From Hemiscyllium ocellatum (Eukaryota), in assembly GCF_020745735.1 (NCBI RefSeq), contig NC_083409.1:9165534-9229533 (forward strand): a stretch of DNA of 64,000 nucleotides. Reading direction: 5' to 3'. Shown here one piece after another: positions 1-64,000 of the stretch. The position numbers and the translations under genes were made by a program. The number at the start of each line of letters is the position of its first letter. Within the stretch, counting starts at the first letter, position 1. The notes under the pieces are model-generated. The model was not told where the DNA came from and did no database searches. It saw nothing but the letters and a program-made list of their open reading frames with translations.

Positions 1-11
1 CAGTCGACCCT

Positions 12-1970
12 TTGGAGGTCACGGCCCAGAGAGTCGTGATCTCCAACGTCCCGCCCTTCATTGCCAGCGAGCTCCTTCTTCCCCACCTCAACACCTTGGG
101 GGAGATCCGGTCAGGTGTTCAACCGCTCCTGCTCGGTCTTAAGGACCCCGCCCTCCGTCACGTATACTCCTTCCGACGCCAGGTATTCATTTGCCTGGCC
201 CGGGAGGAGGTCACAGAGGGCTCTTTCACTGTCCTCCACGAGGGCGCGGCATACCGCGCCTTCTGGACGGCGGACGGCGTGCGGTGCCACCTGTGCCGCG
301 AGGTGGGGCATATTAGAAAAAACTGCCCCACCCAGAAGGCTGCCCAGCCCACACCAACGGCTGCGGGTGGTGCCGCCGCACCCATTCCCCCTCCCCCAAA
401 GCCAACACCACAAGCCCCGGCTCCGGGGGCTAAGCCGGAGGCTCCTAATACCTCAGCCTCTGGCAGGGAGGGGGGTGAGCGTCCGACCGGACAGAAGGTG
501 CCCAGAAAGACGCTACGCGTCAAGCCCGCCCACGGGGAGACCACCCTATCCCCATCCCCTTCCCCTTCCCCTCCACATAACCCACGACCTGCCCCGCCCC
601 GGCACGACAATGCCCCTGCGGCCGTGCCAGCGTCACCCCGGCGCGGGAACCCTGACCCCCGAACCCCCAAACACGTACCTGATCCCGGCCCCACTGACCC
701 CGACCCCAACCCCAACCCCAACCCCAACCCCCACCTCGCTACGGAAACTCCTGGGGCTTCAACCCCTCGTCCGGAAACTGAGCCCCGCCCCACCCAGCCA
801 CCCCCTGGCACTAACCTGGGGGGAACCATCGCTGCTCCACTTCCTGCAGCGACTGTGTCTCTGGGCCCCGGAGAGGGAACTGGGCCCCTGCCCCGCCCGC
901 CATCACCTGATATACCAGGGGCGGGGCAGGAAGTGACACGGCTGACCCTCCCCACCCTGGCCACGACCCCTGCATTCCCCCAGCCAATCATATTCCGGGA
1001 AAGGCGGGGGGGAGGGACCTCGGGCCCCATGATCACCAAGGCGGGCGGGGAGGGGAAGACCCATAAATCCCCCCCTGTCTCTCTGGGGAAGAGGCGCCGG
1101 CCCTTGGAGGGGGGAGAAATCCCATCAGCGCGCCGGCGGCGCTGCCCCTCTCCAGGGGATGAGCCGACGGTGCCCCCCCACTGTCCTGCACCATGGCCCG
1201 ACCTGCCCAAACCCCCAGGGGCGACAGCTGGGCCTTCCACCGCCATAACTCCTCCAGCCCCTGGGGAGGATTTTATTAACAACACGGGCCATGGTGCAGT
1301 CGACAGACTTTTATTCACTGCTGGGTCGTCGAGCGGTGGAGGGGAGGAAGGTGTTATCCTCGCTCCTCCCTCCCAGACTGTTTTTCCGGGGGCCTTGGCC
1401 CTGGGGGAGGACCTTTTCCCCGAGGGGCCGGGCGTCCCGGTGTCGGGAGAGGAGCGGGGCCCCGAGCCTCTGCCGCCCGGCGACCCGAACTCGGGGCGTT
1501 CCGGGAAGGGGTGCGCCGAGGAAGATACGGAAGGTGACCCTGGGGGTGGGGTCACTGGAGGTTTGAGGCCAGTTGGCGGTGCCGGACCAGCCCCCATCCT
1601 CTCGGTGGGGGAGGGGTCGGTGACCGAAGGCGACCTCCCGGAGGAGGGTTCTGGATCGGTGGCGGACACCGGGGACGACGCGGAGTCCGTCTCCAGCGAC
1701 ATTTTCGAGTCCCAGGTGCCCCCCACCGATCTCCCCCTCATCCCCCTCGAGGAACTCCGGGAATTTGTCGAGGAAACTCGGAGTCGCCGGGATAGAGCCC
1801 AACTGGCGCTCGACCGCTGGAGCTCCTTCGAAAGAATCTACTGGTCGGCCCACGCTGCGCGCCAGGCGCCCGGGCTTGACGTCAATGAGCGAAAGCGAGT
1901 CAGGAACTTCCTGGGAGCACTCCTGGTGAGGGCGAGGGACTTCTGTGCCCCTCTCTCGTCCTCCCAGTAA
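12..1970 (+). CDS. Tx1 ORF1 protein (5'-partial): RRM-like N-terminus, CCHC zinc knuckle, long Pro-rich linker
   Basis: VVISNVPPFI...HVYSFRRQVF (typical of Tx1 ORF1) and CHLCREVGHIRKNC (CX2CX4HX4C). Frame is open from the window start; the true ATG is upstream by analogy to 7129. Confidence 0.9.
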   Translation: MEVTAQRVVISNVPPFIASELLLPHLNTLGEIRSGVQPLLLGLKDPALRHVYSFRRQVFICLAREEVTEGSFTVLHEGAAYRAFWTADGVRCHLCREVGHIRKNCPTQKAAQPTPTAAGGAAAPIPPPPKPTPQAPAPGAKPEAPNTSASGREGGERPTGQKVPRKTLRVKPAHGETTLSPSPSPSPPHNPRPAPPRHDNAPAAVPASPRRGNPDPRTPKHVPDPGPTDPDPNPNPNPNPHLATETPGASTPRPETEPRPTQPPPGTNLGGTIAAPLPAATVSLGPGEGTGPLPRPPSPDIPGAGQEVTRLTLPTLATTPAFPQPIIFRERRGGGTSGPMITKAGGEGKTHKSPPVSLGKRRRPLEGGEIPSARRRRCPSPGDEPTVPPHCPAPWPDLPKPPGATAGPSTAITPPAPGEDFINNTGHGAVDRLLFTAGSSSGGGEEGVILAPPSQTVFPGALALGEDLFPEGPGVPVSGEERGPEPLPPGDPNSGRSGKGCAEEDTEGDPGGGVTGGLRPVGGAGPAPILSVGEGSVTEGDLPEEGSGSVADTGDDAESVSSDIFESQVPPTDLPLIPLEELREFVEETRSRRDRAQLALDRWSSFERIYWSAHAARQAPGLDVNERKRVRNFLGALLVRARDFCAPLSSSQ

Positions 1971-2029
1971 ATATGTACATAGCTTTTTTTAACTGTGTGT
2001 ACTGGTGGTGGTTGCACTATACTTTCGAC

Positions 2030-5000
2030 ATGGAGACAACTATAGCTAGCCTCAACATCAACGGCAGCAGGGAGTCACAGCGCAGATTCCAGACCCTCTC
2101 GGTCCTTCGGGACGGGAGGTATGCGGTGTGCTTCCTGCAAGAAACCCACACTACCCCGGGAGACGAAGCCACCTGGCTCCTGGAGTGGCGAGGGGGGGTC
2201 TACATGAGTCACCTCACCCGCAGATCTGGCGGGGTGGCTATCTTGTTGGCCCCGCATTTTCAGCCGGAGATCTTGGGGGTCAGGGAGCCAGTGCCAGGCC
2301 GTTTGCTTCACCTGACGGTTCGGCTGGGGGGCGCGGTGCTTCACTTGGTGAACGTCTACGCTCCCCTGGCCGGGCCGAGGCAAGCGAGCTTCTTCGAAGA
2401 AGTGTCCGCTCATCTCGCTTCCATCGACGAGAACCAGTGCGTTGTCCTCGGGGGAGATTTTAACTGCGTCCTCGAGGACAGGGACCACGGCGGTGCCCGC
2501 ACGAGTTCGACGTCGGGGAGGAGGTTGGGGGACTTGGTCAAGTCCTTGGACCTGGTGGACGTCTGGCGGAATCTCCATCCTGACTCCATCGCCTTCACCT
2601 TCGTGAGGCCTGGGGTCGGAGCGTCCAGAATCGACCGCCTGTACGTTTCGCGGGCGTACGCCTCCTGTTTTCCGAAGGCCTCCACGCGGCAGGTGTCGTG
2701 CACGGACCATCACCTGGTGTGGGCGGAACTCCTTCCGTTCGGCGCCAGGTTGGGCTCCGCGTACTGGCACTTTAACAACCTGCTGCTGGAGGACGAGCGG
2801 TTCCGGGACTCGTTTCGTCGTTTCTGGGCCGGCTGGAGAAGGAAGCGGGGAAGCTTCCCCTCCCTGAGGCTATGGTGGGACGTGGGCAAGGCTCACGTCC
2901 GCGTCTTCTGTCAGGAGTACGCGAGGGGGTCGACGAAGAGGCGGAAATCCAGGATCGGGGAGTTGGAGAGGGAGATGCTCGACCTGGAGTCACGCCTCGG
3001 TCAGCCCGACGCGGACCCGGCCCTGCGCGGGGTGTACGAAGAGAAGAAGGCCGCGCTCCGGGACCTGCAGCTCGTCGGGGCTCGGGGCGCGTACGTGAGG
3101 TCGCGGCTCCAGCTCCTCCAGGACCTGGACCGCGGCTCCCCCTTCTTCTACTCGCTGGAAAAAAGGCGTGGCACCCGTCAGCAGCTCCTTGTGCTGCTGG
3201 CCGACGACGGGTCCCTCGTCTCGGATCCGGAGGGTATCAGGGCCCACGTCCGATCCTATTACACGGCCCTGTTCTCTCCGGATCCGTCCAGCGAGGACGC
3301 TCGCAGAGTTCTGTGGGAGGACCTGCCGCAGCTCAGCCCGGAGGACGCCGGAAGGCTCGACGCTCCCGTCACCTTAGAGGAGCTGACCGGCGCCCTCGAC
3401 CGGCTCTCGCGGGGCAAATCCCCGGGGCTGGACGGGCTGACTGTGGAGTTCTTCAGGGCGTTCTGGGACGTCCTGGGGAGCGACTACGCACAGGTCCTGG
3501 GGGAGTGTCTAAATGCCGGAGAGCTGCCCCTTTCTTGGCGCAGGGCGGTCATCGTCCTGCTGCCAAAGAAGGGGGACCTTCGTTCTTTGAAGAACTGGCG
3601 TCCGGTCTCCCTCCTCAGCACGGACTACAAAATCTTTGCCAGGGTGTTGTCTTCTCGCCTGGCTTCCGTGCTGGCCCACATGATTCACCCGGACCAGTCC
3701 TACACGGTCCCGGGCCGGAGGATACAAGACAACGTCCATCTGGTCCGGGACCTGATCCATTTCTGTCGACGGGCTGGTCTGCCGAGCGCCTTCCTGTCTC
3801 TCGACCAGGAGAAGGCGTTCGACAGGGTCGATCACGAGTACCTGCTCGGGACTCTGCGGGCGTTCGGGTTCGGGACGCAGTTCGTCGCCCGGATCCGACT
3901 TTTGTACGCCGCCGCAGAGTGTCTGGTTAAAGTTAACGGGTCCCTGACGGCGCCCCTTCGCTTCGGGAGAGGAGTGCGTCAAGGCTGCCCCCTGTCCGGC
4001 CAGCTGTATTCCCTGTGCGTGGAGCCTTTCCTGCGCCTCTTGCGGAGGAGGTTGTCGGGGCTGGTTCTGCGCGGCGCGGGCGCGGGGGTGGTCCTCTCGG
4101 CCTACGCCGACGACGTGCTCCTCACTTTCACCGACCCGGCTGACCTGGGGAGGATGCGCGAGTGCCAGGCCGTGTACTCGGCGGCGTCTTCCGCCAGGAT
4201 CAACTGGGCCAAATGTTCCGGGCTACTGGTGGGTCCGTGGCGGGTGGACTCCCTGCCGGAGGAGTTTCGGGGGTTCAGCTGGAGTACCACCCATCTCCTC
4301 TACCTGGGGGTCTACCTCAGCCCGACCGAGGAATCCTGGCCGGCCAACTGGCAGGAGCTGGAGGCCAAAGTCTCGGCTCGCCTAGGCCGCTGGACAGGAC
4401 TGCTCCGAGTGCTATCTTACAGGAGCCGAGTGCTGGTCATAAACCAGCTGGTGGCCGCCATGCTGTGGTACCGGCTGGTCACTTTGGTCCCTCCTCCTGG
4501 CTTTGTCGCTGACATCCAGAGAACGTTGGTCGACTTCTTCTGGGACAAAAAGATGCACTGGGTCGCTGCGCAGGTTCTGAGTCTCCCCATTGAGGAGGGC
4601 GGTCAGTCGCTGGTGTGCGTCCGCACCCAGGTCGCGACCTTCCGCCTTCAGACCTTGCAGCGATACCTTTACGTCGAGCCTCCTCCTAGGTGGTGCGCCC
4701 TGGCGACGTATTTTTTCCGCCAGGTGCGTAACCTCAACTACGACACGCAGCTCCTGTTCGTCGACCGTGACGGTTTGGAGGTCGCCCTCAAGGTGCTGCC
4801 TGTCTTCTACCAGGACCTGATCACTGTCTGGAGCATGGTCGAATCGCGTCGCGCCTACCCTCCGGCAGGAGTAGCGGCTGTCGTCAGGGAGCCGTTGCTC
4901 AGGAATCCGCACCTCCGTGCTCGCGGGTTCGAGTGGCTGTCGGAGGGGAGGGCCGTGGCGGCGAGGGTGACCAGGGTCGGGGACGTGCTGGGTGCCGGGG

Positions 5001-5926
5001 GCCTGGGCTGGACGTTGCCGCAAGACATAGCGAGCAGGGCAGCGGTAGACGTCCGGTACGTGGCCACCGGCATCCGACGCCTTAAAACGGCGGTGCTCGG
5101 ACCCGACGTAGTGCACCAGTTGGAGGACGCTCAGGTGTGCGGTGGGATCCCGTCCGCGCTCACCCCTGCCCGGACGGAATTTCACATTGGCCCCAAGGTC
5201 CCGTACTTCCCGCGGGAGCCTGTGCCCCACAACCTGAGCCGCCTCCGAAATTTTAACTTTGTCCCGTTCAAGGACGTTAAAAGGTGTGTCCTATATCGAC
5301 TGCTGCTGCACACCGTCCACCTCTTCTCCCTCATCCACCGCCCGGACACGCCCTGGCGTGCCCATTTGCCACCGGGCGGTGGGGATCCCCAGTGGAGGGC
5401 TCTCTACGCAGGAGTCCTCCCCCTTTCTCTCGGGGATCTGGGGTGGAGGGTGCTGCACGCAGCAGTCCCCTGCAACCGCAGATTGCGGTGGTTCACGGAC
5501 TCCCAGCCCAACTGCTTGTTCTGTGGCGCTGTGGAGTCCGTGGACCATGTGTATGCTGGGTGTGGGCGTTTGCACTCCCTTTTTGATTTTCTGAAAAACC
5601 TTCTCCTCTGCTTTTGGTTGCACTTCAGTCCCACGCTCCTGATCTTCGGGCACCCGGTGCGGAGGAGGGAGGGCAGGTCTGAAGACCTCCTCGTGGGTCT
5701 GCTCCTGGGCCTGGCCAAACTGGCCATAAACAGGTCCAGGCAGCGGGCCGTGGAGGGGGTCGTTAGGGCCGACTGCCTGCCCCTCTTCCGCGGTTACGTT
5801 AGGGCCCGGGTGTCCTTGGAGAAGGAGCACGCGGTGTCCACCAACACCCTGGAGTTGTTCAGGGAGAGGTGGGCGCCGCAGGGAGTGGAGTGCATCATTT
5901 CCCCCTCCAACTCTATTTTGATTTAG
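2030..5926 (+). CDS. Tx1 ORF2, intact (1298 aa): AP-like endonuclease, reverse transcriptase, C-terminal Zn finger
   Basis: EN motifs LNING, FLQETH, GGDFN, SRIDRLY, TDHHLV. RT motifs KSPGLDG, WRPVSLL, DQEKAFDRV, GVRQGCPLSG, YADD. C-terminal CLFC..ESVDH...C. ATG 2030 (METTIASLNING) chosen; an in-frame ATG also exists at 1973. Confidence 0.95.
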   Translation: METTIASLNINGSRESQRRFQTLSVLRDGRYAVCFLQETHTTPGDEATWLLEWRGGVYMSHLTRRSGGVAILLAPHFQPEILGVREPVPGRLLHLTVRLGGAVLHLVNVYAPLAGPRQASFFEEVSAHLASIDENQCVVLGGDFNCVLEDRDHGGARTSSTSGRRLGDLVKSLDLVDVWRNLHPDSIAFTFVRPGVGASRIDRLYVSRAYASCFPKASTRQVSCTDHHLVWAELLPFGARLGSAYWHFNNLLLEDERFRDSFRRFWAGWRRKRGSFPSLRLWWDVGKAHVRVFCQEYARGSTKRRKSRIGELEREMLDLESRLGQPDADPALRGVYEEKKAALRDLQLVGARGAYVRSRLQLLQDLDRGSPFFYSLEKRRGTRQQLLVLLADDGSLVSDPEGIRAHVRSYYTALFSPDPSSEDARRVLWEDLPQLSPEDAGRLDAPVTLEELTGALDRLSRGKSPGLDGLTVEFFRAFWDVLGSDYAQVLGECLNAGELPLSWRRAVIVLLPKKGDLRSLKNWRPVSLLSTDYKIFARVLSSRLASVLAHMIHPDQSYTVPGRRIQDNVHLVRDLIHFCRRAGLPSAFLSLDQEKAFDRVDHEYLLGTLRAFGFGTQFVARIRLLYAAAECLVKVNGSLTAPLRFGRGVRQGCPLSGQLYSLCVEPFLRLLRRRLSGLVLRGAGAGVVLSAYADDVLLTFTDPADLGRMRECQAVYSAASSARINWAKCSGLLVGPWRVDSLPEEFRGFSWSTTHLLYLGVYLSPTEESWPANWQELEAKVSARLGRWTGLLRVLSYRSRVLVINQLVAAMLWYRLVTLVPPPGFVADIQRTLVDFFWDKKMHWVAAQVLSLPIEEGGQSLVCVRTQVATFRLQTLQRYLYVEPPPRWCALATYFFRQVRNLNYDTQLLFVDRDGLEVALKVLPVFYQDLITVWSMVESRRAYPPAGVAAVVREPLLRNPHLRARGFEWLSEGRAVAARVTRVGDVLGAGGLGWTLPQDIASRAAVDVRYVATGIRRLKTAVLGPDVVHQLEDAQVCGGIPSALTPARTEFHIGPKVPYFPREPVPHNLSRLRNFNFVPFKDVKRCVLYRLLLHTVHLFSLIHRPDTPWRAHLPPGGGDPQWRALYAGVLPLSLGDLGWRVLHAAVPCNRRLRWFTDSQPNCLFCGAVESVDHVYAGCGRLHSLFDFLKNLLLCFWLHFSPTLLIFGHPVRRREGRSEDLLVGLLLGLAKLAINRSRQRAVEGVVRADCLPLFRGYVRARVSLEKEHAVSTNTLELFRERWAPQGVECIISPSNSILI

Positions 5927-5954
5927 TCCCTGCCCTCCCCTTCACTGTTTTGAT

Positions 5955-6297
5955 CACACAGCATTGCCCTTTGATGGGAAGGGCACTGCTCGTCACAGGC
6001 CACTCGGGTGTTTTCCTACTTTTCCTGGTGGTGGAAATTAAATAAAGATTTGTGCACTTATGTCTCTCACTGTGTCTCACAACTACACACACACACACAC
6101 ACACACCATGGGTGCTGGGAAAAAAATAAGCACTACCGCAGTTATGCGGTAGTGTGGGGGTTAATTTAAAAAAAAAGGAAAAAAAAAATACAACCAGGAG
6201 AGGACTGAAGAAAAAAAAAAAAAAAAAGCAAAGTACACAGACAGTATTGCCCTTTGTTGAGAAGGGCACTGCTTGTCACTGGCCACTCGGGTGTTTT
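5955..6297 (+). repeat. Hairpin-bearing target-like repeat: one full unit plus the first ~70 bp of the next unit, between the two Tx1 copies
   Basis: TGCCCTT-N7-AAGGGCA (5965-5985, 6248-6268), AATAAA 6041, (CA)n, CACTACCGCA-GTTA-TGCGGTAGTG (6131-6154), A-rich tail. The next unit starts GCAAAGTACACAGACAG (6228) and is interrupted after GGGTGTTTT (6297). Confidence 0.9.
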
Positions 6298-6479
6298 GCC
6301 TGTTATTTGGGCTGGACCAGTGGCAGTGTGTAGCTGTGCAAGAAGAGGAAGACAGAGAAAAGAAGAGAGAAGAAGGAGGTGGAAGGAGGCGAGAGCTTGG
6401 AGTCCTGGGCCTAGTTTTGGAGCTGCAGCCTGGGCCTTGCCCAGGTCAAGTCAGTGTTGCAGCTGACCTGGGGCCCACA

Positions 6480-7110
6480 CCCACTGCTGGTCTCTGAGAC
6501 CCCACACGGGCCTGCCCCCACCACCGCTGCCTGGGACTTGCCTGAGGCCCCTTCCCACAACCTCCACCACTGGTACGACCTGAGGCCCACCTCCACCGCT
6601 GCTGCCTGGGACTTGCCTGGGAATCCCTCCCCAACAGGTCTGCCTCCACTGCTGGGACCGAGGGCCAGCCTGGGACTTGCCAGAGCCTGCCTCAACTGCT
6701 GCTGTCGCCTGAGGCCTGCCTCCACCACCACTGCCTGAGGCCACTCCCCAACCAAGGGCCTGCCTGGGACTCGACAGAGGCCTGCCTCAACTGCTGTCGC
6801 CTGAGGCCTGCCTCCACCACTGCAGCCTGAGACTCGCCTGAGGCCACTCCCCACAACCTCCACCACTGCTGCGACCCGAGGCCCACCTCCACCGCTGCTG
6901 CCCAGGACTCAATTTTGGGGCTGCCTGGGACTTGTCTTGGGGCCCCCCCAACAGGCCTGCCCCCAACACTGCAATTGAGGGCCTGCCGAGGACTTGCCTG
7001 AGGCCTGCCTACACCACCGCTGCCCAGGACTCGCCTCGGGTGACTGGCCTCGGGCACCTCCCCAAGGACTCCACCGCGACTACTGCCAGAGGCCCACCTC
7101 CACCGCTGCT
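6480..7110 (+). repeat. Degenerate internal subrepeats in the Tx1 5'UTR
   Basis: Recurrent CTGCCTGGGACTTGCC, CTGAGGCC and CCTCCACCGCTGCTGCC motifs; 6535-6610 is repeated at about 6830-6910. Confidence 0.8.
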
Positions 7111-7128
7111 GCCGGGGGCCGACGGAGT

Positions 7129-9399
7129 ATGGCGAGCCCGAAGGTCGCAGGGCCCAGCCGGACCTACGCCGGGGTAGCCGCTGCCTTGGGCTCGGCTGGC
7201 CCAACCCCGGCCGCAACCGCATCCCCCTTCAGGCACCTGACCAAACGCCTGGGGGTCAAGGCCTATCCCCATCCCAACATGACCATCGAGGCCTGCAGTA
7301 AGGCCATGGCTAGTGTGATCGGCCCACTGGCCATCGTCGCTGCGGCCCGCATGTACGGGAAGGCTGTATTCTTTCTTAAGACCGAGCAGGCGGTCCACCT
7401 GGCCGTGGAGAGGGGGCTCACTGTGGGCGGGACATATTTGCCAGTCGACCCTTTGGAGGTCACGGCCCAGAGAGTCGTGATCTCCAACGTCCCGCCCTTC
7501 ATTGCCAGCGAGCTCCTTCTTCCCCACCTCAACACCTTGGGGGAGATCCGGTCAGGTGTTCAACCGCTCCTGCTCGGTCTTAAGGACCCCGCCCTCCGTC
7601 ACGTATACTCCTTCCGACGCCAGGTATTCATTTGCCTGGCCCGGGAGGAGGTCACAGAGGGCTCTTTCACTGTCCTCCACGAGGGCGCGGCATACCGCGC
7701 CTTCTGGACGGCGGACGGCGTGCGGTGCCACCTGTGCCGCGAGGTGGGGCATATTAGAAAAAACTGCCCCACCCAGAAGGCTGCCCAGCCCACACCAACG
7801 GCTGCGGGTGGTGCCGCCGCACCCACTCCCCCTCCCCCAAAGTCAACACCACAAGCCCCGGCACCGGGGGCTAAGCCGGAGGCTCCCAATGCCTCAGCCT
7901 CTGGCAGGGAGGGGGGTGAGCGTCCGACCGAACGGAAGGCGCTCAGGAAGACGCAACGCGTCAAGCCCGCCCACGGGGAGACCACCCTATCCCCATCCCC
8001 TTCCCCTTCCCCTCCACGTAACCCACGACCTGCCCCGCCCCGGCACGATAATGCCCCTGCGGCCGTGCCAGCATCGCCCCGGCGCGGGAACCCTGACCCC
8101 CGAACCCCCAAACACGTACCTGATCCCGGCCCCACTGACCCCGACCCCAACCCCAACCCCGACCCCGTTACAGAAACACCTGAGGCTTCAACCCCTCCTC
8201 CGGAGACCGAGCCCCGCCCCACCCAGACACCCCCTGACACTAACCTGAGGGGAACCACCGCTGCCCTACCACCTCCAGAGACTGATTCTCCTAGCCCTGG
8301 AGAGGGAACTGGGCCCCTGCCCCGCCCGCCATCACCTGATATACCAGGGGCGGGGCAGGAAGGGACATGGCTGACACTCCCCACCCTGGCCACGCCCCCT
8401 GCATTCCCCCAGCCAATCATATTCCGGGAAAGGCGGGGGGGAGGGACCTCGGGCCCCATGACCACCAAGGCGGGCGGGGAGGGGAAGACCCATAAATCCC
8501 CCCCTGTCTCTCTGGGGAAGAGGTGCCGGCCCTTGGAGGGGGGAGAAATCCCATCAGCGCGCCGGCGGCGCTGCCCCTCTCCAGGGGATGAGCCGACGGT
8601 GCCCCCCCACTGTCCTGCACCATGGCCCGACCTGCCCAAACCCCCAGGGGCGACAGCTGGGCCTTCCACCGCCATAACTCCTCCAGCCCCTGGGGAGGAT
8701 TTTATTAACAACACGGGCCATGGTGCAGTCGACAGACTTTTATTCACTGCTGGGTCGTCGAGCGGTGGAGGGGAGGAAGGTGTTATCCTCGCTCCTCCCT
8801 CCCAGACTGTTTTTCCGGGGGCCTTGGCCCTGGGGGAGGACCTTTTCCCCGAGGAGCCGGGCGTCCCGGTGTCGGGAGAGGAGCGGGGCCCCGAGCCTCT
8901 GCCGCCCGGCGACCCGAACTCGGGGCGTTCCGGGAAGGGGTGCGCCGAGGAAGATACGGAAGGTGACCCTGGGGGTGGGGTCACTGGAGGTTTGAGGCCA
9001 GTTGGCGGTGCCGGACCAGCCCCCATCCTCTCGGTGGGGGAGGGGTCGGTGACCGAAGGCGACCTCCCGGAGGAGGGTTCTGGATCGGTGGCGGACACCG
9101 GGGACGACGCGGAGTCCGTCTCCAGCGACATTTTCGAGTCCCAGGTGCCCCCCACCGATCTCCCCCTCATCCCCCTCGAGGAACTCCGGGAATTTGTCGA
9201 GGAAACTCGGAGTCGCCGGGATAGAGCCCAACTGGCGCTCGACCGCTGGAGCTCCTTCGAAAGAGTCTACTGGTCGGCACACGCTGCGCGCCAGGCGCCC
9301 GGGCTTGACGTTAACGAGCGAAAGCGAGTCAGGAACTTCCTGGGAGCACTCCTGGTGAGGGCGAGGGACTTCTGTGCCCCTCTCTCGTCCTCCCAGTAA
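7129..9399 (+). CDS. Tx1 ORF1 protein, full length (756 aa)
   Basis: First ATG in frame is 7129 (MASPKVAG...PFRHLTKRLGVK...IVAAARMYGKAVFFLKT); CCHC knuckle; open to TAA 9399. Confidence 0.9.
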   Translation: MASPKVAGPSRTYAGVAAALGSAGPTPAATASPFRHLTKRLGVKAYPHPNMTIEACSKAMASVIGPLAIVAAARMYGKAVFFLKTEQAVHLAVERGLTVGGTYLPVDPLEVTAQRVVISNVPPFIASELLLPHLNTLGEIRSGVQPLLLGLKDPALRHVYSFRRQVFICLAREEVTEGSFTVLHEGAAYRAFWTADGVRCHLCREVGHIRKNCPTQKAAQPTPTAAGGAAAPTPPPPKSTPQAPAPGAKPEAPNASASGREGGERPTERKALRKTQRVKPAHGETTLSPSPSPSPPRNPRPAPPRHDNAPAAVPASPRRGNPDPRTPKHVPDPGPTDPDPNPNPDPVTETPEASTPPPETEPRPTQTPPDTNLRGTTAALPPPETDSPSPGEGTGPLPRPPSPDIPGAGQEGTWLTLPTLATPPAFPQPIIFRERRGGGTSGPMTTKAGGEGKTHKSPPVSLGKRCRPLEGGEIPSARRRRCPSPGDEPTVPPHCPAPWPDLPKPPGATAGPSTAITPPAPGEDFINNTGHGAVDRLLFTAGSSSGGGEEGVILAPPSQTVFPGALALGEDLFPEEPGVPVSGEERGPEPLPPGDPNSGRSGKGCAEEDTEGDPGGGVTGGLRPVGGAGPAPILSVGEGSVTEGDLPEEGSGSVADTGDDAESVSSDIFESQVPPTDLPLIPLEELREFVEETRSRRDRAQLALDRWSSFERVYWSAHAARQAPGLDVNERKRVRNFLGALLVRARDFCAPLSSSQ

Positions 9400-9456
9400 A
9401 TATGTACATAGTTTTTGTTAACTGTTTACTGGTGGTGGTTGCACTATACTTTCGAC

Positions 9457-12400
9457 ATGGAGACAACTATAGCCAGCCTCAACATCAACGGCAGCAGGGA
9501 GTCACAGCGCAGATTCCAGACCCTCTCGGCCCTTCGGGACGGGAGGTATGCGGTGTGCTTCCTGCAAGAAACCCACACTACCCCGGGAGACGAAGCCACC
9601 TGGCTCCTGGAGTGGCGAGGGGGGGTCTACATGAGTCACCTCACCCGCAGATCTGGCGGGGTGGCTATCTTGTTGGCCCCGCATTTTCAGCCGGAGATCT
9701 TGGGGGTCAGGGAGCCAGTGCCAGGCCGTTTGCTTCACCTGACGGTTCGGCTGGGGGGCGCGGTGCTTCACTTGGTGAACGTCTACGCTCCCCTGGCCGG
9801 GCCGAGGCAAGCGAGCTTCTTTGAAGAAGTGTCCGCTCATCTTGCTTCCATCGACGAGAACCAGTGCGTCGTCCTCGGGGGAGATTTTAACTGCGTCCTC
9901 GAGGACAGGGACCACGGCGGTGCCCGCACGAGTTCGACGTCGGGGAGGAGGTTGGGGGACTTGGTCAAGTCCTTGGACCTGGTGGACGTCTGGCGGAATC
10001 TCCATCCTGACTCCATCGCCTTCACCTTCGTGAGGCCTGGGGTCGGAGCGTCCAGAATCGACCGCCTGTACGTTTCGCGGGCGTACGCCTCCTGCTTTCC
10101 GAAGGCCTCCACGCGGCAGGTGTCGTGCACGGACCATCACCTGGTGTGGGCGGAACTCCTTCCGTTCGGCGCCAGGTTGGGCTCCGCGTACTGGCACTTT
10201 AACAACCTGCTGCTGGAGGACGAGCGGTTCCGGGACTCGTTTCGTCGTTTCTGGGCCGGCTGGAGAAGGAAGCGGGGAAGCTTCCCCTCCCTGAGGCTAT
10301 GGTGGGACGTGGGCAAGGCTCACGTCCGCGTCTTCTGTCAGGAGTATGCGAGGGGGTCGACGAAGAGGCGGAAATCCAGGATCGGGGAGTTGGAGAGGGA
10401 GATGCTCGACCTGGAGTCACGCCTCGGTCAGCCCGACGCGGACCCGGCCCTGCGCGGGGTGTACGAAGAGAAGAAGGCCGCGCTCCGGGACCTGCAGCTC
10501 GTCGGGGCTCGGGGCGCGTACGTGAGGTCGCTGCTCCAGCTCCTCCAGGACCTGGACCGCGGCTCCCCCTTCTTCTACTCGCTGGAAAAAAGGCGTGGCA
10601 CCCGTCAGCAGCTCCTTGTGCTGCTGGCCGACGACGGGTCCCTCGTCTCGGATCCGGAGGGTGTCAGGGCCCACGTCCGGTCCTATTACACGGCCCTGTT
10701 CTCTCCGGATCTGTCCAGCGAGGATGCTCGCAGAGTTCTGTGGGAGGACCTGCCGCAGCGCAGCCCGGAGGACGCCGGAAGGCTCGACGCTCCCGTCACC
10801 TTAGAGGAGCTGACCGGCGCCCTCGACCGGCTCTCGAGGGGTAAATCCCCGGGGCTGGACGGGCTGACTGTGGAGTTCTTCCGGGCGTTCTGGGACGTCC
10901 TGGGGAGCGACTACGCACAGGTCCTGGGGGAGTGTCTAAATGCCGGAGAGCTGCCCCTTTCTTGGCGCAGGGCGGTCATCGTCCTGCTGCCAAAGAAGGG
11001 GGACCTTCGTTCCTTGAAGAACTGGCGTCCGGTCTCCCTCCTCAGCACGGACTACAAAATCTTTGCCAGGGTGTTGTCTTCTCGCCTGGCTTCCGTGCTG
11101 GCCCACATGATTCACCCGGACCAGTCCTACACGGTCCCGGGCTGGAGGATACAAGACAACGTCCATCTGGTCCGGGACCTGATCCATTTCTGTCGACGGG
11201 CTGGTCTGCCGAGCGCCTTCCTGTCTCTCGACCAGGAGAAGGCGTTCGACAGGGTCGATCACGAGTACCTGCTCGGGACTCTGCGGGCGTTCGGGTTCGG
11301 GACGCAGTTCGTCGCCCGGATCCGACTTTTGTACGCCGCCGCAGAGTGTCTTGTTAAAGTTAACGGGTCCCTGACGGCGCCCCTTCGCTTCGGGAGAGGA
11401 GTGCGTCAAGGCTGCCCCCTGTCCGGCCAGCTGTATTCCCTGTGCGTGGGGCCTTTCCTGCGCCTCTTGCAGAGGAGGTTGTCGGGGCTGGTTCTGCGCG
11501 GCGCGGGCGCGGGGGTGGTCCTCTCGGCCTACGCCGACGACGTGCTCCTCACTTTCACCGACCCGGCTGACCTGGGGAGGATGCGCGAGTGCCAGGCCGT
11601 GTACTCGGCGGCGTCTTCCGCCAGGATCAACTGGGCCAAATGTTCCGGGCCACTGGTGGGTCCGTGGCGGGTGGACTCCCTGCCGGAGGAGTTTCGGGGG
11701 TTCAGCTGGAGTACCACCCATCTCCTCTACCTGGGGGTCTACCTCAGCCCGACTGAGGAATCCTGGCCGGCCAACTGGCAGGAGCTGGAGGCCAAAGTCT
11801 CGGCTCGCCTAGGCCGCTGGACAGGACTGCTCCGAGTGCTATCTTACAGGAGCCGAGTGCTGGTCATAAACCAGCTGGTGGCCGCCATGCTGTGGTACCG
11901 GCTGGTCACTTTGGTCCCTCCTCCTGGCTTTGTCGCTGACATCCAGAGAACGTTGGTCGACTTCTTCTGGGACAGAAAGATGCACTGGGTCGCTGCTCAG
12001 GTTCTGAGTCTCCCCATTGAGGAGGGCGGTCAGTCGCTGGTGTGCGTCCGCACCCAGGTCGCGACCTTCCGCCTTCAGACCTTGCAGCGATACATTTACG
12101 TCGAGCCTCCTCCTAGGTGGTGCGCCCTGGTGACGTATTTTTTCCGCCAGGTGCGTAACCTCAACTACGACACACAGCTCCTGTTCGTCGACCGTGACGG
12201 TTTGGAGGTCGCCCTCAAGGTGCTGCCTGTCTTTTACCAGGACCTGATCACTGTCTGGAACATGGTCGAATCGCGTCGCGCCTACCCTCCGGCAGGAGTA
12301 GCGGCTGTCGTCAGGGAGCCGTTGCTCAGGAATCCGCACCTCCGTGCTCGCGGGTTCGAGTGGCTGTCGGAGGGGAGGGCCGTGGCGGCGAGGGTGACCA

Positions 12401-13332
12401 GGGTCGGGGACGTGCTGAGTGCCGGGGGCCTGGGCTGGACGTTGCCGCAAGGCATAGCAGCGGTACGTGGTCACCGGCATCCGACGCCTTAAAACGGCGG
12501 TGCTCGGACCCGACGTAGTGCACCAGTTGGAGGACGCTCAGGTGTGCGGTGGGATCCCGTCCGCGCTCACCCCTGCCCGGACGGAATTTCACATCGGCCC
12601 CAAGGTCCCGTACTTCCCGCGGGAGCCTGTGCCCCACAACCTGAGCCGCCTCCGAAATTTTAACTTTGTCCCGTTCAAGGACGTTAAAAGGTGTGTCCTA
12701 TATCGACTGCTGCTGCACACCGTCCACCTCTTCTCCCTCATCCACCGCCCGGACACGCCCTGGCGTGCCCATTTGCCACCGGGCGGTGGGGATCCCCAGT
12801 GGAGGGCCCTCTACGTAGGAGTCCTCCCCCTTTCTCTCGGGGATCTGGGGTGGAGGGTGTTGCACGCAGCAGTCCCCTGCAACCGCAGATTGCGGTGGTT
12901 CACGGACTCCCAGCCCAACTGCTTGTTCTGTGGCGCTGTGGAGTCCGTGGACCATGTGTATGTTGGGTGTGGGCGTTTGCACTCCTTTTTGATTTTCTGA
13001 AAAACCTTCTCCTCTGCTTTTGGTTGCACTTCAGTCCCACGCTCCTGATCTTCGGGCACCCAGTGCGGAGGAGGGAGGGCAGGTCTGAAGACCTCCTCGT
13101 GGGTCTGCTCCTGGGCCTGGCCAAACTGGCCATAAACAGGTCCAGGCAGCGGGCCGTGGAGGGGGTCGTTAGGGCCGACTGCCTGCCCCTCTTCCGCGGT
13201 TACGTTAGGGCCCGGGTGTCCTTGGAGAAGGAGCACGCGGTGTCCACCAACACCCTGGAGTTGTTCAGGGAGAGGTGGGCGCCGCAGGGAGTGGAGTGCA
13301 TCATTTCCCCCTCCAACTCTATTTTGATTTAG
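9457..13332 (+). pseudogene. Tx1 ORF2 of copy 2, frameshifted
   Basis: Versus copy 1: 9-bp and 11-bp deletions near 12458-12465 (stop at 12492) and a 1-bp deletion near 12985. Total 21 bp, matching the offset change 7427 to 7406. Confidence 0.92.
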
Positions 13333-13360
13333 TCCCTGCCCTCCCCTTCACTGTTTTGAT

Positions 13361-14229
13361 CACACAGCATTGCCCTTTGATGTGAAGGGCACTGCTCGTC
13401 ACAGGCCACTCGGGTGTTTTCCTACTTTTCCTGGTGGTGGAAATTAAATAAAGATTTGTGCACTTTATGTCTCTCACTGTGTCTCACAGCTGCACACACA
13501 CACCATGGGTGCTGGGGTTAAAAATAATAAGCACTACCGCAGTTAGGCGGTAGTGTGGGGGTTAATATTAAAAAAAATAAAAAAAATGCAAAGTACACAG
13601 ACAGTATTGCCCTTTGATCAGAAGGGCATTGCTTGTCACTGGCCACCCGGGTGCTTTCCTATCTTCCTGCTGGTGGAAATTGAATAAAGATCCATGCACC
13701 TTGTGTCTCTCACTGTGTCTGACAACTGCACACACACACTATGGGTGCTGAGGATAAAAAATAAGCACTACCGCAGTTAGGCGGTAGTGTGGGGATTAAT
13801 TAAAAATAAATTTAAAAAAGAAAAAAGAAGAAACAAAAAAGATAAACAGGAGTATTTCACTGTGTCTCACACCTGCACACACACCATGGGTGCTTGGAAA
13901 AAAAATGTAAAAATGATTTTAAAAATTAAAAAAAATCCAAAGTACACAGACAGTATTGCCCTTTGATGTGAAGGGCATTGCTTGTCACTGGCCACTCGGG
14001 TGTTTCCTTTCTTCCTAGTGGTGGAAACTGAATAAAGATTCATGCACCTTGTGTATTTCACCTTGTCTCACGCCTGCATACAGACAACATGGGTGCTGTG
14101 GAAAAAATCAGCACTACCGCAAAAGAAAAAAAAGAAATAAAAAGAAAAAACACTAGGATTTTTCACTTGCTCTCACACATGCATACACACAACATGGGTG
14201 CTGGGGAAAAAAATGTCCAAAATACACCA
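13361..14229 (+). repeat. Tandem array of the hairpin-bearing repeat (3 long and 2 short units)
   Basis: Units at about 13361-13587, 13588-13850, 13851-13936 (short), 13937-14150 and 14151-14229 (short). Shared motifs: AAAGTACACAGACAG, TGCCCTT/AAGGGCA, AATAAA, CATGGGTGCT, GCACTACCGC, A-rich ends. Confidence 0.92.
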
Positions 14230-14254
14230 AGACAGAGACCCAATATTCTTTATC

Positions 14255-14260
14255 TTTATT
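14255..14260 (-). terminator. Poly(A) signal of IgL C1
   Basis: AATAAA on the - strand ~530 nt after the stop; same position in the C2 and C3 3'UTRs. Confidence 0.75.
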
Positions 14261-14785
14261 TGCTTTTCCAGATTGACATTTACAGAAAACAGTCAGCAAT
14301 TAACAGCCCAGATAGAGGAAGATGCACAAATTCACAGCCACATTGGAGCTTGAGGAAAACACTTGTGGAGATTTTCTCAATAACATGAGAATCCTGTCCC
14401 TTTAAACAGTGACAGAACCTTAAATTGGAACTGATGACTGAGCAGGAAGGAGATATGTTTACTGAAGCAGAGACTTCTGAGGTTCACATTGTTTTTCCAC
14501 AGCTGACAGTCTTCAGCATCATCGAGAGGTTTGACTTGGCATCATAAGATAACCCTGTCCCTATCACACGCACCCAGAACCAGACAGCATACGGTTTGAC
14601 ACAGCATAAAGGTCTCTCTATACTATTGCAACAATCTGTCTTAACTATTGAAACTCAGACGTTGCCCCGAACAGCCCTGAGACGGAAGAGAGTTGAAATT
14701 CAGTGCTGACAATGACCTTTGTCCTGCCAGCTCGGCCCTGTTCTATTTTAAAGTTGTGTCTCCTCTGTGGACTGTCTCGAACCCT

Positions 14786-15114
14786 TTACACACATTCTGA
14801 TCTCCTGATGCTCTTGCTGAGGGGAGAGGGGAGGGTCCCATGGGTGAGGGCACAGGAGAAGCAAGCGTTGGACTCCCAGTCAGACCCAGAGAGAGTCAGC
14901 AGGCTGCTGCCACTGTAGGAACTGCCCGATGTTCGCAGATAGTTACTGGTCTGAACCCCGTCCGAAATGACTGCACCGTCCTTCTTCCACTGCACCTCCA
15001 GCTCATTGGGACATAAGTGATTGGCAAGGCACACCAGGGTGGCAGTGCCTTTGGCATTGACCTGTTCCGGGGAGGGAGGCAGCAAGGTCAGCTTGAGCTG
15101 AGAGTTCTCATGGC
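14786..15114 (-). CDS. Ig light-chain constant exon C1, type I/NS5 (sigma-cart)-like; open but degenerate
   Basis: Acceptor ttctcttgtctttcAG|GC (phase 1), 329 bp. C1-set Ig fold: TATLVCLAN, W of VQWKKDG, YSGSSLLTL, FSCALTH, terminal SECV*. Conserved FYPD is replaced by LCPN. Isotype assigned from recalled similarity, not from a search. Confidence 0.85.
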
Positions 15115-16139
15115 CTGAAAGACAAGAGAAGCAATTTTATTCACTGCCAAACAAATGGATTTTAACTCTCAGCATGTTCACTGGTAATACAATCTTATTG
15201 AACATTTGTAGTCAATACAGAATAAAACAGACAAAAGAACAGACATTGTTCAAATTGCTTCTTGGGATTTGAGTGTCGCTGGCAGGACCAGCATTCATTG
15301 CCCATCCCTAATTGCCCCTGAGAGAGTGACGGTGACAGAGAAGGGATAGTTTTGGATCATTGTTGAGGGAATGAATGTGGGCAGTTGGAAGGGCTATCAA
15401 TGGGGTAGCATTTCAGTGACAGTGGTGAGAACTCAGTGAGATTGAGAGGAGTTTTGGAAATGGCGAGCCATGGGGCAAGTGTAAAAGTTTTCATTGGTGA
15501 ATGAACAATTTTAATAAACTGCGTGGTGATTTACCAAAAGTGGACTGGAACCAGTGACGCAATTGGAAATCAGTGTCAGGGCAGTGGAAGCCCTCGAAGG
15601 ATGAGACAGAGATCGTTCACAGTCTGATCCCACAAGGAGTAAGGATGGGGCTCCCAAATCTAGACTCTCAGCCTGGGATGTCAAAAGGCAGCCAGAGTGG
15701 AGAAGACCAAATAGGGAAGGTGATGTTGGTTATCTGGAGTTCAAACCTGCAGAAAGCTGAATGGAGAATAGAAGATGCAGGGTTGAAATTGAACAGAATC
15801 TGAGCAAAGCAAAGAGCTGACAGAATGAGGTATGTCCAAGTGAATCAGGGTAATCCCAACGAACAAGGGGATTGTGGGTCATGTACTGTCATGGACTGGG
15901 AACTGGTTGGCAGACAGGACAGAAATGACAAGTCTTTTTCTGAATGGCAGGTCGTTACAAGTTGTCATACCACAGGTATGTCCTTGGTACCTAGTTATTC
16001 ATAACATATAATAATACAGTCATAGAGTCAGAGAAAGCCAAAGCCCATCAGACCATTGTGTCCACACTGGTCAAAAACGAACAAGCCAATAATTCTCATT
16101 CATTTTTTCAGCATGGGGGAATGTGTTCAAGAAGGAATT

Positions 16140-16450
16140 AGATTTGGTTTAGATTAGATTACTTACAGTGTGGAAACAGGCCCTTCGGCCCAACAAGTCC
16201 ACATCGACCCGCTGAAGCACGACCCACCCATACCCCTACATTTACCCAATTACTACGGGCAATTTAGCATGGCCAATTCACCCGGCCCGCACATCTTGGA
16301 CTGTGGGAGGAAACCAGAGCACCCGGAGGAAACCCACGCAGACATGGGGAGAAGTGCAAACTCCACACAGTCTGTCGCCTGAGTTGGGAATTGAACCCGG
16401 GTCTCAGGCGCTGTGAGGCAGCAGTGCTAACCACTGTGCCACCGTGCCGC
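16140..16450 (-). mobile_element. HE1/V-SINE-type tRNA-derived SINE
   Basis: - strand GGCACGGTGGCACAGTGGTTAGCACTGCTGCCTCACAGCGCC..GGTTCAATTCC (A/B boxes), V-domain TGTGTGGAGTTTGCAC..GGGTTTCCTCCGGGTGCTC, (TCTAA)n tail. Confidence 0.9.
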
Positions 16451-16759
16451 CGGTTCTTAGGATTAAATGGATTGAAGAATGTGGGGAGAAAGCAGGAACA
16501 GGTGACTGTGTTGGATGATCAACCATGATCATATTAATGGTGGAGCAGGTTTGAGAGGCTGAATGGCCTGTTCTTGCTACGATTTTTGATGTTTCTATCT
16601 ATTGGTCAGATAATGAAGGAATGTCTCTCATCAGTTTGAAGCTGGAAGTCACATGTGTGTGGAAGTGGAAGATGTGGTCATGGTGATTAATGAATGAGGG
16701 TCAGTAAGGTGATTAAGAAGACACATGGGGTACATGTTTTATTTTTCTCCCCCTGATGG

Positions 16760-17075
16760 AATGAGGGCATTGCTGGATTGTAGCATTTATTGCCCATCCC
16801 TAATCACCCAGACGACAGTTTAAAGTCAACCACATTGCTGTGGGTCTGGAATCACATAGTAAGGATGGCAGTTTCCTTCCCTAAAGTACATCAGGGAATC
16901 AGTTGGCTTTTCCCTGATAATCAACAATTGTTTCATGGTCATCATCAGACTCTTAATTGCAGATTTTTTTGAAATTGAATTCAAATTCCACCATCTGCTG
17001 TGGCAGGATTCTAACCCTGGTCCCCAGAACATTAATCTCTGGATTAACAGTTCAGGCATAGTACCATTAAGTCAT
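16760..17075 (-). mobile_element. Second shark tRNA-headed SINE family
   Basis: - strand head ..CTGGGGACCAGGGTTAGAATCCTGCC.. and tail GGGATGGGCAATAAATGC. Same family at 33490-33790(+), 40870-41185(-), 43400-43680(+), 47025-47185(+). Confidence 0.7.
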
Positions 17076-17129
17076 CACCTCCTTTATCTCATTTTTGTTT
17101 AAGAGTGAAATCAAGGAGTTTGTTTATTC

Positions 17130-17620
17130 TGGAACTGTATAAAACCCCAGTTACAGCACAGTGAGAGAACTGTGTACGGTTCTGGTCACCACATTACAGG
17201 AAGGATGTGATCCCACTTGAGACGGGGAAAGAGGAGGATTTTGTCATGAATGGGGAGTTTGAGGAATGATTGGTTTGGCTGGGACTGTTTCCTTTGGAAC
17301 AGAGGAGGCTGAGGGGAGATTTGATCGAGATGTGTAAAATGATGAGGGGCCCGGATACAGTGGATAGGGGGACTGATTTCCATCAGCAGAGAGGGCAATA
17401 ACCATGGCGAGAGATTGAAATGATTTGGGGGCAATCTTAGTGGGAAGTTGTGAATGTTTGCTTTCACCCAGAGGCTGTTGCGATTTGAGACTCTCTGTCT
17501 GAAAGAATGGGAGAGGCAGAAATCCTCATCACATTGAAAAAAAACACTTGGATGTTCACTTTAAACATTGAAACCTTCCAGAGCTATGGAGCAAGAGCTG
17601 GTAAGTGGGATGGAGCTCGA
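17130..17620 (+). mobile_element. CR1 LINE 3' fragment, decayed
   Basis: Remnants of LEYCVQFWSPHYRKDV, GLFSLEQRRLRGDLIE and the CR1 3'UTR. Confidence 0.75.
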
Positions 17621-17904
17621 TACATCGTTAACAAAACTCCGATCACCCACAGATCAGAAGATCTTTATCCGAGAACATTGGAGCAGACTTGGATCCACGC
17701 ACTTCATTGGGTGTCCATGTGCAAGGTTCCAGATTACATTTCAAACCTTGCTGCACACCAATGGGCTGAGGTCAAAGGTGAGGCTACAAAGAGTTTCAAT
17801 GTCCAGGGTCAGCCAAGGTCACTTCTCCGAATGACTCCATGACCCCTGGAAGGTGAAAGTGCACGGACAATGGGTGAGGGTCAGGATCAGGGGAATCCAA
17901 ACTT

Positions 17905-18130
17905 AAAGAAAGACTTACATTTGTGTAGCACCTGTCACCAACTCAGGATGCCCCAATGGCCCTTTCCAGCAGGCTGTGCACAGCAAGATCCCAAGCACAT
18001 TATGATAATTCGCAGGGAAATAGATTTTTTATTAATTTTGACTGGGGGATAAATATTGGCCAGGGACACCAGGGGGAACGGCCTGCTTTTTATCCAATAG
18101 TCCCATGGAATTACATCGTTCACAACTGAG
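17905..18130 (-). mobile_element. DeuSINE (SacSINE1/AmnSINE-like) fragment
   Basis: - strand GGTGTCCCTGGCCAATATTTATCCC..GGGATCTTGCTGTGCAC..AAATGTAAGTCTTTCTTT resembles the Deu-domain and tail. Related fragments at 18940-19030, 52060-52220, 58350-58460. Confidence 0.65.
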
Positions 18131-18169
18131 AGACTCACAGTTCATCCAAAAACAAAAGGAATAGTTCCT

Positions 18170-18840
18170 TGAATGTGGAGTTGCAGGTAGATGGGGGTGG
18201 GGGGAGGGTTGGGATGAAGTCATTTGGTATGTTTCCTTTGTTGGTCAGTGAATTGAGTATTGGAGTAGGAAGCTGTTGCGGCGGTATAGGACATTGGTTA
18301 GGGCATTTTTGGAATACGGTGTGCAATTCTGGTCTCCCTGCTATAGGAAAAATATTGTGAATCTTAAAATGGTTCAGAAAAGATTTACAACGATGTTGCC
18401 ATGGCTGGAGGGCTTAAGCTACCTGGAGGGGCTGAATAGGCTGAGTCTATTTTCCCTGCAACTTTGGAGGCTGAGGGGTGACCATATTGTGATTCATAAA
18501 ATCATGAGGGGCATAGATAGGGTGAATAGAAAAAATCTTTTCTCCAGAGTGGGGCAGTTGAAAACTAGAAGGCATAGATTCAACGTGACAAGGGAAAGAT
18601 TTGAAAGGGACCTAAGGGCCAACTTTTTCATGCTGAAGGCGATACATGTATGGAATGAGCTGCCAGAGGAAGTGGTGGAGGCTGGTGGAATTACAACATT
18701 TAAAAGGCATCTGAATGGGTATATGAATAGGAAGAGTTCAGAGGGATATGGGCCAAATGCTGGTAAATGGGACCAGATTAATTTAGGATATCTGGTCAGC
18801 ATGGGCAAGTTGGATCAAAATGTCTTTCTGTGCTGTAAGT
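18170..18840 (+). mobile_element. CR1 LINE 3' end
   Basis: ORF 18276-18848: YRTLVRAFLEYGVQFWSPCYRKNI...WRLRGDHIVIHKIMRGIDRV...WNELPEEVVEAG. Confidence 0.85.
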
Positions 18841-19469
18841 TTCCATAGATCCAATTGAAATTCAATCAAACCATTAACACCTAAGGCTCTCCCAAAGACA
18901 TTTATACACAGCTTTGTTTGAAAACCAGTCACTGTTGCAATGTCAGGAATGTGGCACCCAGTTTCTACACAGCAAGATCCCACTGGAAACAATGAGATCA
19001 AAGACCACCCTTAATGATGTTGGTTCAAGGATAATTACTGCCCTGAACTGAACCCAAAGACAAAGTAGTTTGGTGCAGTTGGTTTGAAAATGAGAAAATA
19101 GAAGGTAAAGGAGAAGATACAATTGCTGATTAGTGATGGGATTGGTTGTTATCAGAAAATAAAAGGAAAGGACAGAATTTTTGAATATCAAAAGAAACAC
19201 GAAAGTGCAGAGAATTCAATAGTAGAGCAAACTTAAAGACGTTGTTTGTAAATGTAAGAAGCATTCCGAGTAAGGGATACAAAATGATGCCACTAATCAA
19301 GGTCAATTGAGTTTCCAAGGAATAAAAACTAATTAAAGTGGAGGAGGGCTCAGGAGAGGTTATTCAAGTTTCCAGAAGACAGAATGGGACAGATAGTGTG
19401 GAAAGGATCAGGAATCAAAAGTCAAGCACAGCAGATAAGACGACAATGATGGGAAGGAGGGCAGTCAAT

Positions 19470-22150
19470 GCAGGACTGAGGGTGTTGTACTTAAAAACAC
19501 ACAGTATACACAATGAGCTTGTAGTGCCGATTGAATCTGGCAGGTACGATGTTGTGGGTATCACAGAGACAAGGCTGTAAGGGGATCCAGGCTGGGAACC
19601 AAATATCGAAGGATACATGTCCTATCAAAAGGACAGACAGATGGACAGAGGGAGAAGAATTGCCTTGTTAGTAAGAAATGAAATTAAATCAATAGCAAGA
19701 AGGGAAATACAGTCAGAAGGTGTAGAATTTGTGTGGGTAGAGCTGAGGAACCGCAATAAATAAAGTATTTGATGCAAGTTATGTTCAGGCCTCCAAACAG
19801 TAATCAGGGTATGGGGAAGGAAATCAATCAGGACTTTATGGCAGACTTCAATGGATAGGTGGAATTGGTAGCACGTCTCAAGAAAAGGATTCCATGGAAT
19901 CTCTATGAGATGATTTCTGGAGCAGCTTGTGGTTGAGCCATTATGGAACAGGCAGTGCTGGATTCAGTGATGTGTAATGAGGCAAACTTGATTCGTGAGC
20001 TTAAGGTGAAAGTATCCCTATGGATACGTGACCATAATGCGATAGATTTCCCTCTGTAGTCTGAAAGGAAGAATGAGTAAAGTTAACTCCAAATATATGA
20101 GGAAGGAGCTGGCCAGAATTGATTGGAAGGGGTGCCGAGCAGATAAGGTGGTGGAGCAGCATACAGCAGAGTTTCTGGGGATAATTCAGGAAGCAGAGTG
20201 GTAATTGATCCCAAAAAAGAAGAAACATACTTAGGGAAGGACAACACAACCATGGCTGATGAGGGAGGTCAAGGACAGCATAAAAGCAAAAGAAAATTCA
20301 CACAATGTGATGAAGAATTGTGGAAAGCCAGAGGATTAGGAAATATTTCAAAGCCTGGAGAGGATAATGAGAAAAGCATTCAAGGTGGAGAAGGTGAAAT
20401 GTGGGGGTAAGCTAGCCAGTAATATAAAAGAAGATTGCAAGAGTTTCTTTAGTTATATAAAAAGAAAGAGGAGGAAAATGAGGCTGGAGAAAGAATAATA
20501 CAAAATGAAGCAATAGCAGAGGAATTGAATCAATACTTTGCATCAGTCTTCACAATGGAAAACACCAGCAACATACCAATGCTTCAAGACTGTCAGGGGT
20601 GAGTGTAGTGGCCATCACTAAGGAGGAGGTACTGGGAAAGCTGAAAGGTCTGGATGTGGATAACTCACCCATACTGGATGAACTACATGAGTGTGTTCTG
20701 AAGGAGATCACTGAGGAGATTGTGGAGGCATTGGTGATGAACTTTCAGGAAACTGTGGATTAGAGGGATGAACGTGGGGTGGGGACGGATTTGTTGGGGG
20801 GAAGGAACTGGAAAATGGCTCACATAACACCCCTGTTAAGAAGGAAAAGAGGGAGAAGATGGGAAATTATAGGCCAGTTAGCCTGGATTCAGTTGTTGGT
20901 AAGGTTTTAGACTTCAATTTAAGGATGAATTTGCAGAGGACTTTAAGTGCAATGGGAAAATGGGGCTGAGTCAACACAGCTTCATCAAGGGGAGGTCATG
21001 CCTGGCAAATCTGTTAGAATACTTTGAGGAGACAATGAGCCAGTCAGACAAAGGAGAGTCTGAGGAAGTAATCTATTTGGATTTCCAGAAGGCCTTTGAC
21101 ATAAGATAAGGGCCATAGTGTTGGGGGAAAGATCCTGGTGTGGACTGAGGACTGACAGGTTAGCATAAAGCAGTAAGTGAGGAACAATTGCAGCTGGTGA
21201 CTGGTAGAGTCCTGTAGGGGTCAATGTTGGGACCATAACTATTCACATTATACATTAACAATCTGGATGAAGGAAGTGAAGACATTGTTGCTCAGTTTGC
21301 AGATCATATGAGATAGGTGGAGGGACAGGTAGTGTCGAGGAAGTGGGAAGGCTGCAAAAGGTCCTGAATAGGCTCAGAGAGGGGGCAAGCAAGTGGCAGA
21401 TAGAGTGTGAGGTTATGCACTTTGGGAGGAAGAAGAGATGCAAAGACTGTTTTCTAAATGAGGAAAGCCTTTGGAAATCTAAAGCACAAACCTCATTCAG
21501 ATTTCTCTTCAGGTTAACAGGCAGGTCCAGTTTGTGCTTGGGAAAGCAAATGAAAAGATAGCATTCATTTCAATAGGGCAAGAATACAAGAGCAGAGATG
21601 TTCTGCTCAAGCTATGTAAGGCTCTGCTCAGACTGTATTTGGAGTATTGTGAGTAGATTTTGGACACATATTCTGATAAATGATGTGTTGGCATTGGAGG
21701 TGTTTACAAGAATGATCCTGGGGATGAAAGGCTTGTCATATGAGGCGTGGTTGAGGACTCTGGGTCTGTACTCGATGGAGTTTAGAAGGATGAGGAGGGA
21801 CCTTATTGAAATTTGCAGAATACAGATAGGCCTGGATAGAGTGGATGCAGAGAAGATGTTTCCAAAAACAGGAGAGACTCGGTAACCAAGGCACAGCCTC
21901 AGAATGAAGGGAAAACCCTTTCGAGCTGAGATATGGAGGAATTTCTTCAGCCAGAGCGTGGTGAATCTGTGGAACTCATTGCTACAGAGGGTCGTGGAGG
22001 CCAAGTCACTGAGTGTACTTAAGACAGCGATAGATAGGTTCCTGATTGTTAAGGGGATCAAACGTTCCTTTGGAGTAGGCAGGAGAATTGGGGTGAGAAT
22101 CACAACTGCCAAGATCAAATGGCAGAACAAATTCAATAGGCCGAATAGCT
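19470..22150 (+). mobile_element. Decayed CR1 ORF2 (endonuclease to RT to 3'UTR), many deletions
   Basis: LRVLYL..SI..YDVVGITETRL (EN), HSFIKGRSCLANLLEYF, DFQKAFD, QFADHM, YCEQFW, RRMRRDLIE. Confidence 0.85.
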
Positions 22151-22294
22151 GAGTTCTGCTCCAATTTCTTAAAGTCTTCTGGAGAGTTTCCCCAAAACCT
22201 TGGAACACTGAACCCATTGGACTTTGAGCGCTGCTGGAGCTGTTTATCATCAGAACTTTGCCAAGAGATGAACAAAGAGTGGAGAGAGTGTGCA

Positions 22295-22880
22295 TCCATG
22301 TGGGAACTTCAGAATGCTTCCCAGATCCTAGAATACTATGAAGTACAGGAAGTGTGGTCAGTGACAGTAGTTGGAGATCAGGATTTCAGCGCTTCAGCAG
22401 CAGCTGGTGACTGTGCGGAGCATCCTTGAGGCTGAGAGCTCTGTAGAAAGCACGTTTCTAGATGTGGTCACTCTGCAGCTTCAGAGTATGCAGGGAGAGA
22501 GGGAATGGGGAAGCAGCAGACAGTCCAAAAGGACCAGGCACCTGGTACAGGAATCCCCGAGTCCATCCTACTCGCCATCCAGGATTCAGTTTGGAATCCT
22601 GATGAGAATCCATGGCACTACGGGGGGCTCAGCTGTACCGGGGGCGGGGGGGAGAGGGCACAAGGAAGACTGGAAGAGCGATAGTGAAGGGAGATTCGAG
22701 AGTGCGGACAATCGATAGGTGTTTGTGCAGCTGCAGATGGGAAGCCAGGATGTTGTGTTGTCTCCCTGGTGCCAGGGTCAAGGATGTCACTGAGCAGCTG
22801 CAGAGCACCGTGAGGGGAGAGGGGAGCAGTCAGCATCGTGGTCCAAATCGGTCCCAGTGACAGAGGGAGAAAAGAGAGGA
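22295..22880 (+). mobile_element. CR1 ORF1 remnant (coiled-coil region and SGNH esterase)
   Basis: ISALQQQLVTVRS..STFLDVVT; RMLCCLPGARVKDVTEQLQ. Paralogous to 62790-63700. Confidence 0.75.
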
Positions 22881-22949
22881 TTTAAACTAATTTAGCAGGA
22901 CTGTGGGAACCAGGAGGGAATATCAGAGAGGAACACCAAGGAACACTAG

Positions 22950-24600
22950 AAAATGGAAGAGATACTAAATGAATATTTTACATTAGTATTTACTGAGGAA
23001 AAGGATATGGAAGTTATAAAATGTAGGGAAATAGATGGTGACACCCTGAAAAATGTCCATATTACAGAGGACGAAGTGCTGGATGGCTTGAAATGCATAA
23101 AGGTGGATAAATCCCCATGACCTGATCAGGTGTACCCGAGAACTCTGTGGGAAGCTAGAGAAGTGATTGCTGGGCATATTACTGAGATATTTGCAACACC
23201 AATAGTCACAGGTGCCGGAAGACCGCAGGTTGGCTAACGTAGGTGGTAAGGACAAGCCAGGGAACTATACACCAATGAGCTTTACGTCAGTGGTGGGCAG
23301 GTTGTTGGAGGGAATCCTGAGGGACAGGATGTACATGCATTTGGAAAGGCAAGGACTGATTCGGAATAGTCAACATGGCTTTGTGTGTGGGAAATCATGT
23401 CTCACAAAGTAACAAAGTTGAGGGTAGAGTGGTCGATGTCATCTATATGGACTTCAGTAAGGCATTCAAAAGGTTCCCCATGGGAGACTGGTGAGCAAGG
23501 TTAGATCTCACAGAATACAGGGAGAAACTAGCCATTTGGACACAGAACTGGCTCAAAGGTAGAAAACAGAGGGTAATGGTGGAGGATTGTTTTTCAGACC
23601 AGAGGCCTGTGACCAGTGGAGTGCCAAAGGATCGATACTGGGCCCTCTACATTTTATAATTTACATAAATGATTTGGATACGAGCATAAGAGATACGGTT
23701 AGAAAGTTTGCAGACCAACCAAAATTGGAGGTGCCGTGGACAGCGAAGAAGGTTCCCCAGAGTAAAACGGGATCTTGATCAAATGGGTTAATGGGCTGAG
23801 AAGTGGCACATGAATTAATTCAGATAAATGCGGGGTGCTGCATTTTGAGAAAGCAAATCTTAGCAGGACTTATCCACTTTATGGGAGTGTTGCTGAATAA
23901 AGAGACCTTGGAATGCAGGGCCATAGTTCTTTCAAAGTGGAGTCGCAGGTAGATAGGGTAGTGAAGAAGGTGTTTGGTATGCTTTCCAGTATCAGTCAGA
24001 GTATTGAGTGCAGGAGTTGGGAGGTCATGCTGTGGCTGTACAGGTAATTATTTAGGCCACTGTTGGAATATTGCGTGCAATTTTGGTCTCCTTCCTATCC
24101 GAAAGATGTTGTGAAACTTGAAAGGGTTCAGAAAAGATTTAAAGGATGTTGCCAGGGTTGGAGGATTTGAGCTACAGGAGAGGCTAAACAGGCTACCATT
24201 TCCTTTGGAGCGTAGGAGGCTGAGGGGTGACCTCATAGAGGTTTATAAAATTATGAGAGGCATGGATATGATAAATAGGCAAAGTCTTTCCCCTGGTGTC
24301 TGGGAGTCCAGAACTAGAGGGGATAGGTTTAGGGTGAGAGGGGAAAGATATAAAAGAAACCTAAGGGGCAGAAGGTGGTACATGTATGGAATGAGCTGCC
24401 AGAGGAAGTGGTGGAGGCTGGTACAATTGCAACATTGAAAAGCCATTTGGATGGGTATATGAATGGGAACGGTTTGGAGGGATTTGGGCCGGGTACTGCC
24501 AGGTGGGACGAGATTGGGTTGGGATATCTGGTCGGCATGGACGAGTTGGACCGAAGGGTCTATTTCCATGCTAGACATCTCTGACTCTATGGCTCTATGA
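22950..24600 (+). mobile_element. CR1 LINE RT and 3' end
   Basis: KSPxPDQVYPRTL, QHGFVCGKSCLT, SILGPLHFIIYINDLD, KFAD, RRLRGDLIEVYKIMRG; tail CTCTGACTCTATGGCTCTATGA. Confidence 0.88.
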
Positions 24601-25074
24601 CCATAGAATCCTCAGTGCAGCCAATAAGTCACCACCCAGTGGGAAGTATGTGGAGGAATACAAATGCAAGGAATTTACAGAGACCTGCAAACATGATAGA
24701 GTAGTAATAAATTTACGGGGGTGGGTTCTTTAATTTCTGAATATAGACTGGAGTAGTGGTAGTGTAATGGGCAGAGTGGGGCTAGAGTTGTGAAAGTGTG
24801 TTCGGGTGAATTTTCAGGTGGAACCGTGGACAGTGAAGAAGGCTGTCTAAGAGTACAATGGGACCTTGACCAACTGGGCCAGTGGGCTGAGGAACGGCAG
24901 ATGAATCCTTCACTCATGTATAAAGTGTCCGGTCCCCTCTCAATCTTCACTGCTCCAAGGAAAACAACCTCAACCTTTTCAATCTTTCCTTGTAGCTGAC
25001 CCTCCAACCCAGGCAGCGTCCTGGTAAATCTCCCTCTCAAGTACAATAACAGCCTTCCCAGAATGTGGGGAACA

Positions 25075-25430
25075 GGACCTGTCTCTCTGCCTCTCTGTCT
25101 CTCTCTATCTCTCTGTCTCTCACTCTCTCTCTCTCCTCCCCCCTTTCTGACTCACATCTGCCACTCCTTTCTCTCTACTTCTATCTCTCTCTTCCACTGT
25201 TAACCTCTTTCATATTCTCTCTCTCACGCACACACTCTGTCTCATAGCCTCTCTCTCCAACTCACTCACGATTCCTCACTCCGTCTCATAATCTCTATTT
25301 TTTCCATTTCTCACTGTCTCCGTCACTCACTCCCTCTCTCGCTTCATCCGTCACTCACTCCCTCTCTTGCTTCAATTGAAAGCCTCCAACTGTCATCTCC
25401 CCCTATCCATTCTTCTCCCTCTCTCCGCAT
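25075..25430. repeat. CT-rich low-complexity tract abutting the assembly gap
   Basis: Imperfect (CT)n/(CTCA)n pyrimidine run. Confidence 0.85.
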
Positions 25431-25626
25431 NNNNNNNNNNNNNNNNNNNNNNNNNNNNNNNNNNNNNNNNNNNNNNNNNNNNNNNNNNNNNNNNNNNNNN
25501 NNNNNNNNNNNNNNNNNNNNNNNNNNNNNNNNNNNNNNNNNNNNNNNNNNNNNNNNNNNNNNNNNNNNNNNNNNNNNNNNNNNNNNNNNNNNNNNNNNNN
25601 NNNNNNNNNNNNNNNNNNNNNNNNNN
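25431..25626. other. Assembly gap (196 N)
   Basis: N run; the true size is unknown. Confidence 1.
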
Positions 25627-26044
25627 CCGATGTCCTTCACACTTGGTATGACACCCATATGTCTTCTCCTGGAATAAGACCCCATTTCTCACATTGACCA
25701 GATTTTGATATCTCTCAGGAAGATGGACAAATTCTTGTCAAATGAAGGAAAGTTCTGTGTTGTTAGCCTGTTCTCACTGGCGACCGGTTTGGATACAAAC
25801 CTCATTCCATGAAGGCCCAACAAGAGAGGAGATCCTCAGGTTATCAGTGTGAGGTGGAGGGACAGGACAGGCTCCGACCCACTGACCCATCATGTCCATT
25901 CACAACATTTTCCAATCTTTTCACCTCTCCTTCCCCTTCGATGATTAGTCTCTGAGCCAGGATGTTTCAATGGGATGAGGGTCAGAGCATCACACAGTTA
26001 CAACAGAAGGGAACTGAACCCACCATGGTGTCCATGACGCCAAC

Positions 26045-26240
26045 AGAGTCCAGTAAACATGGAATTCAGTTCAGAGGATGTCCTTCTCACCGAAGTCCTC
26101 AATAGAGACCAGTAAACATGAACCTCCTTCTGACTGGGATTCTTCAAGAGAGACCAGTAAACATGGGCCACCTTCAGTCTGGATCCTCCAAGAGAGACCA
26201 GTAAACATGGACCTCCTATTCACTGGAATTTCCAATGGAG
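26045..26240 (+). repeat. Four-copy degenerate minisatellite with invariant CCAGTAAACATG core
   Basis: GTAAACA at 26053, 26112, 26157 and 26201 (periods 59, 45, 44). Confidence 0.85.
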
Positions 26241-26249
26241 ATGAGCAGA

Positions 26250-26950
26250 TGAATGAGTTTTTGAAGAAATAATCAAGAAGATAGATAAAGGTAGAGAAGT
26301 ACACTCTGTCTACATGGGCTTTAGCAAGGCCTTAGACAATGTTCCCCAATTGTAGCCTGTTTATTAAGATTATATCACATAGGATTCAGGGAGAGCTCGC
26401 CAATTGGACATCAAATTGGCCTGATGATAGGAGGCAGAAACTGGTGAGAGAGGGTTGTTCTTCAGACTGGAGGACAGTGACCAACCGTCTGCCACAAGAA
26501 CCGATCCTGGATCCACTGTTGTTAATCATTTATATGAACAATTTGGATGCAAAAATAGGAGGAATGGTCAGTAAGCTTGTGGCTGACATTAAATTTGTTG
26601 ACATCGTGGACAGGGAAGAAGGTTATCGAAGAGTTCAATGTCATCTTGGTCAACTGGGCCAGTGGGTCAACAAATCCAGATGGAATTTAGTTTTGATAAA
26701 TGCAAGGAGTTACATTTTGGTAAGACAAACAAGGGCAGGAATTACACAATTAATGTCGACCCATGAGGGGCGTTGCTGAACAGAGAGACTGAGGGGTACA
26801 GGTACATAGTTTCTTGGAAGTGGTGTCACAGGTAGACTCACCCTCACTAGTCAAAGCAGGGAGTACAGGAGCTGGAAAATCATGTTCCAGCTGTACAAGG
26901 CATTGGGAAGGCCACATTTGGACACTGTGTACATTTTGCTTGAGAAAACA
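26250..26950 (+). mobile_element. CR1 RT fragment
   Basis: GIQGELANWTSNW..RRQKLV..PQEPILDPLLLIIYMNNLD..KLVADIK. Confidence 0.85.
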
Positions 26951-27699
26951 CTTTTCTGTAAAGTGGGTTGATTGTTTGTCCCAGTCTTTGTGTAAAAGTG
27001 AGACTAAGTGTGTGTAAGCTTTTATACAATACAGACAGAGGTCATTGGGCCTATTGAGAATCTGTTCATCAAATTAGTCCAATGAGTCCCATTTACCCAG
27101 CACTTTCTGTATAACCCTGCAATTGTTTCCTTTTCAGCTATTTCTCCATTTTGAAAGTTGCTGTTGAATCCACTTCCACTCACCTTGCAGACAGTCTTCA
27201 TGAACTTGCTGGATAAAAATGTTCCTACCTTCTCTCTTGTTCTTCAGACCCTTTCTGAAAATGTGTGCCCTCTGGTTACTGACCCTCCTGCCTGGAGAAA
27301 CAATTTGTCCTGTATTTACTGCATTCAAACTCTCTAATTGTGAACCCCTCATTGACTGAGACCTATTTCCAGCACAGAGGGAGAACATTCAGCCTGTCAG
27401 CGAAATGCTGTCATTTCATGGAGCAATCCAGTCAGTCCCACCCCCTGCCCTACTCGACCCCCAGAGCCTTGCAGGTTTATTTCCATCAAGAGCCCATCCA
27501 ATCTGCCATTGCAATCACTGAGTGTCTTCACCTGCCTCACTTGAATGGACATTAATTTCCAATATATTACCAATTGCTGCAAAAAACAAAGTTCTTCCTG
27601 ATGTCCCATATCTCTTGCCCAACAAAATGTCAGGTATTTTCAATGTGAAGTTGGGATTTTGCCTCCACACGGACTGTGCGGTGGTCACTTTTACTGATA

Positions 27700-28150
27700 C
27701 TGTCATGAACTGATACACCAGCGGCAGATAGATGTGTGAGAGGGTGATAGTGAATCTGCTTTTCCGCTTGTTGCTTCCCTCACCATCTACCACAGGTCCA
27801 CTCTAGCAGCTGAGTCAGGTGGCACGTGACCAGCTTGCTCAGTAGTGATGCTTCCTAGCAGCTCTTAATGGTAGACTTTGAAGTCCCTCACTCAGGGTAT
27901 ATCCTGCATCCTTCCCACCCCAGTGCTCCTTCCAAGTGTTGTTCAGCATGGAGGAGGACTGACTGCTCAGTTGAGGTTGGAGGGGAGGGCTGTGCTATGT
28001 GGTAATCAGCAGGAGGTTTCCATCCTCATATTTGACCTGCTGTCGTGAGGCTTCAAGGGTTCCATACTTAATGGTGAGGACTCCAAGGGCAACTCCCTTC
28101 CAACTCTACACACCACTGCGTTGCTTGCCCTGCTTGGTCTATCTTGCCAG
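27700..28150 (-). mobile_element. LINE (L2/CR1-group) endonuclease fragment
   Basis: - strand remnant resembling a common shark LINE EN segment (NLLLITTY..HHxEWLG). Heavily decayed. Confidence 0.5.
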
Positions 28151-29179
28151 TTAAAAACTGAATGAAGGAACAATTCTGTGCAGATTTCACAGCTTGGAGA
28201 CAGAGCTGCTGCTGGATTCTGTTTCTAGTCTCCGAATGCAGGCGTGTGTGTTTGTGAGAGAGTGACTGACACTTTTTCCATCACTGTGCTGTTTCTGCAA
28301 AAATTACATCCCAGAACCAGCCTCCTGCGCTGTCAGATTCCAGGGAATGCAGAGAGTTCACAGTTTTCTCCCGTCTCAGTAACAAATGTCCATCTGCTCC
28401 GAGCTCTTTCTTTCACTTCCTCTCTTGCTGAAGTTTCAACTTTGCGATCTGACAGTCTTTGCAGTTATTTTTTTACACTGAGGCTTTCTGCTGTGGTCGG
28501 AATCACTAATAATAAGTGTCCAATCAGCGACAATCACAGCAGCTAAGAGCAGTCAGGACTGAGGAGCCAGGCTCACTGGGAAACACATTGGGAAGATCAA
28601 AGCCATCCTCTCCATCTCCTTCCAAACTCCATCCCTGGGAGTTTGCTGCTCAAACAGACTCTTTACAAATGTGGCCACATCTCTGAGAATGATCTGACTC
28701 CCACTTCCTCCATATTACACAGACCAGCCATTGAAAATCTCAGTCATGCCTGTGGTACTCCATTCCAATGTTGTTCCAGCACACATCACAGCAATCGCCC
28801 TTCAGTTCATCCCAAACTCTGATGCCGGTGTCCAAACTTGCATCCATTCCTGTTCCCTCAACCACCTGCACAATGTGTCCGCATTGGCTCCAGGTCCAGT
28901 AACACCTTGACTTTCAAGTTCTTATCCTTGTTCGCAACTCCCTCCCTGACCTCTACCCTCCCTATCATTGTAACCTCCTCCAAGCTGCCTCAGTCAGTGT
29001 GATCAGCAATCTTGGATGTATGGCTCTCCGTTTCTTCATCCAAGTCATTGAGAAATATCATGAAAAGCTGAGCTCCCAGCACAGATCCCTGGGGATAAAC
29101 CCAATCACATCTTGCTCATTGGAGAATGCTCACACTATCCCTCCTCTCGGCCTCCTACCTCCAAACTAATTCCTGACCA

Positions 29180-30280
29180 AAGACAAATAATTTTATCTAA
29201 TTGGCTTGAGGTAGGAAGCAGTGGGTAACAGTGGAAAGATGCTTGTCAGACTAGAGGCCTGTGTCACGTGGAGTGCCTCGGGGCTCGATGCTGGGTCCAT
29301 TACTCTTTGTTATCGATATCAATAACTTGGATGAGAATCTGCAAAGCATGATTGAGAATTATGCAGATGACATTACAATAGACATTGAAGAAGGTTATCA
29401 GAAATTGCAGCAGGACCTTGATCAGCTGGAGAAATAGGCAGAGAAATGGCAAAATGTGTTCAGAGAAATAATTGTGAGATCTTGCAGTTTAGGAAGTTTA
29501 ATCTAGATGGGATTACCATGGTGAATGCTAAGGGCTTAAGGACTGAGGTGAAACAGAGAGATCTTGGAGTTCAGGTTCACGTTTCTCTGAAAGTTGAGTC
29601 ACAATTCGACAGGGCAGCCGGGAAGGCTTTTGGCACATTGGCCTTCATCAGTCAGAGCATTGAGTATAGAATTTGGGAAGTTATGTTGCAATTGTACAGA
29701 ACATTTGTGAGGTCGCACTTGGAGTATTTGGTCACCTTGTTATAGGAAGGACATTATTAAACTGGAACGAGTTCAGAGAAAATGTACAAGCATGTTGCCA
29801 TGACTCAAAAGTCTGAGCTTTTGTGAGAAGTTGAACAAGCTAGGACTTTTTTTTCTGAGAGTGTAGGAGACTGAGGGGTTTTTTTTTAAAGTGCATAAGA
29901 CCTTGCGAGACATGGATAGGATGAGTGCATTCAGTCGTTTTCCCAGGATTGATGAATTGAGGATGAGAGAGCATCAGTTTTAGGTTAGAGAGGAAAGAAT
30001 AAAAGGGAACCTGAGGGGTAACTTTTTCAGACAGAGGGAGCCGCACATATGGAATAAGCTGTCAGTGGAAGTGATTGAGGCGGGTATATTAACAACTTTT
30101 AAAAAGGCATTTGGACAATTACATGGGTAGGAAAGGCTCCGAAGGATATGGGCCAAGTGCAGGGAAATGGGGTTAGTGTGGATGGTCATTCTGTTCTGCA
30201 TGGACAAGTGTGGACCAAAAAGCCTGTCTCTGTGCTGTAAGACTCGATGACACTTTGACTCTATAATTCGACTCTATGTT
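29180..30280 (+). mobile_element. CR1 RT and 3' end
   Basis: GVPRGSMLGPLLFVIDINNLD, YADD remnant, LQLYRTFVRSHLEY; CTCTAT tail. Confidence 0.85.
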
Positions 30281-30289
30281 AACGAACAG

Positions 30290-33200
30290 TCTCTCAAACA
30301 CAGACACAAAGGAACTAGCAGCAGGAGTAGGCCATTCAGTCCTTGGAGTTGGCTCTGCCATTTAACATGACCATGGCTGATCATCCAAATTAGTCGCTGT
30401 TCCCACGTTTTCCCCATAACCTTAATCCCTTTAGTCCAAAGAACTATACTTATCTCCTTCTTGAACGCATTGAGTGTTTTGGTCTCAACCGCTTTCTGTG
30501 ATAGAATATCTCACAAGCTTCCCACTCTCTGTCTAAAGAAATGTCTCCTCATCTCAGTCTGAAATGGCCTATCCCTTTTCTTTAAACTGTAATTCCTGGT
30601 TCAGGATTCTCCAGTCACCAGGAACATCCTTCCACCCGTCTTTTCCCGTTAGGATTTCAACAGTTCCAATGTGATTCATCTAAATCTTCAGAACCTCAGT
30701 GAATATAATCATAACCAATCCAGTTTCGCAAGAGATCTAAGTGCTGTCCTCCCAGGAATCAGTCTGGTAAACCTTCGCTGCCCTCCCCCCACAGCCGGAA
30801 CATCCTTCCTCAGATAAGGAAATCAAAACTGCACACAATACAATCATTAAATCACACAGTACAGAAGAGGCCCTTCAGCCCATTGACTGTGTACCAGCCA
30901 AACTACACTAAACCTACACCAGTCCCACTTTCCAACACAAGGCCCATAGTTTGAATGTTATGACATTTCAACTGCTCACCCAAGTAGTTTTTAAAGTTTG
31001 TAACGTTTCCCACATCAACTACCCTCCCAGGCTGTGCATTCCAGACCCCCACCACCCTTTAGGTAAAAAAAACACTTTCCTCAAAACATCTTGAAACCTC
31101 CTATCTTTCAGACTGCGTGTGAACCAACTTGTTATTGACCCTCCCACAAAGGAGAACAGCTGTTTTCTATCCACCCTGTCCATTCCCCTCATAACCTTGT
31201 ACACCTCTATCGGGTCTCCGCTTCACCTTCTCTGCTCTGAAGTAAACAACACGAGCTGATCTAATCTCTTCATCAATGAGAGGTTCAATCCCACACAACA
31301 TCCTGGTGATTCCCCTCTGCACCCCATCCAGTGCAATCACATCCTTCCTACAGTGTTGTGACCTGAACTGCACACAGTACTCCAGCTGTTGCCTAACCAA
31401 TGTCCTGCTTCCTCCTGCTTTTATAGCCAATACCTGAAATGACCAAGGCAAGTGTCCCCTGTGCCTTCATAACTGCTCTGTTAACCTGCCTATCCACATT
31501 CAGGTCAGTGGACAAGCACCCAAGATTACACTGTTCCTTTGAGCTTTCTCAGGACCAAGAACAAGGGACAAAGAAAATTACAAAACAGGAACAGGCCCTT
31601 CAGCCCTCCAAGCCTGCACTGATCCATAGCTTCACTCTCGACCTATCATCAATTTTCCAAGGATCTGTATCCCTCTGTTCCCTGCCCATTCATGCATCTA
31701 TCTCGATATATCTTTAATGATGCTATCATGCCCGCCTCTATCACTTCCGATAGCAATGTGTTCCAGGTACCAACCACACTCTGTGTAAAGAACTTTCCAC
31801 GCATATCTCCTTGAAACATTTCTCCTCTCACCTTGAGCCCATGATCCCTAGTAATTGAGCCCCTCACTCTGGGAAAATTCCTCTTGCTATCCACCCTGTT
31901 CTTAGCTCTCATGGTTTTGTAGATCTCGAGCAGGTCCTCCCTCAATCTTCAACTTTCTATTGAAAATAAGGCTAATCTACTCAACCTCTCTTCAGAGCTC
32001 ATGCCCTCCCGATGAGACAATCCTGGTTAAGCTCCTCTGCACCGTCACTGAAGCATCCACATCCTTCTGGTAATGTGGCGATCAGAACTGCATGCAGTAT
32101 TCCAAATGTGGTGAAGCCAAATTCCGATACAATTCTAACATGACCTGCCTACTCTTGTGCCCCAACCGATGAAGGAAAGCCTGCCATCTTCCTTCTTGAC
32201 CACTCTATCAATCTGCATTACCACCTTCAGTGTACAATGGACCCGAACATCCAGATCTCTCTGTGCATCAATTTTCCGCAGGGCTTTCCATTCACCATAT
32301 AGTTTACTCCAGAATTGGATCTCCCAAAATTCATCAGATCACATTAACCCAGATTGAACTCCATATGTCCGTTTCTCAGCCAAGTTCTCAAACTATCTAT
32401 ATTCTGCTGCATTCTCTGACAGTCCCCTTCACTATCTGCTACTCCACCAATCTGAGTGTCATCTGCAAACTTGTTAATCATTGCAAAATTGACTGGTTTT
32501 CAAACAAAATGTAAATGTTTTGGGAGAGCCTGGGGTGCTGAGGGCTTGATTGAAACACAATTAGAGTCAGAGAGATGTAAAGCACAGAAACACACTCTTC
32601 GATCTGACTCATCCATGCCAACCACAGAGACATATAGTCATAGAATCAGAGAGATGTACAGCACAGAAACAGACCCTTCTGTTCAACTCATCCATGCCGA
32701 CCAGATAACCTAAATTCATCTAGTCACATTTGTCAGCATTTGGCCCATATCCTTCTAAACCCTTCCTTTTCATATACCTATCTAAATGTCTTTTAAATGT
32801 TATCATACCAACCTCTACCACTTTCTCTGGCAGTTCATTCCAAAAATGAACCAACCTCGGCAGATCATTTACATCTATTGCAAGCAAGAAACATCTCGGC
32901 AGGAATAAGTTATGCCTTAGTTCCCATTTAAATCGTTTTCCTGATACTTTCCACCTATGCCCTCTAGTTCTGGACTCCTTCACTTTAACCAAAATATCTT
33001 CTTGTTTCACTTGATCAATGCCTCTCATGATGTTAGAAACCTCGATATGGTCATCCCTCAGCTTCCAGTGATCCAGGGAAAATAGCCACAGCCTATTCAG
33101 CCTCTCCCGATGGCTCCAACCCTCCAACTTGGCAACATCCTTGGAAAACTTTTCTGAACCATTTTAATGTTCCCAACAGTTTTCCTACAGCAGGGAGGCC

Positions 33201-33350
33201 AGAATTCCACACAGTATTCCAAAAGGGGTCAAACTAATGACCTATACAGGTACATCAGCTCCCAACTCCAATACTCAATGCATTGCCCAATAAAGGAAAG
33301 CATGGCAAATGACCTCGTCACCCCCATACCTACTTGCAACTCCACTTTGA
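30290..33350 (-). mobile_element. Cluster of nested CR1 3' fragments on the - strand
   Basis: Repeated - strand hallmarks (LEYCVQF, RGDLIE, WNxLP, TFKRHLDRYM) in ORFs 31167-31451, 31649-31945 and 32720-33127. Confidence 0.8.
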
Positions 33351-33489
33351 AGGAACTAATCTTTTTTGAGATGAACGGGGAGACTTTTAGTTGTGCTTTT
33401 TCTAATCATCCTGCTCTGAAACAAACTTCTTGCTTTCACTCTCAACTAAAAATAAGATAAATGAGGTGATGATTTAATGATCCTATTGC

Positions 33490-33790
33490 TGAGCTCTTCA
33501 TCCAGAGATCCAGATTAATGTTCTGGGTGCCAGGGGTAGAATCCTATCACAGCAGATGGTGGAATGTGAATTCAATAATGAAATCTGCAATTAAGTGTAT
33601 AATGATGACCATGAAACAATTATTGATTGTCAGGAAAAAGCTATTTGATTCCCTGACGTCCTTTAGGGAAGGAAACTGCCATCCTTACCATGTGACTCCA
33701 GACCCACAGCAATGTGGTTGACTCTAAACTGCCCTCTGGGTGGTTAGGGATGGGCAATAAATGCTGTTCCTATCAATGACACTCACATCC
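33490..33790 (+). mobile_element. tRNA-headed SINE, same family as 16760-17075 and its paralogue
   Basis: ATCCAGAGATCC..GGGGTAGAATCC..GCAGATGGTGGAAT..GGGATGGGCAATAAATGC. Confidence 0.7.
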
Positions 33791-33929
33791 CAAGGAGCAA
33801 TTTGAACAATGCCTGTTCTTTTCTGGGGTTTGTTAGGTATTGGCTACAAATGTTCAAACGGATTGTTTTGCCAGTGAGTTAAAATCCCTTTGAATGTCAG
33901 GGATTAAAATTGTTTCTCTTGTCTTTCAG

Positions 33930-34257
33930 GCCGTGAGAACTCTCAGCCCAAGCTGACCCTGCTGCCGCCCTCCCTGGAGCAGGTCAATGCCAAGGGCACT
34001 GCAACCCTGGTGTGCCTTGCCAATCACTTCTATCCCGATGAGCTGGAGGTGCAGTGGAAGAAGGATGGTGCAGTCATTTCGGACGGGGTTCAGACCAGCA
34101 ACTACCTGCAGCTTCGGACAGCACCTACAGTGTCAGCAGCCTGCTGACCCTCTCTGGGTCTGACTGGGAGTCCAACGCTCGCTTTTCCTGTGCCCTCACC
34201 CACATGACCCTCCCCTCTCCCCACAGCAAGAGCATCAGGAGATCGGAATGTGCGTAG
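33930..34257 (+). pseudogene. Ig light-chain constant exon C2, frameshifted
   Basis: Intact acceptor ctttcAG|GC, RENSQPKLTLLPPSLEQVNAKGTATLVCLANHFYPD. 328 bp vs 329: 1-bp deletion at 34109/34110 (CTGC-AGCT vs CTGCGAGCT) gives TGA at ~34144, before the second Cys. Confidence 0.92.
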
Positions 34258-34782
34258 AGTGTGTGAGACAGTCCACAGAGGAGACAAACTTTAAATAGAA
34301 CAGGGCTGATCTGGCAGGACAAAGGTCATTGTCAGCACTGAATTTCAACTCTCTTCCTTCTCAGGACTGGCTCAGAGCCACATCTGAATTTCAGGGGTTA
34401 AGGCAGTTCATTGGGACAGTGCAGATTGAGCTTTACGCTGTGTCAAACCCCATGCTGTCCCTGTTCTGGGAGTGTTTGATGGGGATAGAATTGAATTGGC
34501 ATGCCAAGTAAAATCTCTTGAAGTTGCTGAAGACTGTCAGATGTACAAAACAATGTGAACCTCAGAAGTCTCTGCTTCAGTAAACCAGATCCCCTTCCTG
34601 CTCAGCCGTCAGTTCCAATTTAGGGTTTCATCACTGTTTGAAGGGACAGGATTCTCATGTTATTGAGAAAACCTCGACAAGTGTTTTCCTCAAGCTCCAA
34701 TGTGATTGTGAATTTGAGCAGCTTCCTCTGTCTGGGCTGTTAACTGCCGTCTGTTTTCTGTCAATGTCAATCTGGAAAAGGG

Positions 34783-34788
34783 AATAAA
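34783..34788 (+). terminator. Poly(A) signal of IgL C2
   Basis: AATAAA followed by a GT-rich element; homologous to C1 and C3. Confidence 0.7.
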
Positions 34789-35029
34789 GATGAAGAAGAT
34801 TCAGTCTCTGTGTCTGTGTGCTTTGGAGATTGACCATTCCATTTAGCTGATTGGCTGAATTTCAGCATGGCATTGTCACAATTGGCTAATTGGCCTGTCA
34901 ATCAATGGCACATCCATTGTAGAGGATACTGACAGCCAATCATCAATCACATTCAAATGAGCCCTTTGATCTGGAATCATTGGAGGTTACAAGATTCGAA
35001 ACAGATCTCCATTAATGACCACCTGGACC

Positions 35030-36392
35030 ATCTCTGACACCTCCCTCCCCTTCCTGGACCATCTCCATTAATGATGACCGACTTGACACTGACATTTTTT
35101 ACAAACCTCCCGACGCCAAGGATTCCACCTCTTCCCAACCTACATCTTGCAAAAATGCCATCCCGTAATCCCAATTCCTCCGCCTCCGCCATATTTGCTC
35201 CCAGTAGGACCTGTTCGTCCACAGAACACACTAGATGGCCTCCTTCTTTAGAGACACTAATTTCCCTCCCCACGTGGTCAAAGATGCGCTCCACCGCATC
35301 TCGTCCACATCCCACCCCTCTGCCCTCAAACCCCACGCCTCCAACCATAACGAGGACAGAACCCCGCTGGTGCTCACCTTTCACCCTTCCAACCTTCGCA
35401 TAAACCACATCATCTGACGACATTTCCGCCACCTCCAAACGGACTCCACTACCAGGGATATATTTCCCTCCCCACCCATTCCTGCTTTCCACAAAGACTG
35501 TTCCCTCCATGACTACCTGGTCAGGTCCACGTCCCCCAACATCCCACCTTGTCTTCCTGGCACCCTCCCCTGCCACCGCAGGAATTGCAAAACCTCCATC
35601 CACACCTCCTCCCTCACTTCCATCTAAGGCCACAAAAGAGCCTTCCATATCCATCAAATTTTTACCAGCACATCCACCAATATTTATTGTATCCGTTGCA
35701 CCCAATGTTGTCTCCTCTACATTGGGGAGACTGGACGCCTCCTTGCAGAGCGCTTCAGGGAGCATCTCCGGGACAACCACACCAGTTAACCCCACTGCCC
35801 TGTGGCACAACATTTCAACTCCTCCTCCCACTCTGCCAAGGGCATGCGGGTCCTAGGCCTCCTCCACCACCGCTCCTTCACCACCCGACGCCTGGAGAAA
35901 GAACGCCTCATCTTCCGCCTCGGAACACGTCACTCCCATGGCATCAATGTGGATTTCACTAGCTTCCTCATTTCCCCTTCCCCCACCTTGCCCCAGCTCC
36001 AACCTTCCAGCCTCAGCACCATCCTCATGACCTGTCCTACCTGCTTATCTTCATTTCCATCTACCCACTCCACGCTTCTCTCTGACCTATCACCTCTATC
36101 CCCACCTGCACTCACTTATTGTACTCTTTGCTACCTTTCCCCACCCTCCTCTCTGACCTATCACCTCCATCCCCACCCCCAATTCACCGATTGTACTCTA
36201 TGCTACTTTGTCCCCAACCCCCTCACGTTTATCTCTCCATTCTGCAGGCACCCTGCTTCTATTCTTGATGAAGGGCTTTTGCCCGAAACGTTGATTTTCC
36301 TGCTCCTCAGATATTACCTGACCTGCTGTGCTTTTCCAGCACCACTCTGATCTTGCCTCTGGTTTCCAGCATCTGCAGTCCTTGTTTTTACC
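35030..36392 (+). mobile_element. Penelope-like element (Neptune-type): RT C-terminus, Cys linker, GIY-YIG, pLTR; decayed
   Basis: SLPFLD, DIFYKP, KNAIP..SQFLRLRHICS, PCHRRNCKT, YCIRC..LYIGETGRLLAERFREHL, ERLIFRLGT. pLTR TTGATGAAGGGCTTTTGCCCGAAACG..CCAGCATCTGCAG. Confidence 0.9.
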
Positions 36393-36800
36393 TAGAAACA
36401 GAAAGCTGTTAGGACTCAATAATTACAATCTAAGGCACTCCCTCTTTACTCTGTCGTCCAGGCTCAGGTGCTGGGATTGCACTCTACACCCTTTGCTGCA
36501 TGCTGTGTTGTACATGAAGTGATCTTCGGCCAATTACTGACAATGCAGGCTGCATGTCCCTCTGAGTGCGAGTATACTACATAGTGCTGCCTGTAGTTGT
36601 CACTCTGAGTGTGGATGTGTTATTCAGAGAGTCATCTACAGTGAGCCTGCAGTGTGAGCATGTTACTCAATGCTGATTGACTCTCTGAGTACGTGTGTTA
36701 CTCAGTGTTGCCTGTTGGTGTTTGTGTGTGTGTGTGTTATTCTGCACTGGCTGTCGGCAGTGCAATGATTTGGAGATGCCGATTTTTGACTGGGGTGTAC

Positions 36801-36968
36801 AAAGTTAAAAATCACACAACACCAGGTTATAGTCCAACAGGTTTAATTGGAAGCACGCTAGCTTTCGGAGCGCCGCTCCTTCATCAAGGGAGTGTCCTCC
36901 ACAACCACCTGATGATGGAGTGGCGCTCCGAAAGCTAGTGTGCTTCCAATTAAACCTGTTGGACTATA
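36801..36968. mobile_element. Foldback made of two inverted Penelope pLTR pieces (59-bp arms, 23-bp spacer)
   Basis: 36828-36886 vs reverse complement of 36910-36968: 3 mismatches in 59 bp. Single arms also occur at 37146-37233 (same strand as the left arm) and 51228-51310 (same strand as the right arm). Confidence 0.85.
36906..36940 (+). ncRNA. Minimal type I hammerhead ribozyme motif (short stem III)
   Basis: CAC-CUGAUGA-U-GGAGU/GGC/GCUCC-GAAA-GCUA^GUG: helix I CAC:GUG, helix II GGAG:CUCC, palindromic AGCU stem III, NUH = CUA. Activity untested. Confidence 0.7.
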
Positions 36969-37762
36969 TCTCAATGAGTGGGAGTGTGTTACTCTGTGCT
37001 GCCTGTCGGTGTCTCTGAGGTATTTGACTCTGAGTGATGGGGACAGAATGGGCTTTATGATGGGGATTGAAGATTAGGCTTTAATGTTGTTAAATTTTTG
37101 CATGAAAAACAATTCAGTCTGAGATGGCAGCTCATTGAGGTGGCCAAAGTTAAAAATCACACAACACCAGGTTATAGTCCAACAGGTTTCTTTGGAAGTA
37201 CAAGCTTTCGGAGCACTGCTCTTTCATCAGGCAGCAAGTGGGGCAGGATCATAGATCACAAAATTTTCAGTGAAATTGAGATAGCAGCCGAGAAAGGTGA
37301 ACACTGAGAATGCATTCTCAGTAAGGGAGGGATTTCAGAGGCAGTGCACACTGTGCTCCCTAATGTGCTCCCCAATTACAGGGGATTTTCTGGAGCTGGG
37401 ATCCCAAAAGCAGCAACATGTTGGATTAAAGGGGCATCAAGAGTAAGCATGGGGAGTTTGAGGGTGACAGAAGGAGGGGGTTGGTTGGCAGGTTGTTATT
37501 CAGAGTCAGATATCAGAGTATTAGTCCTTCTGACACTCCCCTTTTTATCTGTCAGCCGGGGCTCCCTGATTGGGCAGGGTTAACAGCCCATCAAGGAACT
37601 CATATTTTATTTGGAAAAAAAAACATTTATCGAACAACGAGCACAAGATCTAAACGAGACAAGATAAAATTATTGGTTTCATTACCAACATCACAACTGA
37701 GATTTGGGAAATAAGATTTTCATTCTGGGTGATGGGAATCTGGAATGGACTGTCACAGACTC

Positions 37763-38056
37763 CACAGTGTGGAAACAGGCCATTTGGCCCAACAAACCAA
37801 CACCAACCCTCTGAAGACAGACTCCCTGAGACACATTCTCCTACCCTTTTAATCAACATTTCCCGTGACTGACAGATTCTTGGTCATTGTGGCACTTTTA
37901 GAATGGCCAATTCATCTAACCTGCACATCTTTGGATTGTGGGAGGAAACCACAGGGAGTTGTGCAAACTCCACAAAGACATTCACCTCGGACTGGAATTG
38001 AACCCAGGTCCCTGGTGCTGTAAGGCGCAGTGCTAACCACTGAGCCACCATACTGC
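37763..38056 (-). mobile_element. HE1/V-SINE
   Basis: tRNA head GTGGCTCAGTGGTTAGCACTG..GGTTCAATTCC plus V-domain on the - strand. Confidence 0.85.
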
Positions 38057-38694
38057 ACATTAAAGAACAGGAGCTTTTGTTAAACTCCTTTTGTGAGCCT
38101 GACGTGAAATGTATTATAAACACAAAACCCTCTGTCAGGGAAGGTAGTGGAGGCTGGAAAACATACAACATTCAAATATCATAACATGCAAGGATTTGGG
38201 ATAAGTGTAGGAAATTGGGATTGGAGTGCCTTTAACAGTACTTATGTCAGTGCAGACTCAATGGACCAAAGGGCCTTTTCTGTGCTGTATCAATCTACGC
38301 TCCATGCTGAGAGGGCAGTATAGGTTAATGGTGACTAGGTTAGACAGTTCCAAGATGGCAAATCAATGATCAAGGATCAGAGGAAATGGCTCAAGCTTCA
38401 GTGAAGGCCCAAGTAAGTGCGTTGGAGGAGGGCCAAGGCTAATGGAGACAAGGTCAATGGAGACTGAGTGAGCGCACAGGCCGCTGCCTGGCATCTCCAA
38501 GGGTTGTAGTGAGGCATGTGGGGACAAGAGCGGAGTATGCAAGGAGGAAGTGCAGTTCCAGTTGAAATGCGACCTTTGCCGGCAACAGCATGACCTTCAG
38601 CACCATGAGGTGTCTCTGACTGTGTCAGGCTCACTGGCTGCTCTTTGTGTGATTCCACACAGCCACCCATGTGGTCACCTCGCAAGATCTTGCT

Positions 38695-38915
38695 CTTGTC
38701 TACACTATTGTCTACACCACCATCTGCAACTACCGTCTGGACCTTCTGTCTACAACACCATCTGCTCCCACCGACTGCACCCTCGGTCTGCACCACCGAG
38801 TGTACCCACTGTCTGCACCCAGCATCCACAGCTACTGTCTAGTCCCTCTGTTTGCACCCACCATCTACACCCACTGTCTACACCGCTGTCTGCACCCTCC
38901 ATCTACACCTCCCAT
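38695..38915. repeat. Degenerate minisatellite built on GTCTACACC(ACCATCT)
   Basis: About 10 imperfect iterations of TCTACAC/TCTGCAC. Confidence 0.65.
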
Positions 38916-39479
38916 CTTTCTGCTGCTGTAAGATAGTATCCAATGATTCCATTGAGATTGCTGCACCCGAAGCCTTACTTTTAGAACCGGCAATGATTGT
39001 CTTCTAACTTTGACCTGCAACGTCTGCGTTCCATGTAATGGAAAATTAACAAAATTAACATTTACTCTGAAATCCATTTACTCTGAAACCTGAAAGACAG
39101 TGCTTGACTAAAATTAAAACTTTCTGAAACTTTGCTGAAGTATGCAGTCGAGGGACAGCTTCTCCCTGAGGAACTTTGTAAACACTCAACAAGAGAAAAA
39201 TATAAGAACAGTCTGTCCACAACAAGGGAATGAAAAGAATAACAACTCAAATCTTCACAGTCTTTGTCCTTGAGAGTGTGATAAGAAACAGGATAAGGCA
39301 AATATCTGAATTATGCTGAGGAACCTTGCACAAGACATTTTTGTCAAGTACATGTGGTCCCCCTGCAATGCAGAGGTTAAAAAAAATTAATAAAACTCTT
39401 TTTGGTTGGTCTTGCTAATAGTTGAGTCGAGTCAATTTAATTTCCACAACATTCCACAATGGGCTGAGTAATATTAATG

Positions 39480-39962
39480 ACTGAATGCTATTTGATTTCT
39501 GTGATGGCAGGACTGATGTATAAGGAGAGGTTGAGTTGGTGAGGATTGTGTTCACTGGAGTTTAAAACAGTTAAGGAAGGGAACCTTGGAGAAAGCTGTA
39601 AAATTGGAACAGGATGAGACAAGTCAAATGGAGTAAGGATGTTCCCAATGGTGGGGGAGTCCAGAACCAGGGTCATAGTTTAAGGTTAAGGGGTAAACTC
39701 TATAGGACAGAGATGAGGAAAATGTCTTCACCCAGAGAGTGGTGAGCCTGTGGAATTCTCTGTCACAGAAAGTGGTTGAGGCCAAAACATTATGTTTTCA
39801 AGAAGGAGGTAGAGATAGCTCTTGTGGCGAAGGAACCAAGGCATATGGGGTAGGGAGGGATTACAGTAATGTGCTCCATGATCAGCCACAATCATATTGA
39901 GTGGCAGAGCAGGCTGGAGGGGCCGATGGCCTACTCCTGCTCCTATCCTCTATGTTTCTACA
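39480..39962 (+). mobile_element. CR1 3' end
   Basis: GESRTRGHSLRLRGK..WNSLSQKVVEA; CTATGTTTCTA tail. Confidence 0.8.
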
Positions 39963-41946
39963 TTGCATAAAATAGATTGCCAGGTGGAGGGCACTCTGTC
40001 TGATGGGTAAGTATCCATTCACAGATTCCCCTCACACCACTCCCCTTCCATTTTAATTGGGTCCACTCCCTCTCTTCCTATGTCTTTGTTATCTGACCAG
40101 TGACCACACCTTCCCTTCACCACCCCAGCAGGGAGCTGTGCTTATAACCCATCGTTTGTTTTAATTTGCTAACTGGGTGATGTGGCGGTGGGGCTTTCAA
40201 AAACAGGAAGTGCTGAATTCTTATCATCCCTTGAGCTGATTTTGTTGTGTGCCTCCCTCAATATGGGCGACACAGCACTGCTGCCTCACAGAGCCAGGGA
40301 GCCAGGTTCGAGAGTCACACAGCCCAGAAATAGGCCCTTCAGCCCACCAAGTCTATGCCAACCACCACACACTAAACTACACTAATCCCATTAACCCGCA
40401 GTTGTCTGGAGCCGACTGTCTCCTGGAAATAAAAGTGCTCATCCAAATGTATTTTAAAGGTTGTGAGATTTTCAGCCTGCACCACCCTCTCAGGCAGCAT
40501 GTTCCACATAGCTACCACACACTGGGTCAAAAAATACTTTTACCTTAATCTTATGACCCCTGGTCTTAAACAGGCCTGGGTGAGGAGCGGAGGCTGCAGA
40601 ACAGTGTGAGAGGTCAGGAGTGGAGAGAGGGAGAACAGTGTGAGGGTGAGGAATGGAGGCTGGAGCAGGAAGATGCTTGTGTTCTGGAAAGCAGCACAAA
40701 TAGGGAAGAGATCCAAGAGCTGGTAGGAATAGTCTCCATGCTTCCTAACAGTAGCTTTATGGCGGGAAAGAGAATAAATCAGGAGATAATGAGGGCCTGT
40801 AACAAAGGCTGCTCATTCATTACAAATGACTTTAATACTCGTCGATTATTATAGTCAGATTTTTCTTTTTCATTCATTGACTGGATGAGGGTGTCACTGA
40901 CTAGGACAGCATTTATTACCCACCACTAATTGCCCCAGAGGGCAGTTAGTGTCATCCACATTGCTGTGGGATTGGATTCCCATGTAGGCCAGACCAGGGA
41001 AGGATGGCAGTTCCTTCCCTAAAGGACGTTAGTGAACCAGATGGGTTTTCCTGACAATCAACATGGATTCATGGTCATTGTTAGACTCTTAATTGCAGAC
41101 TTTTTAATTGAATTTAAATTCCCCCATCTGCCACGGTGGGATTTGAGCCTGTGTCCCCAGAAACATGTCTGGGTCTCTGTGCATTAATCACAGAAGGTTA
41201 GTGCGTAGGTACAGCAAGTCATCAGGAAAGCTCATAGAACATTATGGTGTATTGTGAGGGGAAACTAAATGCAAGGCTTCATTGAAACAAGCAAGATCCT
41301 GAGGGACCTTGACCGGGTGGATGTGGAAAGGATGTTTCCTCTTGTGGGAGAATCCAGAACTAGGGATCACAGTTTAAAATTAAGGGAGAGTCCAATCAAA
41401 ACAGAGATTCAGAAACATGCTTTTCCTCTCAGAGTTGTCAGTCTTTGGAATTCCCTTCCTTAAAAGGCAGTGGATGCAGAATTGAGAACCCATCCAGTGT
41501 GGAAACAGGCCCTTCAGCCCAACAAGTCCACACAAACCCTCCGAAGAGTAACTAATCCAGACCCATTTCCCGACCCTATATTTACCCTAGGAAGAGGTAG
41601 ATAGATTATTGATGACTGAAGGGATGGAACATTATCAGAGAATGTAGAGTTGAGGTTAAAACCAGATCAACCACAATCTTATTGAATAGGGGAGCAGGTT
41701 CAAAGGGCCGAGTGGCCTACTTTTGTTCCTTGCCCATATGTTGCCTCACACACCTTCACACAAGCAAAGACTGCCACTCGTATTTTCTACCTGCAGATTA
41801 AGCTGCTTGTGCAATAGGCCTCATCTGCACAGTGTTTGCTCCAGCCTTTCACTGTGAGGTTAAAGATAATGGTCCCATAATCAATCCATGAATTCTGTGA
41901 GTTGGTTTATTTAAAACAATAAAATAAATTACAGCAAGCAATAATA

Positions 41947-42272
41947 GGCAGCGCGATGGCTCAGTAGTTAGCACTGCTGCCTCACCGTGCCATGGAACCG
42001 CCTCAGGTGGGTTTGTGTGGAGTCTGCACATTCTCCCTGTGTCTGCGTGGACTTTGCCTGGGTGCTCTGGTTACCTCCTTCAGTCTAAAGATCTGCAGAG
42101 TCGATAAATTGGCATGCTAAATTGCCCAGAGTGTACAGCAATGTGCAGGCTTGGTGGAGTAGCCATTGGAACATACAGAGATAGGATAGGGGTCGAGATA
42201 GAATGATCTTCGGAGGGGCGGTATGGAGTCAATGGGCTGAATGGCCGACTTCCACACTATAGGGATTCTGTG
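41947..42272 (+). mobile_element. HE1/V-SINE
   Basis: GATGGCTCAGTAGTTAGCACTGCTGCCTCAC head, V-domain, TCCACACTATAGGGATTC tail. Confidence 0.8.
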
Positions 42273-42779
42273 TTACAAATGCAAGTTGCTTCTTTCCATT
42301 TTGGCCCTGAAGCATGCATGTGGTTCTGTCTCATATCCACTCAAGAGATGGCAACCCTTTGAAGACAGGAGCAGCCTCTATTTTTTTTGGAAAGTACTTC
42401 TTCCACTCTGTGTCCTTCACAGCCTTGTAGACAGCAACAATGAGATCGGGAATTAACCCAAAGCTATAATCTTCTGGACTCTTCATTAAACTGTGGAACC
42501 TGAAAAGTATAATTAATGTCCAAGTCAATGAAGATATTTCTCAGCAATCCCTAAATGCTGAGGTTTAGTACTCAGCAGGCCCCAGGAGTCAAAATAACTG
42601 AGTACATCATTGCTCTGAATTGCTCATAAATTTCCCCTTCACATTTCTGGAGGCTTTGATCAGAAAGATTGCTTACTCCTCTCCAATATACAGCTTAAAA
42701 TCAGCTCCAACTCCCAACCATCCAGCTGAGAGCAGAGCCCTGCACAAACTGGAACCTGGTCAGTGGGAGCACTGTCATT

Positions 42780-43330
42780 GCTGTCTCAGAAGCTTTGGGG
42801 AGTCTATTTTGATCATAGAGTCCTTCAGCACTGGAGGCTGTTCAGAGGATGTTCCCCAGACTGATCCCAGGGATGAAAGGGCTGTCCCATGAGGTGCAGT
42901 TAAAGAGCTTGGGCTTGGACTCACTGGAGTTCAAAAGAATGAGGAGGGATCTGGTAGAGGGATAGAAAATGTGAAAGAGGATTGATAAGGAGGACGTTGA
43001 ATAGATGCTTCCCCTTGTGGGACAGTCTGGAACAAGAGGGGATCGATATCAAGTGAGAGGAGGTCAGTTCAAAAGTGAGATGAGGAGAAACTACTTCTCC
43101 CAGAGGGTTGTGAATCTGTGAAACTCAATGCCCCAGAGTGCAGTGGAGGCAGAATCAATCAACAGGCTCAAGAACGATGTGTTCGTGATGAAAAGTGAGA
43201 TAAAGAGCGATGGGGAGCAGGCAGGAGAGTGGAGTTGAGACCAGGATAAGATCAGCCACAGTCATGTTAAATGGCGGAGTGGAGTCGAAGGGCTGAATTG
43301 CCTCCTCCCGCTCCTAATTCCTATGTTGAG
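42780..43330 (+). mobile_element. CR1 3' end
   Basis: GLDSLEFKRMRRDL, RNYFSQRVVNL, CR1 3'UTR stem. Confidence 0.75.
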
Positions 43331-44909
43331 CACACAGTCAAGACTGACACTGCAAACTGGGGGAGCTGTTGTCTTTCAGTGAGATACAAAACAGAGGTCC
43401 TGCCACAATCTATCGAACTGTACTATCTCCCCCAGTGACAAATGCTGGAATTTGAATTCAAATCACAAAGCAAGCCTCATTAATGGTGACCACGATAATG
43501 ATCCCTGAATGCTGTCCAGCCTCAGCCTTCCCCAGTCTGGACCTCATGTGACTCCAGCCCCACAGCAATCTGGTTAACTCTAAGGTGCCTTCTGAGAGGC
43601 CACAGCAAGGCCAGCAGTTCAAGGGCAATCAGTCTTGGGTAACAAATGCTGATCGATGCCAGTGACACCCACCTCCCAGAAAACAGAATGCAACAGAGAT
43701 TTGTGTCAGCCACAATTGTCAGATCAGACTCCCAATGAGATGGGGAGATGGTTAACAATGTATTCAGCTCAGTATGGAACAGGTCCCCACTTGTTAACAC
43801 ATCGTCGCTGATAAAATAAGTGAGAGAAAACAGAAAACGAAAGGTGAGAGCACTCAAATGTGGAATATCAGTGAGAATTCAGGCAACTGAAGGAAGATAT
43901 GAAGAACTGCAAAGGAAGACAAAAAGGAAGCAAGAGTTACAGAAAAGTGATTGAGAAAGAGACCTGCAAGGTGTCACAACAATAACACAAATGCTTTACA
44001 TGATAATTAGAAAACCAAGGAGGCTCCAGTGCAATGTGAGCCCTTTAAAAACAAACTGGGAATTCCATGAATGAGACAAAGGGAATGGCTGATATGTACA
44101 ATAATTAGTTATGTCAGTCTTCACAGTCAAGGAACAGGATAATGCAGCTTCCTTGCCAGGGAGGTCCTGCCACAATTGAAGACTGGAATTTGCAAAACTT
44201 GATACATGCCAGAAAACAGCATTGGAAAGCGAGCAGCTCTAAAGGCTGACAGATCTTCACGACCTCAGGGGTTTAAAGGGAGGGGGAGGGGGGAGAAGTT
44301 TCAGAGGCTTTTCCCATTAGGTTCCAAAGCAGCAACCATTCCTTTAATTTGGAAAATGTCTTTCTGTAACTCCACGGGTTCAAGAAAGATGAGAGCGGGA
44401 ACCAAGGAAATTATATCCTGGTCAATCTAACATCTCTTTTGAGGGTTTCATTGGAACCTATAATTAACAGCCGAGAGAATGAACATGTAGAGAATTGGAA
44501 ATAGCCCACATAGATTTGTGATGGGTAAGTTCTGACTAATGAACCAAATGCATAAACTAAATAGTCGATAGGCCAGCAAGTTCAGAAGTACTCGATAATT
44601 TCCCGCAAAACAGTCTGCTGATCAAAATTAAAACCCATGGGATTGAAGATGAATGTTTGACTTGGTTTGGAGGCTGTTTTAGTGACAGACAACAGAGAAA
44701 GAAAGTGACATGTGGTGTTCCACAAGGATTCTGTGGTGAGGCCTTAACTACTTACTGTATGTAATAATGAGAATCACAGTTCCACATTGACACAAAGACT
44801 GATGGAATAGTAAGCAGTGCAGATGGTCTTTTTGTTTAAAACTCACTCTGAGGACATGGGTGTTGCTATCTGGGCCAGCGTTTATTACACATTCTGTGTG
44901 GTCCTTGTG

Positions 44910-45244
44910 AATCATGGAATCATCATACAGTGTAGAAGTTGGTCATTCAGCGCATCAAATCTACACCAACCCACCAAACAGCATCCCATCTGGACTGACT
45001 CCATTCCTGTACTGCAGCATTTCCTATGGCCAACCCACCCAGCCAACACACCCCTCGACACTATGTGCAATTTGGCATGGCTAATCCACCTAACCAACAT
45101 ATCTATGGACTGTGTGGAAGAAACCCTCACAGGCATGGTGAAAATGTGCAACCTCCACACAGACAGTCATCCCAGGGTGAAATTGAACCCAAGTCCCTGG
45201 TGCTGTGAGGTAGCAGCACTGACCACTGAGCTACAATCCTGCCC
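44910..45244 (-). mobile_element. HE1/V-SINE
   Basis: tRNA head and V-domain on the - strand; (GATTC)-type tail. Confidence 0.8.
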
Positions 45245-45739
45245 TTTGCAAGGTGGTGGTGAGCTGCCTTCTTGAACCACTGCAGACCATGTGCTGTAGA
45301 TAAACCCACAATGCTCTTCGTGAAGGAATTTCAGGATTTTAATCCAGCGACACTGGAGGAACAGTAATACATTTTCAAATCAAGATTCTATGTGGATTGG
45401 AGGGGAACTTGTTTTTGGTCGTGTTTTGGGTCCTTCTACATGGAAATGATGTGAGTTTGGAAAGTGCTGTCTCAAGAGACTTGGTGTGAATTCCTGCAGT
45501 GCATCTTGTAGATGGTGCACACTGCTGTTACTGAGCATCAGTGGTGGAGGGAGTTTATGTTTATTGATGTGGTGCCAATCAAGCAGGCTGCTTTGTACTG
45601 GAAGGTATCAAGCTTCTTGATCATTTTTGGAGCAGCACCCATCCAGGCAAGTGGGGAGTAACCCATCACAGTCCTATCCAGAACTTGACTGATCTTTTCT
45701 TAATTCATTTACTGGATTGGGCGTCACTTGCTATGTCAG

Positions 45740-46673
45740 CATTTATTGCCCAGAATCAAGTGGGGTGGCACAGCTTTCATAGTACAGGAACTATGAAAGC
45801 AACCACCCCAACACACACAAACGAAGTTGCATCAGGACATTATTCAAAAGGGCCACAACACACTGCAGCACACCAGAACTACAAAAAGAGGAAGAAGAAC
45901 ACCCATACAAGGTATTCACCAAAAACGGATACCTGCGCAATTTCATCAACAGATGCCTAAGGGAAAGACAACGAAATGAGGACATGCCACAACCCAAAGG
46001 ACTGGCTACACTCCCATGCATCAGGAGCATGTCTGAACTGACAGCCAGACTGCTGCGACCACTAGGACTCAAAAGAGCACACAAACCAACAGCCACTCTC
46101 AGACAACAACTCACCAGGACAAAGGACCCGATACCCAGCATGAGCAAAACCAACGTAGTGTACAAAATCCCATGCAAGGACTGCACAAAACACTACATAG
46201 GACAAACAAGAAGACAGCTAACAACCCGCATTCATGAACACCAACTAGCCACGAAACGACACGACCAGCTATCCCTAGTAGCCATACACTCAGATGACAA
46301 ACAACATGAATTTGATTGGGACAACACCACTATTATAGGGCAGGCCAAACAGAGAACAGCCAGGGAATTCCTAGAGGCATGGCACTCATCCACAAATTCT
46401 ATCAACAGACACATCGACCTCAACCCTATATACCGGCCACTGCAGCGAACAGCAACTGACAACCAGAAGCGGCAGATTCAAACCAGTATAAATGCCGGAG
46501 GAATCAGCACAGAAGTGCTTCACAGGAGGCTCCCAAGCACTGAAGATGTCGCCTAGAAAGGGGATGAAACGTTTGCAACAAAAACTCCCAGCTCGGCGAA
46601 CAGAACCACAACAACGAGCACCCGAGCTACAAATCTTCTCACAAACTTTGAACTAGATTCTTAATCACAAGAG
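45740..46673 (+). mobile_element. Penelope-like element (Poseidon/Penelope-type), 5'-truncated; GIY-YIG portion open
   Basis: ORF 45984-46556: VVYKIPCKDCTKHYIGQTRRQLTTRIHEH...REFLEAWHS...IDLNPIY. Hammerhead-like 46537-46576 (GCA-CUGAAGA..GAAACGUU-UGC). Confidence 0.9.
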
Positions 46674-46708
46674 CCAAGTAATGTTCTGGGGGATCTGGGA
46701 TCACCGTG

Positions 46709-47022
46709 GGGCAGCATGGTGGTACAGTGGTTAGCACTGCTGCCTCACAGCACCAGAATCCCAGGTTCGACTTTAGCGTCGGGTGACTGCCTTTTATGGA
46801 GTTTGCACATTCTCCCCGTGTCTGCATGGGTTTCCTCCGGGTGTTCCGGTTTCCTCCCACAGTCCAAAGATGTGCAGGTTAGGTGAATTGGTCACGCTAA
46901 ATTGCCCATAGTCAGGGGTAAATATGGGGAATGAGTCTGGGTGGGTTGCTCTTCGGAGGGTCGGTGTGGACTTGTTCAACGGAAGGGCCTGTTTCCATTC
47001 TACAGGGAATCTAATCTAAATC
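46709..47022 (+). mobile_element. HE1/V-SINE, full length
   Basis: GGCAGCATGGTGGTACAGTGGTTAGCACTGC..GGTTCGA; V-domain; (TCTAA)n tail. Confidence 0.88.
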
Positions 47023-47183
47023 CTGGCAATGTATGGAGTGGAATTTTAAATCCAAAAAGACTCTGGAGTTAAGAGTCTAATGACGACCATTGTTGGGGGA
47101 GAACCCCATCGGGCCCACTAATATCCATCAGATTGCTGTCCTTGCCCATCCTGACTGACATATGACTCCAGACCCACAGCAAT

Positions 47184-47455
47184 GTAGAATCACAGAATCC
47201 CTCCTGTGTGGAAGAAGGCCATTCAGCCCATCAAGTGCAAGCAGCATTTCACCCAGAACCAGCCCCCTCTCCTAACCTTACACTTCCATGGTCAATCCAA
47301 CTAACCTGCACATCTCTGGACTGAGAGAGGAAACTGATGCACCCGGAGGAAACCCATTCAGACACAGGGAGAACATACACATTCAACACAGACAGTTGTC
47401 TGAAGGTGGAATCAAACCCAGGACCCTGGCGCTGTGAGGTAGTGACGCTGTACAT
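47184..47455 (-). mobile_element. HE1/V-SINE, 5'-eroded
   Basis: V-domain and tail on the - strand. Confidence 0.75.
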
Positions 47456-48893
47456 AATGCAAATGCGGCAATTGATCCTTCTGATTTTTCCCAACCTCAC
47501 CAGGTCTCCACAATCATTGAGATTCGTTAAATGCAACCTTTGCCAATGAAAGACCCTGACTGATGGGAAACAGACTGAAATTGGTAAATAATACAGTATT
47601 GGGGAGTTACAGACACAGATTGCCAAGTGGGAATCAGATGCTGTGGCTCTAACAGAGATCGTGCGGGACTGGGGATTCCTGGATACAAGGTGTTCAGTAA
47701 AGATAGGAAAGAAGGAAAACTGCGGGAAGTGGTGGGATTGTTCTGGAGCCAGACAGTGCTGACCAACCTTAGGCCCTGAGATATGATGGAGATGAAGGGT
47801 GAACTGAGCCGGGCTTTAACTCACTGTTACCAGGGTAAAACAGGAATTATCCATTTCACAAGAGAGTGAATGGAACTAACATACCAGGTGCATGTGAAAC
47901 ACCCAGCCCGTCCCTGAGAGAGGAGGGGGAGGCGGGGGGGGACAAGAACAGGGACATTCTCAGACAGAAAGGATGCTACAAATGGTATCAACCCGATAGT
48001 GAATGGTGGGGTGGGGATAGTGACAGCGACTCCCCTCAGAGAGTGGGGAAAGTAACACTGACACATTTAAAACTGTATTATCACAAGCGAGAATTCAAAC
48101 AGCCGCCCACTCTATCACACGGTATTGAAGGTGCACTGTCCTCATCAAAACATGTTTGCAAACCTCTTCATAACACGTAAGGGGAGAGAAACATTGAAAA
48201 CTGTATTATCACGAGTGAGGGTCCATTTAAAACTAGGTCCATGATGTTGAATGTTCTGAGCCGGAAACAACACTGGTATATTGATGTCATTATCTTATTA
48301 AACAATATTAAAACCTGGGCCAAATATTTTACTGCAGACAGTACATTTAAAATATCAAGAGGCTTTCCGCATTGTTGGTTTGATCAGTGACGTAGCAAGG
48401 AAGCAGCAGCTGCCCCATGAACTCCAATAAAAGAATGAGAACAGGCTCTTCATACGGAGCTGGCTCCCGAGAATCCAATTCAACAGCAGGGACCAAAGAA
48501 CAAGGAACAATAGATGTGTGAGGCAATAGATAAAAGAGATGTGCGAGGCAAATATTTCACACAAAGGGAGTTGAGTACCTGGAACACACTGTCAGACGAA
48601 GGGGTGGAAGCAGACACAATAGAAGTATTCAAGAAATACCTACTCTAATGCATGAATAGGAAGGGAATAGAGGAATATGAATCCTATAGGTGAAGACAGT
48701 TTAAGTATGGAAGGGCAAAATGTGTCAGCACAGGCTTGGAGGCCCGAAGGGCCTGTTCCTGTGCTGTATTAAATTCCCCCGCCCCTTGAATCTCTGTTCC
48801 CCAATAATTGACGCATCCACCCTGCGGGAAAAAAAGCCTCATATTCTCCACTCTACATATCCCATTCACAACTTTATAAACTTCGATCAGGAC

Positions 48894-50525
48894 ATAGAAC
48901 ATAGAACAATACAGCACAGAATAGGCCCTTCGGCCCACCATGTTGTGCCAAACATTTGTCCTAGCTTAAGCACCTATCCATGTACCTATCCAATTGTCGC
49001 TTAAAGGTCACCAATGATTCTGACTCTGCCACTCCCACAGAGAGCGCATTCCATGCCCTCACCATTCTCTGGGTAAATAATCTACCCCTGACATCCCCCC
49101 ATACATTCCACCCTTCACCTTAAATTTATGTCCTCTTGTAACAATCTATTGTACCTGGGGAAAAAGTCTCTGACTGTCTACTCTATCTATTCCATAATCA
49201 TCTTATAAACCTCTATCAAGTCATCCCCATCCTTCACCGTTCCAATGAGAAAAGGCCTAGCATTCTCAACCTTTCCTCGTACGACCTATTCTCCATTCCA
49301 GGCAACATCCTGGTAAATCTCCTTTGCACCTTCTCCAAAGCTTCCACATCTTTCTTCAAGTGAGGCGAGCAGAACTGCACACAGTACTCCAAATGTGGCC
49401 TTACCAAGGTCCTGTACAGCTGCAACATCACCTCACGACTCTTGAATTCAATCCCTCTGCTAATGAACGCGAATACAACATAGGCCTTCTTACAAGCTCT
49501 AGCCACCTGAGTGGCAACATTCAAAGAGCTATGAACATAGACATCAAGATCCCTCTGCTCCTCCACCTTACTAAGAAACCTACTGTTAACCCTGTATTCA
49601 GCATTCTTATTTGTTTTTCCAAAATGGACAACCTCACACTTGACAGGGTTGAATTCCATCTTCCACTCCTCAGCCCAGCTCTGCATCATATCTAAGTCCC
49701 TTTGCAGCTGACAACAGCCCTCCTCACTATCCAAAACTCCACCATTCTTCGTATCATCTACAAATTTACTGACCGCCCTTCAACTCCCTCTTCCAAATCA
49801 CTAATAAAAATTACAAACAGCAGAAGACACACCTCATTTTTCCGCATTCCAGTGAAAACAAACCCAGTCTATCCAACCTTTCTTCAGGACTACTATTCAC
49901 CATACTAGACAACATCCTGATAAACATTTTCTGCATCGTCTTCAAAACATCCACATCCTTCTGGTAGTGTGGTGACCAGAACTGTATGCAATATTCCAAG
50001 TGTGGCCGAACTAATGTTCAATAAAGCTGCAGCATAACTTGTCTATCCTTATACTCAATGCCCCTTCCAATGAAGGCAAGATGGCCATAAGCCTTTTTTA
50101 CTACCTTACCTCCCCATGCTGCCACCTTCAGTGATCTGTGAACATATACACCCAGATCCCTCTGCATATCAATACTCCAAAGGATTCTGCCATTCACTGT
50201 ATAATTCCCACCTGGACATCACCTTTAAAAATGCATCACCTCACATTTGTCTGGATTAAACTACACCTGCCATTTTTCTGTCCATGGATCTAACTGATCT
50301 AATATCCTGCTGTATTCTCTGACAATCCTTCTCATTATCTGCAACTCTACCAATCTTTGTATCAACCATAAGCTTACTAATTAGACCAGCTACGCTTTGC
50401 TCCAAATCATTTATGGAGATCATGAACAGGAGAGTTCCCACCGCTGATCCCCGTGGAATATCACTAGTCACAGCCCTCCATTCTGAAAACCGTTCTTCCA
50501 TTGCTACCCCTTGTCTCCTGTGACT
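48894..50525 (-). mobile_element. Two CR1 RT/3'-end copies on the - strand
   Basis: ORF 49234-49734 (LQRDLD..W.MEFN..KC..MHFG..LEYCVQF); (ATAGAAC)n tail at 48894; second copy at 49830-50525. Confidence 0.88.
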
Positions 50526-50977
50526 AATCTAGTTCTGTGTCCAATGCTGGGGACATTTTTGACAAGACACCTTGTTGCCAGATCGTTACTGCAACTTGAT
50601 CCAGTTCATTCAGAAAGACAAAAAGGACAATGTGCAGATTGTTGAACAGGCCCCTACACCTGGGCCTGAGGCAGGAGCCCAAGCTCCAACACACTGGCCT
50701 CACTTGACACCAACCTTCACACAGTGCGGGGTCATGAACTCCGGCCATCAATTCCTCTGGGACCGGGGCGGAGTGAGGGACCAGGGACAATTGTAGAAGA
50801 GGCAATAAGGAGTAAAGCAAGATGGACAGGGTGTTTTGGAAAGTGTTTAATGGAGGAAATATACTTTGTGATACCTACGTGTAGGGGGAGAAAGTGAAGA
50901 CTGCAGATGCTGGAGATCAGAACTGAAAATGTGTTGCTGGAAAAGTGCAGCAGGTCAGGCAGCACCCAAGGAGCAGG

Positions 50978-51017
50978 AGAATCGACGTTTCGGGCATGAG
51001 CCATTCTTCAGGAATCT
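50978..51017 (-). ncRNA. Minimal type I hammerhead motif in a solo Penelope pLTR (50880-51020)
   Basis: AGAUUC-CUGAAGA-AU-GGC/UCAU/GCC-C-GAAA-CGUC^GAUUCU: helix I 5 of 6 pairs, palindromic ACGU stem III, GUC cleavage triplet. Confidence 0.7.
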
Positions 51018-52789
51018 ACGTGTATCACAGACTGAATAAAAAGCACAATCTGAAGACAATCTAAAGTCACATCAATGTATTTCTTTTTGATATATCATAG
51101 CATGCAGGGCATTTTCATTGTGGCATCCTGAGCTGTACTCTCTCAGATTGAGCCGGTTGGATCCTCGCAGACCCCCAGTTATTTGGACTGTTCAGTATTG
51201 TGGGGATACTGATGGTGGATTGGGGTACACCTGACGAAGGAGCAATGCTTCGAAAACTTGTGATTTCAAATGAACCTCTTGAGCTGGAGCCTGGTGTTGT
51301 GTGTCTTCTGACTTTGTATTGTGCGTGCAGTGAAACAGCTGCCTTCTCGTAACTATAGAGTACTAGCAATACAGCTGAGGAGTCTGGGTAACGACTCCTT
51401 CCATTAGCTGCGAACAAACCCGCAGTCATTCCAGTGGATTCCAGTGGGAATGACCTGTCAGTTGCTTCCCAGATATTACATGGTTCACCATCTCCATCTC
51501 CAGGATAATTCAGGAAGGGCAACAAATAACCAACACGTCAACGCCCGCCCCATCCGAGGAGAAATCAAAATAAATGGCATACAATTCAAATGATCAAACT
51601 GGTGAGGCTTGATTTCATCTCTTTGAAAGACTGGAGCCTTGCCCAGAAACAAAGCCTTGAAGTGGGTGAACCTGGTTTGTCAGACTGAAGGGTGGAGTGT
51701 CCTTCGGATTAGCAGTGGGATCAGCAAAAAAAATTATACGCAAAAATCTAACAAACAGCCATCAAAGCGTGCCCCCAAGTGCAAAGACCAGGCTTTCAGA
51801 GCCACACAGTTTACATTGTTACTGACCGTGGCTCCATGGGCAATGTTCCTGCCTCATCGTCAAAATGGTCATCGGATTGACAGCCACCTCAGAAATTAGA
51901 ACACAGAATCCAGGCTGAGACTGTGGTACACTGCTGAAAGTTGCACAGTCTCTGGCACCATCATTTGAGGCTCCACCACCACCACACCCCGACCATCCCC
52001 ACCCCCACCTCAGGGGGCTCAACAAGATCCCATTCTGAAGAGATTCACTCGGGTGTCCTGCTCACTATTCAACTCGTGCCACCAAAACAGATTTGTTTTG
52101 TCATTCATTTACTGCCTGTGGGACCTCACCATCTTGTCCGTGAATGTGACTGCTCTATGCTCACATCTTTGAATATCCTGAGATGATTAAAAAAAACTGC
52201 ACCAACAAGAGTTCTTTCCTCATTATCATGTAAACGGAGAGCAATTAGCAAGGGAAAATGCACACTGAGTGTAAACACTGAAGCTTCAGCTGAAAGGCTT
52301 TTCACACCATGTTAACCTGCTCCTTGGGCATTTCCTTCCAATGTCCGAGATGGTTATCAGGCTGGGATGGAGACTGACAGATCACATGGAATCCTTCAGG
52401 CAAGGTGCACAAGGGCACAGTCCAGGCTTGCTGCAAACCTTGAAGGGCTGGGAGATTCTCTGTGGCAGTTTCTCGTGCACATCCTCCATGGAATTCTCAC
52501 AGACTTTACTGAAATGGAATTAACTCAGAGAGGGGAAGGAAATGTGAAGAATTAACCAGAGAAGGGTGAGCATCAAGAGAGGTGGGAGTGTATGGAAAAT
52601 TCAGTGCCATTAAAATTTCCAACTGGGTTTCACAAGGAAAACTCAAATCGTTACCAGGATAGTACAGGGAGAATCCTCACTGACATAAACAGGCCGAGTA
52701 TCAGAGACCCTGAGCCTTCGGTGCCTGACCCTCTCTGAGGCATTACAGTCAAGGACTGTTCATGTGTTAATAAGGGAGACTTGCGGACA

Positions 52790-53080
52790 TGGGGTTGCGT
52801 CATGATTAATGATCGGAGAGGTACAGATTAAAGATAAATGGCCGAAGGTTAAGAGGGAACATAAGGGAACACATTTTCACCCAGAGGGTGGTGGCAGTCT
52901 GGGACTCACTCCCTGTAAGGGTGGTTGAGGCAGAAGCTCTCCCATAACATTGAAGTGTTTTAATGTGCAGCTGTGATGCCAAGGCGTACAGGGCTATGGG
53001 CCAAGTGCTGGAACATGGAATTAGAATAGTGAGGTGGATGTTTGACTGGCTTTGGCTCATTGGGCCGAAGGTCCTTGTTC
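52790..53080 (+). mobile_element. CR1 3' end fragment
   Basis: HIFTQRVVAVWDSLPVRVVEA. Confidence 0.7.
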
Positions 53081-54814
53081 TTGTAGACCTGTTGTAGATG
53101 TCTGACTCTGCCAGGACTCCAGCAATGTGGCTGACCCTTACCTGCCATTTGAAAGGCCGAGCAAGCCACTCAGTTTCAGGGCAGTTAGGGATGGAGAACA
53201 AATGCTGGTCTTGCCAGTGACACCCACATCCCAGGAAAGAATAGACAGCCTCAGTGATAACACCATCACCTGAACCTGCAGGTTTCAAGTCCCACTCCAG
53301 AGACTGGAGCACTATCCTGAGGCTGGCAAAGGCAAAGATGCCATCTGCTGGATGATCGGTTAAACTACTGCCCTCTCGGGTCAATGTGAAAGTAAGGGTT
53401 TTCTGATCATCTCAGACGAAATCTGTGTGTACTATTTACAAGATGCGCTCCAATAAAATCATCAAAAGTCCTGAGGCAACACCTTCCAAACCCATGATTA
53501 CTTGAATCAAGATGGACAAGGGCAGAAGATACAATGGGAACATCACCCCAGCCAGTTCCCTCTAAGCTATTCACCAGTTTAACTTGGAAATATCATCACT
53601 GGGTCAGAATTCTGGAATTCCCTTCCTCAGGACATTGTGGATCTACCTACAGCACAGGACAAGTAAAGATGGACAGTAAAAAAGCTGGTAAAAGTAACAG
53701 TAGGTGTGATTTGGGACGCAGAAAGTGAGACTGTGCTGTTTCAGTTATTCCTGGACATTGGTGTGACCACATCTCAAATACTGAGGGTACTTTTGGTCTC
53801 CTTATTGAAGGAAGAATATAAATGCATTGGAGGTGGTTCAGAGGAGATTTACCCAGTTGATCCCTGGAATGATTGGGCTGTGTGATGAGGAAGGATTGGA
53901 AAAGCTTGCCTTGTTCTCAGTGGGGTTTAAAGAGTGAGGGGTTTTCCTGTCCCACGGTATTCTCCAACCCCCTATCTGCCTCCCTCTTGTGTCATACCCT
54001 CCTGCGCCTTACTACACGAGGAATTGAACTGTTTAGTCTTGAGGCCTATAACTTCCTTCTGGAACTAATCCACCAGGTATCTCCGGCACTCCCTGATGTA
54101 TCACTGCTTTTTCAATTCAGCCTTCATTCCAAACTCCCTGAGTGGGAGTTCCTGTAGTTTTATACATTCGCTGCAGATGTATTTACCCTGAATCATTTCA
54201 ATGCAATAAAGAAATGTTGATCTCACTTACAAATGAAAAATATCCATTCCTTCATTACAGCAGTAATTGTCTTTGGTCTGTTTTGAAGTTTCAGTACTTT
54301 CCATTTATTAAACTTCTCTAATGGACATGTAATGAAGCAATCTATTTATACAGCCCCTCCAACTGAACAAATCCCAGATTCCTATTTTCTTGTTTATCAT
54401 TTTGTTTCATTCAAACCAAGTGCATGTGCAGGCTCCCATCAGCTGAAGTGACAGTTCCAAATCAGTTTGGAAAAGCAAAGGTAGACTCCTTCTCTGAGTT
54501 CACCAAACTCCCACACTGACCAAACGTCCCAGCATTACCCTCTGTGCTGGCTGCACTCAGTGCGAGCTGCAGTATAGAGGCTGCCCTGTATTTATGCTGT
54601 TTCTGATTTATATCGCTCCATTCTGTTGTCCTGTTGTTCAGGATATGGGTTAAGCTCACTCATTTCTCAATCGAAAGCTTCCTTCTTTCAGCCTGAGAGA
54701 GACTTTACATTTGCAAACAGGAAATATGACTTCAATGCTGGAATCTGTTCTCAGGATTGATGGACTCGATGATTTGATTCAGTGAAATAACCTCGTCTAA
54801 TCTCTTCAGGGGCC

Positions 54815-55212
54815 GACATTTCAGGTATAACTCTTCTTCAGGAAGTGGGGATAGGTGTTAGGGGAGCTGCAGATAAAGGGATGGGTTGGAGCGAGGTGGT
54901 GAGGTGGGGATAGGTTGAGAAAGATAGAGAGTATGATCTGATTGGTCGATGGGAGAGATGAATCCAGAATCATCCCACCCCTCGACCAACCAGGTCCTAT
55001 CCTCTACCTGTCTCCACCTATCCCCACCTAACCAAACTGGCCCCACTACTCCCTTTATATGCAACTCCCTCACTACCCATCCACCCCACTTCCTGAAGAA
55101 AGGTTACAGCCAAAACGTCGACATCTCCACCTCCTGATGCTGCCTGGCTTGCTGTGTTCTCCCAGCCTCCTGCTTGTCAACCTTGGATTCCAGCATTTGC
55201 AGTTTTTTTGTC
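54815..55212. mobile_element. Penelope 3'UTR/pLTR foldback insertion with a 19-bp target-site duplication
   Basis: TCTAATCTCTTCAGGGGCC at 54796-54814 and 55213-55231. Inverted arm ~54815-54965 and forward arm ~54968-55212, each with a degenerate hammerhead. Confidence 0.85.
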
Positions 55213-56674
55213 TCTAATCTCTTCAGGGGCCAGGATGGGTGTGAGGAGATTGGGCTTTGATGGAACTACCCACAGAATGAAGTCAAAAGAAGCAAAGCAA
55301 GAAAGGCAAGTGGATCGAATACAAGAGAGCAAATTGTGAGGGAAAACCAATTATTCCCAGTTTAGCAATTACAAAGGAGAGAGTGACAACATTGAATTGC
55401 TTCTGGTGTCATCCTCTGTGCCCTAACATTTCACAGTGCCAGTTCCACGTCCATCCATTGGCTTTGTCATTGAGAATCAACAGTTCCCTTCCCACAGCCC
55501 TTTTTAAAAAGTCCTGTATCAGAGAAGCAGAGAATATTTCACCATTTCTGGGAAAGATAGAGGAATATAGGATGTCAAGGAGCAGTTTCTCTGTCTGACA
55601 GAAGGATGTGTGTAGTCTGTTGATTCTGGAGACGGATCACTGATTCCTCACTCCCATCAACACCTGACTTTATTCTAACAACAGTTTCTATTATTCATTA
55701 TAAAGTACCCCCACCAGTTTCAGACTAGACATTTCACACCCAGCCCCCATTTCCTCACATTGGAATCAAGAACCAAACTTGCCCCATCTCAGGATTGCCC
55801 TCTGAATGTGGTGTCAGTGTGCTAATGCTGTGTTTGATGAACGAGCCATGGTGGAATCTGGGACTGAATCCAAGGGGTTTCTGAGCCAGCCAGCAGCCTC
55901 CCCACTGTGTGAGGGTCTGTTTGGATGAGATTTCAGCCCCATGGTTCCCACTGATACTAGAGCCATGGAGCGAGATTGCTGGAGCCACATGTGGACTGAG
56001 GAACACAACAGTCAGGACAATGAGCTGCTCTGGAATCCACCCTGAGCCCTGGGTGATCCTCACTGAGATGCCCAGGAGCTACAGAATATGACAGCAGAAG
56101 GTTTATCATTGATGGTCCTCCCCAGCCGTGACTCCCAGATGCCCCCGGATTGGACATTCTCAATCTGACCCCATGGACCCACGGGGCAATTCCATCCCAT
56201 TTGAAGAGGAAAGAAAACCCTGGTCTAATTTATGGAATATTTATTTCTCAAACCCTGTAGAATTGTTATTCTGAGAAACAAGATCCTGCTGATCATATTC
56301 ATAAATACAGAATTCCCAATGGCTCTGGCTCACAAACAGTTGAGTTGAATTTCTTGGCCTGGGATCTTGCTGTGACTAAGAGATGGGTGAAGGAATTTCC
56401 ATCAGATTATTGTGTTTCCCAGTGTCCCTTCCTATTTTTCTCCATTTATTGGGAAATAATTCCTTGGGGCCCTGCATTCCTTCTGAAAGAACCCCTTCTG
56501 GACGCAGTTGTAGAATTGCCCTCCTACTCCAGGGACCTCATTACCCCCTCGATTCTCCCCCTCTTGTTCCAGGCCTTGAAGTTGGAGGTTAACACTTCAC
56601 ACACCTTTCCCTGAGGTTTCAGCTCTGGCCATTTCCAAAGCACACACAGAGACAGAGACTGAATCTTCTTCATC

Positions 56675-56680
56675 TTTATT
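56675..56680 (-). terminator. Poly(A) signal of IgL C3
   Basis: AATAAA on the - strand with downstream TCTGTCTCTGTGTGTG GU-rich element. Confidence 0.78.
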
Positions 56681-57206
56681 CCCTTTTCCAGATTGACATT
56701 GACAGAAAACCGTCAGCAATTAACAGCCCAGACAGAGGAAGCTGCACAAATTCACAGCCACAATGGAGCTTGAGGAAAACACTTGTGGAGTTTTTCTCAA
56801 TAACATGGGAATCCTGTCCCTTTAAACAGTGACAAAACCTTAAACTGGAACTGGCGGCTGAGCAGGAAGGAGATCTGGTTTACTGAAGCAGAGACTTCTG
56901 AGGTTCACGTTGTTTTTGTACAGCTGACAGTCTTCAGCATCTTCGAGAGGTTTTATTTGGCATCACTAGCCTTCACTGTCCAATCAAACACTCCTAGAAC
57001 AGGGTCAGCATGGGGTTTGATACAGAGTAAAGATTGTTTTTGATGATCCCAAAGACCTGCCATAACCCTTGAAACTCAGACGTATCTCTGAGCCAATCCC
57101 AAGAAGGAAGAGAGTTGAAATTCAGTTCTGACAATGACCTTTGTCCTGCCAGCTCAGCCCTGTTCTATTTAAAGTTGTGTCTCCTCTGTGGACTGTCTCG
57201 AACACT

Positions 57207-57535
57207 CTACACACATTCTGATCTCTTGATGCTCTTGCTGAGGGGAGAGGGGAGGGTCACATGGGTGAGGGCACAGGAGAAGCGAGCATCGGACTCCCAG
57301 TCAGACCCAGAGAGGGTCAGCAGGCTGCTGACACTGTAGGTGCTGTCCGAAGCTCGCAGGTAGTTGCTGGTCTGAACCCCGTCCGAAATGACTGCACCGT
57401 CCTTCTTCCACTGCACCTCCAGCTCATCGGGATAGAAGTGATTGGCAAGGCACACCAGGGTGGCAGTGCCCTTGGTATTGATCTGCTCCAGGGAGGGGGG
57501 CAGCAGGGTCAGCTTGGGCTGAGAGTTCTCACGGC
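57207..57535 (-). CDS. Ig light-chain constant exon C3, type I/NS5 (sigma-cart)-like; intact
   Basis: Acceptor tgtctttcAG|GC, 329 bp: RENSQPKLTLLPPSLEQINTKGTATLVCLANHFYPDELEVQWKKDG...YSVSSLLTLSGSDWESDARFSCALTH...SECV*. Both domain Cys, Trp, FYP and the terminal interchain Cys are present. Confidence 0.93.
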
Positions 57536-58861
57536 CTGAAAGACAAAAAAAAACAATTTTAATCCCTGTCATTCAAAGGGATTTCAACTCTGAAGATTCA
57601 CTGGCAAAACAATCCATTTGAACATTTGTATTCAATACCTTACAAGCCCCATAAAAGGACAGGGCCTTTTAAAATTGATTCTTGGGATGTGAGTGTCACT
57701 GGCAGAACCAGTATTTATTGCCCATCCCTAATTGCCGCTGAGAAAGTGATAGTGAAAGAGAAGGGACAGTTTTGGACCATCATTTATGGAATGTATGTGG
57801 GCAGCTGGAAGGGCTATCAATGGGGGAGCATTTCAGTGACAGTCATCAGAACTCAGTGAGATTGAGAGTAGGGATGGAAATGGAGAACCACGGAACAATT
57901 GTAAAAGTTTTTATTTGGGAACAAACCATTTTACTAAACAGGTCAGGGATTGGGTAAAAGTGGCTGAAAGACAAAATGCAGGGGTGAGATTTACCAAGAC
58001 CTGAGGAAAGCAAAGAGCTGACAGGATGAGATGTGTCCAAATGAAGTGAAGGAAATCCCCGTGATGTTTTATAATCACAGAAAGAACAAGAGAATATAGG
58101 AATGTATGAGGCCCATTCAAGAGCAGGAAGGGAACTTGTGTGTGGGGGTGGAAGATGGAGTCATGGTTCCTCAGTTTGTTTTCACAAAAAAGAGGGACAA
58201 AGCAGGAACTTTGTCAGGAGGAGGACTGTACAATATTGGAACAGCATCTTTCACATCTGAAAGACTCCCAGTTCCTCCAAAGAAAAGAAAGATTCATGCT
58301 GTCCCCAAGACATTTGCAGACAGTGTGGGACTTGTTTGAAATGTGCTCACTGTAGGAATGTAGGAAACGTGGAAGCCAGATTGTACACAGCAAGATCCCA
58401 CAAGCATCAACGAACCAAGGAACATTTTGAGTGATGTTTGTTCAGGGATAAATATCAGCCTGAATATGATTCAAAGAGAAAGTAACTGGAACAGTTGGAT
58501 GGAAAATGAGAAAAATGAAAGTTAAAGGAGAAGGGAGGATTGCTGGTTAGTTGTGGGATTCATTGTTACCAGGAAATAAAAGGAAAGGGACAGAGTATTA
58601 TGAATGTCATATTGTACCGAGGAAACTTAAAAGTGCAGGGAAGCTCACTATAGAACAAGCTTAAAGGCTTTTTCTCTTAATGCATGACCCATTTGGAATA
58701 TGATAGACAAAATGGTACCACACAAATCAAGGTAAATCAAGTTTCAAGGATTTTAAACTAATTAAAGAAGGTAGGGGCTCAGGACACTTTATTAAAGTAT
58801 CCAGACCAAGTACTAGGATAGAGAGTATGGAAAGGATGAGGAATTGAACTTGAGGCCCCGC

Positions 58862-59112
58862 AGGGTGGAATGGTGGATCAGTGGTTAGCACTGCTGTCTC
58901 ACAGCTCCGGAGACACAGACTCAATTCCAACTGACTGTCTGTGTGGAGTTTACACATTCTCCCAGTGTCTACTTGGGTTTCCTCCCATTGTCACAAAGAT
59001 GTGTAGGATAGGAGGATTATCCGTGGGAATTGTAGGGTGGTTGGGATGCTTTTTGGAGGGTCAATCTGGGCTGAATGGCCTGCCTCCACACTGTAGGGTG
59101 TCTATGAATTCT
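58862..59112 (+). mobile_element. HE1/V-SINE
   Basis: GGTGGATCAGTGGTTAGCACTGCTG head; V-domain. Confidence 0.8.
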
Positions 59113-59282
59113 AAAGGAGATAACTATGAGAAGGAGATAGTCAATGCACAACTGAGGGTGTTGTACTTCAATGCATCGAGTATATGAAACAAGGTAAATG
59201 AGCCTGTAGCGCAGGGACATGGCTGCAAGGCGATCAGGGCTGGGAACTAAATATCCAAGGATACACATCCTATTGAAAGGAA

Positions 59283-60980
59283 ATGCAAGGGGATAGAGGG
59301 TCAAGTGTGAAAGAGGCACTGAAGGTTGTCCTTGTTAGTCAGGAAATGGTCTTGGAGAAGCTGATGCTGTCAAAACTTGATAAGTCCCCAGGGCCTGATG
59401 ATCTGCAACTCAGAATCCTTAAGAAAATGGGTGTAGAAATAATGGACACATTGTTGATCATTTTCCAGAATTCTGTCGACTCTGACAGAGTTCCAATGGT
59501 CTGGACAGTATCCAATGAAACCCCACTTTTTAGTAAAAGGAGGGAGAGTGAAAAGGAGGAATTATACACGAGGAAAATGCTAGAATCAGTTATTAAAGAT
59601 ACAATAACTGAGCATTTGGAAAGTTTTGACAGGATCGGTCCAAGTCAGCATGGATTTACTAAAGGGAAATCAGGCCTGACACATCTCCTGGAAGTTTTTG
59701 AGGATGTGATCAGTAGAGAGTGGACAAGGCTGAATCAGTGGATAACAAAAACAAAAATTGATGAAAAAGTTCAGCAGGTCTGGAAGCATCTGTGGAGACC
59801 AATCGAAGTTAGTGTTTTGAATTGTGTGACCCTACCTCAGAACTCAGTGGACAGTGTGTATATGGACTTTCAAAAGGCTTTTGACAAGGTCCCATAAAAG
59901 AGATTAGTGAGTTACATTAAACCTCATGGTATTGGATGTACTGTATTAACATGGAGAGAGATCTCGTTTGCTGATAGAAAGCAGAGAGTTGGAATAAATG
60001 GGTCCCTTTCAGAGTGGCAGGCAGTGATGAGTCGGGTACCACAGGGTTCAGTGCTGGGACCCCAGCTGTTCACAATATACATAAATGATATGGACAAAGG
60101 AATTGAATGCAATCCCTACAAACTTGCAGATGACATGAAGCTGGGTGGCAATGTATGTTGTGAGGAGGATGCTAAGAGGCTGCAGGGTGACTTGGACAGG
60201 CTGGCTGAGTGGGCATATACTTGGCAAGTGCAACATAATATGGATAAATGTGGGATGATCCACTCTCATGGTAAACAGATTATGAATGAATGGTGGACGT
60301 TTAGGAAAAGGTGAGGTGCAATGAGAGCTGGGTGTCATTGAAAGGGGGCATGCAGGTGCAGCAGGCAGTGAGGAAAGCTAATGGCATGTTGGCCTTCACA
60401 GTGAGAGGATTTGTGTATTGGAGTAAGGATGTCTTGCAGATTTATACAGGGCCTTGGTAAGGTCTCGCCTTGAGTAGTGTGTGCAGTTTTGGTCTCCTAG
60501 TCTGAGGAAGAACATTCTTGCTATTGAGGGAATCCAGCGAAGGTTCACCAGACTGATTCCCGGGATGGCAGGACTGACATATGAGGAAAGACTGGATTGA
60601 CTGGGCTTGTACTCACTGGGATTTAGAAGAATGAGAGGAATCTCACAGAAATATATAAAATCCTAATGGGATTTGACAGGGTCGATGCTGGAAGAATGTT
60701 CCCAACATTAGGAAAGTTCAGAACTAGGGGCCACTGTCTAAGATTAAGGATTAAGTTATTCAGATGTTGTGAACCCGTGGAATTCTCTACCACAGAAAGC
60801 TGATGGGGCCAGTTTGTTAGATATATATCAAGAGGGACGTGGTCCTTGAGGATGAAGGGATTTATGGGTATGGGGGAGAGTGGGAATGGAAAACTGAGAT
60901 GGCATATTGAACGATGGTGCAGGCTCGAAAGGCTGAATAGCCTGTTCCTGCAGCTATTTTCTATGTTTCTATGTTTCTAA
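59283..60980 (+). mobile_element. CR1 RT and 3' end
   Basis: KSPGPDDLQLRIL, QHGFTKGKS, DFQKAFDKVP, VPQGSVLGPQLFTIYINDM, LADD; (CTATGTTT)n tail. Confidence 0.88.
59743..59843 (-). mobile_element. Short Penelope pLTR fragment nested in CR1, with an 8-bp TSD
   Basis: TCAGTGGA at 59735-59742 and 59844-59851; internal CAGCAGGTCTGGAAGCATCTGTGGAG resembles pLTR sequence. Confidence 0.6.
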
Positions 60981-60999
60981 TGATAGATAGATAGATGTG

Positions 61000-62690
61000 G
61001 GAGGAGAAGGTTTACCCTGTTAGGAAGAACTGAAATTACATCGACAGAAAGAGGAAATATTGAGTGGGAATGCATAGAATCTGTGTGAGTCAACTTAAGA
61101 AACCACAAATGAACAAAGCCCCTGATGGGAGTGATGTACCAGCCTCAGCGCAGTCGTCAGGATGTGGGTCAGAAAATAAATCAGGAGATAGAAGAGGCAT
61201 GTAAGAAAGGGATTATAACAATAATCATGGGGACTGCAATATACAGGTGGACTGGGAAAGTCAGGTTGGGAATGGATCTCAAGGAAAGGAATTCATGGAA
61301 TGTCTGCGAGAAGCTTTTTTTTGGAGCAGCTTGTGGTAGAGCCACTAGGAAACAGGTAATTCTGGATTTGTTAATGTGCAATGAGGTATCTCTGATTGGG
61401 GAGCTGAAGGTGAGAGAACCCTGAGGGGGTAGTGACAACGATATGATAGAATTCACCCTGCAGTCTGAGAGGGAGAAACTCGAATTTTATGTAATAAGAG
61501 GAGTTAATGAGCAAGTTAGACAAAGGAGAGCAAATGGTCATGATGTATTTGGATTTCCAGAAGGCCTTTGACCGGTTGCTGCACAGGAGGCTGCTAAATA
61601 ACATAAGAGCCCATGGGGTTTGGGGACTGGTACTGACATGGATAGAGTGTGGAAATAAATGGGTCTTTTGCAGGATGGCAGCTGGTGCCTCATGCAGTTC
61701 AGCAGGAGGCAGTGTTGGGACCTCAGCTATTCATGTAACAATTAATTATATTTTAACGATCTGGGAAAAGGTACTGAGGGCATTGTTCCTAAATTTGCTG
61801 ATAACACAAAGATGAGGGGAGGGACAGGGAGAGTTGAGGAAGCAGGGAGGCTGCAGAAGGACTTGGAAAGGCTCAGAGAATGGGCAAAGGAGTGGCAGAT
61901 GGAATACAATATGGGAATGTGTGAGGTTATGCAACTTGGTTGGAAGAATAGAGGCTTAAACTGTTTCCTAAATGGGGAAATTTGGAATTCTGAAACACAA
62001 AGTGGCTTAGGAGTCATCTTTCAGGTTTCTCTTAGGGATAATATATAGGTTCAGTTGGTAATTAGGAAGACAAATGCAATGTTAGCATTCATTTCAACTG
62101 AGTTAGAATACAAGAACAGGTATGTTCTGCTGAGGCTGTATGAGACTCTGGTCAGACTGCATTTGGAACATTGTGAACAGTTTTGGGACCTGTATCTAAG
62201 GAGGGATGTGCTTGTATTAGAGGAGATCCAGAGGAGGTTTATAAGAATGACCCTGGGGGTGACAGCCTGGTCTGATGAGGAGCGGTTGTGTGCTTGATGG
62301 AGTTCAGAAGGACATGGGGAGACCACATTGACACTTACAGAATACTGAGAGGCCCGGATAGAGTGGGCGGGGAGAAGATGTTTCCACAAGGAAGAGAAAC
62401 ATGGACCAGAGGGCACAGCCACAGAATTAAGGGATAACTCATTAGGACTGAGATGAGGAGGAATTTCTTCTGCCAGAGGGTGGTTAATCTGTGGAACTCA
62501 TTACTGTGGAGGTGAAGGCATTGAGTGTATTGAGGACAGACATTGATCGATTCCTGATTGGAAAGGCGATCAAGCATAATGGGAAGAAGGCAAAAGAATG
62601 GTCTTGAGAAACACATGACCAAACAGCACAGCAGACTTGATGGGGCGAATGGCCTAATTCTGATGTCTTTTGAAGAGACTCTGCAAAACC
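61000..62690 (+). mobile_element. Decayed CR1 ORF2 pieces and 3' end
   Basis: LDLLMCNE, MYLDFQKAFD, KFADNTK, LEHCEQFW. Confidence 0.82.
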
Positions 62691-62789
62691 CCAGATCACT
62701 GAAGCTCTGGATTGTGAGCCCTGCTGGAGCTGTTTGTCATCAGAACTTTGCCAAGAGACAGCCAAAGAGTGGAGAGAGTGTGCATTCTG

Positions 62790-63700
62790 TTTCTTATGGG
62801 AACTTCAGAATGCTTCCCAGCTCCTGGAATACCATGAGAGCAAGAAGTGTGATCAGTGACATCAGTTGGAACTCCGGGTTTCGGAGCTTGAGCAGCAGCT
62901 GGTGTCAGTGCGCAGCGTCCGTGAGGCTGAGCGATCTGCAGAGAGCACATTTCTAGATGTGGTCACTCTGCAGCTTCAGAGTATGCAGGGAGAAAGGGAA
63001 TGGGGGAGCAGCAGACAGTCCAAAAGAACCAGGCAGCTAGTACAGGAATCTCCTGAGGGCATCCCACTCTCCAACAAAAATTCAGTTCAGAATCCTGATG
63101 AGAATGATGGTTCATCTGGGGAATGCAGCCAGAGCTAAGTCCCTGGCACCAAGGTGGGGGGAAGCTGTACAGGAGGGTACAAGGATGACTGGAAGAGCGA
63201 TAGTGAGAGGAGATTTGAGAGTGAGGGCAATCGATAGGTGTTTCTGCAGCTGCAGATGAGAATCCAGGATGGTGTGTTGTCTCCCTGGTGCCAGGGTCAA
63301 GGATGTCACTGAGAGGCTGCAGAGCACCCTGAGGGGAGAGAGGGAACAGGCAGCAGTCGTGGTCCACATCGGTCCCAGTGACAGAGGGAGAAAAGGGATG
63401 TGGTCCTGCAGTCAGAATTTAGGGAGTTTGGGAGGGAATTTGGAACAGAAGCTCAAAAATAGGAATCTTTGGATTACTCCCATGACAAATGCAAGTGAAG
63501 ATAGGAACAGGAAGATAAGACAGGTGTATGTGGGGCTGGAAATGTGGTCCAGGAGGGAGTGCTTTAGATTCTTGGGACTTTGGGAATGACGTGGTGGGAG
63601 ATGCAACCTCTATAGACCGGATGGGTTGCTCCTGAACAGAGCAGGAATTGAGCTCCTCGTGGGGTGATTTGCTGGTGCTGTTGGAGAGGGTTTAAATTAA
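62790..63700 (+). mobile_element. CR1 ORF1 remnant with SGNH esterase
   Basis: ELRVSELEQQLVSVR; VCCLPGARVKDVTERLQSTLRGEREQAAVVVHIGPSD. Confidence 0.8.
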
Positions 63701-64000
63701 TATTGAAGGGCCGTGGGAACCAGGAGGGTAATATCAGGAAGGAACACCAAGGAACGCAGAACCCTGGAAAAAATTGTTCACATCAGAGTAAGGAGTAGTA
63801 ACTTCTTAGGTAGGGTCAGAGTGAGGGAGAGCCAACAATAAATTCTAAATCTGGCTGGCTGTGCATGTATGGGACTGCAAGGAGTGTGGGGAATAAGACT
63901 GGGGAGTTACAGACACAGATTATCAAGTGGAAATCTGATGCTGTTGCTCTCACAGATGAGGCTCAAATAAAGAGAGGACGGGTTGTTAAATATTCCTGGA

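Follow-up and report, generated by a model that had tools for sequence, protein, structure and literature searches.

The Tx1L element of Xenopus laevis inserts at a defined sequence rather than at random, using a site inside the DNA transposon Tx1D (PMC1950540). In crocodilians, serial insertions of SINEU-3 and Tx1-Mar into the same target sandwich a target-site duplication of ∼16 bp, which gives rise to apparent tandem repeats; short non-coding partners are mobilized there by Tx1, and 5' extensions are acquired via template jump or 5' transduction (Kojima 2015, PMC4494074). The Drosophila elements HeT-A and TART form telomeric arrays, with "promoting in tandem" and perfect non-terminal repeats (PMC5537684). 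For R1Bm and SART1, PMC7265360, citing Anzai 2005, describes downstream target sequence carried on the template RNA that anneals to the nicked site, leading to precise initiation. How does a shark locus with two head-to-tail LINEs compare with these systems? In the window, which is the whole 64-kb stretch of DNA that we analyzed, we put the probability at roughly 0.7 that the region is a stack, built up by four or more separate target-primed insertions of one very abundant Tx1 family at the same 17- to 20-bp site in the flank of an immunoglobulin (Ig) kappa gene. The features on which this reading is built are listed in Table 1.

Table 1. Features of the LINE stack and of the Ig kappa landing sites in the window.
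Feature	Position	Strand	Description and basis
Tx1-clade LINE copy 1	1..5926	+	Cut by window start; ORF list, Pfam, database match
Copy 1 ORF1	3-1970	+	Partial, open
Copy 1 ORF2	1973-5926	+	Intact, 1317 aa; Tx1-homologous start ATG at 2030
Copy 1 3'UTR/tail	5927..6227	+	Alignments, folds, contigs of four organisms
Copy 1 tail, proximal part	5927-6057	+	Hairpin 1, GGGTGTTTT, AATAAA
Copy 1 tail, block X	6058-6126	+	Contains (AC)n run
Copy 1 tail, hairpin 2 block	6127-6168	+	Fold
Copy 1 tail, distal part	6169-6227	+	A-rich stretch, weakly target-like motif (6186-6210), A17 run
Target-site duplication copy GCAAAGTACACAGACAG	6228..6244	+	Between copy 1 and copy 2 entity; 17/17 identical to 13588-13604
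53-nt head	6245..6297	+	Copy of 3'UTR equivalent to 5962-6014 (hairpin 1 through GGGTGTTTT)
Tx1-clade LINE copy 2	6298..13332	+	ORF list, alignment to copy 1
Copy 2 5'UTR	6298-7128	+	Internal 92-nt tandem repeat
Copy 2 ORF1	7129-9399	+	Open, 756 aa
Copy 2 ORF2	ATG 9457 to stop 13332	+	Broken relative to copy 1
Copy 2 3'UTR/tail	13333..13587	+	Ends A8-T-A8-T
Target-site duplication copy GCAAAGTACACAGACAG	13588..13604	+	Between copy 2 and unit C
Tail-only unit C	13605..13936	+	Whole tail plus second X-like block, A-rich end; alignments
Target-site duplication copy CCAAAGTACACAGACAG	13937..13953	+	Between units C and D
Tail-only unit D	13954..14215	+	Most decayed; hairpin 2 deleted; alignments
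Native landing site of kappa gene K1, TCCAAAATACACCAAGACAG	14216..14235	+	Alignment to K2/K3 flanks
K1 poly(A) signal AATAAA	14255..14260	-	Minus-strand read; flank conserved in K2 and K3
Ig kappa constant exon K1 (C1-set)	14789..15112	-	Pfam C1-set 2e-18; convergent with LINE stack
Unoccupied single-copy landing site, kappa C gene K3 (inverted)	34808..34827	-	Pattern search, alignment
Unoccupied single-copy landing site, kappa C gene K2	56634..56655	+	Pattern search, alignment

Judged from their coding sequence, both full-length copies are genuine members of the Tx1 clade of LINEs (L1 superfamily), as the first-pass annotation of this DNA had claimed. Pfam matches place an N-terminal APE-type endonuclease in ORF2 (Exo_endo_phos, residues 25-232, 3.6e-13), followed by a reverse transcriptase (RVT_1, residues 531-780, 1.4e-36), together with a zf-RVT match (3.4e-4). 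The best match of ORF2 among 5.8 billion proteins was the Xenopus Tx1 149-kDa protein (1401 bits, 52% identity, 98% coverage), and the endonuclease domain by itself was 46% identical to that of Tx1. A zf-CCHC match in ORF1 scored 18.1 bits, below the Pfam cut-off of 20.8. Copy 2 is 97.6% identical to copy 1, relative to which its ORF2 is broken by the loss of 20 nt near 12460 and of 1 nt near 12983. A tblastn search of the 64-kb window found no further copies of the element.

The repeat unit surrounding the two copies had been taken for an independent host repeat that the 3' end of the element mimics. Our data show that this unit is the LINE family's own 3'UTR, ∼250 to 300 nt long, with two conserved hairpins, an internal AATAAA (6043-6048 in copy 1), and an A-rich end. 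Both hairpins were present in the MFE and centroid folds of the tail. Sequence homologous to the units starts ∼34 nt past the ORF2 stops of both copies (5926 and 13332), close to the ∼30 nt first noted. The tails had been described as lacking a poly(A) end; in fact, they run for ∼255 to 300 nt and then finish in A-runs (A17 at 6211-6227 in copy 1 and A8-T-A8-T at 13570-13587 in copy 2), with the 17-mer directly after. In contigs of four shark organisms, the ORF2 3' end was continuous with the tail, with counts in the thousands; for two organisms, 12,657 and 10,394 contigs were placed on 5300-7300, numbers that come from Logan contigs of low-coverage runs with 6075-6239 masked and in which depth does not equal copy number. 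Coverage of this interval was dense at the ORF2 3' end, the tail, and 6238-6304 and sparse over the 5'UTR. Contigs of organism C covered 5889-5970, 5927-5996, and 5967-6039. Some joints attached the ORF2 end to tail variants of the "free-unit" type, and past 6057 most copies went on into the same X block. The LINE family appears to be very abundant and mostly 5'-truncated. Within the window, units were found nowhere outside the stack, and an Rfam search of 5800-14400 gave no match to an RNA family; snRNA, tRNA, and 5S genes are thereby rejected as the target.

What, then, is the target? The units at 6228, 13588, and 13937 do open as first described, with (G/C)CAAAGTACACAGACAG, but the target that was thought unrecognizable lies next door: by sequence comparison, GCAAAGTACACAGACAG, the head of the unit, does not belong to a satellite; it represents a target-site duplication of native kappa-gene flank and matches the stretch immediately beyond the poly(A) signal of the neighboring Ig kappa C gene. 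The native K1 site is located 20-39 nt downstream of the kappa AATAAA on the minus strand, and the LINE is antisense to the kappa gene. Across the window, the 17-mer pattern occurred at the three unit heads and at the native K2 and K3 sites only (0.07 expected); with 0.07 to 0.16 chance matches expected, this confinement to the expected places is not due to chance. Only one of the three kappa sites in the window (K1) is occupied, a point against serial insertion at this flank; the paralogous K2 and K3 sites are empty. No homology between the unit body and the kappa flank was detected past the 17-mer on either strand, and similarity at AATAAAGAT was marginal. Because the family looks too abundant for Ig light-chain flanks alone, the kappa flank may be one among many sites, or the site of one subfamily.

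The stack consists of at least four co-oriented entities arranged head to tail, two full-length and two tail-only, each with the 17-mer around it; its left end lies beyond the window. The segment from 6245 to 13587 is flanked by a perfect 17/17 duplication and forms one insertion unit. Units C and D and the 53-nt head all share exactly one starting nucleotide, and unit C is 86% identical to the copy 2 tail. The X block of unit D is only 78% identical to those of the other tails, and next to the native site this unit has a second X-like block. These data uphold one half of the array growth proposed earlier, namely, recurrent insertion at the same site and in the same orientation with regeneration of the landing site; the regeneration, however, goes through the 17-bp target-site duplication rather than through a mimic.

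The 53-nt head is joined directly to the 5'UTR of copy 2 and is identical to the element tails at 49/54 positions, so that 3' sequence is also found on the 5' side (6245-6297 versus 5962-6014). In agreement with the first-pass annotation, the unique 5'UTR of copy 2 begins at 6298, immediately after GGCCACTCGGGTGTTTT (6281-6297), and comparison of the 5'UTR start with the tail past GGGTGTTTT revealed no homology beyond 6297. A 246-nt contig of organism B covers the junction (6261-6505). Three variants in the head match units C and D and not the element tails. A metagenome scan with the 17-mer GGCCACTCGGGTGTTTT returned 25 contigs, all unrelated and none matching the element. We lean slightly toward the view that copy 2 brought the head along, part of its 3'UTR being duplicated at its 5' terminus. 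An LTR-like terminal redundancy, which had been offered as an alternative for this locus, is a live reading of the head, and a copy 2 that seamlessly entered a preexisting tail-only unit at GGGTGTTTT would give an identical stack.

Could unequal crossing-over or segmental duplication have multiplied, in place, a single chance insertion made without site preference? The units do lie in tandem and in one orientation, and the two-block architecture common to C and D means that these could be old duplicates of each other. The full-length copies speak against it: their ORF2 sequences differ at 23 synonymous and 20 nonsynonymous sites (pN/pS 0.30, p = 7.6e-5), their ORF1 linkers have diverged by 7% versus 1.1% elsewhere (p = 7e-15), and neither the ratio nor the hot segment is compatible with neutral decay of duplicates. 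In addition, the tails of copies 1 and 2 have different 3' end points. Purifying selection on the ORF2 differences and strongly uneven divergence along the copies show that copies 1 and 2 are independent insertions from different selected lineages; a simple tandem duplication of one insertion, the test set by the first-pass annotation, is thus rejected for this pair. For the locus as a whole, we consider amplification in place the least probable of the readings. Only a little less improbable is the original model, in which the target is a host tandem repeat of ∼350 bp and a LINE without a poly(A) of its own carries a 105-nt mimic that templates integration and rebuilds the site. The comparison of the tails fits this model in part. 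Their first 131 nt, reaching ∼15 nt past the AATAAA, are identical at 130/131 positions (one difference, where two had been counted) and share variants absent from units C and D; identity then drops to 56/59 plus indels and 39/42, and a canonical AATAAA with a GU-rich stretch is present there. The rise in distal divergence is real, but a marker of the RNA 3' end is not needed to explain it, since 6/101 is within what neutral divergence between the lineages allows (ORF pS 2.3-3.5%). Moreover, the supposed repeat is continuous with ORF2 3' ends in four organisms and runs into block X in most copies, "free-unit" variants also sit on ORF2-attached tails, units in the window are confined to the stack, their heads duplicate the kappa flank, and both tails end in an A-run.

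A third explanation retains the mechanism of the original model, with the element's own tail in place of the host repeat: full-length elements would home to their own family's 3'UTR, entering immediately after GGGTGTTTT. The nicked target would pair with the homologous stretch of the incoming RNA, leaving a seamless 3' junction. In that case, a tail-only unit B would have been split, the head being what is left of it on one side and its right half forming part of the copy 2 "tail." Such nested insertion would account for the sharp 6297/6298 junction, with homology absent beyond it, and on the T at 6245 and GCTTGTCACTGG, which are common to the head and units C and D and not found in the element tails, it fits equally well. 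A contig of another organism contains this junction as well, depth across the junction in organism A is not zero, and Tx1L itself targets one site within another transposon (PMC1950540). However, nested insertion requires two specificities: units B, C, and D would have used the kappa 17-mer, and the full-length copies GGGTGTTTT. The variants CCTACTTTTCC and TTAAATAAAGATTTG, located past the site, stay linked to the element in both independent copies as well as in contigs of organism C, which implies that at least 43 nt past the supposed junction are element derived. Most contigs over GGGTGTTTT simply go on as tail, and the 17-mers around the head plus copy 2 are identical, as one young event predicts. 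We regard nested insertion as unlikely, although it deserves more weight than the two preceding explanations.

Under our preferred reading, serial insertion at the kappa flank, the element endonuclease would nick the bottom strand at the left border of the 17-mer, and the A-rich RNA end would serve as the starting point for reverse transcription. A staggered second cut would then duplicate the 17-mer. Because every insertion would leave a fresh 17-mer next to the native left flank, the stack would grow leftwards, making unit D the oldest and most decayed entity and copy 1 the youngest and intact one; a C-to-G variant of the 17-mer is common to the two leftmost visible copies. Units C and D would have arisen either by 5' truncation, with the joint made through ACAG microhomology to the target, or as head-plus-tail deletion derivatives. 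A bolder proposal, which we consider doubtful, is that this shark Tx1 lineage has two linked adaptations to life in stacks: homing to light-chain flanks and an R-like 5' copy of the 3'UTR hairpin region. The homing target may be the 17- to 20-bp GU-rich stretch that directly follows the cleavage site in Ig light-chain genes, a multicopy "safe harbor" outside the mRNA. By analogy with retroviral strand transfer, the R-like 53-nt 5' copy on the full-length RNA may let reverse transcriptase transfer between copies, giving rise to head-plus-tail mini-units. Read-through RNAs ending in target sequence might aid priming at the site, and repeated nicking could account for the loss of homology among the three kappa clusters precisely at the nick.

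What looked like a self-templated target mimic becomes testable as a Tx1 LINE that reuses a short site rebuilt by its own target-site duplication. If the preference for light-chain flanks holds genome-wide, it would be the first case of a Tx1 target linked to a multicopy family of protein-coding genes, and nicks would recur exactly at the borders of shark light-chain clusters, which could bear on cluster duplication and inversion. The 3'UTR-derived head on full-length copies would be a small but tangible example of a non-LTR element with terminal redundancy. The behavior itself would be the known site preference of Tx1 at a new address, and Tx1 stacks that sandwich a target-site duplication have already been published (PMC4494074).

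Like Tx1L, the shark element has two ORFs, with an APE-type endonuclease, a reverse transcriptase, and a C-terminal zinc-binding region in ORF2. The target of Tx1L is the Tx1D site, whereas the documented site of the shark element is an Ig kappa gene flank; the apparent abundance and frequent 5' truncation of the shark family, and the 3'UTR-derived head before its 5'UTR, also set it apart from Tx1L. The crocodilian insertions resemble the shark stack in that successive copies occupy one target with the duplication sandwiched between them. Their target, however, is a Mariner transposon, whereas the shark stack mixes full-length LINEs with tail-only units and its site adjoins a functional-looking multicopy immune gene. 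The first-pass annotation had invoked an RNA 3' end of the kind described for R1Bm and SART1. The copy 1 tail has a weakly target-like motif of 23-27 nt before its final A-run, and 6186-6210 resembles the site plus flank (p about 0.01-0.06 by shuffling); the equivalent stretches of units C and D gave no significant motif in the same kind of test. The copy 1 motif is marginal, A17 lies between it and the junction, and the large "mimic" is the element's own 3'UTR. The locus shares with HeT-A and TART a co-oriented, head-to-tail array of LINEs and an LTR-like redundancy, with 3' sequence also present on the 5' side. In HeT-A, this redundant sequence is the very 3' terminus of the neighboring element upstream, acquired by contiguous read-through. 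The shark head, which contains no distal tail, A-run, or 17-mer, instead comes from within the 3'UTR, is 53 nt long, and adjoins the 5'UTR directly; its chromosomal site is internal and was generated by an endonuclease.

The DNA opens within a LINE, and the first of two full-length-type copies (copy 1) occupies the window from base 1 up to its ORF2 stop. ORF2 encodes an APE-type endonuclease, a reverse transcriptase (RT) and a zf-RVT region. Searched against 5.8 billion proteins, ORF2 matched the 149-kDa Tx1 protein of Xenopus best, with 52% identity across 98% of its length, and the endonuclease domain is 46% identical to its Xenopus Tx1 counterpart. These identities uphold the Tx1 assignment of the first-pass annotation. 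The element represents a new Tx1-clade member. In the 5'UTR of copy 2 lies a 92-nt internal tandem repeat (1.9 copies, 6657-6831) within a broader GC-rich set of 75- to 105-nt repeats (6485-7120). The 5'UTR seems to be different upstream of about 6512 in two other organisms (C and E) whose Logan contigs were compared.

Features of the LINE copies and the Ig kappa constant genes (window coordinates)
Feature	Position	Strand	Remark
Copy 1 ORF1			truncated by window start; partial, open
Copy 1 ORF2	stop 5926		intact, 1317 aa
Copy 2 5'UTR	6298-7128		
Copy 2 ORF1	7129-9399		open
Copy 2 ORF2	9457-13332		frame broken by 20-nt and 1-nt deletions relative to copy 1
K1 Ig C1-set domain	14789-15112	minus	2e-18
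K1 AATAAA in 3'UTR	14260-14255	minus	after C1-set exon
Other two kappa C genes (K2, K3)	about 56.6-57.6 kb, 33.9-34.8 kb		flanks 87% identical to K1 flank

The LINE stack and the kappa gene beside it (K1) are convergent. The order is copy 1 with its tail, a 17-mer, a 53-nt head with copy 2 and its tail, a 17-mer, the tail-only unit C, a 17-mer, the tail-only unit D, the native site and the kappa gene. In 3/3 kappa genes, a sequence resembling the unit head (the 17-mer that starts each unit) was located 20-39 nt beyond the AATAAA: TCCAAAGCACACAGACAC in K3, a close variant in K2 and TCCAAAATACACCAAGACAG at 14216-14235 in K1. A search of the window for CCAAAGYACACAGACA with ≤2 mismatches returned only the three unit heads and the K2 and K3 sites (0.07 matches expected). 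Because K2 and K3 each carry a single copy of the site, they represent empty sites. Elsewhere in the unit, no resemblance to the kappa flank was found. This sequence evidence identifies the unit head as a duplicated target site from the Ig kappa flank. A short interspersed repeat of a type characteristic of shark genomes was also observed at 16140-16450, 1 kb past the kappa C exon.

The coordinates and motifs reported in the first-pass annotation were correct on rereading of the sequence. Homology to the "units" at 13588 and 13937 begins ∼34 nt after both stop codons, and the 70 nt ahead of the copy 2 5'UTR (6228-6297) resemble the beginning of a unit. The annotation had taken the element's 3' end for a target mimic of a separate host repeat. 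Logan contigs from four runs, each of a different organism, aligned to window positions 5300-7300, revealed instead that the repeat is the element's own 3'UTR, as evidenced by links between the ORF2 end and the tail. In organism C, this link is made by a chain of contigs (5889-5970, 5927-5996 and 5967-6039). At some contig joints, ORF2-end sequence is attached to tails with the "free-unit" variants, which are thus subfamily marks rather than a separate repeat. Where contigs stop aligning (6057/6059), their onward sequence is the block that the window also has there; therefore, the family tail extends beyond the internal AATAAA. Coverage (12,657 and 10,394 aligned contigs in two organisms, qualitative only, since contig depth is not copy number and the runs were of low coverage in a second search) climbs toward the ORF2 3' end, is high on the tail and at 6238-6304, and is sparse across the 5'UTR. 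Such a profile is expected of a LINE family that is abundant and mostly truncated at the 5' end. The rest of the 64-kb window held no further unit copies, and an Rfam search gave no match. Three contigs of organism C, a related organism, share the ORF2 end and then carry an unrelated 3'UTR from 5931, five bases past the stop codon, which hints at exchange of 3'UTR modules between Tx1 subfamilies.

Contrary to the earlier claim that neither copy ends in poly(A), A-runs were found at 6211-6227 (A17) and 13570-13587 (A8-T-A8-T), some 255-300 nt past the stop. The tail folds into two hairpins kept in all copies. Their stems (5961-5990 and 6128-6154) are constant and their loops variable (GATGGG, GATGTG, GTTGAG and GATCAG), a pattern that fits 3'UTR recognition by the element's RT. 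After the first A-rich end, units C (13840-13936) and D (14150-14215) contain a second block (TTTCACTGTGTCTCAC...CATGGGTGCTGG plus an A-run) like the one at 6058-6126 in the copy 1 tail. Each unit is in effect a dimer, which may have arisen by stacking of a mini-unit or by read-through. Between an A-rich stretch and the final A17 of the copy 1 tail, a 23- to 27-nt motif (6186-6210) resembles the landing site together with the sequence downstream of it (shuffling gave p = 0.01-0.06). This weak lead could reflect 3' transduction from a source element at a paralogous site.

Could the two copies be a simple tandem duplication of one insertion, as the first-pass annotation had considered? They are 97.6% identical, with differences very unevenly spread: divergence is about 1.1% across most of the body and rises to 7% within 500 nt of proline-rich ORF1 sequence (p = 7e-15). 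ORF2 carries 23 synonymous and 20 nonsynonymous differences (pN/pS 0.30; binomial p = 7.6e-5). Much of the divergence therefore predates insertion and arose under selection in active lineages, which rules out a local duplication and makes the two copies independent insertions. Such divergence also explains the tails, which match at 130/131 positions in the first 131 nt and then at 56/59 and 39/42, with several indels. By these counts, the proximal tail is constrained (1/131 differences) and the distal tail (6/101) is within neutral lineage divergence (pS 2.3-3.5%). The proline-rich linker itself (501-1000 versus 7940-8430) has a pS of about 0.10 and a 12-nt indel, suggesting a fast-evolving or recombinant segment.

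The 53-nt head in front of copy 2 (6245-6297) is identical to the copy 1 tail (5962-6014) at 49/54 positions, with a sharp stop at GGGTGTTTT. If copy 2 had inserted seamlessly within a tail-only unit, the result would look just like arrival of the head with copy 2, and this nested reading is favored by three variants that the head has in common with units C and D. We favor the reading that the head came with copy 2, either as terminal redundancy or as a 5' extension of the heritable type described by Kojima. A perfect 17/17 duplication lies on both sides of head, copy 2 and tail, and the tail-only units share their first nucleotide with the head. The head/5'UTR junction is crossed by a 246-nt contig from another organism, and contig depth persists there in organism A.

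The A-run of each entity touches the left edge of a 17-mer, which would place the priming nick at that edge; a staggered second cut would then duplicate the 17-mer. Decay is greatest in unit D and intermediate in unit C; copy 2 carries frame-breaking deletions, and copy 1 is intact. The two leftmost visible copies of the 17-mer have a first-base G variant in common. Both gradients fit a model in which new elements would enter at the 17-mer copy still adjoining the native left flank. Homology among the kappa clusters ends precisely at the 17-mer left edge (14216 in K1, 56634 in K2 and 34827 in K3), and in the 4 kb past it K2 and K3 are mutually unrelated. The putative LINE nick site is also where the light-chain clusters (one is inverted) have their borders.

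Known Tx1 families target transposons, LTR elements, microsatellites, satellites and small RNA genes, and the element described here behaves like other site-preferring members. The stack growth proposed here is already published for Tx1-mobilized elements, whose tandem insertions enclose a 16-bp duplication (PMC4494074). The family looks far too abundant for light-chain flanks to be its sole targets. Two features may be new: the insertion address directly downstream of Ig light-chain constant genes, and the 5' head derived from the 3'UTR.
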